A DNA stretch of 64,000 bases from Synechococcus sp. (GCA_047284725.1 JBJBEO010000001.1:32001-96000); one strand, 5' to 3'. Positions 1 to 64,000 are shown, numbered from the stretch's first letter. The notes: generated from the sequence alone by a model not told the origin. Numbers and translations: made by a program.

Positions 1-2460
1 CAGCTGAAGGAGGAGGGCAAGACCCGCCACGACCTCGGCCGTGAGGCGTTCCTGGAGCGGGCCTGGCAGTGGAAGGCCGAAAGCGGCGGCCGGATCGTGG
101 GTCAGCTGCGGCGGCTGGGTTATTCGGTGGATTGGAAGCGCCAGCGCTTCACCCTGGATGAGGGCCTGAGTGAGGCGGTGAAGGAGGCCTTCGTACGGCT
201 GCACGAACAGGGGCTGATTTACCGCGGTGAGTACCTGGTGAACTGGTGCCCCGCTTCCGGTTCGGCGGTGAGCGATCTGGAGGTGGAGATGAAGGAGGTG
301 GACGGCCACCTCTGGCATTTCCGTTATCCCCTCAGCAGCGGCGATGGCCACCTGGAGGTGGCCACCACCCGGCCGGAAACGATGTTGGGTGACACGGCGG
401 TGGCGGTGAACCCCACTGACGAGCGCTATGCCCACCTGGTGGGCCAGACCCTCACCCTTCCCTTTGTGGAGCGGGAGATTCCGATCGTGGCCGACGACCA
501 CGTGGAGAAGGAGTTCGGCACCGGCTGCGTCAAGGTGACGCCGGCCCACGACCCCAACGATTTCGCCATCGGCCAGCGCCACGGTCTGCCCCAGATCACG
601 GTGATGCGCAAGAACGGAACGATGAACAAGGAGGCCGGTCAGTTCGAGGGGCTGGATCGCTTCGAGGCGCGAAAAGCCGTGGTGGCTGGCCTGGAGGAGC
701 TGGGGCTGCTGGTGAAGGTGGAGGACTACCGCCACAGCGTTCCCTATTCCGATCGCGGCAAGGTGCCGGTGGAGCCTCTGCTCTCCACCCAATGGTTTGT
801 CAAAACCGAGCCCCTGGCTGCTCGCTGTCGTGAGGCCCTCGAGAAGCAGGACCCCCGTTTCATCCCCGAGCGCTGGGAGAAGGTCTACCGCGACTGGCTC
901 ACCGACATCCGCGATTGGTGCATCAGCCGCCAGCTGTGGTGGGGCCATCGCATCCCCGCCTGGTTCGTGATCAGCGAAACCGGCGGCAAGTACACCGACA
1001 CCACGCCCTACGTGGTGGCCCGCAACGAAGCCGAAGCCCTGGAGAAGGCCAAGGCGGAGTACGGCGCGGCGGCGGAGATCGAGCAGGACGAAGACGTGCT
1101 CGACACCTGGTTCTCCAGTGGCCTCTGGCCCTTCTCCACCCTGGGTTGGCCCGATGCCGATAGCGCCGACCTGCAGCGCTGGTACCCCACCAGCACCCTG
1201 GTGACGGGCTTCGACATCATCTTTTTCTGGGTGGCCCGGATGACGATGATGGCTGGCGCCTTCACCGGCGAGATGCCCTTCCAGGACGTCTACATCCACG
1301 GCCTGGTGCGGGATGAGCAGAACCGCAAGATGAGTAAGAGCGCTGGCAACGGCATCGATCCGCTGCTGTTGATCGACCGCTACGGCACCGATGCCCTGCG
1401 TTTCGCCCTGGTGCGGGAAGTGGCCGGTGCGGGTCAGGACATCCGCCTGGACTACGACCGCAAGAAGGACACCTCCGCCACGGTGGAGGCCTCGCGCAAC
1501 TTCGCCAACAAGCTCTGGAACGCCACCCGCTTCGCCCTGATGAACCTCGGCGGCGAAACGCCGGCTCAACTTGGGGACCCCGATTCCGCAGCCCTGCAGC
1601 TGGCGGACCGCTGGATCCTCTCCCGCCTGGCCCGGGTGAACCGGGAAACGGCTGAGCGCTACAGCCGCTACGGCCTCGGTGAAGCCGCCAAGGGCCTCTA
1701 TGAGTTCGCCTGGAATGACGTCTGCGACTGGTATCTGGAGCTGAGTAAGCGCCGGCTCAACCCAGGCGACAACCCCTCCGCCGAGGCCCTTGCTGATCAG
1801 CGGGTGGCCAAGCAGGTGCTGGCCAAGGTGATCAGCCAGATGCACCTGATGCTGCATCCCTTGATGCCCCACCTCACTGAGGAGCTCTGGCACAGCGTCA
1901 CCGGTGAGCCAGAGACCATCTTCCTGGCCCTGCAGCCCTGGCCGGCCCTGGATGAAAGCGCTCTGGATGATGCGTTGGAAGCCTCCTTCGCTGAGCTGAT
2001 CGGTGCCATCCGTGTGGTGCGCAACCTCCGGGCGGTGGCGGGCCTGAAGCCCTCCCAATCGGTACCGGTGCGTTTCGTCACCGGCCGCGGCGAGCTGGCG
2101 GCTGTGCTCACCCAGGGCACGGCTGACATCACGGCGCTGACGCGAGCCGAGTCGGTGGCGGTGATGGCGCCGGCGGAAGCTGATGCAGCTCCGGTGGCCA
2201 AGGCCCTGGCGGGGGTGAGCGGTGAGCTGCAGGTGCTGCTGCCGATCGAAGGGCTTGTGGATCTCGATGCGCTCAAGGGCCGCCTTGAGAAAGACATCGC
2301 CAAGGCCGAGAAGGAGATCAAGGGCCTGGCCGGTCGGCTGGGCAATCCCAACTTCGCGGACAAGGCACCGCCGGAGGTGGTGGCGGAATGCCAGGCCAAC
2401 CTGGATGAGAAGCAGGCTCAGGCCGATCTGGCTCGCAAGCGCCTGGCGGATCTGAGCTGA
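1..2460 (+). CDS. valS: Valyl-tRNA synthetase (5'-truncated by window edge)
   Basis: Frame is open from base 1 ([15 protein letters not shown]...). Contains [35 protein letters not shown] and the C-terminal coiled coil. Confidence 0.98.
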
Positions 2461-2461
2461 G

Positions 2462-3439
2462 TTGGTGATTCAGGTTGAGGGGCTGAGTAAGACCTACCGG
2501 GTGGCCGAGAAGCAGCCTGGTTTGGCCGGCACCCTGCGCCATTTCGTCCGCCGCCGCACCAGGAATGTGACGGCGGTGCAGGACGTCTCCTTTCGGATTG
2601 AGCCCGGCGAGATGGTGGGTTTTCTGGGTGCCAACGGCGCCGGCAAGACCACAACTTTGAAGATGCTCTGCGGCCTGATCCATCCCAGCGCTGGGGAGGT
2701 GTTGGTGGCGGGTCACCGGCCGCAGTCCCGCCAGGCGGAGTTTCTGCGCCGGATCACCTTGGTGATGGGCCAGAAGCAGCAGTTGCTCTGGGACCTGCCG
2801 CCGATGGATTCGCTGCGCGTGAATGCGGCGGTGTACGGCATCCCCGATGGCGTGGCAAGGCGGCGAATCAGTGATCTGGCCGACCTGCTGGAGCTCGGGG
2901 AGGAACTCACACGGCCGGTGCGCAAGCTTTCCCTGGGTCAGAGAATGAAGGCCGAATTGCTGGCAGCGCTGCTGCACGAGCCGGAGGTGCTGTTTCTCGA
3001 TGAACCGACCCTGGGACTGGACGTGAATGCCCAGGCCCGGGTGCGGCAGTTTCTGGCGGAGTACAACCGCCGCACGGGAGCAACGGTGCTGCTTACTAGC
3101 CACTACATGGCTGACATCACGGCGCTCTGTCCCCGGGTGCTGCTGATCCACCGGGGGCGGTTGTTCCACGACGGTCCCCTTGAGGCGTTGGCGGATCAAT
3201 TGGCGCCGGAGCGGGAGGTGCGACTGGAACTGGAGTCTCCGGTGGAAGCGGATGCCTTGGCGGGGTTGGGGCGTCTGGAGCAGTTGGAGGGCTGTGATGT
3301 GCGTCTGTTGGTGCCTCGCGATCAGCTCACTGCTGTGGTGGCGCAGCTGTTGGATCGCTTCCCGGTGCGCGATCTGGATGTGACCGATCCACCGATCGAG
3401 GAACTGATCGGTGGGCTGTTCCGTCAGGGGCGCCTTTGA
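2462..3439 (+). CDS. ABC transporter ATP-binding protein (ABC-2 exporter type)
   Basis: Walker A GANGAGKTT, signature LSLGQ, Walker B LFLDEPT, H-loop TSH. Confidence 0.93.
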   Translation: MVIQVEGLSKTYRVAEKQPGLAGTLRHFVRRRTRNVTAVQDVSFRIEPGEMVGFLGANGAGKTTTLKMLCGLIHPSAGEVLVAGHRPQSRQAEFLRRITLVMGQKQQLLWDLPPMDSLRVNAAVYGIPDGVARRRISDLADLLELGEELTRPVRKLSLGQRMKAELLAALLHEPEVLFLDEPTLGLDVNAQARVRQFLAEYNRRTGATVLLTSHYMADITALCPRVLLIHRGRLFHDGPLEALADQLAPEREVRLELESPVEADALAGLGRLEQLEGCDVRLLVPRDQLTAVVAQLLDRFPVRDLDVTDPPIEELIGGLFRQGRL

Positions 3440-4236
3440 TGCGGATCTTCGGGTTGAACCGTCGGATCATCCGCGTGTTGCTGGGTTCCCAGTACGCCCA
3501 CATGCTCGAGTACCGCGCCGAGATCGCCCTTTGGGCTCTTTCCGGGGTGCTGCCGTTCATCATGCTCAGCGTCTGGAGCGGCAGCGACGCGCGTTCGGGG
3601 CTGGGGCTGGATGGTGTGGCCCTGGATCGCTATTTCCTCAGCGCCTTTCTGGTGCGCCAGTTCTCGGTGGTGTGGGTGGTCTATGCCTTCGAGGAAGACG
3701 CTCTGCTCGGCCGGCTCTCGCCCTATCTGCTGCAACCGTTGCACCCGCTCTGGCGTTATGTGGCGGCCCACCTCGGTGAGCAGCTCACCCGTCTTCCCTT
3801 CGCGGCTCTGATTGCGGCGGTGTTCTTGGCGGTGCAGCCCCAGGCTTTCTGGTTGCCCTCCTTGGGCGGGTTTCTGTTGGCCTGGCTGGCCACCTGGCTG
3901 GCGTTTGCCATCGCTTTTCTGTTTCAGAGCATGATCGCGGCCTTGTGCTTCTGGAGTGAGAAGGCCAGCGCTCTGGAACGGCTCCAGTTCATCCCATTCG
4001 TGTTTCTTTCCGGCTTATTGGCCCCCCTCACCGCCTTCCCTCCGGCGGTGCGGGCTTGGGCCCAGTGGACGCCCTTCCCCTACCTGATTGATTTTCCGGC
4101 GCGGGTGCTGGCGGGGCTACCGGTGGACTTGATGAAGGGTTTTGGGGCGCAACTGGTCTGGATTGCCGTTTTGTTGCCCCTGGTGCTCCTGCTCTGGCGG
4201 GCCGGCGTGCGGCGCTACAGCGCCATGGGGGCCTGA
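3439..4236 (+). CDS. ABC-2 family permease
   Basis: About six hydrophobic segments; overlaps neighbours at stop/start; G.LS.YLLQP motif. Confidence 0.88.
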   Translation: MRIFGLNRRIIRVLLGSQYAHMLEYRAEIALWALSGVLPFIMLSVWSGSDARSGLGLDGVALDRYFLSAFLVRQFSVVWVVYAFEEDALLGRLSPYLLQPLHPLWRYVAAHLGEQLTRLPFAALIAAVFLAVQPQAFWLPSLGGFLLAWLATWLAFAIAFLFQSMIAALCFWSEKASALERLQFIPFVFLSGLLAPLTAFPPAVRAWAQWTPFPYLIDFPARVLAGLPVDLMKGFGAQLVWIAVLLPLVLLLWRAGVRRYSAMGA

Positions 4237-5024
4237 TGGGGCGGTACTGGCGAACCCTCCGTCGCTTCTGGGGCACGGCCGTGGCGGTGCAGCTGGAGTA
4301 CCAGGCCAATGTGTTGATCGAGCTGCTGGCGGTGGCGATGAGCCTCAGCGGCAGCCTGTTTCTGCTCTCGTTGTTCTATGGCCCTGATCAGACGTTGGGG
4401 GGCTGGAGTTGGGCCCAGGCCCTGATGGTGCAGGGGCTCTACACCGTGTTCGATGGCATGGCCAGCACCTGGTTGCGTCCGAACCTTGGGGCGATCGTTA
4501 CCCATGTGCGCGAGGGCACCCTGGATTTCGTGCTGCTCAAGCCGATCGACAGTCAGTTCTGGCTCTCGTTGCGAACGCTGTCGCCAGCGGGGTTGCCGGA
4601 AATCGGCCTCGGGTTCACGTTGCTGCTTTGGGGCGCTGCTCAGGCTGATGTGGCGCTCACCTGGCCGGCATGGCTCACCATGTTGGTGATGCTTATGGCC
4701 GGTGCTTTGATCCTTTATGCGCTCTGGTTTCTGATTGCCGCCACCAGCATCTGGTTTGTGAAGACCTGGAATGCAACCGAGGTGCTGCGCACCCTGCTGG
4801 CTTCAGGTCGCTATCCCCTGGACGCTTATCCGGCTCCTCTGCGTCTGCTGTTCACGCTGGTTCTTCCCGTCGCGTTCCTGACCACGGTGCCGGCCGAAGC
4901 ATTATTGGGCAGGTCTCATGCGCCGATCCTGTGCCTCGGTATCGGCTTGGCCACTGGCTTTTTTGCGCTGGCCCGATCCTTCTGGCTGTATGCGCTGCGG
5001 TTCTACACATCCGCTTCGAGCTGA
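4236..5024 (+). CDS. ABC-2 family permease (DUF990-like)
   Basis: Hydrophobic; REGTLDFVLLKP and RYP motifs; TGATG overlap with the upstream permease. Confidence 0.88.
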   Translation: MGRYWRTLRRFWGTAVAVQLEYQANVLIELLAVAMSLSGSLFLLSLFYGPDQTLGGWSWAQALMVQGLYTVFDGMASTWLRPNLGAIVTHVREGTLDFVLLKPIDSQFWLSLRTLSPAGLPEIGLGFTLLLWGAAQADVALTWPAWLTMLVMLMAGALILYALWFLIAATSIWFVKTWNATEVLRTLLASGRYPLDAYPAPLRLLFTLVLPVAFLTTVPAEALLGRSHAPILCLGIGLATGFFALARSFWLYALRFYTSASS

Positions 5025-5064
5025 TGCTGCTTGGCGTGATCCCCGCTTGTGAATGGCATCCCAC

Positions 5065-6072
5065 TCAGGAAGCGTTTTCGAAGTAGAGCGTCTGAGTGGG
5101 GTAGGCAAAATCAATCCCCTTCTCTTCAAAGCGTCTCAGGATGTCCAGATTGATCCGCTGTTGCGTATCCATTGCGGTTCCATAATCCTGGGTGTCGATG
5201 TGATAAACGAGTTCCAGATCCAGACTGCTTGCTCCGAACTCAACGAAGTGACATCGTTCAAAACGTGCGTGGCTTGTGCCATCAATCACGTGTTGAATCA
5301 ACTCTGGAATTCTTGCAAGCGTGTCGTGGCTGGTCTGATAGGTGACGCCGAGTCGGTAAATCATGCGGCGTTCTTTCATTTCTGCAAAGTTAGAAATCGT
5401 CGAGGTGGTCAGAAAAGAATTGTTCATCACAATCGTCTCTCCCCGCAGGCTTCTCAGCCGTGAAGACCGTACGCCAACTTTTTCAACTGTTGCCCAGACG
5501 TCGCCGACATTGATGAACTGACCAACGGAAAATGGTTTGTCGATCAGAATCATCAGATAAGCAAACAGTTCCTGGGCCGGCTCCTTGAGGGCCAGGCCGA
5601 TGCCGATGCCGCCTGCGCTCAACACTGCCCAGACAGCCGCCATCGGGAATCCGAGTGACTGAAGGCAGGTCAGGATTGCAATGGTCCAGATCGCGGCTCT
5701 GATCAGAGGCGTGATCGATGTGATTAAGGTGTCGAGCCCGTCTTTTGCATTTCTCCTGGCGAAGATCTCCAGGCTGCGCAGCAGAATGCTGTTGAAGATC
5801 CTGACGAGGATGATCAGCGTTGAGAATCGAAGCAGGATTCTCCAGGTCTGCAGCAGGTTCGCCTCAAGAGATAAGTTGTCCTGAAGCAGGAACAGCGTGA
5901 AAAGTATTCCGAGCGGGATGACATATTTGGAGAGTCGTCTGACGACGAAGTCGTCAAATGTGCTCTTGCTTCTGGAGGTCAGTTTGGGAAGCAAGCCGCG
6001 AATGAAAAAGGCCAGGATCGCTGTGACGGCAATGCCAACGATGAGATCGGTGATCCATCCTTCCATTGTCAA
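5065..6072 (-). CDS. MscS-family mechanosensitive channel
   Basis: N-terminal TM helices, GIGIGLALKE, DKPFSVGQFI, VEKVGVRSSRLR, C-terminal GIDFAYPTQT. Confidence 0.92.
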   Translation of the reverse strand: MTMEGWITDLIVGIAVTAILAFFIRGLLPKLTSRSKSTFDDFVVRRLSKYVIPLGILFTLFLLQDNLSLEANLLQTWRILLRFSTLIILVRIFNSILLRSLEIFARRNAKDGLDTLITSITPLIRAAIWTIAILTCLQSLGFPMAAVWAVLSAGGIGIGLALKEPAQELFAYLMILIDKPFSVGQFINVGDVWATVEKVGVRSSRLRSLRGETIVMNNSFLTTSTISNFAEMKERRMIYRLGVTYQTSHDTLARIPELIQHVIDGTSHARFERCHFVEFGASSLDLELVYHIDTQDYGTAMDTQQRINLDILRRFEEKGIDFAYPTQTLYFENAS

Positions 6073-6142
6073 CCTGACCCGTGTCGGAGGCAGATGATAC
6101 CGGGCTCAATGCCTTCTCTGACCAGTGGCGATCGTCTTTTGC

Positions 6143-7504
6143 TTATGGCCTTTGGGTGTTGCCGTTGTCGGGCGTTTCCGGCAGGTGCTCCTGTGCCTGC
6201 TCATCGGCCTCTTTGTCGTTGGGTGGCAGGCTTTGCTCTGCTGAAGGGGGCCAGCGCATCGGATACACCTGTCGCTGTGGAAACGGAATGGTGATTCCCT
6301 CCTGTTCGAATCGTTTCCAGATCGCCTGACGCAAGGCGCTGGCAACGCTGAAGGATTGCAGGGGATTGCCGACCCAAAACAGCAGCCTGTAGTTCACAGA
6401 CGAATCCGCGAACTCAGTTACGAAGCCCTGGGGAGGGGGATAGGTGAGCACCAGGTTGTGGGCGATGGCGACGGACTCCAGCAAAGCCACCACCCGTTCG
6501 GGGTCATGGTGATAGGCCGCACTCACATCGACTTTGTCGCGACGAGAGGTTTCCGTTGCCGTGAAGGAAGTGGCCTCCTCGGTGAAAAAGATCTGATTCG
6601 GGATCAGCAGTTCGGCCCCGTCCCGACCACGGCGTAGCTGGGTGGCCCGCAGTCCAAGCTTGTGCACTGTGCAGGGATCGCCGTTGATCATCAGGATTTC
6701 TCCTGGCCGTACGGAGCCTTCAAACAGCAGCCAGATGCTGCTGATGAAGTTGGAGATGATTTCCTTGGTGCCGAAGCCGATGCCCACCGACAGCCCCCCG
6801 GCGATGGCAATGAACGCGGTGCCGTCGATGCCCACGTAATAGGCCACAGCCAGCAAGCCCACGCCGATCACGCTGTAGCGGAACAACAATTCCATGCCTT
6901 TGCGGTTCTGCTCTTTCACCCCGAAGATCTGACCGCTCAACCAGGCCATGAATGCCGCTGGTCGCGACGCCACGGTGAGGATGACGTACACGGCAATGAT
7001 CGCGGTGTAGATCTTGCCAAGGCTCAATTCCACATTGAACAGATAAGCCACAGGGATCCGGGCCAAATTCTCCAGACTGCCCATCAGCCGGATGAAGGAG
7101 AGCGTGGCCAGGATCACGTAAACGGGTTTGAGGAATGTGCTTTGCAGCTCATCCACTGGAAAGGTGTTGTTGAAGTGGAGGAGCAGCGTTCTCAGCGGTG
7201 TGAATAGATTCCAGCCCAGCCAGAGCAGGCCGAAGTAGTGGATCAGTCCGCCGGGCACTTGCAGGAGTGAGAACGCTGCGCTGATCAGCAGCAGCAGCAA
7301 CGGCCCGATCAGGATTTGCAGGTTCGGTCGGTTGCGCAGCGGCGCCTGGTGCAGTCGTTTCCATCTCCGGATCAACAACGGCACGCCGATCACCACGGCC
7401 AGTTGCAGCAGCACCACGCTCCTTTGCAGGTACACCAGCCAGCTGAGTAGTTCTTCGACAACGGCTTCAGGGGCAACCGTGCTGAGTAACGGAATCAAGG
7501 TCAT
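6143..7504 (-). CDS. MscS-family channel with extended N-terminal TM region
   Basis: GGLSVGIGFGTKEIISNFISS, LFEGSVRPGE, GLRAT, GITIPFPQRQV. Confidence 0.92.
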   Translation of the reverse strand: MTLIPLLSTVAPEAVVEELLSWLVYLQRSVVLLQLAVVIGVPLLIRRWKRLHQAPLRNRPNLQILIGPLLLLLISAAFSLLQVPGGLIHYFGLLWLGWNLFTPLRTLLLHFNNTFPVDELQSTFLKPVYVILATLSFIRLMGSLENLARIPVAYLFNVELSLGKIYTAIIAVYVILTVASRPAAFMAWLSGQIFGVKEQNRKGMELLFRYSVIGVGLLAVAYYVGIDGTAFIAIAGGLSVGIGFGTKEIISNFISSIWLLFEGSVRPGEILMINGDPCTVHKLGLRATQLRRGRDGAELLIPNQIFFTEEATSFTATETSRRDKVDVSAAYHHDPERVVALLESVAIAHNLVLTYPPPQGFVTEFADSSVNYRLLFWVGNPLQSFSVASALRQAIWKRFEQEGITIPFPQRQVYPMRWPPSAEQSLPPNDKEADEQAQEHLPETPDNGNTQRP

Positions 7505-8766
7505 GGTTGTTCCTCGCGCAGGCTTGTCTGGAGAGCTTCGGCGGCTTCTGTGCTGGTGCTTGTGCCAAACACCACGCTGTTGAGGATGCTGTTGACCTGT
7601 TTCATCTGCTCGGGTTTGGCGCCTAGGGCGGCGAGCAGGGCATTGGCATGGCGGGTGCTGGGCTTGTCGGTGAGCCCGAGCTCAACGCTGTCGTTGCTGA
7701 TGAAATGCTCACCAGCGAGTTGCCTCTGCACGATCGGTGCCACCTGGGGGTTGATCGGAAAGGAGGTGCGGTATTTGAGCGCCATGGTTTTTTGGGCCCA
7801 GGGCTCCACCATGAACTGAAGCAGTGCAATGCTCTCGCGCCGTTGACGGGCGCTCGAGTTCCGGCCCAGGCTCCAGACCTGGAGCCTGGTGATCGGTGTG
7901 GCCTGGCCGATGGGTCCGCTGGGCAGGGTTGTGATCCCTAGGTGTTCCTTCAGCTCAGCCCTCAGCTGCGGCAGTTGGGAACTCCAGCAGGTGATCCAGT
8001 CGAGTTTCCCCTGGATGAACTGGCTCCTCAACCCCATTTGGTCGTTGAGAAACAACACGTTCTGCTGGAAACTCGCCGATCGCATCCAATCCAGCCATGC
8101 CAGCAGGCGCCGACTGTCTGCTGCGCTTGTCGCCTGTTGATCGAGCGACGTCTGCAGGGCCGATGTGGCTGCGAAGCCCCCCAGGGTCCAGTACAGATCT
8201 TCGAGATGCATGGCGAAGCCGAACACCTTGCCCTGGCTGCTGGCTGTCTCCAGCGCCTTGAGCGTTTTGGGGGGCGTCGGAAGGCGTCGTTTGTCGTAGC
8301 AGGCCAGTTGCACGTACTGGCTCATGGGGATGCCGGCGATCACCCCTCCGGGCGTTGTCACCCGCTCAAGCGCGATCGGTGAAATCTGAGCTTTCTGCTT
8401 CGGCGTCAGTGTGACTGGCTCGGTGAGCGTCTGATCCAGCAGCGCAAGGGCATTGGTTCCGTTGGTGATGATCAGATCTGGACCGAGTCCACTGCCTGTT
8501 TGCCGTCTGATTTCCTTGATCAGATTGGCTTGCGAGATGCTGGTGGGGTAAAGACGCAAGCCAGGATCAAAGTCCTGCAGCAGGGTCGCCACTTCTTTCA
8601 CCACGTGCCGGTCGCGCATGGATTCCTCCATGTTCAGCTCGCCCGGATCAGTGGTGCTTTTGGCCACGCGCAGAACCCGTGGTAGCCCCGGGTTGCAGCC
8701 ACTCACCATCCCTGCCAGGAGTGCCAGCAGAGCTACGCGCGTCCAGATGGAAGGGTGGGCAGCCAT
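7501..8766 (-). CDS. Extracellular solute-binding lipoprotein (sugar/cluster-B-like)
   Basis: Signal peptide with lipobox VSGC; GPDLIIT, YDKRRL..PPKTL..L and FIQGK segments typical of family-1 SBPs; 4-bp overlap with the downstream MscS gene. Confidence 0.8.
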   Translation of the reverse strand: MAAHPSIWTRVALLALLAGMVSGCNPGLPRVLRVAKSTTDPGELNMEESMRDRHVVKEVATLLQDFDPGLRLYPTSISQANLIKEIRRQTGSGLGPDLIITNGTNALALLDQTLTEPVTLTPKQKAQISPIALERVTTPGGVIAGIPMSQYVQLACYDKRRLPTPPKTLKALETASSQGKVFGFAMHLEDLYWTLGGFAATSALQTSLDQQATSAADSRRLLAWLDWMRSASFQQNVLFLNDQMGLRSQFIQGKLDWITCWSSQLPQLRAELKEHLGITTLPSGPIGQATPITRLQVWSLGRNSSARQRRESIALLQFMVEPWAQKTMALKYRTSFPINPQVAPIVQRQLAGEHFISNDSVELGLTDKPSTRHANALLAALGAKPEQMKQVNSILNSVVFGTSTSTEAAEALQTSLREEQP

Positions 8767-8884
8767 GGGGGCCAGTGGCTGGTGTCGGTCTGCAGTGTTG
8801 CCAGGTCTGGCCCTTGTGGCATGAACTGGTCAGAAAGCTTGCCCTTTTTGGATCAAGGTCTGGGTTGGTCCCAGATCGGTCAAC

Positions 8885-9538
8885 ATGGCGGCGGCTGTAC
8901 GTGCTGGTTCCTTGGCTGAGGTCTCGTCATCGCTGATGCCATGGCTGGATGCCTTGCGCAGCCCGTTGGGGGCCTTGCTGTTTATCCCGCTCTACGCCGT
9001 GTGGGTGACGTTGCTGCTGCCGGGCGTCTGGGCTTCGATGCTGGCAGGTGTGCTCTACGGCACCTGGTGGGGTAGCGGTGTGGTGTTCGTCGGCGCCTGC
9101 CTTGGGGCTGAAGTGGTGTTTCTGCTGGGTCGCCACTGGTTGCGAGGCTGGGCGCAGGCCCGTCTGGCCCGATTCCCGAGTCTTCAGGCCGTGGAGCGAG
9201 GCGTGAGCCGTGAGGGGCTGAAGCTCGTTCTGCTCACCCGACTCTCGCCAGCCTTCCCTTTTTCCCTGTTGAATCTCGCCTATGGCCTCAGTGAAGTGTC
9301 GCTGCGGGATTACAGCCTCGGTTTGCTGGGAATTCTTCCTGGCACCGTTCTTTTTTGTGCGCTCGGGGCTCTGGCGGGTGATGTGGCACGGTTTGGTGAT
9401 GTGCTGGCTGGAGAAGCCTCACCGGGTGCCTGGGCTCTGCGGTTGGTGGGGGTGATCGCCACGATCGGGGCGGTGTGGCTGGTGGGTCGATCGGCTCGGC
9501 GTGTGTTGGAGAACGAAGCGGCCAAGGCTCAGGATTGA
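8885..9538 (+). CDS. TVP38/TMEM64 (DedA/VTT) family membrane protein
   Basis: FLLGR and LLTRLSPAFPFSLLNLAYG motifs; alternative start at ATG 8936. Confidence 0.88.
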   Translation: MAAAVRAGSLAEVSSSLMPWLDALRSPLGALLFIPLYAVWVTLLLPGVWASMLAGVLYGTWWGSGVVFVGACLGAEVVFLLGRHWLRGWAQARLARFPSLQAVERGVSREGLKLVLLTRLSPAFPFSLLNLAYGLSEVSLRDYSLGLLGILPGTVLFCALGALAGDVARFGDVLAGEASPGAWALRLVGVIATIGAVWLVGRSARRVLENEAAKAQD

Positions 9539-9689
9539 TCCGGTGCCCTCAGGCGTGCATCGCGGATTGCGGCGATCAACACAAACCAAAGCAGGCGAAG
9601 CTTGGCGATCGTTCCGGGCCGCCTCGCGAGCTCGGCATACTTTGCGCGGCCGCAGTCAGTTTTGATCCAGCGATGGATGGGCTGCTCAG

Positions 9690-10805
9690 TCATGGGGTGG
9701 TGTCAGCTTCGGGTGAATAGCGCAGGATTTGGGTGGGAATGACGCTGATGTTGATTTCCACTGCCTGGATGCCGTAGTCATGGATGGCACGACGGCGGAT
9801 GTCCTCTTGGATGTCTTGAAGCCCGAGTTTGCTGATGAGACTGGTGGGAACGTTCAACACCATGTCGATGGTGGCGTTGTTGTTGGCCACGCGCACATTG
9901 CTGTACAGCAAACGAATGCGCCGCAACGTCTGCAGATCCGCTCCCGATGGTCGGCGCTGTTGGATGAGGCCGGCTTTGAAGTGGGCAAACTGGCTGTTGA
10001 TCTGTTGACGCACACTGAAATCGTGCAGTGCTGAGGACAGCGGGATGCAGAGCAGCCCCAGCAGGCCCAGCCACACCAGCAGGTGTCGCCAGGCTTTGCG
10101 AATGGTGCCGTAGCGCTGCACCATGAACACCATGAGGCTGGCCACGGTGATGCCGATCAGGTTGGCGAGGAAGAGAAGAAAGGACCCCTCAGCCACTTGA
10201 TTGGTGAGTCCGGCGATGGTGCCTCGCCCGAACACGGCCACGAGTTCCGGGCCGAGGCTGAGGCCGATGCCACTGACGCAGAGGGGAGGCACCAAGGCCA
10301 CCGCAATGGCGACCCCAGCGATCGAGTTGGACAACTTGTCCCGCGTGATGGTGAAGGCACCGGCGACGGCAGCAGCCACCGCAATCACAAGATCGATCAG
10401 GTTCGGCGCGGTGCGAGCCGTCATCTCACGGTTAACTTCACTGGCACCAAAGACCAGCGCCAACAGCCACGCCGTGCACACCACTGTGGTGATGCCGATG
10501 ATCACAGTGATCGCCGACCGCTTCGCCAAGCGGTTGTCAGCGATGGAGAGCCCGAAGGCAAGACTCAGGATCGGGTCCATCAGTGGAGCCACGATCATGG
10601 CGCCAATCACCACAGCGGTGCTGTTGGAGATCAATCCCAGCGTGGCGATCACCGCCGAGCAGATCAGCAACACGAAAAAGCCAAGCGATGGCTTGGACGA
10701 GGCGATCCGTGCCTTGTAGAGCTCTCTGGGCGGCACCCGGGTCTCCAGGTTCAGTCGCCACTCGCCGGTGATGTTGTCAATGGCACGCCTGAGCAGGGTG
10801 CTCAT
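9690..10805 (-). CDS. DUF389 / TIGR00341 family membrane protein
   Basis: NSTAVVIGAMIVAPLMDPI and GVAIAVALVPPL motifs. Confidence 0.88.
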   Translation of the reverse strand: MSTLLRRAIDNITGEWRLNLETRVPPRELYKARIASSKPSLGFFVLLICSAVIATLGLISNSTAVVIGAMIVAPLMDPILSLAFGLSIADNRLAKRSAITVIIGITTVVCTAWLLALVFGASEVNREMTARTAPNLIDLVIAVAAAVAGAFTITRDKLSNSIAGVAIAVALVPPLCVSGIGLSLGPELVAVFGRGTIAGLTNQVAEGSFLLFLANLIGITVASLMVFMVQRYGTIRKAWRHLLVWLGLLGLLCIPLSSALHDFSVRQQINSQFAHFKAGLIQQRRPSGADLQTLRRIRLLYSNVRVANNNATIDMVLNVPTSLISKLGLQDIQEDIRRRAIHDYGIQAVEINISVIPTQILRYSPEADTTP

Positions 10806-10818
10806 GGGTTGGTTCCAT

Positions 10819-13336
<2,518 letters not shown>

Positions 13337-13433
13337 CGACGCCGCACGATTGAAAATCGCTGTGAGTCTGACTGACGGGTGCCCATCGCGGGCAGACTGC
13401 GCGGGTTGGATCCCCGCACCGATTCACTGCCCC

Positions 13434-14006
13434 ATGCCTCTGGAGCCGTTGCTGCCCCTGTTTCATCGGCTGAACAGGGAGCACTTTGATGGGGCGCTGG
13501 TGAAGGGCGTGCAGCCCTTGTTGGCTGTGCGTTGGAGTGATGGCCGCATGCGCCGGACAGCGGGGATGTACCGCCGTGGGCCGCGGGTGGCGCCTCCTTT
13601 GGGTCGAGAGATCGTGCTCTCCAGGCCGCTGCTGGATCCCTTGCCCCGCTCCGCGACCGAAAGCACGCTCTGCCACGAAATGATCCATGCCTGGGTGGAT
13701 CTGGTGCTCGGAGTGCGGGAAAGTCACGGTCCCCACTTCCGGCAACGCATGGCCTTGATCAACCGGATGCAGGGGCGCTTTGAGGTGAGCGTGCGCCATT
13801 CGTTTCCAGTCCCTGTCACCCCGGCTCGTTGGTTGGCGGTCTGTCCGAATTGCGGTCGTACGGCGCCCTATCGCCGCCGTGTTCGCAATGCTGCCTGCCG
13901 CCCTTGCTGCGACCGGCATCATGGCGGGGTCTGGCATGCCAGTTGTCTGTTGCGCTTCGAGCCGATCACGGCATCTCCCTCCTCTGCTGATGGTGCTGAT
14001 GGCTGA
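13434..14006 (+). CDS. SprT family zinc metalloprotease
   Basis: STLCHEMIH (HExxH), HGPHF, C-terminal CPNC...CRPCC zinc ribbon; start taken at ATG 13434 (MPLEPLLPLFHRLN). Confidence 0.9.
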   Translation: MPLEPLLPLFHRLNREHFDGALVKGVQPLLAVRWSDGRMRRTAGMYRRGPRVAPPLGREIVLSRPLLDPLPRSATESTLCHEMIHAWVDLVLGVRESHGPHFRQRMALINRMQGRFEVSVRHSFPVPVTPARWLAVCPNCGRTAPYRRRVRNAACRPCCDRHHGGVWHASCLLRFEPITASPSSADGADG

Positions 14007-14103
14007 GATCAATCAGTTTTTGCTGGTGCTGCAGGTGTGTGGTGTGTCGATCGCCTTGATTGGTTGCCGGCGGGAGCGTTGGTTGGCCCGTCGCCGTCGG
14101 TAA
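13999..14103 (+). CDS. Putative 34-aa small membrane protein
   Basis: MAEINQFLLVLQVCGVSIALIGCRRERWLARRRR*; fills the gap between the SprT gene and the ORF at 14113. Confidence 0.45.
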   Translation: MAEINQFLLVLQVCGVSIALIGCRRERWLARRRR

Positions 14104-14112
14104 CGTCAGGGA

Positions 14113-14745
14113 ATGGATCCTCAACGCCAGTTCCAGTCGCGCCGTCCGCGGTCGCAAAGTGATGATCCGCTCGATCGTCGGTTGGATCAGTGGTTGGAAA
14201 CCGGTCGACAACTGGTGGACGGCGTGTCTGGAGCTCGCCCCGGTCGTCGCAGTGGTGCCGGGGCCCGATCCGGCCGCTCGGCGTCGGCAAGTCTTGATGC
14301 CGTGGGTCGTTGGATGGGCGACAAGATCGACTGGTTGCTCGACGAAGAGGACGACTGGCGTGATCCCTGGGATGTGGAAGCGACTGTGCCATCCGCTCGT
14401 TCTCGTGGCGTGTCTCAAGCAGAGCCCGCGTCTCCGCCGCTGGCTGCCTCAGCACGACCTGTGCAGACTTCAGCGAGGGGCAAGCGTCCTCTGCAGGCCA
14501 TCTCCCGGCGTCAGCCTCCGCTGATGGCTGCGGCTCCCCAATCCGCCGCCTCTCCACAGGTGGTGGAGGGTGGTGATGAAGGATGGCCAGATGACGACAG
14601 CTTTCGGGTGAATCGTTGGTCGCGAGCCTCCGGTCGACTGTCTGAAACCGCTTCCGCAGACGATGCGCCGTCACAGACAGGTGCAGGGTCAAGGCCCAGC
14701 GTCAATCGCCGACCCTTGCCCCGCTCCAGCCGCCGACGCGCCTGA
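14113..14745 (+). CDS. Conserved hypothetical protein, largely disordered
   Basis: Ordered blocks LDQWLETGRQLVDGVSGARPG and GRWMGDKIDWLLDEEDDW within an R/S/P-rich chain. Confidence 0.75.
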   Translation: MDPQRQFQSRRPRSQSDDPLDRRLDQWLETGRQLVDGVSGARPGRRSGAGARSGRSASASLDAVGRWMGDKIDWLLDEEDDWRDPWDVEATVPSARSRGVSQAEPASPPLAASARPVQTSARGKRPLQAISRRQPPLMAAAPQSAASPQVVEGGDEGWPDDDSFRVNRWSRASGRLSETASADDAPSQTGAGSRPSVNRRPLPRSSRRRA

Positions 14746-14750
14746 AGCCT

Positions 14751-15176
14751 TCAGGCGCTGGCTTTGGTGGAGGCTTGAAAAAGGCAGCCTCGACGGCTGA
14801 GCTGGTGGTTGACGTCGTCCACCAGTTCGGCTGGCAGGTCTTCCGCCATCTGTTCCGGGGTGGTGGTGATCGCGCTGGAACCTTCGCTCAGGGCCTCCAG
14901 CAGGGCTGCCCATTGCTTCACGTGTTCCGCGCGCGTCAGCCGTTGATAGCCCTGACGCTTGAGCAGGGAGGTGCACACAGTGCTGTTCCACAGCGGTGAG
15001 CGGTTTTGCAGGCTTGGGCCGCTTGCGGCCGCTGCCCCGGCGTCAACCGCTGCCGGAGTCGGTCGTCCATGCCGATCGCGCCAGCCCAGTCGATCGAGGG
15101 CGCGTCCGCAGTGTGTGGAGGAGATGCCGAAGAGCTGACCTAGCTCGGTGAGGCTCAGCCAGGTGGGCGTGGCCAT
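14751..15176 (-). CDS. Conserved hypothetical protein (possible N-terminal HTH-like segment)
   Basis: WLSLTELGQLFGISSTHCGRAL; coding-like bias. Confidence 0.7.
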   Translation of the reverse strand: MATPTWLSLTELGQLFGISSTHCGRALDRLGWRDRHGRPTPAAVDAGAAAASGPSLQNRSPLWNSTVCTSLLKRQGYQRLTRAEHVKQWAALLEALSEGSSAITTTPEQMAEDLPAELVDDVNHQLSRRGCLFQASTKASA

Positions 15177-15267
15177 GGTTGATCACCGCAAGATGAGCAA
15201 ATCATCCTCCAAGCACGAAAAGGTGCAAGTTGTCAAGAAACAAAGCGGTCTAAATCGCCGAATGCCT

Positions 15268-15879
15268 TCATGAACTGAGATGAAGGATCTGGCGCGAGGC
15301 CGGCCCTAGCCATTCCTCCAGTTGTGGGCTGAACACCTCGCGGATCACGGTGAGTTCTCGCCCTTCACGAAAGAAGCGGTAGTGCCGACTCCAGAACGGC
15401 CCTGTTGTTCCAAACCCTTCTTCCAGCCACGTGCTCTGGACCAGGGCGAGACCGTCGACCTCCCGAAACAGTTCAGATCGTCCTTGGGTGAGACTGAGCC
15501 AGATCGGCAAACTGCGGTCTCGCAGTTGCTGCTCAGCTGAGGCCTGGTTCCACCAGCTTTCCGCCCAGGCCAGGGTCTGTCCGTCGCACTCGAGCCACAC
15601 CTGGCGGCGCAGCAAAGGGGGCTCCAGCTCACGAACCTCCCTTGGCAGTTGGGATGGGTTGGTGCCGGGTGCTTCCGGTTCAGGTTCCATGGCCACGACG
15701 CGCACGGCCACTGGATGGCCCGTGAGCAGGCGGAGGTGGCGCGTTGGACTGCCGTCACCCAGCAGCATCAATTGCCAGGGGCCTGGTAAAGGGCTGGGTC
15801 CTTCACCGCGTAAAACGGCCTCCGTGGCTGCTTCCCAAAGCGGAGTGGGAGAGGGCAGCAGTGTTCCGGGAGGATTCAG
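15268..15879 (-). CDS. Chorismate lyase family protein (UbiC/DUF98-like)
   Basis: LLGDGSPTRHL, RRQVWL, AWAESWW, FWSRHYRF, TVIREVFSP. Frame stays open upstream to a CTG at 15879; exact start uncertain. Confidence 0.85.
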   Translation of the reverse strand: MNPPGTLLPSPTPLWEAATEAVLRGEGPSPLPGPWQLMLLGDGSPTRHLRLLTGHPVAVRVVAMEPEPEAPGTNPSQLPREVRELEPPLLRRQVWLECDGQTLAWAESWWNQASAEQQLRDRSLPIWLSLTQGRSELFREVDGLALVQSTWLEEGFGTTGPFWSRHYRFFREGRELTVIREVFSPQLEEWLGPASRQILHLSS

Positions 15880-16610
15880 AAGGCGCCTCCGACACTGAGG
15901 CTGCGCTCTTCGCCGTTGTGTTCGATCACCGCTCCATTGGATTCAACGGTTTTGAGCCGCCAGCCGCTGTTGCCGATCGCTTCACCCGGGATGGCTGAAA
16001 GCGAGAGCTGATCGAGCTGGAAGATGGCGGAGCCCTGACCGCCACCGGCGTGCACCACGCCGACGAGCAGCGGCTCGGCAGGAACCATCGCGGCCGCGAT
16101 GGCGTCGTCGCTGAGGGCGTCCGCTGCGGTCGGAACAGGAAGGCTGGCTGCCAGTGGAATGGTTAACGGTTCAAGGCTGGCTGTGCGGGGGGGAGCTTCC
16201 TGGGGAGAGGCTTCGACTGCAGCGGGGGTGGCCGCTTCGGGTGCGACTGCTGTTGCGGCTGTTGTGGCTGTGGCGACTTCACCGGCCACGGGCATGCCCC
16301 GCAGGCGCTCGATCATCTGCAGATCACGTTCACGATTGAGACTCTGCAAGGTGCGCTGCCAGTTCTGCGCCAGCCAAAGACTGGTGCCGATGCCCAGCAC
16401 GGCAAGCATGGCGGTGCCAATGAAAAGTCCCTGGCGACGGGTCGCTCCCGGATGGATTGGATCAGTCTTGGGGCGTGGCGTTGATGTCTGAGGAAGAACG
16501 GCCACCTTCACCGCTTTGAGGGCCGCGTCTGAGGGATGGAAGACCTGATCCATCACCTGTTCGGCGCGCAGATTCCAGAAGGCTCTGGATCGAGTCAGGC
16601 GGGTGGGCAT
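15876..16610 (-). CDS. Hypothetical single-TM protein with a C-terminal beta domain (GspC/PilP-like)
   Basis: One TM, Ala/Pro/Thr-rich linker, LVGVV...SAIF...PGEAIGNSGWRL...GAVIE tail; start taken at ATG 16610. Confidence 0.6.
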   Translation of the reverse strand: MPTRLTRSRAFWNLRAEQVMDQVFHPSDAALKAVKVAVLPQTSTPRPKTDPIHPGATRRQGLFIGTAMLAVLGIGTSLWLAQNWQRTLQSLNRERDLQMIERLRGMPVAGEVATATTAATAVAPEAATPAAVEASPQEAPPRTASLEPLTIPLAASLPVPTAADALSDDAIAAAMVPAEPLLVGVVHAGGGQGSAIFQLDQLSLSAIPGEAIGNSGWRLKTVESNGAVIEHNGEERSLSVGGAF

Positions 16611-16636
16611 GCAGGAAACCAGCCACGGACCCAACC

Positions 16637-18616
16637 TTATCGAGCTTGGGTGGAGGAAGCGAGGTGTGACTGCGAATCGCTGCTGCGTCGTTGTTGCAGC
16701 TCCAGCCACACCAGCAGTGCGGTGAGATCGGCCTGGCTGACGCCAGGAATCTGACTGGCTTGGCCCAGCGTGAATGGGCGTACGGCTGAGAGTTTCTCGC
16801 GGGCCTCCCGGGAGAGGGTGCCGATGCTGGCGTAGTCAATCGCTGCAGGTAATTTGCGCTGCCCTTGGCGTTTCACCTGATCGATCTGCTGCTGCTGACG
16901 CTGGAGATAGCCGCTGTACTTGATGTCGATTTCGGCGCCTTCCCGCACCGGCAGGGGAAGGTCGGCGTCCGCCAGACCATGGCGCACCAGATCGGCGGCA
17001 TGCATGCCGGGGCGCCGCAGCAGATCTGCAAGGGTGATCGATCCCTTGATCGGTGCGCCGGTCTCAGTTTCCACTTCTGGTGCAACAGGATCGCTCACCT
17101 TCAGTCGTTGGGTCTCCAACCGTTGTTTCTCGGTTTCCATGGCGCGTAGCTTCGCTTGGAACAGTTGCCAGCGACGGTCATCGATCATGCCCAGCTCCCG
17201 TCCCAGGGGGGTGAGGCGACGGTCGGCGTTATCGCCTCGCAGCACCAGCCTGTATTCGCTGCGGCTGGTGAGCACCCGGTAGGGCTCGCGCAGATCCTTG
17301 CTCACCAGATCGTCGATCATCGTGCCGATGTAGCTGCCCTGGCGCGGGAAGTGCACCGCCTCTTGGCCCTTGACCCTGCGGGCGGCATTCAGTCCCGCCA
17401 CCAGCCCCTGGGCTGCGGCTTCCTCATAGCCGGTGGTGCCGTTGAGTTGTCCAGCACTGAACAGCCCTTCCACCCGTTTGGTTTCCAGCGAAGGCAGCAA
17501 TTGCGTGGCGGGCAGGTAGTCGTAATCGACCGAATACGCGGGGCGCAGCATCACGCAGTGCTCAAGGCCGGGCAGGCTGCGCAGCAGTTGCAGCTGGATC
17601 GGTTCCGGCAGGCCCGTTGAAAAGCCCTGCACATAGATCTCAGGGGTGTCCCGTCCTTCCGGTTCGAGAAAGATCTGATGACTCTCCTTGTCAGCGAACC
17701 GCACGATCTTGTCTTCGATCGAGGGGCAGTAGCGCGGTCCTTTGCTGTCGATCACGCCGCCGTAGATGGCGGTGAGATGCAGGTTGTCCCGGATCAGCTG
17801 ATGGGTGACCTGTGTTGTTCGGGTGAGATGGCAGCTCATCTGCTCGCCACTGGTCCAGGCAGCTGGATCAAAGGAGAAGAAGCGATCCGCGGCGTCGCTG
17901 GGTTGTTCCTCCAGTTGATCAAGGGCAATACTGCGCCGATCGACGCGGGCCGGGGTGCCCGTTTTGAGTCGGTCGGTGTGGAAGCCGAGCTGCTGCAGCG
18001 CTTCGGTGAGGCCCTCGGCGGCCTGCTCACCGGCGCGGCCGGCCGCCATGGATTGGTGCCCCACCCAGATCCGTCCTCCGAGAAAGGTGCCGGCGGTGAG
18101 GATCACCGCTGTGGCCCCGTAGACGCTGCCGAAATAGGTGCGCACACCGGTGATACGGGCGGCTGGCCCCAGACTGGGAATCCAGCGTTCACCCCCTCCT
18201 GTGGGATCGCCTTCGATCTCCAGGCCTGTCACCATCGCCTCGCGCAGGGCCAGGTTCGGGGTGTGTTGCAGCAGCTGCAACATCTGACGGGAGTACTGGC
18301 GCTTGTCCGTCTGAGCACGCAGCGCCCAGACGGCGGGACCGCGGCTGGCGTTGAGGATGCGTTTCTGGATTGCCGTCGCATCCGCCAGGCGTCCGATCAC
18401 CCCCCCGAGGGCATCCACTTCATGCACGAGCTGGCTCTTGGCGGGCCCGCCGACGGCCGGATTGCATGGTTGCCAGGCGATCCGATCGAGGTTGAGCGTG
18501 AACAGGGCCGTGTTCAGTCCCAGACGAGCAGAGGTGATCGCGGCTTCGCAGCCTGCGTGCCCACCTCCGACGACGATCACGTCGAAGCTTTCGGTAGGAA
18601 CGGGACTGCCTGTCAT
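16637..18616 (-). CDS. mnmG: tRNA uridine-5-carboxymethylaminomethyl modification enzyme
   Basis: [59 protein letters not shown]. Confidence 0.98.
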
Positions 18617-18637
18617 TGCTCCAGTATCGGAAATGGC

Positions 18638-20056
18638 TCAGGCTGCGAGGTTGCGGAAACGGGTGAACTGAGGCTCGAACAGCAGTTTCACGGTGCCCAC
18701 CGGGCCGTTGCGGTGCTTGGTCACGATCACCTCCGTGATGCCCCGGTCTGGGGTTTCTGGGTTGTAGTACTCGTCGCGGTAGATCATCAGCACCAGGTCC
18801 GCGTCCTGTTCGATCGAGCCGGATTCCCTCAGGTCACTGAGCATCGGACGTTTGTTCGTGCGCGACTCCACGCCACGGCTGAGCTGGGAAAGGGCGATCA
18901 CCGGCACGTTCAGCTCCCTGGCCATCTGTTTCAGCGCCCGGGTGATCCGGGAAATTTCCTGCACGCGATTGTCAGGACTCGAGCCCTCCATCAACTGCAG
19001 GTAGTCGATCACCACCAGGCCAAGTTCCTTGCCCTGTTCGGCCATCAGACGCCTGCAGAGGGAGCGCATCTCCAACACACCGGAGTTGGGTTTGTCGTCG
19101 ATGAAGATCGGCAGCTGTCCCAGGGTGTTGATCCCCTGGCCCAACAGTGGCCATTCCTCCTGCTGCAGCCTCCCGGTGCGCAGCCGGCCGGCTTCGATGC
19201 CGACTTCCATCGAGAGCAATCTGTAGGTGAGCTGCTCCTTGCTCATCTCCAGGGAGAACACGCACACCGGCAGGTCGTGGAGTTGGGCCACGTTCTTCGC
19301 CAGGTTGAGCACGATCGAGGTTTTGCCCATGGCGGGTCGCCCCGCAACGATGATCAGGTCGCTGCGTTGAAGGCCCTGGGTCATCGCATCCAGGTCGTAG
19401 AAGTTCACCGGGATTCCTGCCACCGAAGTGCCGAGCGAGCGGCTTTCGATCTCGTTGAAGGTGGTGGTGAGGATTTCGGCGGTGGGGGTGAGGCCTTTGG
19501 TTGGCTTTTCCTGGCTGATCGCGAAGATCGTCTGTTCGGCTTTGTCGAGCACCTGATCCATGGGCATGCTCTGGTCAAATCCCAGTTGGATCACTTCATT
19601 CCCTGAGCGGATCAGTTGCCGGCGCAGGAACTTGTCCATCACCAGGCGAGCCACCTGTTCGATCGAGGCCGTGGAGGCCACCCTTTCCACCAGTTCCACC
19701 AGGCGGGGGCTGCCGCCCACTTTTTCCAATGAGCCGGTGTCCGCCAGCCAGGCGGTCATCGCTGTCAGATCGGTTGGTTTGCCTTGGCTGTGGAGCATCA
19801 CCGCGGTGCGGAAGATCTCCCGATGGGCATTGAGATAGAAGGCTTCCGGTTGCAGCACGTCGGCCACACGGCCGATTGCATCCGGGTCGAGCAGGATGCC
19901 ACCCAGCACCGCTTCCTCGGCTTCGAGGTTTTGGGGTGGGATGGAATCGGGCAAGGCCTCGAAATTGGGCTCATCCCGTTGACGCCCTTTGCCGTAGCCC
20001 CGCCTGCCTCCCTCTGCGAATTCGCCGCTGGGCTCTGGGAAGGGGGCGGTCACCAT
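18638..20056 (-). CDS. dnaB: Replicative DNA helicase (intein-free)
   Basis: PPQNLEAEEAVLG, AGRPAMGKT, SLEM, IDYLQL, LSQLSR, DLRESGSIEQDAD, KHRNGP. Confidence 0.98.
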   Translation of the reverse strand: MVTAPFPEPSGEFAEGGRRGYGKGRQRDEPNFEALPDSIPPQNLEAEEAVLGGILLDPDAIGRVADVLQPEAFYLNAHREIFRTAVMLHSQGKPTDLTAMTAWLADTGSLEKVGGSPRLVELVERVASTASIEQVARLVMDKFLRRQLIRSGNEVIQLGFDQSMPMDQVLDKAEQTIFAISQEKPTKGLTPTAEILTTTFNEIESRSLGTSVAGIPVNFYDLDAMTQGLQRSDLIIVAGRPAMGKTSIVLNLAKNVAQLHDLPVCVFSLEMSKEQLTYRLLSMEVGIEAGRLRTGRLQQEEWPLLGQGINTLGQLPIFIDDKPNSGVLEMRSLCRRLMAEQGKELGLVVIDYLQLMEGSSPDNRVQEISRITRALKQMARELNVPVIALSQLSRGVESRTNKRPMLSDLRESGSIEQDADLVLMIYRDEYYNPETPDRGITEVIVTKHRNGPVGTVKLLFEPQFTRFRNLAA

Positions 20057-20063
20057 GGTGGTT

Positions 20064-20131
20064 GGCCGTTCAAAAGCGAAAACCCACTCTGGCGCACGCA
20101 GGAGTGCGCAACAGGGTGGGTTTTGACGGCC
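20064..20131 (-). terminator. Long hairpin with U-rich tail between rplI and dnaB
   Basis: Minus strand AAAACCCACCCTG..GCGCAC/GTGCGC..CAGAGTGGGTTTT followed by CGCTTTT, with an outer GGCCGT/ACGGCC pair. Confidence 0.6.
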
Positions 20132-20166
20132 CCATCAATTCAGGGCTTGGCTGAGTGTCAGAAGCT

Positions 20167-20625
20167 TCAGTAGCTGACGACTTCCAGGTTGATCTCGGCG
20201 GTGACTTCGCTGTGCAGCTTGACGCTCACCTTGTAGCTGCCGGTGCGGTGGATGTCGGGCACGGTGATGTCACGGCGATCCACTTCTTTCTTGGTGGCGG
20301 CCTCGATGGCCTCAGCCACATCACCATTGGTGACCGTGCCGAACAGCACGTCGTCATCACCGGTTTGCTTCTTCACGGTGAATCGACCAATCGTGTCGAG
20401 GGCGGTGCGGAACGCCACAGCCTCTTCCTTCAGGGCCGCCTGGCGCTCGGCTTCCTTGGCGCGCCGGTGCTCCACCTGCTTCATCACTGCTGGGGTGACT
20501 GGAACAGCCTTGCCAAAGGGAAGCAGGAAGTTGCGGGCGTAGCCAGGGGCTACTTCCACCATGTCGCCATCCCGGCCGAGGCTGAGAAAGTCTTCGTTCA
20601 GAACGACTTGTACGCGCTTGGCCAT
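20167..20625 (-). CDS. rplI: 50S ribosomal protein L9
   Basis: [27 protein letters not shown]. Confidence 0.98.
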
Positions 20626-20666
20626 GGGGAACGGTCCTGTCGACTTCTATTGAGCGATCGGTAACT

Positions 20667-21599
20667 TTACGACGCGACCGGCAGTCGGATCTTGCTGGCG
20701 AGGCCCAGGGTTCGCATCAGACGGATGTGCTGCCAGGTGAGGTCGATCTGGCCGGGCTGGAGGCCCTGGCGAGCGGAGTGGGGGAAGGCATGGTGATTGT
20801 TGTGCCATCCCTCTCCGAACGTCAGAGCGGCAACCCATTTGTTGTTGCGGGAACCGTCTCCACTCTCGTAGGCCACGGAGCCCCAGCAGTGGGTGGCGGA
20901 GTTCACAAGCCAGGTCACGTGATACACGAGCACGAGGCGAAGGGGGATGCCCCAGAGCACCATGGCCCAACCGCCGACGCCCGTGCTGCTGCCAATCCAA
21001 AAGAGGAGAAGGCCAAGGGGCAGCTGCAGCAGGAGGAAATAGTTGTTGAGCCAGCGGTAGTAGGGATCACCGGCGAGATCACCGCTCAGGCGAGGCACCG
21101 CTTGCATGGCTGGAATCGGCTGAAACATCCAGCCCATGTGGCTCCACCAGAAGCCGCGATGGCTGTTGTGGTGATCCGCATCCGTATCAGAAAACTTGTG
21201 GTGGTGGCGATGCAGGCCTACCCAGTCGATCGGGCCGTGTTGGCAGCTCAGGGCCCCGCAGGTGGCGAAGAACCGTTCCAGCCAGGTGGGGACCTGGAAA
21301 GAGCGATGCGAGAGCAGGCGGTGATAGCCGATGGTGACCCCCAGGCAGGCGGTGACCCAATAGAGGATCAGCAGGGCGCCGATGGCTTGGGGGCACCAGA
21401 ACCGGGGCATCAGTGCCACGATCGAGAGGGCATGGATCGTGATCATGAATCCGATCGTGCCCCATCGCATGCCTTGATCGGGTTGCACGCTGCTGTGCCC
21501 TTTTTTGGGCTGGTGTAGCAATGCTGACAGCTTTAAAGCCTCATGCGAAGCTGCAGGCCGACTTGGAGAAGACGGCGCCGTGACCACACTCGATAGCAT
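20667..21599 (-). CDS. desC: Acyl-lipid delta-9 desaturase (paralog 1)
   Basis: His boxes GYHRLLSHRSF, HRHHH and GEGWHNNHH; start estimated at ATG 21599. Confidence 0.92.
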   Translation of the reverse strand: MLSSVVTAPSSPSRPAASHEALKLSALLHQPKKGHSSVQPDQGMRWGTIGFMITIHALSIVALMPRFWCPQAIGALLILYWVTACLGVTIGYHRLLSHRSFQVPTWLERFFATCGALSCQHGPIDWVGLHRHHHKFSDTDADHHNSHRGFWWSHMGWMFQPIPAMQAVPRLSGDLAGDPYYRWLNNYFLLLQLPLGLLLFWIGSSTGVGGWAMVLWGIPLRLVLVYHVTWLVNSATHCWGSVAYESGDGSRNNKWVAALTFGEGWHNNHHAFPHSARQGLQPGQIDLTWQHIRLMRTLGLASKIRLPVAS

Positions 21600-21650
21600 C
21601 TCTGATCCGATCACTACCTCTAAACTATAGGCGATAAGGATCCGTATCAA

Positions 21651-22424
21651 GTGGCTGATTCTGGTCTTGGCTCTGATTGCGTGACCAAGGGGTATCGAGA
21701 ATGTCTTGCGGAAGGGCGTCGGGCCATGGCCCATCTCGTGCACGTCTGGCACGAGCGCAACGGTTGGTCCCACAAGGTCTTGCCTGCCCTGGCTGAAGCC
21801 TTCGACCTCGGTCGCGTGCACAACTCGCAGATCTCCAACCTGCGCAACGGCAAGCTGGCTGCCCCCGGCCCTGAGGTGTTTCTTGCGCTAGGTCAAGCCA
21901 ATGTTGTGTTGATGGCAGGGCTTGATCCCATTCGCGCTCGTCTGGAGGAGGTGCATCCGGAGCTGTTGCAGGTGCTTGCTGAAGGTCATGCCCCTCTGGT
22001 CGATGGAGCTGGGCATCCGTTGGGGGCTGGCGCGTTGTTTGAGATTTTTGTCGGTCTCGCCCCCCTCCCTCCGGGGTTCGATTGGCGCATTGACGCAGAC
22101 GAAGCGCCCCTACTCAGTGGAGCTCTGGCGGAACAGCTTTGCGCTGGGCGCAGTTGGCGCTTCTGCCGTGATCAGGTGATGGCGGCGTATCCGGTGAGTA
22201 AAAGCCAGCGCCGGGAACGGTTTGCGGCGGTCATGGCTGGCATGCGCGATTACACCGCTGAAGAGCTTGATGGTGAGTTGCTCGATTTGTTCGCGACCCA
22301 CCAGGCGCTTGGCGGTTCAGCGCGTTTGGGAGCGCAGGGCTTTTTGGAGCAGCTTCGTGCCCATGCAACAACCCTGGAAACTGCCGAGTCATCGGACGCT
22401 TCCAGGGTTGCGATGACGTCTTGA
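21651..22424 (+). CDS. Conserved hypothetical protein, possible XRE-like HTH
   Basis: HKVLPALAEAFDLGRVHNSQISNLRNGKL resembles an HTH recognition helix; start may be the ATG at 21726. Confidence 0.65.
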   Translation: MADSGLGSDCVTKGYRECLAEGRRAMAHLVHVWHERNGWSHKVLPALAEAFDLGRVHNSQISNLRNGKLAAPGPEVFLALGQANVVLMAGLDPIRARLEEVHPELLQVLAEGHAPLVDGAGHPLGAGALFEIFVGLAPLPPGFDWRIDADEAPLLSGALAEQLCAGRSWRFCRDQVMAAYPVSKSQRRERFAAVMAGMRDYTAEELDGELLDLFATHQALGGSARLGAQGFLEQLRAHATTLETAESSDASRVAMTS

Positions 22425-22436
22425 AGCGGACGAAGG

Positions 22437-23360
22437 TCAGGGTACGTAGCGCGCCTGCCGCACCCGCCGAGTGAGGCCGAGGCGACGGAGCAGCTGGATG
22501 TGCATCCAGGTGATGTCGACTTCGAACCAGCGGAGGCCGTGGCGGGCACTGGCTGGATGGGCGTGATGGTTGTTGTGCCAGCCCTCACCGAACGACAGCA
22601 CCGCGACCCACCAGCAGTTACGGGACAGGTCGGGGCAGTTGAAGTTCCGGTACCCGAAGGCGTGGGTGGCGGAATTCACCAGCCAGGTGACGTGATACAC
22701 CACCACCAGCCGCAGGGGGATCGCCCAGAGCACCAAGCCAAGCCCACCGCCATGCACGTCAGCTGCCTGTCCGTACCAATAGAGGCCCAGGCCCAGGGGA
22801 ATCTGAAGGAGCAGGAACCAGCGGTCGAGCCAGACATAAAAGCGGTCGTTCAGCAGGTCTCCACCGAAACGCTCCTTGTGCTCCAGGGCGGGAATCTCAT
22901 GCAGCATCCACTCGCTGTGGCTCCACCAGAGGCCACGACCAGCATCGTGATGATCGTTGGCCTGGTCGGAGAACTTGTGGTGGTGGCGGTGCAGGGCGAC
23001 CCAGTCGATCGGGCCGCTCTGGCAGGCAAGGGTGCCCATCACCACCAGCACCCGTTCGAGCCAGCGGGGCACTTCGAAGCTGCGGTGGGCCACCAGCCGA
23101 TGCAAGCCAAGCGTGACCCCAAGCACGGTGACCCAGTAGAGGAGGCCGAACGCCGCAATCCCTTGCCAACTCCAGAAGTCGGGCAGCAGGGCAATGGTCG
23201 CCAGCACGTGCATCACCACCATGAATGCGGTGGTGCCGCCCTTGAACTTGCGTTGTTTGCGGGGCAAAGGCTCCCGGGGAGCCATCATCGCTGCGCGGAT
23301 GCGGAGCTCACGTTCGGTGGCGGTTGATGCCGGAGAGGTTGTGACCAAGGAGATCTCCAC
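22437..23360 (-). CDS. desC: Acyl-lipid delta-9 desaturase (paralog 2)
   Basis: GLHRLVAHRSF, HRHHH and GEGWHNNHH. Confidence 0.92.
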   Translation of the reverse strand: MEISLVTTSPASTATERELRIRAAMMAPREPLPRKQRKFKGGTTAFMVVMHVLATIALLPDFWSWQGIAAFGLLYWVTVLGVTLGLHRLVAHRSFEVPRWLERVLVVMGTLACQSGPIDWVALHRHHHKFSDQANDHHDAGRGLWWSHSEWMLHEIPALEHKERFGGDLLNDRFYVWLDRWFLLLQIPLGLGLYWYGQAADVHGGGLGLVLWAIPLRLVVVYHVTWLVNSATHAFGYRNFNCPDLSRNCWWVAVLSFGEGWHNNHHAHPASARHGLRWFEVDITWMHIQLLRRLGLTRRVRQARYVP

Positions 23361-23476
23361 GTGCCTAGAGCGTCATCAACACTGATGGATCGGTGCCTTC
23401 GAGCGCCTGGCTGGAGAAATGAATGTAGGAGAGCGCAGCATGATGTAGCGAATGGCACGGATTTCACGTCCTCCTC

Positions 23477-24769
23477 ATGAATTCACAGCAGCGCGATCCA
23501 GTGGAGGCGCAGCGGTTGGCCCAGGCGTTGGTGGCAGCGGCAGCTCGACGACTGGCGCCGCAGGCCGCAGCCCGTACCGCAGCCGTGGCCTCCCGGATGG
23601 AGCGGGTGCTGGAGGCGTTCAGCGCTGAACAGGTGGGCACCCAGCATTTCGCCTCGCTGACGGGGTACGGCCATGGCGACCAGGGCCGCGAGGTCCTCGA
23701 CCGGGTGTTCGCACGGGTGCTCGGGGCTGAGAAGGCTGCGGTGCGACTTCAATTCGTCAGCGGCACCCATGCCATTGCTGCAGCGCTGTTTGGCGTGCTC
23801 AGACCTGGCGATCGGATGCTGTCGATCACAGGTCGGCCTTACGACACCCTGGAGGAGGTGATCGGCCTCCGGGGGCAGGGTCAGGGCTCCCTGGCTGAAT
23901 TCGGCGTGGTCTACGACGAGATTGAGCTCGCAGCCAGTGGCATTGTTGATCTCGAGGCTCTGGATGCCGCTTTGGCAGTGCCTCGGCGCTTGATCTTGAT
24001 CCAGCGCAGCTGCGGTTACAGCTGGCGCCCTTCCCTCTCGGTGGAGGCGATCGGTCGTTTATGTGCGCGGATTCATGCCCGCCAGCCCGACTGCGTGTGT
24101 TTCGTTGACAACTGCTACGGCGAACTAGTCGAGGAGCAGGAGCCCCCAGCCGTGGGGGCTGATCTGGTGGCCGGCTCCTTGATCAAAAATCTTGGCGGCA
24201 CCATCGCCCCCAGTGGAGGGTATGTGGCTGGTCGGGCTGCGTTGGTGGAACAGGCCTGCTGTCGCCTCACCGCACCCGGCATCGGCAGTGAAGGGGGAAC
24301 TGGTTTTGACCTGAACCGGTTGCTGCTGCAGGGACTGTTCTTGGCGCCCCAGATGGTGAGCGAGGCCTTGATCGGCGCTGACCTGGTGGCCGAGACCTTT
24401 GCCACCTTGGGTTTTGCCGTTCAGCCCCAGGTTTCGGATCGCCGTGGCGATTTGATTCAGGCGGTGCAGATCGGCAGTGCTGAGGCCCTCAAGACGGTCT
24501 GCCGTGCTTTCCAGGCCTGCTCGCCGATCGGTTCTTATCTCGATCCAGTGCCGGCCTCGATGCCCGGGTATGCCAGTGATCTCGTGATGGCTGGAGGCAC
24601 CTTCATTGATGGCAGCACCAGTGAATTCTCGGCGGATGCCCCCCTGCGGGAGCCCTTCAATCTCTATGTGCAAGGCGGGACGCATCGCGCCCATGTTGAG
24701 TTGGCGCTCGTGCGGGCCCTGGCGGCCCTCCATACGGCACGACTGGTGGATCTGCCCCACACTGAGTGA
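23477..24769 (+). CDS. PLP-dependent methionine gamma-lyase-like / aluminium-resistance (YnbB-like) protein
   Basis: FVSGTHAI, PYDTLEEVIG, FVDNCYGE, AGSLIKNLGG (PLP lysine). Confidence 0.9.
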   Translation: MNSQQRDPVEAQRLAQALVAAAARRLAPQAAARTAAVASRMERVLEAFSAEQVGTQHFASLTGYGHGDQGREVLDRVFARVLGAEKAAVRLQFVSGTHAIAAALFGVLRPGDRMLSITGRPYDTLEEVIGLRGQGQGSLAEFGVVYDEIELAASGIVDLEALDAALAVPRRLILIQRSCGYSWRPSLSVEAIGRLCARIHARQPDCVCFVDNCYGELVEEQEPPAVGADLVAGSLIKNLGGTIAPSGGYVAGRAALVEQACCRLTAPGIGSEGGTGFDLNRLLLQGLFLAPQMVSEALIGADLVAETFATLGFAVQPQVSDRRGDLIQAVQIGSAEALKTVCRAFQACSPIGSYLDPVPASMPGYASDLVMAGGTFIDGSTSEFSADAPLREPFNLYVQGGTHRAHVELALVRALAALHTARLVDLPHTE

Positions 24770-24792
24770 GGTTTTCGCCTGGTCCCGGCCCC

Positions 24793-25182
24793 ATGGCCTT
24801 TGATTTCCCTGCGCAGTTCCGCTACGCCGACAGCCATGAGTACGCCCATGCAGATGGCGACCTCGTTCGTCTCGGGCTGAGCGCGTTCGCGGTGGATCAA
24901 CTGGGCGACATTGTGTTTGTTGATTTGCCTGATGTAGGCAGCAGCCTCAGCCGCGGCAGCAGCTTCGGCACGGTCGAATCGGTGAAGGCGGTGGAGGAGA
25001 TGTATGCCCCGGTGAGTGGGGAAGTGGTGGAGCGCAATGAGTCGGTGCTGGCCAGTCCGGAGGAATTGCAGAACGATCCCCATGGCAAGGGATGGCTGCT
25101 GGCGGTGCGCGCCACTGATGCAGCCCAGTTGCAGGAGTTGATGGATGCCGCCACCTATGCCGCCAAAGTCGCTGCCGCCTGA
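24793..25182 (+). CDS. gcvH: Glycine cleavage system H protein
   Basis: QLGDIVFVDLP and lipoyl motif VESVKA; start ATG 24793. Confidence 0.97.
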   Translation: MAFDFPAQFRYADSHEYAHADGDLVRLGLSAFAVDQLGDIVFVDLPDVGSSLSRGSSFGTVESVKAVEEMYAPVSGEVVERNESVLASPEELQNDPHGKGWLLAVRATDAAQLQELMDAATYAAKVAAA

Positions 25183-25222
25183 GCAGTTTTTTTAGAGTTG
25201 CCCCATTACTGGCGAGAGCGAC

Positions 25223-28183
25223 TTGACGCAGCACGATCAACGCTCCGGGTCTGCCTCTGCTCCAGCCCAGCTCTCACCCTTCGTTCAGCGTCACATCGGT
25301 CCGAGCGAGGCGGACCAGCAGACGATGCTTCAAACCCTTGGGTATGCGGATCTTGATGCTTTCGTCAGTGCCGTTGTGCCAGGCGCCATCCTTGATCCCG
25401 ATCCACCGACGGAAGCCATGCCCCTGGGCTGTGGCGAAGCGGAAGCCCTGGCGGAGTTGCGTCGCATCGGGGCTCAGAACCGGGTGCAGCGCTCCCTCAT
25501 CGGCCTCGGCTATCACGACACCGCCACGCCCGCGCTGATCAAGCGCCACGTGCTGGAGAACCCTTCTTGGTATACCGCTTACACCCCCTATCAGGCGGAA
25601 ATCGCCCAGGGGCGTCTTGAGGCGCTCCTCAACTTTCAAACCCTGATCAGCGAGCTGACAGGCCTGCCGATTGCCAATGCCTCCCTTCTGGATGAGGCCA
25701 CCGCCTGTGCTGAAGCCATGGGCCTCAGTCTGGCGGCGTGCAAGCGCCCTGAAGCGCGGCGTTTTCTTGTGGATGCAGCGGCATTGCCCCAGACCTTGGC
25801 TGTGCTTCAAACCCGCGCCGAACCTCTCGGTGTGGTGATCGATCAGACCGAGCCTGAGGACTTTCGCTGGGATGAAGATGTCTTTGGTGTGATGCTCCAA
25901 TTGCCCGGTCGCTGCGGGCGACTCTGGGATCCCTCGGCGGTGATCGGGCAGGCCCACGGTCATGGCGCCCTGGCCACCGTCGCGATTGATCCTTTCGCCC
26001 AGGTGCTGATGGCTCCTGTGGGGGAGTTGGGGGCTGACATTGCCGTTGGCAGTGCTCAGCGTTTTGGCGTGCCCATGGGGGCCGGTGGGCCCCACGCTGC
26101 CTTTTTCGCCACCCGTGAAGCGTTCAAGCGTCAGGTGCCAGGTCGGATTGTCGGCCAGTCGCGGGATGCGGAGGGTCGCCCCGCCCTGCGTCTGGCTCTG
26201 CAGACGCGTGAACAGCACATCCGGCGCGACAAGGCCACCAGCAACATCTGCACAGCCCAGGTGTTGCTGGCTGTGATGGCGTCGTTCTATGCCGTGCACC
26301 ACGGGCCGGATGGATTGACAGCCATCGCCCGCCGCCTGGTGCTCTTGCGCCGCCACCTTGAAGCCGGCTTGCAGCAACTGGGCTATTCGTTCGCTGAGGG
26401 CTCCCGCTTTGACGGCATTGATGTGCGTTCCTCCCAGGCTCCTGTCGTGCATCGCCTGGCGGCGGAGCAGGGCTTCAACCTGCGGGTGCTCCCCGATGGC
26501 GCTGATCCAGCTCAGGCGGAGGGATTCGGCATCAGCCTTGATGAATGCAGTGATGGACAGGAGGTGAATACCCTTCTGGGTTTGCTGGCGCAAGCGGTCG
26601 GAGCCGATCCGTTGCCGCCGATTGTGCTGCTGGAGCAGGCCCTCGATGGAGATGAGGCTCTGCAGCAGGCGCTGCCGGGTCTCCCCCTGCGCCGACGTCC
26701 CTGGCTGCAGCAACCGGTCTTTCACCGCTATCGCAGTGAAACCGAGCTGATGCGGTACATCCAGCGCCTGGTAAGCCGCGATCTCTCACTGGTGCACAGC
26801 ATGATCCCGCTGGGCAGCTGCACCATGAAGCTGAATGCCGCGGCCGAGCTGGCGCCCGTGAGCTGGCATGGCTTCGCTGCCTTGCATCCGTTTGCACCTC
26901 AAGAGCAGTTGGCGGGCCTGGCCCGGATGGTGTCGGATCTGGAATCCTGGCTCTCCGCCCTGACGGGGTTCGCTGGTGTGTCGTTGCAGCCCAATGCGGG
27001 CTCCCAGGGGGAATACGCCGGTTTGCTGGTGATCCGTGCATGGCACCGTTCCCGTGGCCAGCAGGAGCGAGACGTTTGTTTGATCCCCACGAGCGCCCAT
27101 GGCACCAACCCTGCCAGTGCGGTGATGGCAGGCCTGCGGGTGGTGCCGGTGGCCTGCGATGACCAGGGCAATGTGGATCTGACAGATCTACGGGCCAAGG
27201 CGGAGCAGCACAGCGAGCAGCTGGCGGCGCTGATGGTCACTTACCCCTCAACCCATGGGGTGTTTGAACCTGGGATTCGGGAGATTTGTGCCTGTGTGCA
27301 TGCCCATGGCGGTCAGGTGTATCTCGATGGTGCCAACCTCAATGCTCAGGTGGGGCTATGCCGGCCCGGAGCGTATGGCGCTGATGTCTGTCATCTCAAT
27401 CTGCACAAAACCTTCTGCATCCCCCATGGGGGCGGAGGTCCTGGGGTCGGTCCGATCGGTGTCGCGGAACATCTTTTGCCTTTTCTGCCAGGGCATCCCC
27501 TGGCGGCCTGTGGTGGCAGCCAATCCATCACCGCGGTGTCGGCGGCGCCGTGGGGCAGTGCCGGCATCCTGCCGATCAGCTGGATGTATCTGCGGTTGAT
27601 GGGGCCCAACGGGTTGCGTCGTGCCACGGCGGTGGCGCTGCTCGCCGCCAATTATCTGGCCCGGCGCTTGGATGCCCATTTCCCGGTGTTGTTCCGGGGT
27701 GAGGGGGGCCTGGTGGCCCATGAATGCATTCTTGATCTGCGGGGCCTGAAGCGAACCGCTGATCTCAATGTCGATGACATTGCCAAGCGACTGATGGATT
27801 ACGGCTTCCATGCCCCCACCGTGAGTTGGCCGGTCGCCGGCACGGTGATGGTGGAGCCTACGGAAAGCGAAAGTCTGGTTGAGCTGGATCGTTTTTGTGA
27901 GGCGATGATCGCCATCCGTGCAGAGGCCGCAGCGATTGAATCCGGCGTCAGTGATGCCACCAACAATCCCCTCAAGCGCGCTCCCCACACCCTGGCCGCT
28001 GTGACTGCCGAGACCTGGGATCGCCCCTACAGCCGTGAACAGGCGGCTTTCCCCTTGGTCGACCAGCGCGACAACAAGTTCTGGCCCTCTGTGGCCAGGA
28101 TCGATAACGCCTATGGGGATCGCAATCTCATCTGCACCTGTCCATCGGTCGCGGAACTGGCGGATCTGGTGCCTGCGCGGTAA
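25223..28183 (+). CDS. gcvP: Glycine dehydrogenase (decarboxylating), P protein
   Basis: [56 protein letters not shown]. Confidence 0.98.
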
Positions 28184-28278
28184 ATTTTCATCCAAATCGG
28201 AAAAATACCTTTCGGTTTTCTCTGCAGAACGAAAAGTGTTTCCACACTGATCGGCATCTGCTTCACGCAGGGGGGGAC

Positions 28279-28497
28279 ATGGCCACCAAAACCACCAAGC
28301 CGGAACTTCCCGGTTGCCTTGAATCAGCTTTGGAGCGGGGACACACCCTGCAGGTTGAAGGGACGAACGTTGTGAGAGTCCCCTTCGGCGTCCGTCGGCC
28401 CCGTCGTCAGCGCCCCGATCGCCCAGACACCTGGGCCACGCTGGTGATTCCGTTTCAGGTGATGGACTCGCCCACACCTCCTCCTCAGGCCGCCTGA
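28279..28497 (+). CDS. Small hypothetical protein
   Basis: 72 aa, G-rich RBS (GGGGGGAC) before the ATG, AT-rich upstream region. Confidence 0.6.
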   Translation: MATKTTKPELPGCLESALERGHTLQVEGTNVVRVPFGVRRPRRQRPDRPDTWATLVIPFQVMDSPTPPPQAA

Positions 28498-28529
28498 AGG
28501 GTTGTTTGGTTGCACATCGGCTGGGGCGT

Positions 28530-28733
28530 CTAGGCGCTGCGGATCAGTGGTTCTGCCTCAGCCAGTTTCAAATTCACAAGTGTTTTCGCGTCCTCCAGCG
28601 AGCAGGAGGGTATGCGGAACGGAAGCACGGAGATCGGACTCCGTTCCGGATGAATCCTCCAGCCCTGGTTGGGTTCTTCCATCAGCACAAACCCGCGATA
28701 GCGAAAGGTGCGGGGGCTAGACCCTGGTTGCAT
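28530..28733 (-). CDS. Small hypothetical protein
   Basis: 67 aa, FRYRGFVL...WRIHPERSP..VLPFR; convergent with the ORF at 28279. Confidence 0.6.
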   Translation of the reverse strand: MQPGSSPRTFRYRGFVLMEEPNQGWRIHPERSPISVLPFRIPSCSLEDAKTLVNLKLAEAEPLIRSA

Positions 28734-28917
28734 TCAGGTGTGTAGAGCTCGTCGGGCATATTTCAGGACACCAGATGTGGTGTGTCACTGATTGCGTCAA
28801 AGTCGTTGGCATCCGCGTCTTGAAATCCACAAGAAGTGCTGTGGGACGGTGCTGGATGGGAGCCTGCCGTGGAAACCTCAGTGCGCTGGCCCAGCGGCTG
28901 AAGCACCATCGGTGGTG

Positions 28918-29667
28918 TCAGTGGGGGCATGCCTCGTTGAGGCCGAACAGCAGCACATCACTGGCTCGGCCTTGTGTTGTCAGTCTCCCGATCGCAGCCG
29001 GATCGTCGAATCCGAGGCCGTCACCGGGCTCCAGTGTGAGTCTGTCACCGGCGGGGGTGGTGAGTTCACAGAACCCGCTGATCATCTGAAGCCATCCTCT
29101 CTGGGGCTCCATCGCCGGCAGCGTCAGACTCTGGTTGTGGCTCGGTTGTGCGCGCCAGAGCCTCAACGGCCTGGAGATGGCCATCACCTCTGCGTCGTCC
29201 GGAGCGATCAGGGGCGTCCAGTCTGGTCCTGGCGGGCAGCAGCATTGTTCGTAGCTCGGGGGAAGGTTGTCCTGCCCGGGTTCGATCCAGATCTGCAGTA
29301 GCCGGCAGGGAGTGGTGCCGCCATTGATTTCGCTGTGCACGATGCCGGTGCCGGCGGTCATCCGCTGCACGTCGCCAGCGCGGATGACTCCGCTGTTGCC
29401 CATGGAGTCTTGGTGGTTTAGCTGTCCTTCCACCATCACGGTGATGATTTCCATGTCCCGGTGCGGGTGCATGCCGAAGCCCTCACCGGCGGCGATGGTG
29501 TCGTCGTTGATCACCAGCAAGGGCCCGAAGCCCATCCAATCGGGGTGGTGATGGCCGGCAAAGGAAAAGCTGTGCCACGAATCCAGCCAGTCCCGTTGGC
29601 TGTGGAAGCGTTCGCCGGCGGGGCGGAACAGCAGTGATGACGGATTGGCAGAAGTGGTTTGGGTCAT
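28918..29667 (-). CDS. Pirin family (bicupin) protein
   Basis: GFGMHPHRDMEIIT, HQDSMGN, QRMTAGTGIVHSE, LQIWI. Confidence 0.93.
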   Translation of the reverse strand: MTQTTSANPSSLLFRPAGERFHSQRDWLDSWHSFSFAGHHHPDWMGFGPLLVINDDTIAAGEGFGMHPHRDMEIITVMVEGQLNHQDSMGNSGVIRAGDVQRMTAGTGIVHSEINGGTTPCRLLQIWIEPGQDNLPPSYEQCCCPPGPDWTPLIAPDDAEVMAISRPLRLWRAQPSHNQSLTLPAMEPQRGWLQMISGFCELTTPAGDRLTLEPGDGLGFDDPAAIGRLTTQGRASDVLLFGLNEACPH

Positions 29668-29702
29668 CGTGATTCCGAGGCGATCATGCGGTCGGGCTTG
29701 GT

Positions 29703-30227
29703 TCAGAGCTTCAGCGGATCCATCTGCAGCAGGCGTTGCAGTAAGTCGTGAATGCTGTCGTCCTGGGGCGGTTTGGCGTGATTGCTGAGCAGTTGGCGAC
29801 CCACGACTTGTGCGCCCAGGTGGGTGAGTTGGATGCGCAGTGACAGCAGCAGTTCCATGCCGCCGCCTCCGGAAAACGTGGCCATGGCCACAGGTCTGCC
29901 GTTGAACAGTGCCCGGAAGTCGTTGCCTTGAACCGAGAGCCAGGCGATCGCGTTGGTGAGGCTGGGCGGAATGGAGCCGTTGTATTCCGGCGCGCAGATC
30001 ACCCAGCGGGGGGCTTGCAGCAGCTGCTCGTGCAGGGGGGCAACCGCCGCAGGTGAGCCTTGAGCTTGGGTTCGAGGAGTGAAGAGGGGCAGGTCGATCG
30101 TGGTGAGATCAAGCACCTGTGCGGTTGTCCCCAGTGTGTTGGCGTGCATCGCGAACCGATCCGCCAGCTTGAGGTTTTCGCCACTACTGGCGCTGATCAC
30201 CAGCAGATCGGTTGATGGGGCGGGCAT
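29703..30227 (-). CDS. NADPH-dependent FMN reductase
   Basis: APEYNGSIPPSLTNAIAWLS, SGGGG. Confidence 0.9.
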   Translation of the reverse strand: MPAPSTDLLVISASSGENLKLADRFAMHANTLGTTAQVLDLTTIDLPLFTPRTQAQGSPAAVAPLHEQLLQAPRWVICAPEYNGSIPPSLTNAIAWLSVQGNDFRALFNGRPVAMATFSGGGGMELLLSLRIQLTHLGAQVVGRQLLSNHAKPPQDDSIHDLLQRLLQMDPLKL

Positions 30228-30275
30228 CGCAGTGCGAGGTGGCTTGGGCTGTGGATCAAGACCAGCATGGTGAAG

Positions 30276-30309
30276 CAGGGGAGCGGTGCTGGACAGGGCC
30301 GCTCCCCTG
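30276..30309 (-). terminator. Stem-loop just downstream of rubrerythrin (terminator or mRNA stabiliser)
   Basis: Perfect 11-bp inverted repeat CAGGGGAGCGG / CCGCTCCCCTG; U-tail is weak. Confidence 0.5.
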
Positions 30310-30321
30310 TTGGAACCGTCA

Positions 30322-31035
30322 TCAAGCGGACATCAGCTCCGCTCCCCGGTAGGGCACAAAGCTGGCCTTGCGGGCACCGCAGATGGGGCAGCTCCAGTCG
30401 TCGGGGATCGCTTCGAAGGGCGTGCCGGGGGCAATGCCCGAGTCGGGGTCGCCTTCAGCGGGGTCATAGATCATGGAGCAGAGCTTGCAGATCCACTTGC
30501 CAGGAACGGGGTCGGCTGCTTCCCCTGCAGTGCCTTTGCCTTGCAGGGCCTCGAGAGCAACGCCGTAGGTCTCGGCGTGATGCTTCTCGATCGGTGTGAG
30601 CAGGCCGAAGTTCTTGGCTGCGGTTCGGAACAGGCCGGCGTGCTCTGCAGATTCGTTGGCCTGCTCGGCAAATTCCGTTTCCGCGCCGCCATCCCTGTCC
30701 TGGCGCGCCTGATCGGCGAACTCGGGATACATCGTTGTGTACTCGTAGGTCTCCCCTTCAATCGCCAGTTCCAGGCAGCGGCTAAGGATTGCTTGTTTCT
30801 GCTCATCACTGAGGCTGTCGGCGTCTTCGATGACCAGTTCGGGATGGAGCAGGCGGAAATGAGCGAACGCGTGCTCAGTTTCCTGGGCGGCAGTGTCGCG
30901 GAACAGTTTGGCCAGGTCTTTGTGGCCGAGGTTCTTCGCGACGTCTGCAAAGAAGAGATATTTGCGGTTGGCCATGCTCTCGCCGCCGAAGGCGGCCTCG
31001 AGGTTGGCGTGGGTGGAGGGCTTGGAGAGATCCAT
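30322..31035 (-). CDS. rbr: Rubrerythrin with C-terminal rubredoxin domain
   Basis: [32 protein letters not shown], and CKLC...CPIC. Confidence 0.93.
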
Positions 31036-31072
31036 CGCGATGCCTCAGCAATGGCCACACATTAACCCAAAG

Positions 31073-31087
31073 TCGTAACGAGTATGA
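31073..31087. promoter_or_regulatory. Candidate PerR/Fur-type 7-1-7 box upstream of rubrerythrin
   Basis: TCGTAACGAGTATGA matches TTATAATNATTATAA at 9 of 14 positions; next to a minus-strand TAATGT -10-like hexamer. Confidence 0.35.
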
Positions 31088-31129
31088 GTTAGTGAGCGAG
31101 GGCCAGGTCGCCTCCCCCCCCTGCTTGGC

Positions 31130-32983
31130 TTAGTAATTGGCGCCGCTGCGACGTTGGTGAACGGCTGTGGTGGCGTCGCTGTCGAGCAGGCCGCCATGGC
31201 CCACTTCGGCGTAGATCAACCAGTGATCGCCGCATTCCATCCGTTGTTTCACCTCACCCTCAAGCCAGGCGAGGCCTTCGGGCAGCAGGGGTTGGTCGTT
31301 GGGACTGCTGTCGAGTTCAAGTCCGCTGAAGCGATCGGCGCCAGGTGCAAAGGGCTGGAGGAATTGCTTCATCGGTCCGCTTTCACGGCCTTCCGCAAGC
31401 ACGTTGAGGGCGAAGCGATCGCCCTTGTGCAGCAAGGCTTCGACGGCCCTGTCTTTTGCCACCGCGACCGTGATCCCCGGCGGCGTGAAGCTGGCCTGGC
31501 TCACCCAGCTCGCCACCATGGCGCCGCTGAGGGCAGCATCTCCCTGTCCTTTGCGAGCTGTGAGGACGCAGAGGGATCCGACAACGCGACCGAGCGCCAG
31601 GACCGCCGGATCGCTGCGGCTTTCGCTCAGACCGCCAGCACTGCGGCGCTGCTGTTTGCGCTGCTCCTTCTGAAGGTCACGCCCGAAGCGGGTGCCCGTT
31701 TCCTCCAGGGTGCGCACGGTGGAGGCGTCTGGGCTGAATTTGATGCGGATCGGCTCGAATCCGAAGCTGAAGCCCCCGTCGCGCAACTTGCTCTCCAGCA
31801 GGTCGAGGGCTTCACCACTCCAGCCGAAGCTGCCGAACACACCCACGGGTTTGCTGCGATCGCCTTCCGCGAGCACGGTTCCTAGGGCCGAGACGATCGG
31901 GGTGGGTGCGTGCCCTCCCAGGGTCGGTGAGCCGATCAGGATCGCGTCAGCTGAGCGGATCGTGGACACCAGTTCATCCGCTGGGGTGAATTCGCAGTTG
32001 AGACTGGTCACCCGCACACCTGTGCGACTGACGCCGCGGGCCAGGGCATCGGCGATGGCTGCGGTATTGCCATAGGCGCTGGCAAACAGCAAGGCAACCG
32101 TGAGGCTCGCGTTCTGCAGTCCTTCTCCCCAGCGGCGGTAGTCGTTCAGCAGACTGCGCCAGCTGGCTTCGATAGCAGGACCATGCCCGGGTGCGATCGT
32201 GCGGATGTCGAGTTCTTCCAGGCGTTCCACCACGGCATCCACCTGGCTGGCCATCGATGCCATCAGGGAGTCGTAGAAGTGGCGCCGTTCCTCCTCGGTC
32301 GCGCTGCGTCCGGTTTCCGCCCACTCAGCCGTGCAGAGGTGAGCCGAAAAAAGCTTGTCGCTCATCAGCAGACCCTCGCTTTCCTCGAAGGCGAGCAGGC
32401 CGCCAGGCCATCGGGGTGTGGGGGCGGGGAGGAGATGCAGGGTGTGTCCGTGGCTCAACGCGAGGGTGTCCTCATGACGGATCACCTGCAGCGTGGGTAG
32501 TGACGGCAGCGGTGGTCGGTTGTCGACTTCCCCTGGAGGGAGGGGCTTGCGCTGCTGCCAGAGCTCCTCAAGCAGCTTCGCTCCCGGGTTGGAGCAGATC
32601 AGGCTCAGTTGGGGATAGACCTCGGCCAGGCTGCGCAGAAGGGCGACCCGGTTGGGATTCACGTGACCCACCACCACCAGCAGTTCACTGCAGTTGCCGG
32701 GGAGGGCGGCGGCCAGGGCCGGCAGAAACACATCGGCGTAGGCCGCACCGGGGGGGTGCACCAACACAGCCGCCTGTTGATGACCTGTCGTGTCGAGGCC
32801 TGCTGCAAACAGGAAGCTGTTGGCGGTGCTGCCCCGCTCGAGCGCGTATTCAAGTTCGAAACGCAGGCGCTGAGGGCTGAGGCCCCGCAGGCTGATCAGT
32901 CCATCGCTCACCGGCAGGGTGATCACCTGTCGAGCATCACTGCTGCTGGGCTGCTGCGGTGTGGAGGCCATCGCGCTCACCAT
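31130..32983 (-). CDS. flv1: Class C flavodiiron protein, Flv1 type (non-canonical iron ligands)
   Basis: Lactamase, flavodoxin (ASAYGNT) and flavin-reductase (MVASWVSQASF, GDHW) domains; GHVNPNR replaces HxExDH. Confidence 0.9.
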   Translation of the reverse strand: MVSAMASTPQQPSSSDARQVITLPVSDGLISLRGLSPQRLRFELEYALERGSTANSFLFAAGLDTTGHQQAAVLVHPPGAAYADVFLPALAAALPGNCSELLVVVGHVNPNRVALLRSLAEVYPQLSLICSNPGAKLLEELWQQRKPLPPGEVDNRPPLPSLPTLQVIRHEDTLALSHGHTLHLLPAPTPRWPGGLLAFEESEGLLMSDKLFSAHLCTAEWAETGRSATEEERRHFYDSLMASMASQVDAVVERLEELDIRTIAPGHGPAIEASWRSLLNDYRRWGEGLQNASLTVALLFASAYGNTAAIADALARGVSRTGVRVTSLNCEFTPADELVSTIRSADAILIGSPTLGGHAPTPIVSALGTVLAEGDRSKPVGVFGSFGWSGEALDLLESKLRDGGFSFGFEPIRIKFSPDASTVRTLEETGTRFGRDLQKEQRKQQRRSAGGLSESRSDPAVLALGRVVGSLCVLTARKGQGDAALSGAMVASWVSQASFTPPGITVAVAKDRAVEALLHKGDRFALNVLAEGRESGPMKQFLQPFAPGADRFSGLELDSSPNDQPLLPEGLAWLEGEVKQRMECGDHWLIYAEVGHGGLLDSDATTAVHQRRSGANY

Positions 32984-34761
32984 CAGTAGTGGTTCCCCAC
33001 TTTGCGGTGGTGCACGGCGGTCGTCGCTTCGGTGTCGGCCACGTTGCCCTGTTCCACGATGGCGTAGATGATCCAGTGATCGGGCCCCTCCATGCGTTGC
33101 TCCACGCGGCAGCCCAGATAGGCCAGGGCGTCGCTCAGGACGGGACCTCCATCGGCGACAGTTTCAAGGATGCTGATCCCCTCAAAACGATCGGCCCCTG
33201 GCGGGAAGCGTTTGAGGAAATGGCGCAGCAGCGGTTGGTGATTGTCCTCCCGCAGCACATTCAGCACAAACCGATCCCCCACCTGCATCAGGGCTTCAAT
33301 CGCACGATCTTTGGCCACGGCCACGGTGAGCCCTGGCGGATGGAAGCTGGCCTGGCTCACCCAGCTGGCCACCATGGCGCTGCGTCGAAGGGTTTCGCCT
33401 TCCCCCTGACTCGCCGTCACGACGTAAAGACCTCCGCTGAGACGGCCCAGGGCTTTGTCGAGGTCGCCATCCAAGCTTTTCATGGCCGCGATCGTTTTCT
33501 CGCGCGTCAGCAGCTGGCCGAGGTCAGTTCCCGACTCCTCGCAGCGCTGGTAGTCGGCACCCGACGGCAACTGTCGGATGCGTAGAGGGGCAAAGGCCTC
33601 CTTCTGGCCCTGGCTGCGCAGCTGGCCAGCAACCGAATCGATCGGCTCATCGTTGCCACCGAAGGCGTCGTAGACCCCCACCCACTGTTTGCTGTGCAGG
33701 GCGGCCAGCAGAGTGCCGATGGAACTTTGCAGCTCGCTGTCAGGCGAGGCTGGCCACGTGGGCACCACCACAGCCTTGGCTTCACCGATCAACGCCGTGA
33801 GTTCCTGGGGGTCAGTGGCCCTCAGATCCACCAGCTGCACCTGGGCCTCGGCCTTGCCGATGCCGTGGGCGATGGCCTGGCTGATGCGATCGGCGAAACC
33901 GTACTGACTGAGATAACAGACGGCGGCATAGCTCTCACCCTTACTCCGCTGGCCGCTCCAGTCGCGGTAGTCGCTGATCCAGTGCTGTAGGTGTTCACGC
34001 AGCAGAGGGCCATGGCCGACGGCGATGGTGTTGATCGTCGGCAGGCCATCCATGCGTTTGAGAGCCTGCAGAACGCTGCGGGCGTTCGGTCCCATCAAAC
34101 AGTCGTAATAGAACCGGAAGTCGGGAGCGATCGCGCCGGGATCGCTGTCGAACACGGCATCGGAGCAGTAATGCAGGCCGAAGGCATCGCAGGTGTAGAG
34201 GATGCCGCTGCCATGGTCGAAGGAGAAGATCGTGTCGGGCCAGTGCAGGTTGGGGGCACTGAGGAACTCGAACTGGTGATGGACGCCGCTTTCAGGGTTG
34301 GTGCCCAGATCGAGTTCCTCACCGCTCTTGACTGCCCGGGAGTTGAACGGCCGGTGCACCTGGTTTTCCAGGAACTGGATCGCCACCTTGGAGGCCACGA
34401 TTTCGATCTCGGGGTTCAGGTCCAGCAGGTCACCGATCAGGCCGGAATGATCCGGTTCGGTGTGGCTGACGATCAGCACATCAATCGCTTTGGGATCAAT
34501 CTGCGCCTTGAGCAGGGGGATCCAGGTGTCGCGGAATTTGGCGTGACTGGTGTCAATCAGCGCCGTGCGCTCACCTCGCACCAGGAAGCTGTTGTAGGTG
34601 GTGCCGTTGCGCAGGCCGAACTCGATGTCAAAGCGGCTGCGATCCCAATCGAGCGAGCGGATGGTGACGGTGTCATCGGCGATGACCTCGCATTGCAGCG
34701 ACAGGCGAGGGGCTGCAGTGGAGGGATCTGTGCTGTTCAGGCTTGCCGTGACCATGACCAA
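32983..34761 (-). CDS. flv3: Class C flavodiiron protein, Flv3 type (canonical di-iron site)
   Basis: GTTYNSF, SHTEPDHSG, APNLHWPD, CDAFG.H, VGHGP, flavin-reductase C-terminus. Confidence 0.92.
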   Translation of the reverse strand: MVMVTASLNSTDPSTAAPRLSLQCEVIADDTVTIRSLDWDRSRFDIEFGLRNGTTYNSFLVRGERTALIDTSHAKFRDTWIPLLKAQIDPKAIDVLIVSHTEPDHSGLIGDLLDLNPEIEIVASKVAIQFLENQVHRPFNSRAVKSGEELDLGTNPESGVHHQFEFLSAPNLHWPDTIFSFDHGSGILYTCDAFGLHYCSDAVFDSDPGAIAPDFRFYYDCLMGPNARSVLQALKRMDGLPTINTIAVGHGPLLREHLQHWISDYRDWSGQRSKGESYAAVCYLSQYGFADRISQAIAHGIGKAEAQVQLVDLRATDPQELTALIGEAKAVVVPTWPASPDSELQSSIGTLLAALHSKQWVGVYDAFGGNDEPIDSVAGQLRSQGQKEAFAPLRIRQLPSGADYQRCEESGTDLGQLLTREKTIAAMKSLDGDLDKALGRLSGGLYVVTASQGEGETLRRSAMVASWVSQASFHPPGLTVAVAKDRAIEALMQVGDRFVLNVLREDNHQPLLRHFLKRFPPGADRFEGISILETVADGGPVLSDALAYLGCRVEQRMEGPDHWIIYAIVEQGNVADTEATTAVHHRKVGNHY

Positions 34762-34792
34762 AACGCGCTCAAATTGAACTCTACGGAGATCG

Positions 34793-36180
<1,388 letters not shown>

Positions 36181-36184
<4 letters not shown>

Positions 36185-36756
36185 AACGTCGGTCCTCCGT
36201 TGTCTTCCCCGCGGCTGGGTGACGGCGCAGCGGCGCCGTTCTGAAGGGTGGTGCCCAGACGCAACGCCTCGGCGATCCCCTGCAGACCCAGCAGCAGAAA
36301 CCCAAGCGGTATCAGGGACTTCACCCAGGTACGCGGCAGGCCTCCCGGATCGGGCGAGAGCTCCCCGATGCTCCAGGAGCGCAGGGCGGGGTCGATGGAA
36401 ATGGCCATGACTCCGAAGGCGAAGGGCAGCAGCAGCAACAGGAGGCTGTTCAGCTCCACACGTCGCCGACGCCTGGGCGACCAGCGGTTCTGCAGCACAT
36501 CCACCCGCACGTGCCCATCCTTCCGGAGGGTCCAGCCCATCCCGAGCAGAAAGATCAGATCGAAGAGATACCACTGCGCTTCGATCAGGCCATTGGAGCT
36601 CAGGTTGAGACCAAGGCCTGAGCCCAGATAGCGACCGATCACGTTCCAGATTCCGACCGCCAGCATCACCAACACGGCCCAGCGGGCCAGCCAGGCAGCT
36701 CCGGCGTTGACGCGATCGATGAGCTGGACGAGGGCCGCCACCAACGATCGCGTCAT
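36181..36756 (-). CDS. TRAP transporter small permease (DctQ)
   Basis: Four TMs, EAQWYLF, GHVRVDV, SPDPGGLP. Confidence 0.92.
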
Positions 36757-37877
36757 CCTGCGACCCTCGCGGAGCGTGCGCTGAACTGGGCCAGGGGCAG
36801 TTCGTTGATGCGGTTCCAGTTCTGCGTCGCGTCGCGGAACAGTCGCCAGCGTTCGAGCAGATCCCGGAAGCTCGGACTCTGCGCGGCCAGATCGGCAAAC
36901 ATGGCGCTGGAGGCCTCAGCCGCTGCTTCAAGAATGTCGTTGCTGTAGGCCTCGAGCCTGATGCCCTGTCGCTGCAGCTTGAGCAGGGCCTGGCTGTTGC
37001 GCTGTTCGTATTTGCTGTGCATGCTCAGATTCGATTCGTAGCAGGCGGTGCTGAACATCTCCTGGTACTCCCTCGGCAGCTGCGACCAGGCTTTGCGGTT
37101 GACCAGGGCCATCAGCGTCGGCCCCGGTTCCCACCAGCCTGGGTAGTAGTAGTAAGGCGCTGCCTTCGGCAGGCCCAGCTTGTCGTCGTCGTAGGGCCCT
37201 GTGAACTCAGCCGCATCGATGGCTCCCCGTTCGAGCGCCAGGTAAATCTCTCCACCGGGCAGAACCTGCACATTGACGCCGAGGCTGGCCATCACCTTTC
37301 CCCCCAGCCCGGGGATGCGCATTTTCAGCCCCTTGAGGGACGCCAGGCCTTCGATCGGACGTTTGAACCATCCCCCCATCTGGGCACCGGTGTTGCCCGC
37401 CGGAAAGCTTGTCGTTCCGAAATCAGCGAACAGCTCGTCCATCGCTTCCTGACCACCTCCGTAGTAGAGCCAGGCGTTCTGCTGAAGGGCGGTGAGGCCG
37501 AAGGGCACTGCCGTTCCGAACGCAAAGGCCGGGTTCTTGCCCACGTAGTAGTAACTGGCGGTGTGGCCACACTCCACCGAGCCCGCCTGCACTGCATCCA
37601 GCACCTCCAGCCCCGGCACGATTTCGCCTGCGGCAAAGGGCTCGATCCTGAAGGCACCACCCGTCATGGCGGCGACCCGCTCGCAGATGGTGGTGGCACC
37701 GCCGTAGATCGTGTCGAGGGACACCGGCCAGCTGGTCGCCATGCGCCAGCGCACCTGAGGGAGCCCACCGCTGCGACTGGTTTCGGCACGACGGATCGTG
37801 CAGGCGCTGAGGGCTCCGGCTCCAGCAGCAGCGGCGATCGCTTGTCCACTGCTCCGGAGCAGCTGCCGACGTTGCAT
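36753..37877 (-). CDS. TRAP substrate-binding protein (DctP, TakP-like), Tat-exported lipoprotein
   Basis: MQRRQLLR...ALSAC signal; WRMATSWP, GNTGAQMGGWF, GLKMRIPGLGG, YYPGWWE. Confidence 0.92.
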   Translation of the reverse strand: MQRRQLLRSSGQAIAAAAGAGALSACTIRRAETSRSGGLPQVRWRMATSWPVSLDTIYGGATTICERVAAMTGGAFRIEPFAAGEIVPGLEVLDAVQAGSVECGHTASYYYVGKNPAFAFGTAVPFGLTALQQNAWLYYGGGQEAMDELFADFGTTSFPAGNTGAQMGGWFKRPIEGLASLKGLKMRIPGLGGKVMASLGVNVQVLPGGEIYLALERGAIDAAEFTGPYDDDKLGLPKAAPYYYYPGWWEPGPTLMALVNRKAWSQLPREYQEMFSTACYESNLSMHSKYEQRNSQALLKLQRQGIRLEAYSNDILEAAAEASSAMFADLAAQSPSFRDLLERWRLFRDATQNWNRINELPLAQFSARSARVAG

Positions 37878-37964
37878 GGCGTGCTCCTGCATAGGTCGCC
37901 GGGAAGGCGACGTGGCTTGCTGGCACCTTATCGATGCTGCACAGCAGCACTTTGTCTTTGTGGC

Positions 37965-37993
37965 AAAAAAAAGCCCTCCGCTGTGCGAAGGGC
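37965..37993 (-). terminator. Rho-independent terminator of hsp20
   Basis: Minus strand GCCCTTCG-CACAG-CGGAGGGC followed by T8. Confidence 0.85.
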
Positions 37994-38046
37994 CCAACCG
38001 TTGTTGTTGCTGGGGCTGGTGTGAGCGTGGCGTCGTTGCACCACGA

Positions 38047-38478
38047 TCAGCTTTCAACCTGCACAGACACGGTGGTGCGGTTGTCGGCTTTGACGGCATG
38101 GATTGCAAGGATGCCGTCGCGGTAGGTGGCCCGCAGTTGATCCCGATCCAGCGGTTGGGCGAAGCGGAAGCTGCGGCTCCAGGTGCCGGGACGGAACTCA
38201 CTGAGGAGCTGTTGGGTGGGGTTGGTAGCTGCTGCTGGGTCGGCGGCGCTGGTGTCGGCAGCGTCCGGCTTGGCAGGGCGTCGTTCAGCACTGATCACCA
38301 GGGTGCGATCGGTGGCCTTCACGTCAATCGAGTCGCGATCGACGCCCGGCAGTTCGAGACGAACGGTGTAACCGTTGGCATCCTCAAGAACTTCCGCAGC
38401 AGGCACCCGTTCAGCCTGGGCCACCTGTTGCTCGAGGCGGTCGAAAAGATCGAAGGGAGATTGGCGAAGCGTGATCAT
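38047..38478 (-). CDS. Small heat-shock protein (Hsp20/alpha-crystallin)
   Basis: LELPGV, SEFRPGTWSRSFRF, ATYRDGIL; start ATG 38478 with GGAG upstream. Confidence 0.92.
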   Translation of the reverse strand: MITLRQSPFDLFDRLEQQVAQAERVPAAEVLEDANGYTVRLELPGVDRDSIDVKATDRTLVISAERRPAKPDAADTSAADPAAATNPTQQLLSEFRPGTWSRSFRFAQPLDRDQLRATYRDGILAIHAVKADNRTTVSVQVES

Positions 38479-38647
38479 GGATGGTTCTCCAAAGGGTGGA
38501 AACAAACGGGGTGTTCGTGTCACCCGCAATGCCAATCTGTGCTGGCTGGATTGATCTGAGGAGGGGGACAACCGTCCTTTTCGGTTCGGTCTTAACGGCT
38601 GAGTTCGGTTCCTACGAGTGCATTGGTGTGTCAACCGAAAAGACATC

Positions 38648-39151
38648 TCACTCAGAGTTGGCTGTATCAATCCACCACCAGCTGGAGAAGCTGGCGGCTT
38701 GGCCACAACGGCACCCTTGTTCATCCCAAAGGCTCCAGATGCGGGCATTGTTAATCACAAACTGGCGACCGTCGCGATCAATGCGAATGCCGCTGTAGCC
38801 GCGATAAGCATCGCGATGCCGTGCGCGATCGAGGGCGTTGGCCCGCTCCTTGCGCTCCTGCTCCGGTGCGGTGAGTCGGGAGGGCATGCCCACCATCTGT
38901 GTCCAAGGGCGGCACCAGAGCTGGAGGGCCGCGGCGTTGGCATACACCAGTCGGGGATCGGGGTGGCCGTGATGGGCCAGGACGGGGCTGGAGAAGGCAA
39001 ACAGCTCCTGCGCGGTGCTCGCTGCGGCCAGCCAACCTGGTTGCTCACCCGCCAGGAGGGAACGCCCGAAGGCTCTTCGGTGGGATGTCTGAATGATCCC
39101 TGCCCACCGGCGTGCCTCAGGAGTGAGCCAGGGAGCGTTGGCTTCAGCCAC
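38648..39151 (-). CDS. MEKHLA domain protein (PAS-like)
   Basis: DPRLVYANAAALQLW, GMPSRLTA, YSGIRI..DGRQF.I.NA.IW. Confidence 0.88.
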   Translation of the reverse strand: MAEANAPWLTPEARRWAGIIQTSHRRAFGRSLLAGEQPGWLAAASTAQELFAFSSPVLAHHGHPDPRLVYANAAALQLWCRPWTQMVGMPSRLTAPEQERKERANALDRARHRDAYRGYSGIRIDRDGRQFVINNARIWSLWDEQGCRCGQAASFSSWWWIDTANSE

Positions 39152-40061
39152 CGCCAGCGGTCATGGCGGCCAACATGGCCTGCTGACCCAGGGTCTGGCC
39201 CTGGTCGCGGAGATGCTGGAGGAATTGCTGCTTGGCGTCGGGGAAGCGCGGCTCTTCAGCCAGGGGCAGCTCACCGGCGGCATCCAGGCCTGTGTCTCCT
39301 TCCATCGCTGGGGTGATCACCACCAGGTCGCTATCGAGGCTGGCGTCGTAACGCCACCACAGGCTGGGGTCGAGCACTGCGGGGTGGGGCGGTGTGGGTT
39401 GGTCCTGTTCGTCTGGTGCGTGGTTGCTCGCCTTGGGTGATGCGGCGGGTTCTTTCTCCTCGGCCGCGGCCTCGGCGCGGGCCTCAAGGGACCTGCGGCG
39501 GTAGTCCGCGAGGTCATCCAGCAGCTTGGCGCGGGTGCGTCCCCGCAGCTGAAACAGCACGAACGGGTCTTCACTGAAGCGTTCCCCCATCAGGAAGTAC
39601 ACCGCGCTGATGTGTTTGCAGGGGTTGGCTTTGTCGGGGCAGCTGCACTCGCTGCGCACCTCCTGCAGCTTGAAGGGGAAGAGCCGGCGCCCGCTGGCGG
39701 CAAAGGCCCGTTCGATGTCTGCAGGCATGATCCCAGCCAGCAACTGGGCTGACCAGCGGGCTTTCTGGGTGAGGGCCTCGAGCACATAGCGCCAGTCCTC
39801 GTCGTTGAGCACGTCGAGCCAGAGCTTCACCTTGTAGGGGTCCTCGCCGGTGCCCTGCACCCGGGCATGGACCCGCCGACCTTCGAAACGAATCGAGGTG
39901 ACGTTGCCTTCGCGGGCGTAGGTCCAGGCCCGCTCCAGCCGTTTTTTGAAGCGGTAGGAGTTGATCAGCTCCATCCACTGCTCCACCCACCAGGGCTGCT
40001 GGCCAAGGCCCTCATCGCCGAGGGAGGTGTTGATGCCGTGGGTGGAAGGGGTGATGGTCAT
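39144..40061 (-). CDS. SWIM zinc-finger protein
   Basis: CSCPDKANPCKH; RLERAWTYAREG; DPFVLFQLRG. Confidence 0.92.
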   Translation of the reverse strand: MTITPSTHGINTSLGDEGLGQQPWWVEQWMELINSYRFKKRLERAWTYAREGNVTSIRFEGRRVHARVQGTGEDPYKVKLWLDVLNDEDWRYVLEALTQKARWSAQLLAGIMPADIERAFAASGRRLFPFKLQEVRSECSCPDKANPCKHISAVYFLMGERFSEDPFVLFQLRGRTRAKLLDDLADYRRRSLEARAEAAAEEKEPAASPKASNHAPDEQDQPTPPHPAVLDPSLWWRYDASLDSDLVVITPAMEGDTGLDAAGELPLAEEPRFPDAKQQFLQHLRDQGQTLGQQAMLAAMTAGGG

Positions 40062-40065
40062 GGAA

Positions 40066-43000
40066 TCAAGTGGCTTCGAGGCTCACCAGTTCTTTCAGCT
40101 GACCCATATCAAGCCCGCCGAGCCAATCTTCGCCTGAGCCAATGATGTCTTCTGCGAGACGTGATTTCTCGCGGATCATGCGGTCGATCTTCTCTTCCAC
40201 GGAGCCGCTGGTGATGAATTTATGCACCATCACCCGGTTGGTCTGTCCGATTCGGTAGGCGCGGTCGGTGGCCTGGTTCTCCACAGCTGGATTCCACCAG
40301 CGGTCGATGTGGAACACATGGCTGGCGCGGGTGAGGTTGAGGCCAACGCCGCCTGCCTTGAGGGAGAGCAGGAACAGCTGCGGGCCGCGGGGGTCTTCCT
40401 GAAACCGGTCCACCATGGCCTGACGCTCGCTTTTGCTGGTGCTGCCGCTGAGGAAGGGCACTTCGCTGCGCCACCGCCGTTGCAGGTAGCCCTGCAGCAG
40501 ATGTCCCCATTCCGCGAACTGGGTGAACAGCAGGGCTCGATCGCCTGCTTCGATCACTTCGTCGAGGATTTCCTCCAGCCGTTGCAACTTGGCGGAACGC
40601 TGGAGAAAGTCATCGTCGGCGGCCTCTTCCTTCAGGGCAAGGGCGGGATGGTTGCAGATCTGCTTCAGCTTGGTGAGCAGGCCCAGCACCTGGCCATGGC
40701 GTTTGCCGCGCGGTGCCCTGGCGATGGAATCGAGGGTGTCTTCCACGGTTTTGGCGTAGAGCGATTTCTGCTCTTTGCTCAAACCCACCCATTCGCTTAG
40801 TTCCACCTTTTCTGGCAGGTCGGAAATGATCGCCTTGTCGGTTTTCAGGCGTCGCATGATGAAGGGGCCAACACGCGATTTCAGATCCCGCAGCGACGAC
40901 ATGTCGCCATAGCGCTCGATCGGCATGCGGTAGCGCTGGCGGAAGAAGTCTTCTTCCCCCAGGACGCGCGGGTTGAGGAAGTCCATCAGGGCCCAGAGTT
41001 CACTGACGCGGTTCTCCACCGGTGTGCCGGTGAGGGCGATACGGAAGCGGCTGTTGCGGCCCGGTCGCGCCAGGTCGCGGGCGGCCATGCTCTGTTTGGC
41101 ACTGGGGTTTTTGATCGCCTGGGCCTCATCGATCACCATGCCCTGCCAGTCCAGGCTTTCCAGTAGTTCGCTGTCCCGTTGCAGCAGGCCATAGCTGGTG
41201 AGCACCAGATCCACCCCTTTGAGGGCTTTTTTTAGGGTTGCCGGGGTGGAGGGGCGGCGGGGGCCATAGTGCTCTTTCACCTCCAGTTCAGGGGTGAAGG
41301 CAGCTGCTTCGCGCTTCCAGTTGGTGAGCACGGAGGTGGGCGCCACCAGCAGCACCGGCCGTTTCAGTTCCTGCTCAGCTTTCAGGTGCTGCAGGAAGGC
41401 CAGCAGCTGAATGGTTTTGCCCAGGCCCATGTCGTCGGCCAGACAGGCGCCCTGATCGAAGCGGTGCAGGAAGGACAGCCAGCCCAAGCCCCGTTCCTGA
41501 TAGGGCCGCAGTTGTCCGCAGAACCCTTCCGGTGCTGGCAGGGGATCCGGTGCTTTCTGCTGGTGGTATTGCTCCAGCACCGCCTGCAGGCGCGGTCCTG
41601 CCTCGAGGCGATGCACCGGCATGCGCATCAGGGTGTCGCCTTCTGACGCTGTGAGCCTCAAGGCGTCATCGAGGCTGAGGTCCGGTTTGGCGGCAAAGAA
41701 TTTTTCGGCGTTCTTGAGGTCGTTGGGTCGCAGCTCGATCCAGGCCCCTTTGTGGCGCACCAGGGGGCTGCGTTTGCCCGCCAGCCGCTCGAGTTCCCGC
41801 AGCGTCAGGGTGACGCCGCCGATCATCAGCTCCCACTCCCAGTCGAGGGGTTCGCCCAGGGTGAATCCCCGGGATTTCTCCGGCAGTTCCGCTTTGATCG
41901 ACAGGCCGAGGCGGCTGGCCAGGCCACCGGAGAGGCTGGGGGGAAGTTCCACGCCCACGCCCACATCACGGAGCTGGCGGGCGGCGGTGCGCACCAGCAC
42001 AAAGGCCTCCGCAGGGGTGAGCTGCATCGCTTCGGGTGTGGAGCTGTCAAGGCCTCGCGCGATCGGTTCGAACACCGTGAGGGCCCGGCCCATGCCCTCC
42101 AGCAGCAATTCGCCGGGATGCTCCACGGCGATTTCTCCAAGTTGCAGGCCTTCAATGCCTGCGGCCCAGGCCACGCCTGCCGGCACCTTCAAGGTGGGGT
42201 CTGCTTCAGCCTGCAAAGAGAAACGCAGCGTCCAGAGGTCGTCCCCCTCGGCAGGGGTCTCGAGCTCGAGGCAGGCGCGGGCGGCGGCCACATTGCCGGC
42301 GACACCCTCCCGCCAGTGGTGGCTCGCGGTGGCGAGGCGTTCCGCGTCCTCGTCGCCAAGATGAATCACACCGGTGTCGGAGCCGAGGGCCTCCTGCCAG
42401 GCACTGAGCAGGGGATCCAGTCCTTCGGTGTCGGGGGTGAAGCCGGAGCGCAGCTGGGCGTCCACCAGGTCTTCCAACAGCGTGGCGACCCTCAGGCGTC
42501 CGCTGCGGGGGCGACAGCTGGCCACAGGGTTGGCGGCGCGCATCGCTTCCGGTCGCAGCCGTGTGGTGCGGTTGCTGCGCCGGCCGGTGGGTTCACGCCA
42601 GGGCAGGGCGCAGGTGGCCACCAGTGGCAGCCGCGCAGCGAGGTCCTCGAGTCGCCGTCGGTCGTCTTCACGGTTCAGCAGGGGCACCCAGCGGGCTCGG
42701 TGGGGGTAGCCCTCTCCTCGGCTCAGTTCCACCTGGGGAATCCAGCGCCCCCGGGCGATCAGGCTCAGGGCCCAGCGCTGCATGTGACTCCACCAGCGCA
42801 GTTCATCAGCCAGGTCGGGGTGGCGGCCGGAGAGGGGGAGTTTCGACAGCCAGGCTGTGGCTGCGCCGGGTTCGACGGCGAGGCCTTGCACCTGCCACGG
42901 CCACCACTGGATCTGTTTGGGGATCGGTTCGCCCGCCTGCAGAGGCAGGCCTGTCCAGCCTTCGGTGTCCGGGGCGGGCTCGCCTCGTTTCCGTTTCGGT

Positions 43001-43248
43001 TTCACCGTGCGGCTGGGCAGCGTGAGACAGGCGGTGGCATCGATGATGCCTTGAGGCAACAGGTCGCGTTCGCTCAGCCAGGCCCGCAGGTCTTCCGGGC
43101 TGAGGGTGAAGGGATGGGTGGCTGGCGTGATGCCGGGGCCTGCCGGTTCAGCCACCCGCCAGGTGTCAGCCCACACCAGCAGCGCCGGACGTCCGGAACT
43201 GGTGGGAGTACGGATGGCGGGGAGCCAGGTGGCGTGCAGCAGGCTCAT
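40066..43248 (-). CDS. SNF2-family helicase
   Basis: LRPYQ, LADDMGLGKT, DEAQAIKN, LTGTPVEN, AGGVGLNL, QATDRAYRIGQ; start ATG 43248 (MSLLHATW). Confidence 0.95.
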   Translation of the reverse strand: MSLLHATWLPAIRTPTSSGRPALLVWADTWRVAEPAGPGITPATHPFTLSPEDLRAWLSERDLLPQGIIDATACLTLPSRTVKPKRKRGEPAPDTEGWTGLPLQAGEPIPKQIQWWPWQVQGLAVEPGAATAWLSKLPLSGRHPDLADELRWWSHMQRWALSLIARGRWIPQVELSRGEGYPHRARWVPLLNREDDRRRLEDLAARLPLVATCALPWREPTGRRSNRTTRLRPEAMRAANPVASCRPRSGRLRVATLLEDLVDAQLRSGFTPDTEGLDPLLSAWQEALGSDTGVIHLGDEDAERLATASHHWREGVAGNVAAARACLELETPAEGDDLWTLRFSLQAEADPTLKVPAGVAWAAGIEGLQLGEIAVEHPGELLLEGMGRALTVFEPIARGLDSSTPEAMQLTPAEAFVLVRTAARQLRDVGVGVELPPSLSGGLASRLGLSIKAELPEKSRGFTLGEPLDWEWELMIGGVTLTLRELERLAGKRSPLVRHKGAWIELRPNDLKNAEKFFAAKPDLSLDDALRLTASEGDTLMRMPVHRLEAGPRLQAVLEQYHQQKAPDPLPAPEGFCGQLRPYQERGLGWLSFLHRFDQGACLADDMGLGKTIQLLAFLQHLKAEQELKRPVLLVAPTSVLTNWKREAAAFTPELEVKEHYGPRRPSTPATLKKALKGVDLVLTSYGLLQRDSELLESLDWQGMVIDEAQAIKNPSAKQSMAARDLARPGRNSRFRIALTGTPVENRVSELWALMDFLNPRVLGEEDFFRQRYRMPIERYGDMSSLRDLKSRVGPFIMRRLKTDKAIISDLPEKVELSEWVGLSKEQKSLYAKTVEDTLDSIARAPRGKRHGQVLGLLTKLKQICNHPALALKEEAADDDFLQRSAKLQRLEEILDEVIEAGDRALLFTQFAEWGHLLQGYLQRRWRSEVPFLSGSTSKSERQAMVDRFQEDPRGPQLFLLSLKAGGVGLNLTRASHVFHIDRWWNPAVENQATDRAYRIGQTNRVMVHKFITSGSVEEKIDRMIREKSRLAEDIIGSGEDWLGGLDMGQLKELVSLEAT

Positions 43249-43688
43249 GGCCGCGACGCGGACAGCATGCGTTGGGTTCCGTGAAGCAGGAGTGCGCTGC
43301 CGATCAACGGCAACCACGCCAGAAGGAGTTCCTGCATTAATGATGCCAAAGCGTCTGCCCCGTTCAAGGGCGAGGGCAAGGCCATGCCCAGGCTGCGCAC
43401 TCCGCAGATGGCTCCCACGAGGCCGGCTTGGAGGTGGGAGTCCTCGGGATCGACGCGTTCGAGATGGAAGGCCAGCAGGCCATAAAACAGTCCACAACCT
43501 GCAGAGCGCACGGCCAATTCAAGGCTGAACAGCAGACCAATCAAGGCGGCGGCAATCCCTGCCGTGAGGGCCCAGCCGATGGACCGCCAGCGCAGGTCGG
43601 CACGGGTCGGAGCGGTCTCGACCGTGGGGGTGCTGATGGTGTCGGGAAGCGGGGCGGCCAACGTCGGCGGCGGCTCAGGGGTGATCAT
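43245..43688 (-). CDS. Hypothetical membrane protein
   Basis: 3-4 hydrophobic segments; stop overlaps the SNF2 start (ATGA); start taken at ATG 43688. Confidence 0.65.
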   Translation of the reverse strand: MITPEPPPTLAAPLPDTISTPTVETAPTRADLRWRSIGWALTAGIAAALIGLLFSLELAVRSAGCGLFYGLLAFHLERVDPEDSHLQAGLVGAICGVRSLGMALPSPLNGADALASLMQELLLAWLPLIGSALLLHGTQRMLSASRP

Positions 43689-43723
43689 GGCTGCTGGACC
43701 CGACTTCGCCGCCCGACTTCGCC

Positions 43724-46402
43724 ATGGCTGTTGCACGATCGTCGCGCTCTGATGCAGCCCGTCCTCGCAGTGGTGCAGAGATCCGGGAGGCATTCCTGCG
43801 TTTCTTTGAGCAGCGCGGTCACCAGCGCATGGCCAGTGCCTCGCTGGTGCCGGACGACCCCACGGTGCTGCTCACCATCGCCGGCATGCTGCCGTTCAAG
43901 CCGATTTTTCTGGGTCAGCAGGAGCGTCCGGCCCCCTGTGCCACCAGCTCTCAGAAGTGCATCCGCACCAATGACATTGAAAACGTGGGACGGACGGCAC
44001 GTCACCACACGTTCTTCGAGATGCTCGGGAACTTTTCCTTTGGTGACTATTTCAAGGAGCAGGCGATCCAGTGGGCCTGGGAACTGAGCACCGGTGTGTT
44101 CGGCCTGGATCCCAAGCATCTGGTGGTGAGTGTCTTCCGTGAAGACGACGAGGCCGAGGCGATCTGGCGTGATGTGGTGGGGGTGAATCCCAGGCGAATC
44201 ATCCGCATGGATGAGGCCGACAACTTCTGGGCTTCCGGTCCCACGGGTCCCTGCGGTCCGTGCTCGGAGATCTATTACGACTTCAGGTCTGAGCTTGGCG
44301 ATGAGGGCATTGATCTGGAAGACGACGACCGTTTCATCGAGTTCTACAACCTGGTGTTCATGCAGTACAACCGCGACGCAGAGGGCACCCTCACGCCGCT
44401 GGAGAACCGCAACATCGACACCGGCATGGGCCTGGAACGGATGGCGCAGATCCTTCAGCAGGTCCCAAACAACTACGAGACCGATCTGATCTACCCACTG
44501 GTCACAACGGCCGCTGCTCTTGCCGGGGTCGACTACCAGCAACTCGATGATCGGGGTCAGACCAGCCTCAAAGTGATCGGCGACCACAGCCGAGCTGTCT
44601 GCCAGTTGATCTGCGATGGCGTCACCGCCAGCAACCTCGGACGGGGTTACATCCTGCGTCGTTTGCTGCGCCGGGTGGTGCGCCATGGGCGCTTGCTGGG
44701 CATCGACAAGCCGTTTCTGCCTGCGATGGGTGAAGCCTCGATCGCGTTGATGCAGGAGGCCTATCCCCAGCTGCTGGACCGCAAGGACGTGATCCTGGCG
44801 GAGCTGCAGCGGGAGGAGGCCCGCTTCCTGGAAACCCTGGAACGGGGCGAGAAGCTTCTCGCCGACGTGCTCGCCGCCAAGCCCAAACAGATTTCAGGCG
44901 CCCAGGCCTTTGAGCTGTACGACACCTACGGCTTCCCCCTGGAACTCACCCAGGAGATTGCTGAGGAGCATGGACTCAGTGTCGATCTGGCTGGCTTTGA
45001 AACGGCGATGGACGAGCAGCGCCAGCGGGCCAAGGCGGCGGCGGTGAGCATTGATCTCACGCTTCAGGATGCGATCGATCAGGTGGCCTCTGAGTTGGAA
45101 GCCACCAGTTTCCGGGGCTACGAGCTTCTGGAACACAGCAGCAGCGTGCAGGCTCTGGTGGTCAACGGTGAACCGGCAGCGCAGGCTGTCGCTGGTGATG
45201 CCGTGCAGGTGGTGCTCGACACCACGCCGTTTTATGGCGAAGGCGGAGGCCAGGTGGGCGATCGCGGAGTCCTCGTCGGCGATGGCCCCGATGGCCTCGG
45301 TTTGATTGTGGCGATCGACTCCGTGAGCCGCAATCGCAGTGTGTTCGTGCACAGCGGCCGCGTGGAGCGGGGCAGTTTGTCGATCGGCGACGTGGTGCAT
45401 GGTCAGGTGGATCGTGCCTGCCGCCGCCGTGCCCAGGCCAATCACACCGCCACACATCTGCTGCAGGCCGCGTTGAAGCAGGTGGTGGATCCGGGGATTG
45501 GTCAGGCTGGGTCATTGGTGGACTTCGAGCGGTTGCGCTTCGACTTCCATTGCCCGCGGGCCGTGAAGCAGGAAGAGCTGGAGCAGATCGAGGCGTTGAT
45601 CAACGGCTGGATCAGTGAGGCCCATGCCCTCGAGGTGCAGGAGATGGCGATCGAGCAGGCCAAGGCCGCTGGTGCCGTGGCGATGTTTGGCGAGAAATAC
45701 GCCGATGTGGTGAGGGTGGTGGATGTCCCTGGCGTGTCGATGGAGCTGTGCGGCGGCACCCATGTGGCCAACACCGCTGAGATCGGTTTGTTCAAGATCG
45801 TCTCGGAGGGTGGGGTCGCTGCTGGTATTCGCCGCATCGAAGCGGTGGCCGGTGGCGCTGTGCTCGCTTACCTGAATGAGCGGGATGGCGTTGTCAAGCA
45901 ACTGGGCGATCGCTTCAAGGCACAGCCCTCCGAGATCGTGGAGCGCGTGATCACACTGCAGGACGAACTCAAGGCCACGGCAAAGGCCCTTGCAGCGGTT
46001 CAGGCCGAGCTGGCCGTGGCCAAGTCAGCGGCTCTGGCCGCGAAGGCTGTGGCGGTCGGAGACTTCCAGTTGTTGGTGGAACGCCTGGATGGTGTGGATG
46101 GCAGTGGTCTTCAAGGCGCGGCACAAAACCTGGCTGACCAGCTGGGGGAGGGGGCTGCTGTGGTGATCGGGGGGCTGCCTGACCCCGCTGACCAGGGCAA
46201 GGTGATCCTTGTGGCGGCCTTTGGCAAGGCGGTGATCGCTGCCAAACTTCAAGCAGGCAAGTTCATTGGTGGAATCGCCAAGCTCTGCGGCGGCGGCGGT
46301 GGCGGGCGTCCCAACCTGGCTCAGGCCGGTGGACGGGATGGTGCTGCTCTGGATGGGGCACTCAAGATGGCGTCTGCTGAATTGAAGACAACGTTGAAAT
46401 GA
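43724..46402 (+). CDS. alaS: Alanyl-tRNA synthetase
   Basis: TIAGMLPFK, HHTFFEMLGNFSFGDYFK, DTGMGLER, NHTATH, ELCGGTH, GGGGG DHHA1 tail. Confidence 0.98.
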   Translation: MAVARSSRSDAARPRSGAEIREAFLRFFEQRGHQRMASASLVPDDPTVLLTIAGMLPFKPIFLGQQERPAPCATSSQKCIRTNDIENVGRTARHHTFFEMLGNFSFGDYFKEQAIQWAWELSTGVFGLDPKHLVVSVFREDDEAEAIWRDVVGVNPRRIIRMDEADNFWASGPTGPCGPCSEIYYDFRSELGDEGIDLEDDDRFIEFYNLVFMQYNRDAEGTLTPLENRNIDTGMGLERMAQILQQVPNNYETDLIYPLVTTAAALAGVDYQQLDDRGQTSLKVIGDHSRAVCQLICDGVTASNLGRGYILRRLLRRVVRHGRLLGIDKPFLPAMGEASIALMQEAYPQLLDRKDVILAELQREEARFLETLERGEKLLADVLAAKPKQISGAQAFELYDTYGFPLELTQEIAEEHGLSVDLAGFETAMDEQRQRAKAAAVSIDLTLQDAIDQVASELEATSFRGYELLEHSSSVQALVVNGEPAAQAVAGDAVQVVLDTTPFYGEGGGQVGDRGVLVGDGPDGLGLIVAIDSVSRNRSVFVHSGRVERGSLSIGDVVHGQVDRACRRRAQANHTATHLLQAALKQVVDPGIGQAGSLVDFERLRFDFHCPRAVKQEELEQIEALINGWISEAHALEVQEMAIEQAKAAGAVAMFGEKYADVVRVVDVPGVSMELCGGTHVANTAEIGLFKIVSEGGVAAGIRRIEAVAGGAVLAYLNERDGVVKQLGDRFKAQPSEIVERVITLQDELKATAKALAAVQAELAVAKSAALAAKAVAVGDFQLLVERLDGVDGSGLQGAAQNLADQLGEGAAVVIGGLPDPADQGKVILVAAFGKAVIAAKLQAGKFIGGIAKLCGGGGGGRPNLAQAGGRDGAALDGALKMASAELKTTLK

Positions 46403-46621
46403 AGGTGGCTTGATCGTTGGCGTTGTGCTGTTGGAGACGTCTTTGATCCTCCGCGAAGGCATTGATCTGAGTTCGCTCACAAACAATCGCTTCTTTGCCA
46501 ACTTGAGGTATCAGGAGATGCATCGATCAGGTCTTGGTGTTGGCCATCAACAACGCATTCTCATGGAAACGTCATGCAATCTGCTGGCCTAATCTCTAGA
46601 GTCTGATTCATTCGCAAAGCG

Positions 46622-47791
46622 ATGATTTTGCCGATGAAATCGTTCGGGAAAATGTTGAGGTCAAGCCATGCTTTCCCTTGGTCTTTGACTTGTCTTTCGC
46701 TCAGCCTTTTGTTCGTTGGTTGTCGTCCTCAAGCGCAAGCTCCCCAGTCTTTGCCGCTGTATGCAGATGCGATTGTTAAGAAAGACTTTCGGCAGGTGGT
46801 GAATGCTGAAGGGATGATAGGAAATAATAATTATGTTCCCTTTAGGCCCTCACAAAGTGGCATTGTCACCCAAGTTTTGGTGAAGGCCGGCCAAAAGGTC
46901 AAGAAGGGCCAGGTCATGTTTGTTTTGGAACATGAGTCGCAACGTGCCGCACTTGATACCGCGAAGGCTAAAGCTCAGGAGGCAAAGATTGAAGCCTCTC
47001 GCTATCAGTTCTTGTACGCTGCCGGGGCGGCCACTCTCGAAGAAGCGGAACAGTACAGGATTACGGCCATCGCTCGACACAATGAATCGATCGATAAAAG
47101 AGTTCAATTGAGTCATCGATCCATCAAGGCACCTTTTGATGGTGTGATTGGAACTAATTTTGTTGTTAATGTCGGAACTTATATTCAATCAGGTGACATC
47201 TTGGGGGGGCTTGTTAATAACGATGAGCTTTTTGTTCAAATGAATGTCCCGGCAGCTCAGGCAGCATCCATTCAATTGGGTCAGGTTGTTCGGATTTATT
47301 CGGGAGGCTCGGATCGATCTATTGCCGAAGGACAAGTTGATTATGTAGCACCGTACTTTGATTCTGGCTCTGATGGTACTTCCCCTACCAATACATTAAC
47401 GGTTCAAGCCTCGTTTCCAAATGTCCAGGCAGGTCTGAAGCCTGGTGAGGTGTTGCGTTCTGAAATTCAAACGGGAGTTCGCCACCTGCCGGCAATTCCC
47501 ACGGCTGCAATCACCATGAAGGCTCAGCAAGCCTTTGTTTTCAAACTGGTTCCTGTTACCACCTTTCTTCGGTTGAACAATCTCGATGAAAAACAAAGCC
47601 AACCTCTCAAAGCATTGCCTTCTGAGTCGTTAATCGCTATGGAATCGCCTGTGACTTTAGGCGAGCTTCAGGAGAATCAATTCCCAGTCCTGAAAGGATT
47701 GGCGCCTGGCGATCAGGTGGCCATTAGCCAGACAAAAGTCTTGTTTACTGGAATGCCAGTGACAATTCTCCCTGATCTACCCTCCAACTAA
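46622..47791 (+). CDS. RND efflux periplasmic adaptor (lipoprotein)
   Basis: Lipobox FVGC, VKAGQKVKKGQ, IKAPFDGVIG, LKPG; start could be a later Met; visibly AT-richer than the core genes. Confidence 0.9.
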   Translation: MILPMKSFGKMLRSSHAFPWSLTCLSLSLLFVGCRPQAQAPQSLPLYADAIVKKDFRQVVNAEGMIGNNNYVPFRPSQSGIVTQVLVKAGQKVKKGQVMFVLEHESQRAALDTAKAKAQEAKIEASRYQFLYAAGAATLEEAEQYRITAIARHNESIDKRVQLSHRSIKAPFDGVIGTNFVVNVGTYIQSGDILGGLVNNDELFVQMNVPAAQAASIQLGQVVRIYSGGSDRSIAEGQVDYVAPYFDSGSDGTSPTNTLTVQASFPNVQAGLKPGEVLRSEIQTGVRHLPAIPTAAITMKAQQAFVFKLVPVTTFLRLNNLDEKQSQPLKALPSESLIAMESPVTLGELQENQFPVLKGLAPGDQVAISQTKVLFTGMPVTILPDLPSN

Positions 47792-47795
47792 TCTG

Positions 47796-50700
47796 ATGTC
47801 GTTTGCAGATCCCTTTATCAAAAGGCCCGTCCTCACGAGTGTCTGCAGCATTGCTATTTTTATTGCCGGATTGGTTGTTGTCTCAGATCTGCCAATCGAA
47901 TTCGTGCCTGATGTTGCACCATCTCAGATCCGGATTTCTGCTGCTTTTCCTGGTGGTAATGCCAGCATCGTTGAGAAATCAGTGACGGATCAGCTGGAGG
48001 ATTTGCTTTCTGATACTCCAGGTGTTGATTATTTAGTATCAAATTCCACTGCAACTTCAAGTACGATACAGCTGTATTTAGAGCCAGGAATATCTGCAGA
48101 CACGGCTATGTTGGATGCGCAAAATCGCATTCAACAAGGGATTCAAAACCTGCCCCAGGCGACAAAGGATCAGGGTGTGAGTATTAGCCAGTCAACTGAC
48201 ACCACGCTCAGCAGCTATATGCTTACATCTGATCAAGGGCAATACAATTCGGCTTATCTGTCGTCGTTAATTGAGGGCAATCTAAAAAAACAGATTCAGC
48301 TGATTAATGGTGTTGGCACAGTCAGAATTTACCCTTCGGATTCCCGATTTCAGGTGTTTTTAGATCCTGATCTTCTGAAGTCCTACGATATTACAAGTGA
48401 AGAAGTTGCTCAGCGAATCCGATCACAAAATTTTCCCTCATCCGCTGGCAACGTCGGAGCATCCCTTCTCGGTGACGAAGCCTCCTACACGTATCCAGTC
48501 CTGGTGAAGGACGGTGGCTATATTCAGACCGTTGAGGAATTTGAAAATCTTGCGGTGAGAACGGCTCCTTCCGGAGCCCTGATCCGTGTGAAAGATATTG
48601 GCAAGGTTGAGTACATTGCAAGCCCGTCGGTCTCTCTGAAAACTCTGGATGGTTATCCAGCAAGCTTTATAGTCATCAATCAAAAATCAGGTAGTAATGC
48701 TGTGCAGGTGGCCAGCGATGTTGAGGAAGTGATTGCCGACTTTGAAAAAATTGCACCGCCTGGGATTCGAGTTTCACAGTTTGACGATAAAAAGTCCTTT
48801 GTGAATGAATCGATTGAAAACGTCTCCGACGCCCTCGGGCTGGCTGTCGTTTTGGTGTTGGTGACACTGTTGTTGTTTCTGAAAAATTGGCGAACAGTTC
48901 TGATCCCGGCTTTGGCTATTCCAGTGGCCATCGTGGGGACTTTTCTGTTCTTAGGCCTCTTTGGTTTCAGTCTGAACTTTCTCACTCTGACAGGTCTTGT
49001 TCTGGCGACAGGTTTAGTGGTTGATGATGCAATTCTTGTTGTTGAGTCGGTTTCTAAAAAGATCGAAGAGGGCATGCCCCCCAGGCAAGCTGCGTTGTCA
49101 ACAATGAATGAGCTTTCTGGTGCCGTTGTCTCAACATCACTTGTTTTAATCACGTTGTTTGTTCCAGTCACTTTGGTCGCTTCATCAGTTGGAAAAATTT
49201 ATCAGCAGTTTGCCATTACGATTATGGCTGCAATCGCAATTTCAACGTTTAATGCTTTAACATTTTCGCCAATGATGGCGGCCTTGATGCTCAGGTCGGG
49301 AAGTCAAATCAAACTATCTCGATGGCTGTCTGGCGCGGGTGGCTTGCTGACGGGTGCATTGTTTGGAGTGTTTACGCGTTCAAATTTTGGTGATTTGATT
49401 GTGCCAATTGCGATCGGTTTCTTTGGGGTTCTGGGGTTTTGTCTCGCCCAAGTGTTCCAGGTTTTTGAGTCCGGTTACACTGCTTTTGCGGTGAAATTTG
49501 CAGGTATTTCGAGTTTTTTGATTCGCAAAAATCGGCTTGTTACGGCTTGTTTGCTGCCAGCTTTCATCGTTACGATTGCTTTATTTGGTTCAATTCCTTC
49601 GGCTTTAATTCCCCAAGAAGACCAAAGTATTTTGACGGGTGGGACGCAGTTAGCCTCAGGTGCATCCCTCATGGAAACGGCCAAGGTTGCTGCCCAGGCA
49701 TCTTCTCTTTTGAGGCAAAAGCAGCAGTCGAAAGACTCTGCAATCAAGGATGCAGTGGTCATTGCAGGCCTTGGAGGTGCTGAACAATTGGGTTTTTATG
49801 CTTCGCTGAAGCCGCTTGAGGAGAGGCCCAATCCTTCGCAGGCTGCTGATGCACAGCAAAGAGCTCTCGGTGCGACCTTGTTGCCTCTCCCTACGGCACG
49901 CCCCGCATCTTTTTATCAGCCGCCAATGATCAATGTTGCGGCCAATACTCAGATTTCCATGTTGCTTGTTGACAAGAGCAACCGTGCATACACATTTGAA
50001 GAATTGAATGAATTTGCACGGCGCTTTCAAGAGTCGGCTCAGCGTGATCCTTTGATTGCCAGTATTTATACAATCTTTGCTCCGGATGCTCCTGCGTATG
50101 AGTTAACGGTCAATCGCTCGAAGCTTTCGTCTTTAGGTGTTGATTTCAATAAGGCGACGAGGGCATTGGCGGAGCTTGCCGGTGGCAGCAGGGTGAATCA
50201 AACCTCAATTCCTGGTGGTGTGAGAGATGTGCAACTGATTAGTGATTCAAGGGGAAGGCTCGACATCGATGATCTTCTGGATTACTCCGTGCGCTCAGCC
50301 AATGGCACTATGGTGAAAGTGAGGCAATTTACGGATGCTGAACTAATCAGTGCTCCTTCATCCATTGAGCATTTCAGCTTTAACCGCTCGGTTCGCTTCA
50401 TGATTCAGCCCGCACCTGGTGTCTCGCAGGGGCAGGTGATCGATCGCCTTGCTCAATTGTTCGCTGAGAATAACTTCAAGGATCTTGGCTATGCCTTTGA
50501 TGGTTTGGCCCGCACACAGGTTGAGTCTGGCGGGCAGGTCTTGATGCTGTTCGCCTTGGCTGGCCTGGCAGTGTTCTTTATTCTTTCGGCAACCTATGAG
50601 AGCTACATCACCGCCACGACAATTTTGCTCACAGCGCCTCTTGCCATCTTGGGAAGTCTGTTGTTTGTGAAAATGAGGGCAATGAATATCAATTTATTTT

Positions 50701-51062
50701 CACAAGTGGGATTGCTGATGCTGATTGGACTGGCGGCTAAAAACGCCATTCTTGTGGTGGAAATGGCGGATCAGGGCATGGCTCAAGGTTTGCAGGCAGC
50801 ACCAGCAGCGCTCCAGGCAGCTCAATCGAGACTGCGTCCGATCCTGATGACGTCCACGGCCTCTTTGGCTGGTTTCTTCCCTCTGGTGGTCGCAAGGAAT
50901 GCCGGAGCGAATGCGCAGCAATCGATCGGAACCGTTGTGTTCGGCGGTCTTCTCGTTGGAACGATCCTTTCCTTGGCTGTTGTTCCGTCTGTTTATGTGT
51001 TCATTAAAAATTGGGAGTCTCGTTGGTTCAACGCGCGTCGTGCCGCCAAGCCATCCTTGTGA
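47796..51062 (+). CDS. RND efflux permease (HAE1/AcrB family)
   Basis: FIKRPV, GLVVDDAILVVE, GLAAKNAILVVE, RLRPILMT proton-relay motifs. Confidence 0.95.
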   Translation: MSFADPFIKRPVLTSVCSIAIFIAGLVVVSDLPIEFVPDVAPSQIRISAAFPGGNASIVEKSVTDQLEDLLSDTPGVDYLVSNSTATSSTIQLYLEPGISADTAMLDAQNRIQQGIQNLPQATKDQGVSISQSTDTTLSSYMLTSDQGQYNSAYLSSLIEGNLKKQIQLINGVGTVRIYPSDSRFQVFLDPDLLKSYDITSEEVAQRIRSQNFPSSAGNVGASLLGDEASYTYPVLVKDGGYIQTVEEFENLAVRTAPSGALIRVKDIGKVEYIASPSVSLKTLDGYPASFIVINQKSGSNAVQVASDVEEVIADFEKIAPPGIRVSQFDDKKSFVNESIENVSDALGLAVVLVLVTLLLFLKNWRTVLIPALAIPVAIVGTFLFLGLFGFSLNFLTLTGLVLATGLVVDDAILVVESVSKKIEEGMPPRQAALSTMNELSGAVVSTSLVLITLFVPVTLVASSVGKIYQQFAITIMAAIAISTFNALTFSPMMAALMLRSGSQIKLSRWLSGAGGLLTGALFGVFTRSNFGDLIVPIAIGFFGVLGFCLAQVFQVFESGYTAFAVKFAGISSFLIRKNRLVTACLLPAFIVTIALFGSIPSALIPQEDQSILTGGTQLASGASLMETAKVAAQASSLLRQKQQSKDSAIKDAVVIAGLGGAEQLGFYASLKPLEERPNPSQAADAQQRALGATLLPLPTARPASFYQPPMINVAANTQISMLLVDKSNRAYTFEELNEFARRFQESAQRDPLIASIYTIFAPDAPAYELTVNRSKLSSLGVDFNKATRALAELAGGSRVNQTSIPGGVRDVQLISDSRGRLDIDDLLDYSVRSANGTMVKVRQFTDAELISAPSSIEHFSFNRSVRFMIQPAPGVSQGQVIDRLAQLFAENNFKDLGYAFDGLARTQVESGGQVLMLFALAGLAVFFILSATYESYITATTILLTAPLAILGSLLFVKMRAMNINLFSQVGLLMLIGLAAKNAILVVEMADQGMAQGLQAAPAALQAAQSRLRPILMTSTASLAGFFPLVVARNAGANAQQSIGTVVFGGLLVGTILSLAVVPSVYVFIKNWESRWFNARRAAKPSL

Positions 51063-51120
51063 ATGTGATGTTGGTTCAGTTGTCCTTGAACAGGTCTTGC
51101 TTTGTCTTGGAGGTGTCGCT

Positions 51121-53100
51121 TCAGCTTTGCAGGTAGGTGCTTTGATTCAGGCTTTTTTCAAGATGATCCATTAAACGCCTGGCTTCACTGATTCGCAGCT
51201 GTCCGCTGTGAATCGCTTTCTCGCTGGCGATGCGCAAGCGTTCCAGTAATGCATCGGGATCATGCTCCATCATTTCCAGCACATCGGCGTTGGTGTCGCC
51301 ACGAACAACATGATCAACCTGGTACTCCCCGCCTGGTGCCAGTCGGATATGTGCGGAATCGGTGCTGCCGAACAAGTTGTGGAGGTTGCCCATCACTTCT
51401 TGATAGGCACCACCGAGGAACATCCCGATCAGGTAGGGCTCATCGGGCCTGAGTGGATGAAGCTCGAGCAGGGGTTTGTTCTGACCGTCATGGATGAATC
51501 GGTTCAGCTTCCCATCGGAATCGCACGTTAAATCGGCGAAGTGACCGAGACGAGTGGGTTGTTCGTTGAGACGATGCAAGGGCATCAACGGGAAGAGTTG
51601 CTGGATGGCCCAGGTGTCCGGGGCGGAGCGGAAAATGGACAGGTTGGCGTAGTAGGTCTCCGCCAAAACAGCCGGAAGTGTTTTCAGGTCATCGGGCAGT
51701 TTCGTCGCATCAGGGAGACGGTTGAGCAATGCCCTGGCGCACGCCCATGTGAGTTGTTCCGCCATGCTGCGTTCTTTCAAACTCAGATAGCCGAGTCGGA
51801 ATGCGGCTAAGGCATCCTCTTTGAACTTGAGTGCATCGTTCCAGGCTTCTTGCAGACGAGATGGTTCCGCCGACGCGTCCGTGGCTAAGCCTTCGATGCC
51901 TTGCAGGGTTTCGCGCAGATTGCGAACGATCAGGGGCTCATCCTGTTCAAGTCTGGGCGTGGGTTGCTGTAAGCCTCCGCAGCCGAGCACGTTGAACACC
52001 AGCACGGAGAAATGGCTGGCAATCGCACGACCGCTTTCGCTCACTAACGTTGGTACGGGAACGTTTCTTGACTCGCACCCTTCTTTCACCGTCGCAACCA
52101 CGTCGTTGGCGTAGTTCTGCAGGGAGTAGTTGGTGGAAGCGGCTGTGGCGGTACGGCTGCCGTCGTAGTCGATACCCAGGCCGCCACCCACATCGAGGTA
52201 GCCCATGGGGGCTCCGAGGTTGTGAAGCTCCACGTAGATGCGGGAGGCTTCCTGGAGCGCGTCTTTGACGACCGCAATGTCATTGATCTGGCTGCCCACA
52301 TGGAAATGGAGCAGACGCAGTTCGCTGAGAAGATCAGCCTCGTGGAGGGCTTCCACGGTGGAGAGGATCTCCGGCACTGGAAGGCCGAATTTGGCTTTGT
52401 CGCCCACAGAGCTGCCCCACCGCCCTGTGCTGCGGCTGGCCAGACGAGCGCGGATCCCGATCAGAGGCGCAGCCCCAAGGTCCCGGCTGGCTTCAATGAT
52501 CCTTGGTACCTCATCGGCCTGCTCGATCACCACCACAGGGCGTCGTCCCAGGCGCCTGGCAAGGATGGCGGTTTCGATGTAGCGCCGGTCTTTGTAGCCG
52601 TTGCAGATCAATAGCGCCTCAGGGTCGTCGATCAGTGACAGAGCAATCAGCAGTTCGGCTTTACTGCCTGCTTCCAAGCCGAAATGCCAGCGCTTGCCGC
52701 AGCTCACCAGCTCTTCCACCACGTGACGCTGCTGGTTGCACTTCACCGGGAAGACGCCCTGATAACGGCCGCTGTAGCCGTACTGGGTGATGGCCCGTTC
52801 GAAAGCGGCGTGGAGGCTTTCCAGTCGGTCTTCGAGAATGTCGTCGAAGCGGATCAGCAGGGGAAGGTTGAGGTTCCGGCCTTGGAGCCCTTCCACCAGT
52901 TGCATCAGATCAAGGCTGCCGCCGCGCTCTCCCCGTGGTTGAACACTCACATGGCCGCGCAGATTGATGGAGAAGTAAGGGTTCCCCCAGCGCTCGAGGC
53001 CATACAACTCAGCGCTGTCTTGAATGCTCCAGGCCGGCTTCGCAGCAGCAGATCTGGCGTTCGCCTCATGGCCCAGAGGGTTGGGGTTGGCGAGCACCAT
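51121..53100 (-). CDS. speA: Biosynthetic arginine decarboxylase
   Basis: FPVKCNQ, GLEAGSK, HFHVGSQ, DVGGGLG, SESGRA, DLTCDSDG, GAYQE. Confidence 0.96.
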   Translation of the reverse strand: MVLANPNPLGHEANARSAAAKPAWSIQDSAELYGLERWGNPYFSINLRGHVSVQPRGERGGSLDLMQLVEGLQGRNLNLPLLIRFDDILEDRLESLHAAFERAITQYGYSGRYQGVFPVKCNQQRHVVEELVSCGKRWHFGLEAGSKAELLIALSLIDDPEALLICNGYKDRRYIETAILARRLGRRPVVVIEQADEVPRIIEASRDLGAAPLIGIRARLASRSTGRWGSSVGDKAKFGLPVPEILSTVEALHEADLLSELRLLHFHVGSQINDIAVVKDALQEASRIYVELHNLGAPMGYLDVGGGLGIDYDGSRTATAASTNYSLQNYANDVVATVKEGCESRNVPVPTLVSESGRAIASHFSVLVFNVLGCGGLQQPTPRLEQDEPLIVRNLRETLQGIEGLATDASAEPSRLQEAWNDALKFKEDALAAFRLGYLSLKERSMAEQLTWACARALLNRLPDATKLPDDLKTLPAVLAETYYANLSIFRSAPDTWAIQQLFPLMPLHRLNEQPTRLGHFADLTCDSDGKLNRFIHDGQNKPLLELHPLRPDEPYLIGMFLGGAYQEVMGNLHNLFGSTDSAHIRLAPGGEYQVDHVVRGDTNADVLEMMEHDPDALLERLRIASEKAIHSGQLRISEARRLMDHLEKSLNQSTYLQS

Positions 53101-53239
53101 GCGGTCTGACGTGCTGAGGACGTTGCGGCAAATCTAAGGAGCATGAATCCATGGAGCAGCAACACGTGCGGCGGTGCTGTGCTTGCCAAGGGGGAGGCTG
53201 AGCACGGAGCATGGCCCGGTTATCAGTGATGTCTTCTTC

Positions 53240-53698
53240 ATGGCCACCGAACGCACGTTCATCGCCATCAAGCCCGATGGTGTCCAGCGCGGGCTGGTGG
53301 GCGAGATCCTCGGCCGCTTTGAGCGCAAGGGTTTCAAGCTGGTGGGCTTGAAGCAGATCACCCCCAGCCGGGAGCTGGCTGAGCAGCACTACGGCGTGCA
53401 CAAGGAGCGTCCTTTCTTTGCGGGCCTGGTTGAGTTCATCACCTCTGGCCCTGTGGTGGCCATGGTCTGGGAGGGCGATGGCGTCATTGCCAGTGCCCGC
53501 AAACTGATCGGAGCCACCAAGCCTCTCGAGGCTGAGCCCGGAACGATTCGTGGTGATCTGGCGGTCAACATCGGTCGCAACGTGATTCACGGCTCCGATG
53601 CCGCCGAGACCGCCCAGTTCGAGATCGGTCTCTGGTTCCAGCCGTCTGAGCTCAATGCGTGGACCCCTTCCGATCAGGGCTGGCGCGTCGAGGCTTGA
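53240..53698 (+). CDS. ndk: Nucleoside diphosphate kinase
   Basis: [28 protein letters not shown]. Confidence 0.98.
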
Positions 53699-53739
53699 TC
53701 AGCCCCTGGGTGTCCCCGCTTGTTGTCAGGTGACACCTC

Positions 53740-53773
53740 ACAACCGCCAAGGCAGACCTGCCTTGGCGGTTGT
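53740..53773. terminator. Perfect inverted repeat between convergent ndk and thiO (bidirectional terminator)
   Basis: ACAACCGCCAAGGCAG-AC-CTGCCTTGGCGGTTGT (16-bp arms). Confidence 0.75.
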
Positions 53774-53774
53774 T

Positions 53775-54896
53775 TCATTTGAAGCGATCCCAGCTGAAGC
53801 TGGGGAGCAGAGCCATGAGGTCGCGGCGTGGGCTGCACCCGCTGACCAGATCGCCGATCAACTCTGCTGTGATGGCTGCCAGCAGGACGCCATTGCGATG
53901 GTGACCGCAGGCGAGCAGTAAGCCCTGAATGGGCCCCATCCCCAGCAGGGGAGCCTCGTCCGGGGTGCAGGGGCGAAATCCCCACCAGCGTTCCATCGGC
54001 GGCCAGTTGACGGCGTCGGGCAGGAGTGAGTGAATGCCGTGGTGAAGCGTGGACTGCCCCTGTGGTGTCAGGCCTTCTCGGAAGCCTGCATCCCGTTCGG
54101 AGGTGGCGCCGACCACCACCAGACCGTCTTCCCTGGGGACGAGGTAGGTGCCAGGGCCGAAAATGATGCGCCGCAGGGCTCCGCGGGGGGTCTGCAGCGA
54201 CAGCATTTGTCCTTTGACTGGGAAGACAGGGAGCTCTGGGAGCAGCTGAGCGCTCCAGGCGCCGCTGCAGAGCACCGCATGGCGTCCCTTCAGCGTCGCT
54301 TCCCTCCCCTCGGAGTCGCGGGTCCGAACGCCTAGGAAAAAGCCGTTGTTTTGCAACAGCTCGAGCACTTCAACCCCTTCCTGGAATTGGACACCTCGGT
54401 CGACGCAGGCACTTTCCAGGGCTCGCATCAGTTGTCGGCGGTTGTCGATCTGACCGTCCTGGGCGAACAGCAGACCTGCTTGCCACTGCGGGGCGAGGCC
54501 CTGCACTTCCTGGTCCAGTTGTCGGCGGTTGAGGGCCTCGCCAAAGGCGGCTGTCGGATAGGCATCCCGTTCCTCCGCGTTGTGCAGCGGCACCACGATT
54601 CCTGTGGAGCGCAGGCCGCAGGGGAGGCCGCTGTCGGCTTCAATCTGAGCCACCCAGCTTGGAATGCGCCCCAGGCTGAGTTGCCCGAGGCGTAGAAGAT
54701 CCCCGCTCAGGCCTTCGGCATGGGGCGCCAGCATGCCGGCCGCCACGAAGCCGGCGGCTTCGCTACGGCGCCTGCTGAGCACGGTCGTCGCCATGCCCCG
54801 CCGTGCCAGTTGGTGGGCGATCGCCAGCCCCATCAGACCACCGCCGAGGATGAACACCGGGTCTTGAGCAGAGCTGCTGGCAGCGGTCATGGGCAA
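53775..54896 (-). CDS. thiO: Glycine oxidase (thiamine biosynthesis)
   Basis: GGGLMG, AAGMLAP, PVKGQM, YLVPR, GFRP, GHHRNGVLLA. Confidence 0.92.
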   Translation of the reverse strand: MPMTAASSSAQDPVFILGGGLMGLAIAHQLARRGMATTVLSRRRSEAAGFVAAGMLAPHAEGLSGDLLRLGQLSLGRIPSWVAQIEADSGLPCGLRSTGIVVPLHNAEERDAYPTAAFGEALNRRQLDQEVQGLAPQWQAGLLFAQDGQIDNRRQLMRALESACVDRGVQFQEGVEVLELLQNNGFFLGVRTRDSEGREATLKGRHAVLCSGAWSAQLLPELPVFPVKGQMLSLQTPRGALRRIIFGPGTYLVPREDGLVVVGATSERDAGFREGLTPQGQSTLHHGIHSLLPDAVNWPPMERWWGFRPCTPDEAPLLGMGPIQGLLLACGHHRNGVLLAAITAELIGDLVSGCSPRRDLMALLPSFSWDRFK

Positions 54897-54989
54897 TGGG
54901 GGGCCGTTGTGCGCACCCAGACAGCTTCCCAGCCTGTCCTGTGGCGCCTTTCCATAGGATTGCCGTGCTCTGAACGATCCTCACAGCGG

Positions 54990-56474
54990 ATGGCGGCACC
55001 TGCAGTAACGGACCAAGCCTGGGAAGCCGTGATTGGTCTGGAGACCCATGTGCAGCTGGGGACCAACAGCAAGATCTTCACCGCTGCCTCCACCACCTTT
55101 GGTGATGACCCCAACACCCATATCGATCCGGTGGTGTGTGGGTTGCCCGGCACGCTGCCGGTGCTGAACAAGAAGGTGCTCGAGTATGCAGTGAAGGCTG
55201 CGATGGCCTTGAACCTCAACATCGCCGAACACAGCAAGTTCGACCGCAAGCAGTACTTCTACCCCGATCTGCCGAAGAACTACCAGATCTCTCAATACGA
55301 CGAACCGATCGCGGAAGAGGGTTGGATCGAGGTTGAGGTGGCTGAGAAAGGGAAAGACACGTATCTGAAAACGATCGGCATCGAGCGCCTGCACATGGAG
55401 GAGGACGCCGGCAAGCTTGTACACGCGGGCAGTGACCGTCTGGCCGGCTCCACTCACTCACTGGTGGATTACAACCGAGCCGGCGTGGCGCTGGCTGAGA
55501 TTGTCAGCAAGCCCGATCTGCGCACCGGCCGCGAAGCGGCGGAATATGCCTCGGAAATCCGCCGGATCATGCGTTATCTGGGGGTGAGTGACGGAAACAT
55601 GCAGGAGGGCTCCCTGCGTTGCGACGTGAACATCTCCGTGCGTCGGGGACCGGATGCGCCCTTCGGCACGAAGGTGGAGATCAAGAACATGAACTCCTTC
55701 TCGGCGATTCAGAAAGCCTGCGACTACGAGATTCAGCGTCAGATCAAGGCCTATGAAAGCGGTGAGGCCATCGTGCAGGAAACCCGTCTGTGGGATGAGG
55801 GCAAGCAGCTCACCAAGAGCATGCGCAGCAAGGAGGGAGCCAGCGATTACCGCTATTTCCCTGATCCTGATCTCGGTCCTATTGAGGTGAGTGCGGCCCT
55901 GCGTGAGGGCTGGCGGGCTGAACTGCCTGAACTCCCGGCCGCCAAGCGCCACCGTTATGCCGAGGAGTTCGGTCTCTCGCAGTACGACGCCCGGGTTCTC
56001 ACCGACGAACGGCCGATGGCCGACTACTTCGAGGCGGTTGTGGGCGCTGGCGCTGACGCCAAGCTTGCGGCGAACTGGATCACCGGCGACATCGCTGCCC
56101 ACGTGAACAGCAACCGCCTCAGCTATGCCGAACTGCCCTTCCGGCCTGAGCAGTTGGCCGAGATGGTGAAGCTGATCGATGGCGGCAAGATCAGCGGCAA
56201 GATCGCCAAGGAGATCCTGCCGGAGCTGCTCGACAAAGGCGGCTCACCCAAGGCGATCGTGGACGAGCGTGGTCTCGGCATGATCAGTGACCCTGCCGCG
56301 ATCACGGCCATCGTGGATGAGTTGCTGGCGGCCCATCCCGCTGAGGTGGAAGCGTTCCGGGGCGGCAAGAACAAATTGCAGGGCTTCTTCGTGGGTCAGC
56401 TGATGAAACAGACCGGCGGCAAGGCCGACCCTAAATTGGCGAACCAGATCCTCAGTCAGAAGCTCAAAGGTTGA
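54990..56474 (+). CDS. gatB: Asp-tRNA(Asn)/Glu-tRNA(Gln) amidotransferase subunit B
   Basis: IGLETHVQL, RKQYFYPDLPKNYQISQ, HMEEDAGK, DYRYFPDPDL. Confidence 0.98.
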   Translation: MAAPAVTDQAWEAVIGLETHVQLGTNSKIFTAASTTFGDDPNTHIDPVVCGLPGTLPVLNKKVLEYAVKAAMALNLNIAEHSKFDRKQYFYPDLPKNYQISQYDEPIAEEGWIEVEVAEKGKDTYLKTIGIERLHMEEDAGKLVHAGSDRLAGSTHSLVDYNRAGVALAEIVSKPDLRTGREAAEYASEIRRIMRYLGVSDGNMQEGSLRCDVNISVRRGPDAPFGTKVEIKNMNSFSAIQKACDYEIQRQIKAYESGEAIVQETRLWDEGKQLTKSMRSKEGASDYRYFPDPDLGPIEVSAALREGWRAELPELPAAKRHRYAEEFGLSQYDARVLTDERPMADYFEAVVGAGADAKLAANWITGDIAAHVNSNRLSYAELPFRPEQLAEMVKLIDGGKISGKIAKEILPELLDKGGSPKAIVDERGLGMISDPAAITAIVDELLAAHPAEVEAFRGGKNKLQGFFVGQLMKQTGGKADPKLANQILSQKLKG

Positions 56475-56520
56475 CCTGGCTCCTCTCATCCAGGAGGGTC
56501 TCCAGGCCTTGAAGCCATGA

Positions 56521-57168
56521 TCAGCCGAGCTGGTCCAGCTGCTCGCGGATCTGGGTTTGCCAGCGCTCAGGCTGGCTCCGGTTATCGAGCACCAGATCCG
56601 CAAGCTTGCATTTCTCGCTCAATGGCCATTGGGCCTGGATGCGTGCGCGCGCTGCAGCGTCATCCAATCCGTCTCTCTGTTGAAGACGCTCGAGCTGTTG
56701 CTCCGGGGTGCAGTTCACCACCCAGATTTCAGAGCAGAGCCCTGAAAGGCCAGCCTCGAAGAGGAGGGGAATCATCAGTACCACCGCCTCAGCCTGGCGG
56801 TGCTGCCTGAGTTCCTGGTCGAAGCGCTCACGCACCAATGGGTGCACCAGTTGCTCCAGCCATCGCCGTTCGCTGGGGTTGTTGAACACGATTTGGCCTA
56901 AGGCTCGGCGGTTGATGCTTCGGTTGACAGGGCTTGCCGTTGCGTTCTGGCTGGTTGTGTCGGCTTCGACCTGGGCCCCGTAGCGATCCAGGACCGTCTC
57001 GGAGGCTGGGCTGCCTGGCGCCAGTGCGTCGTGGGCATAACGATCCGCATCCAAGACCGGTAATTGGTGGACGGCCAGGTATCGGCCCACGCTGCTTTTG
57101 CCGCTGGCAATGCCGCCCGTGAGCCCGATACGCCGCTGCGCTCCTTGATGATGGGGCGTTGCGCTCAC
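56521..57168 (-). CDS. coaE: Dephospho-CoA kinase
   Basis: IGLTGGIASGKS, DAD, HPLVR, IPLLFE. Confidence 0.95.
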   Translation of the reverse strand: MSATPHHQGAQRRIGLTGGIASGKSSVGRYLAVHQLPVLDADRYAHDALAPGSPASETVLDRYGAQVEADTTSQNATASPVNRSINRRALGQIVFNNPSERRWLEQLVHPLVRERFDQELRQHRQAEAVVLMIPLLFEAGLSGLCSEIWVVNCTPEQQLERLQQRDGLDDAAARARIQAQWPLSEKCKLADLVLDNRSQPERWQTQIREQLDQLG

Positions 57169-57272
57169 GGGCTTCTCAAGGGCATCTGGGCTCAGTCTGT
57201 CGTGGTGGCACTACGGCAGGCAGATGGATGGCTTTTGAATAGGAGGTGTGGTTCGTCTTGCCTTCAGCTTCG

Positions 57273-58508
57273 ATGGCGCAATCTGTTCGCTGGACTCCCA
57301 TCGGTGGGGGCATCACCGCTCCTGACGGCTTTCAGGCGGAGGGGCTGACCGCAGGGCTCAAGGCCTCAGGGAAACCCGATTTATCGCTCCTGCTCGCTCC
57401 TGAAGGCGCTGTGTGCGCCGGCACGTTCACCACATCGGTGGTGAGGGCGGCGTGTGTTGATCTCTGTGCAGACCGGTTGCGGGACAGCGGCGGGCTGGCG
57501 CGGGCTGTGGTGACCAATTCCGGACAGGCCAATGCCTGCACGGGCGATCGAGGCCTCATCGACAGCCTGCGGGCGACGCAGGCCGTGGCGGATCGTCTGG
57601 GCCTCCCACCGGAAGCGGTGTTGATCTGTTCCACAGGAGTGATTGGTGTGCCGATTGCCATGGACACCCTTCTGGCGGCTGTGGATCCATTGGTGGAGGG
57701 CCTTGCAACGGACCGAGGTGCTGCAGCTGCAGAGGCCATCCTCACCACTGATCTGGTTGACAAACAGATCGCCCTGGAGGCCGAGTTGGCAGGGCGCAGG
57801 GTCCGTGTGGCCGGGATGGCCAAGGGATCGGGAATGATTCATCCCGACATGGCCACGATGTTGGGCTACCTCACCTGTGATGTCGGCGTGCCTGCGGAGG
57901 TGTGGCAAGCGATGGTGAGCCGGGCGGTGAATCGCTCGTTCAACGCGATCACCGTCGACGGTGATACCAGCACGAACGACACGTTTCTGGCTTTTGCGGC
58001 AGGCGATCCTCTACCAGACACGGCGTTGGAAGGGCTTGAGCAAGGGGTCACGCTTGTGGCTCAACATCTGGCGCGGGCGATCGCCCGCGATGGTGAGGGT
58101 GCAACCTGTTTGATTGAGGTGGACGTGGAGGGGACGGCCAGTGAGTCCGATGCGTTGCAGATGGCACGCACTGTGTGTGGTTCCTCCTTGGTGAAGACCG
58201 CTGTTCATGGTCATGACCCCAACTGGGGGCGCATTGTTGCGGCGGCCGGTCGCGCCGGTGTGCCCTTTGACCCTGCTTCCGTTGCCCTGTGGCTTGGCAC
58301 CCATCAGCTGATGGCCTCAGGCGAGCCCATGGTGTTTGACCGATCCGCCGCCTCGGCGTACCTGCAGGCTTGCGTTGAAGGGGCCTATCTCGAGAATGAC
58401 TGCGTTTGTATTCGTCTCAAGGTGGGTGATGGCCCTGGTCGGGCCAAAGCCTGGGGATGTGATCTTTCGGATCAATATGTGCGCATCAACGCCGATTACA
58501 CCACTTGA
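57273..58508 (+). CDS. argJ: Bifunctional glutamate N-acetyltransferase / amino-acid acetyltransferase
   Basis: NSGQANA, KGSGMIHPDMATML, DTSTND, DGEGAT, DPNWGRI, GCDLS..YVRINADYTT. Confidence 0.97.
   Translation: MAQSVRWTPIGGGITAPDGFQAEGLTAGLKASGKPDLSLLLAPEGAVCAGTFTTSVVRAACVDLCADRLRDSGGLARAVVTNSGQANACTGDRGLIDSLRATQAVADRLGLPPEAVLICSTGVIGVPIAMDTLLAAVDPLVEGLATDRGAAAAEAILTTDLVDKQIALEAELAGRRVRVAGMAKGSGMIHPDMATMLGYLTCDVGVPAEVWQAMVSRAVNRSFNAITVDGDTSTNDTFLAFAAGDPLPDTALEGLEQGVTLVAQHLARAIARDGEGATCLIEVDVEGTASESDALQMARTVCGSSLVKTAVHGHDPNWGRIVAAAGRAGVPFDPASVALWLGTHQLMASGEPMVFDRSAASAYLQACVEGAYLENDCVCIRLKVGDGPGRAKAWGCDLSDQYVRINADYTT
58484..58501 (+). repeat. Left att-like direct repeat (inside the argJ 3' end)
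   Basis: CATCAACGCCGATTACAC; 17/18 identical to 63009-63026. Confidence 0.85.
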
Positions 58509-59642
58509 GGTCCACGTCGTCAGTAGAGCGTTGTGGTTGCGAGAGGGTTGAGAGATTGTCAGAGGGCACATGTAGGGCTGATTGTTCCAGGTGCCTAACG
58601 TAATTTGAGGTATTACGATTCAGTTGATTGGCACAAATGGGTGCAGTGAATGCTCTTTTCAAGGGCTAAGTAGCATGAAAATGCCAGATAGGGTGCTTCC
58701 CTTTTCTTGAGAGGAGGTTGGTTTAATGCTTTGCCTTGATAAGGCAGATAAGAATCGTAAGGAGTGTGGCTGCGGGCACGGATGCGTCAGCGTGAAAGAC
58801 CTTGATGTTTGTGAGATTGGTATCTTTGCGGTGATGCTTATCTTGTGATTGCTCAGCTGCTTTCTGCGCTCTCTCCCAAGGATGTTGATCGGTTTGATTG
58901 CATGTTTCATTAAGCAATGTGCTGATGTTGATCCAGCATCTGTTGTCGATGACGACGGCCACTCCAGGTTGATTGGTCACACACCTGCTGATCTAAAATG
59001 GTGCTGCAAAGGTAAATACAATTACGTAATTCTTGAAGAGTAGAGAAGATGCAAGTGGCTGATCTTCTAGCACTTGTCGAGTTGTCTATGAAGCAGGAAA
59101 ACCAGGAAACTCTGGATCTTGTTGATGACGATGCCGCCAACTTGCACGTCGGTAGATTTCCGATCTTTTTCTGGGCACTGCTTAAGCCACAGGTTGCTGG
59201 TGATCTCCCGATGGGTGGTCGCCGATGACTGTCCAGGTAAGTGTCAAGCAGCAATCACTGATCAAGCAGACCATCCAGAGGATGCCATTGATCACGATCT
59301 CCAACACTTCAAGAAGCATCGGTATCAGATCCGCTGACAACTCAGCGGACAAGAGCACCAACACGGCAGAAAGCGACCTGCCCACAACAGCAGCAGACGA
59401 CTACCTGACGCCTATTGAGAGGTGTCACGGCGCTGCTCTGATCTAACGCCTTCGGCAACGTCAGCAAGAGTCGTTCGAGCGGGGCATCGTTAAGGCAAGA
59501 CGCCTCTGCAACGCAGGTCGCTGAATGAGTTTTCGACGCTTCCGCTCGGTGACGAAGGACTCACTGAATCGCTGGGAGGGGAATGGGGCAGTGAAGCGAG
59601 GAGAGAAGTCACCGTAAAATCGGTACAGGTGAGAGATGCGTT

Positions 59643-60653
59643 GTGAATCAAGAGGAGATGACGCAGCAGGTCCAGGCTGCAGTGCAGGCATATCAGGGCA
59701 AGGATCTTGATCGTGCTGAGGCAATGTTTAAGCAGATTCTTTCTGTTAACGCAAAAGAGCCGACTTCCTTACATCTTCTTGGCTGTATTTATAGTGAGCG
59801 TGGGCAACTGCAGCAGGCTGTTGAGTTCATCCAGGCATCGATTCGAGAAGATGATAGCAACCCAATGCCAATCCTCGATTTGGGGAAGATTCTTTTTATT
59901 GCTGGACAGCATGAGAATGCAGCGGCTGTCTTCCAGGAGTCATTGAAGAGAAACCAGGAGATCCCTGAGGCTTGGTTTTGCTTGGGCAATGCCCTTAAGG
60001 AGATTGTGAAAACAGAAGAAGCCAAACAGGCATATCGACATGCGTTGACATTGAATCCAGCTCATATTGGAGCCGCATCGAACTTGGGATGTCTGCTCGC
60101 CGATGATGGTGAATTGGCAGAAGCCGAGGAATTGCTTTTAAAAGCCTTGGAGCATGCTCCAAATAATGTGTATCTTAGAATTAATTATGGTAAGTTGTTG
60201 TCTGAGAAGGATCAGCATATTACAGCGATTGAGCAGTATCGTTTTGCGCTGTCGCTTGCTCCTCGTTCGTCTGAGCTGCACTACAATTTTGCTGACTCAT
60301 TGAATGAAGAGGGGGAGGTAGAGGAGGCGATCGCAAGTTATCGGAAAGCGATCGAGCTGAAGCCAGATTTTGCAGATGCGTATTTGAATTTGGGTAATGT
60401 GTTGAAAGAAGAGGGAGAGGTAGAGGAAGCGATCGTAAGTTATCGGAAAGCAATCGAACTGAGGCCAGATTTTGCAGATGCGTATCTGAATTTGGATAAT
60501 GTGTTGAAGGAAGAGGGGAAAGCGGTTGAGGCGCGCGAGCTGTTGAAATATGCCTATCAAGCTACGCCTTCTTTAGCAAGCAATCTTGCATTGGTTGCGA
60601 GGATTTCTTCTATGGGACAAGATATTGCTGAATCCATTTTCAACCCTCATTAG
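59643..60653 (+). CDS. Tetratricopeptide repeat protein
   Basis: Serial 34-aa TPR units (e.g. ADAYLNLGNVLKEEGEVEEAIVSYRKAIELRPDF); no catalytic domain seen. Confidence 0.9.
   Translation: MNQEEMTQQVQAAVQAYQGKDLDRAEAMFKQILSVNAKEPTSLHLLGCIYSERGQLQQAVEFIQASIREDDSNPMPILDLGKILFIAGQHENAAAVFQESLKRNQEIPEAWFCLGNALKEIVKTEEAKQAYRHALTLNPAHIGAASNLGCLLADDGELAEAEELLLKALEHAPNNVYLRINYGKLLSEKDQHITAIEQYRFALSLAPRSSELHYNFADSLNEEGEVEEAIASYRKAIELKPDFADAYLNLGNVLKEEGEVEEAIVSYRKAIELRPDFADAYLNLDNVLKEEGKAVEARELLKYAYQATPSLASNLALVARISSMGQDIAESIFNPH
60306..60518 (+). repeat. 102-bp near-identical tandem repeat (TPR unit duplication)
   Basis: Units 60306-60407 and 60408-60509, plus the start of a third (GAAGAGGGG). Confidence 0.9.
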
Positions 60654-61666
60654 GCATTGTGTGACGAGGTCTCTATCAAGGCTATTTCCATATCAATTGA
60701 CTTGATAAGAGCCTTTGTTGTGTCATTTAAGTGGACGCTTAATTGGCTTTTGAGTTTATTTCTTTGGGCTATGTTGGCTTGCTGTAGTGTTTGTATTATG
60801 CTTGATGTCGTGCTCTCGCTAATTCCATGCTTTTGGGTAATTGAACAGAAAAAAGCCACGGGAAGTTTCCTCGAAGTTGAGCCTAAAGGCAGCGCTGGGA
60901 TTGTAAGAGTATTTTGTTTGAGTGATATCTTTTTGTCCGTTGATTCGATTCCTTCTTGGCCGCCTTCTATTCTTATTGTTGGCCCTCTATCGCCTATCTT
61001 GATCTCTGCGGGAAGTGAATATGCGAAGAATTCATGACTTGCAAAGCCATAACTAAAAAACATGTCCATGGGGCTTGTTTTGAGTCTGTATGCATGGAGA
61101 ATTTCATTGGTTGTGCATTCTGTTGGATCGTTTGGTGTTTCTGCTCCAATTCTTGATACTTTGAAGGGGCTTGCGAATGGGCTGTGGTTGACGAGCTCCC
61201 AGATCGGTGCCAAGGCAGATTGATTTTTATATCTTACGTGCCTTGATTCTATAAATCTTTGCAGCGAAATCTGCAGGCTTGGCTTGGACATGAAGGGATC
61301 GTAAGTCCATAGCTTGTTTTCATTAAGGGAGATTTTCACTTCTTCGGGTATTTGATTCATTTCTCTGAGAAACTTTGTTGCCTCTTCTTCTCCGGATTCT
61401 CCCCAGGAAAAGTTTTGATAGTAAGTTTCTATAAACTCTCTTGCTTCTGGCGTGTGGTCGGACTCTGCTTTAAGCCGAAATTCTCCGGAAGTCAGGATGA
61501 CGTCGTCCACTTTTGCCAAAAGATGTGGTGGGCAAAGGATTCGGGGCTTGTCGTTGTTGCCTTCCCTGAATAATCCTCTGCCGTTGTCGCCATCTCGACA
61601 GATCAGATTGTCAACAATTCCGCCTAGCTTGATGAATTCATTTTTGAAATAATCCCAATTGCTCAT
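60650..61666 (-). CDS. Putative SET-domain protein methyltransferase (Rubisco-LSMT/SETD3-like)
   Basis: NGRGLF near the N-terminus, LAPIWELVNHS, then EILHAY...MFFSYGF; start ATG 61666 (MSNWDYF); AT-rich. Confidence 0.65.
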   Translation of the reverse strand: MSNWDYFKNEFIKLGGIVDNLICRDGDNGRGLFREGNNDKPRILCPPHLLAKVDDVILTSGEFRLKAESDHTPEAREFIETYYQNFSWGESGEEEATKFLREMNQIPEEVKISLNENKLWTYDPFMSKPSLQISLQRFIESRHVRYKNQSALAPIWELVNHSPFASPFKVSRIGAETPNDPTECTTNEILHAYRLKTSPMDMFFSYGFASHEFFAYSLPAEIKIGDRGPTIRIEGGQEGIESTDKKISLKQNTLTIPALPLGSTSRKLPVAFFCSITQKHGISESTTSSIIQTLQQANIAQRNKLKSQLSVHLNDTTKALIKSIDMEIALIETSSHNA

Positions 61667-61727
61667 CTTGTAATGCGTGCCTGCCTGGTTTGTCTGAGAG
61701 CTTATGTGAAATCGATGCCAACCTTGC

Positions 61728-62074
61728 TTGGTTGTCGTCACTTTGGCGCCTCGGGCGATCGGCTCTACTCTCCTCGGCAGTCAGGCATCCACGTCCGTAC
61801 CTTTGATGGTCTGATCCACGCTCGTTCTCTCGGGAAGATGGCAGCACTGGTCGTGGTACTACTCATGAGTCTTGCGAGGTTGAGACGGAGCTGATCAGGG
61901 AAAGGACGCTGGATTTTATTGCTCATCGCAAGAGCACTGGCGGATCCCTTGGGGGACGTCCCAGGACCAGTTAGCCAAGAAAAGGTCTGGTGCTTCCCTA
62001 CGGACGTCTTGTGACTCTTACAGAGTGATCCGAGAGAAGACAGGCTTGGTCTCGCCACCATCAGAAGGATCCTG
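61728..62074 (+). pseudogene. Serine recombinase (resolvase/invertase) relic
   Basis: Across frameshifts: LVVVTL-RLGRS, GIHVRTFDGLI, LGKMAALVV.LL.SLA-EVETELIRERT, GGSLGGRP, DSYRVIREKTG-GLATIRRIL (HTH). Internal stop; catalytic-Ser N-terminus absent. Confidence 0.8.
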
Positions 62075-62096
62075 TGGCGTCGGAGGCAGTGACCAT

Positions 62097-62914
62097 TTAG
62101 GTGTCTCCTATCCAGGTTCCCTCCATCCAGTCATTGCCGATGGCTGTCTTCAGGCCTATGCGTTCTGTGGAGAGTTGTCAGTGGCATCCCACGCTCCAAG
62201 ACAAGCGTGATGAAGGTGTGGCTGAAGGAAGACCAGGGGAGAGTTTTCCTGAGTGGTTGTCGATCTTCCTGAGGTTGTTGAAGTCGCCTTCAGGCCACTG
62301 AGCAAGTCCTGCTTCGACCATCGCCTCGAAGTGACCATCTCTTCAAAGGTGATCGCTCAGGGGTTTCCCCGTCTTCCTGTTGGTGAAGAGCAGATTGCTC
62401 TTGGACGTGGGTTGCGTGTTCTTTCTCGGTTGACGACGGTGCGCCACGACTGGTGCTGAGAACTCATGCCAACGACCTGTCTTGGTGTTTTCCGCTGCCA
62501 CCTCGATCGACACCACACATTTTGGTCTTCAGTGCTGAGGGTTGGGTTGGCACTGACGTGTGACCACCTCATCTGACGTCGAGATCCGCATCGTGAGCTC
62601 GAGCATTTGCCTGGGCTCCAGCTGTTGCCTCGCCCGTGCCAACTGCTGATGCCTTTGCCCTTGTTGGGACCCCTGGAGATGGGGTGAAATCCCAAGGGTT
62701 TGCCGTCCTTATTGAATCTGCTGACGCCCTTGCTCCAAGACAGACCTGCTGGTGTCGAACCAGGGATGAACCGATTGGGTTTCTTCAGTGAGAAGCGATG
62801 CCTCTTGCCTCTCTTCTTATTCAGGAAGTCAAGACACCACTTGCCGTGACGCCGCCCATCTCTAAAGACATCAGCGTTGTGAGCACGCCCTCCTTGGAGG
62901 TCGCACCGATTCAC
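62097..62914 (-). pseudogene. Tyrosine recombinase / phage-integrase relic
   Basis: Across frameshifts: QMRWSHV, IEVAAENTKTGRW, LLFTNRKTGKPLS, WSSFSHTFITLVLERGMPL (degenerate YSFRHT box). Internal stop and apparent deletions. Confidence 0.75.
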
Positions 62915-63008
62915 AGCCTTCGTGTTGGCAGCGGCGCTTTTGCTGATACCTCTGAAGTATCGACCTGGAGGACATTGTCTCCAGCACTAGGAAACCTAGA
63001 TACGTATC

Positions 63009-63026
63009 CATCAACGTCGATTACAC
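63009..63026 (+). repeat. Right att-like direct repeat (displaced copy of the argJ 3' end)
   Basis: CATCAACGTCGATTACAC; context reads YVSINVDYTPW versus argJ YVRINADYTT*. Confidence 0.85.
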
Positions 63027-63078
63027 GCCCTGGAAATCACGAAATCCGCCAGGGCAAACCATCAGCAGAGCTGTCAAG

Positions 63079-63768
63079 ATGGCTGCGCTGTTCGATCCCG
63101 TCGCTGTACCCGTGGAGAACCAGCCCCAAGTCGAACACAAGACGAAGCGACGGCCCCAGTTCTGGATCGGTCCGGTGGTGGCCGGTAGTTGTTTCGCTCT
63201 CGGTTTTGGGGTGACGCAGCGATTCTTGGCACTCCAGGGGGGGGAGGCGCCGACGGCTCAGCAAACCTTTGGCGCCCAGCGTTTCCCTGGGCATTCGCTT
63301 GAAAGTCTCACAACGGCTCCTGCAGACACGGAGCGACCTCTGATTGCGGATGTGGCCGCCCGTGAGGCCGAGCTTGCCAAGACCCGACCACCGAAACCCA
63401 AGAAAACAATCGACAAGGCCCAGCAAGAGGCCGCGCGTCTGGCCGATGAGGCTCGACAGCGCCGCGAGAGCACCGCTGCCCTGAGAGCTCCTGTGGTGCC
63501 CGCAGCCGCGGTGACGGTGCTCGATGAGTCTGAGAGCTTGGCTGCGCCTGAACTGCCACCGCAGGCTGAGGAAGAGCAAGCACCGACTGAGATCCAGCCG
63601 CTGCCGGCAGAGCTCCCCTTCCCTGCCCAGGATCCAGTGGCCCCGTTGGCGGTCGAACCCCTTGACGAACCTCCCGTCACCCCCGCAGCACCCATCCCGG
63701 AGGTCACCTCTGCACCGATCCCGGTTCCCTTAGCCGTGCCCGCTCCAGCGGCCCCGCCTGCTCCCTGA
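63079..63768 (+). CDS. Hypothetical membrane-anchored Pro/Ala/Glu-rich protein
   Basis: FWIGPVVAGSCFALGFGVTQR TM, FPG.SL..L, low-complexity tail; GC returns to core level. Confidence 0.75.
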   Translation: MAALFDPVAVPVENQPQVEHKTKRRPQFWIGPVVAGSCFALGFGVTQRFLALQGGEAPTAQQTFGAQRFPGHSLESLTTAPADTERPLIADVAAREAELAKTRPPKPKKTIDKAQQEAARLADEARQRRESTAALRAPVVPAAAVTVLDESESLAAPELPPQAEEEQAPTEIQPLPAELPFPAQDPVAPLAVEPLDEPPVTPAAPIPEVTSAPIPVPLAVPAPAAPPAP

Positions 63769-63833
63769 CGCGCGCCCCTTCAGCATTCCTGGATTGAGAT
63801 CTGCCACAGTCGGGGCATTCCGGCAATGAGGTC

Positions 63834-64000
63834 ATGCCCTCTCCAGATGTGCTGCTCAAGGCCACGGTGAGTCGGTTGGCTGCGCGGCTGGGCCATGGCC
63901 TGGCAGAGGCTGCTGCGGAGGCCGCGGTTCTGGCACAGGATGCGCCGGAGCGGCTGCGGCGCGAATGGGACCTGTTTCAGGAAGAAGTGCAGGCTGAGGC
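63834..64000 (+). CDS. Conserved hypothetical protein (3'-truncated by window edge)
   Basis: MPSPDVLLKATVSRLAARLG...AQDAPERLRREWDLFQEEVQAE, open to the window end; GAGG upstream. Confidence 0.65.
   Translation, partial: MPSPDVLLKATVSRLAARLGHGLAEAAAEAAVLAQDAPERLRREWDLFQEEVQAE

Follow-up and report, generated by a model that had tools for sequence, protein, structure and literature searches.

A probable argJ-targeting integrative element, degraded in place in Synechococcus, and its small circular relatives

I analysed a 64,000-nucleotide stretch of a Synechococcus sp. genome (GCA_047284725.1 JBJBEO010000001.1:32001-96000; hereafter the window), in which positions 58509-63035 are very probably what is left of a site-specific integrative element, from a family of small circles that target the 3' end of argJ, a protein-coding gene. 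The mechanism is of a known type, as for phage 21 at icd and for tycheposon-like elements. The copy in the window is an ordinary fossil, and its worth lies in the family that was reached through it. There is perhaps an even chance that the argJ 3' end is an undescribed integration hotspot across picocyanobacteria, resembling a tRNA gene in this role and used by very small circles carrying an integrase and a resolvase, with an attP constrained to code for the last seven residues of ArgJ, and that another, only distantly related integrase lineage came to use this site by convergence. The locus comprises the following features, with positions counted from the first letter of the window.

57246-58508, plus strand: argJ (ornithine acetyltransferase / glutamate N-acetyltransferase), intact, 420 aa (Pfam ArgJ, E=4.4e-136)
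58475-58508, plus strand: attL, putative hybrid core with the last 11 codons of argJ and the stop, YVRINADYTT-TGA (repeat comparison, shuffles)
58509-61756, no strand: cargo region of low GC, 0.41-0.56 (GC windows)
59643-60653, plus strand: cargo gene, 336-aa TPR-repeat protein (Pfam TPR families, E down to 1.6e-43)
60650-61741, minus strand: cargo gene, 363-aa protein, function unassigned (no family match)
61757-61995, plus strand: C-terminal remnant of a small serine recombinase (resolvase) gene, split over two frames (tblastn)
62170-62947, minus strand: relic of a tyrosine integrase, facing inward from attR, in three frames (tblastn with the intact 538-aa integrase of genome G025)
63000-63035, plus strand: attR, element mimic codons (YVS) followed by the displaced, decayed argJ host end (INVDYTP, stop changed to TGG)
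63079-63768, plus strand: conserved downstream gene, 229 aa, no family (directly after argJ in genomes with an empty site)

The original prediction for this locus stated that the last codons of argJ recur about 4.5 kb further on with one mismatch, that the codons there read YVSINVDYTP-TGG against YVRINADYTT-TGA in argJ, that the DNA between the copies is AT-richer, and that an integrase relic starts about 95 bp inside the right copy. The sequence agrees on each point. The 18-mer CATCAACGCCGATTACAC lies at 58484-58501, with its second copy, carrying one mismatch, at 63009-63026. When up to 2 mismatches are allowed, these are the only 2 matches on both strands of the 64-kb window, and 100 dinucleotide-preserving shuffles of the window gave a mean of 0.00 matches, with none (0/100) containing any match. 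Ungapped extension yields a repeat of 27 nt at 81% identity (58475-58501 against 63000-63026). The left copy reads TAT GTG CGC ATC AAC GCC GAT TAC ACC ACT TGA (YVRINADYTT-stop), and the right copy TAC GTA TCC ATC AAC GTC GAT TAC ACG CCC TGG (YVSINVDYTPW); attR differs from attL at 5 of the 27 positions, including GCC to GTC in the inferred crossover segment. Several other imperfect repeats, of 19-25 nt, are found within the same 7 kb.

The two copies can be placed by comparison with relatives. The perfect 32-nt repeat flanking the element of genome G004 has the same sequence as attL. In the right copy, the YVS codons are the element's own imperfect mimic of argJ rather than decayed argJ; three circular relatives (L114, L113 and L120) also read YVS there. 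The displaced host end is only the part to the right of YVS, and its stop codon has since been lost. From the former stop position to the downstream gene there are 43 nt, which is the geometry of empty sites, where this distance is 17-52 nt.

Despite the insertion the argJ ORF is whole, and the Pfam ArgJ match extends through the end of the model (377/377), which it reaches at residue 420. The element now provides the gene's final codons. The GC content between the copies is 0.491, against 0.615 in the rest of the window, and in 400-nt windows it ranges from 0.41 to 0.56 inside and from 0.60 to 0.68 outside. No tRNA or tmRNA gene is present in the 64-kb window. Near the right border, the integrase relic aligns by tblastn to residues 21-91, 268-373, 307-494 and 461-486 of the G025 integrase, with about residues 92-267 missing and no match past residue 494. 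The homology starts 53 nt to the left of the right copy, and the longest relic ORF (62357-62914) 86 nt to its left, near the predicted figure of about 95 bp. Seven ORF fragments of the relic gave no integrase match in Pfam, and a whole-genome scan with PF00589 also missed it. The resolvase relic aligns with the resolvases of G025, G004 and the contig L115, over about residues 85-164 of 199, at 42-63% identity and with E-values down to 2e-16.

In order to establish how this junction looks in relatives, I surveyed the genus, using the 40 genomes with a full argJ. The site is empty in 29 of them, the homologue of the 63079-63768 gene following 17-52 nt after the argJ stop. It is occupied in 10/40, including the present genome, with inserts of 2.9-9.1 kb: eight further genomes carry such an insert, with differing gene content, and the ninth (G039) is split over two contigs. 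Five of the eight occupied relatives possess a direct repeat of the argJ end, of 27-34 nt, at the far border, which in G004 is perfect over 32 nt. Three occupied relatives (G026, G023 and G007) have no integrase; a local alignment search found no att remnant at the right borders of G026 and G023, and G007 has only a degenerate one. Since these three lack both an integrase and a proper att repeat, some of the cargo at the argJ site may have arrived, or been reshaped, by other routes.

Intact integrases of 538-550 aa are found beside attR, or an argJ-end copy, in G025, G006 and G024. They score 27.0-32.2 bits against Pfam Phage_integrase (PF00589), for a cut-off of 27.1, and match PHROG 1, annotated as integrase, with E-values of 2e-17 to 8e-26. 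I fetched 69 metagenome loci of this integrase; in 39 of them the sequence reaches 250 nt or more beyond the integrase start on its upstream side. The argJ-end motif is present in 38/39, on the opposite strand and 51-187 nt upstream of the start; it is absent from L119, in 330 nt of upstream sequence. Among 401 genomes of the family, sampled from 64 genera, the integrase occurs in 30, spanning 8 genera, and all 21 of the loci that include the integrase start possess the motif. Matching records are, by their titles, from Synechococcus, Cyanobium and Prochlorococcus. A second integrase lineage, at 24% identity, uses the same ~30-nt argJ site, from the opposite end of its element. No relative was found among the plasmids of PLSDB or the 50,697 phage records of INPHARED by tblastn with the integrase, nor in IMG/VR, where a scan with the integrase alignment gave 265 pattern matches and zero relatives.

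Eight of the 69 metagenome contigs are circular, with terminal overlaps of 123 or 127 nt and units of 4.7-8.8 kb, and they come from both marine and freshwater metagenomes. Two pairs (L104/L110 and L116/L117) are mutual circular permutations; these may stem from re-assemblies of related samples, and so are perhaps not independent. Circular contigs could also arise from tandem integrated copies, of which G076 is an example, or from concatemers. Circle L104 is 95% identical over 4.1 kb to the integrated element of G006, and on either side of its core it has the same P and P' arms as are found next to attR and attL of that element, so that in this element type attP matches attL and attR. Three copies of a 23-nt unit (arm-type repeats) flank the L104 core. 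In the window element's own arms I found a single shared 9-mer (58527 and 62873), for 0.4 shared 8-mers in shuffles, a signal too faint to rely on. Every circular attP encodes INADYTT-stop, though synonymous codons differ between them. The preceding three codons are variable, and in L107 include an in-frame TAG.

Four of the seven circles that were scanned encode a small serine recombinase. Among the 48 ORFs of these seven circles, many of which have no family, Pfam identified no primase, helicase or polymerase family, and no relaxase or conjugation module. The genes next to the integrases had no match in NCBIfam or PADLOC, apart from a type II restriction-modification pair in circle L107. Some ORFs are DruA-like (Pfam DruA, E 1.6e-15 to 5.6e-22), with no PADLOC model at 1e-4.

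These observations suggest the following model. The family would exist as a small circle of 4.7-8.8 kb, encoding a tyrosine integrase that faces inward and, in most cases, a small serine recombinase, and with an attP core that copies the last codons of argJ and the stop (INADYTT-stop). The integrase would recombine attP with the argJ 3' end (attB), with the crossover probably located within ATCAAYGCCGA. argJ would be resealed by the terminal codons encoded in the element, its function being kept, and the original host end pushed to the far border (attR), beside the integrase gene. For the window copy I infer arrival by this route from its sequence. Its integrase lacks about 176 codons and is out of frame, its resolvase is truncated and its attR mutated; because of these three changes the element would be locked in, with the TPR protein and the 363-aa protein as fixed island DNA.

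The proposal that an argJ-targeting element family seeded a cargo hotspot here is supported by the empty sites and variable cargo of the genus survey, by the intact integrases beside argJ-end copies in G025, G006, G024 and in the metagenome and family-genome loci, and by the attP circles. The accompanying proposal, that the element has become immobile, is likewise supported: both its integrase and its resolvase are broken, attR has decayed, and no other family member was found in this genome.

Other readings of the locus have to be weighed against this model. A coincidental repeat, with an unrelated island as the AT-rich DNA, is scarcely credible: while the same 7 kb holds the other imperfect repeats mentioned above, the shuffles produced none like this one, and the second copy sits where attR does in intact relatives, beside what remains of the integrase and at the distance from the downstream gene (43 nt) that is typical of empty sites. 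A chance repeat is refuted by the att repeats of the relatives, the motif link in the metagenomes, the shuffles and the L104/G006 junction match. It is unlikely, though worth keeping in mind, that the island came by homologous recombination of the conserved flanks with an element-bearing donor, the integration having happened elsewhere. At the nucleotide level the cargo region of the window resembles none of the other elements collected, the site is empty in the closest relatives (G005 and G044), enough time has passed for the element to decay, and a near-identical copy, with 10 differences, is present in three runs of one study, all of which would suit such a history. However, I have no indication of a recombination tract in the flanks, and this route would alter only the place of integration, not the nature of the element.

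A further possibility, which I regard as quite improbable, is that the element is the remnant of a phage satellite or prophage packaged by a helper phage, instead of a cargo-carrying, tycheposon-like element. Its small size, the integrase at one end and the many ORFs without function are reminiscent of these, and PICI-like relatives are described in the tycheposon preprint (10.1101/2020.12.28.424599). Yet capsid, terminase and replication families were not found among the 48 ORFs of the seven circles (Pfam) or in the subsets scanned with PHROG, and the phage records and IMG/VR yielded no relative of the integrase. Finally, it is very unlikely that a different integrase could still mobilise the window's element in trans. 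The two att copies can still be recognised, and the genome has six other Pfam Phage_integrase matches, but it has no other member of either argJ-linked integrase lineage, and the differences between attR and attL reach into the inferred crossover segment. In three runs the element is found in single contigs, with no circle, joint or empty-site form of it; this is weak evidence and says nothing on excision, as contigs cannot show rare forms. Degradation in place of an argJ-targeting element remains the preferred reading.

Tyrosine integrases duplicate the 3' end of the target gene upon insertion, and mostly do so at tRNA and tmRNA genes. Protein-coding targets are also known. In E. coli, the lambdoid phage 21 and the e14 element use the icd 3' end as their site, and share with the argJ family a tyrosine integrase acting at the 3' end of a metabolic gene, a near-copy of the last codons that keeps the gene whole, and a displaced original end kept as a pseudo-copy at the far junction. 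Unlike the argJ elements, which are 4.7-8.8-kb circles of cyanobacteria with no recognisable phage genes, these are enterobacterial prophages or remnants. Among streptococcal ICEs and IMEs, the 3' ends of fda, rpmG, rpsI and rplL serve as integration sites. They have in common with the argJ elements the 3' end of a conserved protein-coding gene, a synonymous duplicate of that end, tandem accretion and relics without an integrase, but carry relaxase or conjugation modules, none of which was found in the argJ circles.

Marine picocyanobacteria are not known to conjugate, and competence is absent in most of them. The formation of their genomic islands is therefore largely attributed to tycheposons, which target tRNA genes. 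At argJ, the end of a protein-coding gene fills the role of a tycheposon site, with 10 of 40 genomes occupied and two integrase lineages involved. As the attP copies keep the coding sense of the last seven residues of ArgJ, this would be a mobile element selected to preserve its target gene. If the reading of argJ as a hotspot is true, minimal pairs of integrase and attP could be put to use for site-specific integration in hosts with few genetic tools; a natural circle of 4.7 kb has both, and as its target site is conserved in Synechococcus, Cyanobium and Prochlorococcus, it offers a candidate integration chassis.

The closest described systems are the tycheposons of Prochlorococcus (Hackl et al., preprint 10.1101/2020.12.28.424599) and the tycheposon-like insertions at tRNA-Phe(GAA) in marine Synechococcus (Grebert et al., 2022, PMC8995045). 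They share with the argJ family picocyanobacterial hosts and an inward tyrosine recombinase at one end, which in Synechococcus is the distal one, as here. Further common features are TnpR-like small serine recombinases and TPR genes within the insertions, variable cargo of low GC, a target-gene remnant between recombinase and host DNA, repeated use of one site, and degenerate relics. In contrast, the att site described here is the 3' end of protein-coding argJ and not a tRNA or tmRNA gene. Of the mobility and replication genes that mark tycheposons (primase, helicase, polymerase, excisionase and small serine recombinase), the small serine recombinase occurs in the circles and as a relic in the window, and the Pfam scan given above yielded no primase, helicase or polymerase family. 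The integrases of the argJ family are long (486-550 aa) and barely at the Pfam cut-off; I set the family beside the tycheposons by layout and gene content. I found neither the argJ site nor the element family in print, although the non-tRNA-associated recombinases of the preprint might include one at argJ.

The two cargo genes of the window can be described further. The TPR gene possesses an internal tandem duplication of 102 nt. The 363-aa protein has no family in Pfam, NCBIfam, PHROG or PADLOC. Paralogues at 28-34% identity occur in 7 of the 45 other genomes of the genus and also elsewhere in the present genome, and the ESM Atlas gave a weak SET-domain-like lead (0.92-0.93).

The last codons of argJ recur about 4.5 kb downstream, as the original prediction had it: the 18-mer at 58484–58501 is found again at 63009–63026 with one mismatch, no third match with up to two mismatches was found anywhere in the 64 kb, and 100 shuffles of the sequence gave none. 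The pair extends without gaps over 27 nt at 81% identity, and translation agrees with the predicted readings, YVRINADYTT-TGA (stop) in the left copy (attL, 58475–58508) and YVSINVDYTP-TGG (YVSINVDYTPW) in the right (attR, 63000–63035). The last position of the Pfam ArgJ model falls on the last residue of argJ. The DNA between the copies is indeed AT-richer (GC 0.491, versus 0.615 for the rest of the window), and no tRNA or tmRNA gene was found in the window.

Features of argJ and of the interval between the two argJ-end copies (window coordinates)
57246–58508, forward strand: argJ (ORF; Pfam ArgJ, E 4.4e-136)
59643–60653: TPR protein gene, 336 aa (Pfam TPR)
60650–61741, reverse strand: 363-aa gene with no assigned function (ORF)
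61757–61995, forward strand: resolvase relic (sequence similarity)
62170–62947, reverse strand: tyrosine integrase relic (alignment to an intact 538-aa relative)

The left ∼1.1 kb of the interval holds no convincing gene. The integrase relic predicted inside the right copy aligns to its intact relative over residues 21–91, 268–373, 307–494 and 461–486 in three frames, with ∼176 codons (residues 92–267) deleted and at least two frameshifts. No match extends past residue 494, and the relic therefore lacks the stretch holding the invariant HYFHY block of alignment A1. Within the TPR gene, a 102-nt unit has been tandemly duplicated (60285–60488, 85% identity; three TPR-length repeats), a recent internal repeat expansion. 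The 363-aa protein has no family match in four libraries and a weak SET-like lead from Atlas. Of 45 other genus genomes, 7 have paralogues of it (28–34% identity), and the window's genome has one elsewhere (G000:C1:316461–317435, outside the window, 34% identity), where another Pfam Phage_integrase match lies ∼3 kb away (G000:C1:320144–320653); the family may move with integrative elements more generally.

A protein search of 46 genus genomes identified argJ in 42, and I left out two with argJ fragments only (G033 and G043), giving 40 with the window's included. In 29 of these the site is empty, with the homologue of the gene at 63079–63768 starting 17–52 nt past the argJ stop; the former stop position of the window's right copy, 43 nt ahead of that gene, matches this geometry. 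Eight other genomes carry 2.9–9.1 kb at the junction, with GC 0.41–0.48 and differing genes, so that both the empty sites and the variable cargo anticipated for relatives are present. G039 is also occupied, across two contigs, one with argJ and an element-type arm and the other with a core copy followed by an integrase start; the G031 contig ends 957 nt past argJ and is in neither count. A direct repeat of the argJ end, 27–34 nt long, marks the far border in five of the eight (G021, G006, G024, G025 and G004), that of G004 being a perfect 32 nt, the same as the window's left copy. The far border of G007 has a degenerate argJ-end remnant, and those of G026 and G023 have none.

Intact integrase ORFs of 538–550 aa, facing inward from the right repeat, are found in G025, G006 and G024. 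They score 27.0–32.2 bits against Pfam Phage_integrase (cut-off 27.1), and match PHROG 1 “integrase” with E 2e-17 to 8e-26; the G004 integrase is broken, as is the window's. Within the genus, this first lineage occurs at argJ loci only, except for short C-terminal fragments elsewhere. A metagenome scan gave 175 confirmed integrase matches, the best 80 of which yielded 69 distinct loci. In 39 of these loci the sequence reaches 250 nt or more upstream of the projected integrase start; ATCAAYGCCGAYTAYAC (allowing up to three mismatches) occurs in 38 of the 39, on the opposite strand and 51–187 nt upstream, L119 being the sole exception. In a profile search the lineage was present in 30 of 401 family genomes, across 8 of 64 genera, and each of the 21 loci taking in the integrase start has the motif upstream. 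Intact integrases thus lie beside argJ-end copies, as predicted, and the repeat, the empty sites, the varying cargo and this integrase-motif link together support reading the interval as an argJ-end integrative element.

Five further matches are labelled Synechococcus sp. RCC307, Prochlorococcus (two single-cell genomes), Cyanobium usitatum and a Synechococcus MAG. The RCC307 record (L160:2273–5871) has two argJ-end copies 3.6 kb apart with an apparently intact integrase between; it is the smallest integrated member seen, and would make a convenient cultured model. The C-terminal fragments are ∼150-nt pieces corresponding to the last ∼50 residues and stop of the integrase (58–74% amino acid identity), at unrelated chromosomal places (L050 in G018:C18, L052 in G010, L053 in G034, L057 at a second locus of G024, L154, and L157–L159). 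The sequences flanking them are unlike one another, with no tRNA nearby; they could be scars left where elements have been lost, or a secondary attachment site in the integrase gene 3′ end.

The G021 element encodes a second lineage, a 455-aa integrase just 24% identical to the first, located at the argJ-proximal end and reading in argJ's direction. It is present at eight loci in 7 of the 401 family genomes, one locus being cut by a contig end. The five closest (59–100% identity) lie directly downstream of full-length argJ. At two more distant loci the motif is found just upstream; one of them belongs to a tandem pair in G076, as its second unit. There, a single argJ is followed by two integrases (C1:78270–79637, L168, and 84318–85613, L172) spaced 6 kb apart, each with an argJ-end copy ahead of it, a tandem array from repeated integration.

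In eight of the 69 metagenome contigs the two ends overlap exactly, by 123 or 127 nt, which usually marks a circular path in k-mer assembly; the units measure 4727–8773 bp. Two pairs (L104/L110 and L116/L117) are circular permutations of each other at 99.96–100% identity, and L104 is 95% identical to the integrated G006 element over 4.1 kb. The L104 junction reads P arm, TACGTTTGCATCAATGCCGATTATACTACGTAA, P′ arm; in G006, this P′ arm follows argJ and core at attL, and this P arm precedes core and the downstream host DNA at attR. The L104 core is flanked by a 23-nt unit containing paired GTTACC half-sites, present twice towards the integrase and once on the opposite side; these three copies are putative arm-type binding sites.

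Every circular attP encodes INADYTT-stop, with variation at synonymous positions only. The three preceding codons vary (YVC, YVR, YVS, YGS), with an in-frame TAG among them in L107, which places the crossover at or after the Ile codon. Given this limit, and since the hybrid attL of G006 and G024 show the element's variants starting at GAT TAT, crossover probably occurs within ATCAAYGCCGA. Such a position would explain the make-up of the window's right copy, where YVS would derive from the element's mimic and INVDYTPW would be the displaced host end, decayed.

The prediction that the window's copy is now immobile is well supported: no other member of either integrase lineage was found in its genome, and 5 of the 27 positions compared are different between attL and attR. 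The island is whole in single contigs of three runs from one study, with 10 differences; these contigs contain no joint, and are uninformative about rare excision.

The window's element is a fossil from an apparently undescribed family with an already known mechanism, the classic one by which phage 21 and e14 insert at icd and streptococcal ICEs and IMEs at fda or rpmG. No publication on argJ as an attachment site was found, in a search that did not extend to the journal version or preprint supplements of the tycheposon work. By host and layout, the closest described relatives are tycheposon-like insertions at tRNA-Phe in Synechococcus, which have their tyrosine recombinase at the distal end, contain TnpR-like resolvases and retain a remnant of the target (PMC8995045), and Prochlorococcus tycheposons, at seven tRNA or tmRNA genes (preprint 10.1101/2020.12.28.424599). 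Tycheposons are defined by a tRNA target, whereas the argJ element targets a protein-coding 3′ end; I therefore call it tycheposon-like in working mode and do not class it as a tycheposon.

Pfam analysis of 48 ORFs from seven circular contigs identified no replication, conjugation or capsid family. The integrase was matched in six, where it is whole in the ORF list, that of L124 running across the contig ends, and a small serine recombinase immediately follows it in four of the seven. Three ORFs with no assigned function (263, 147 and 307 aa) are common to G006, G024 and circles L104, L108 and L124. DruA-like (PF14236) proteins of ∼300 aa are encoded in three of the seven (L107:3138–4046, L114:5621–6544 and L116:1642–2541; E 1.6e-15 to 5.6e-22) and in five further loci; they match no PADLOC model and, rather than being defence cargo, may represent a hallmark gene of these elements. 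One circle, L107, also carries a type II restriction-modification pair (1657–3063), comprising a MunI-family endonuclease and an MT-A70 methyltransferase.
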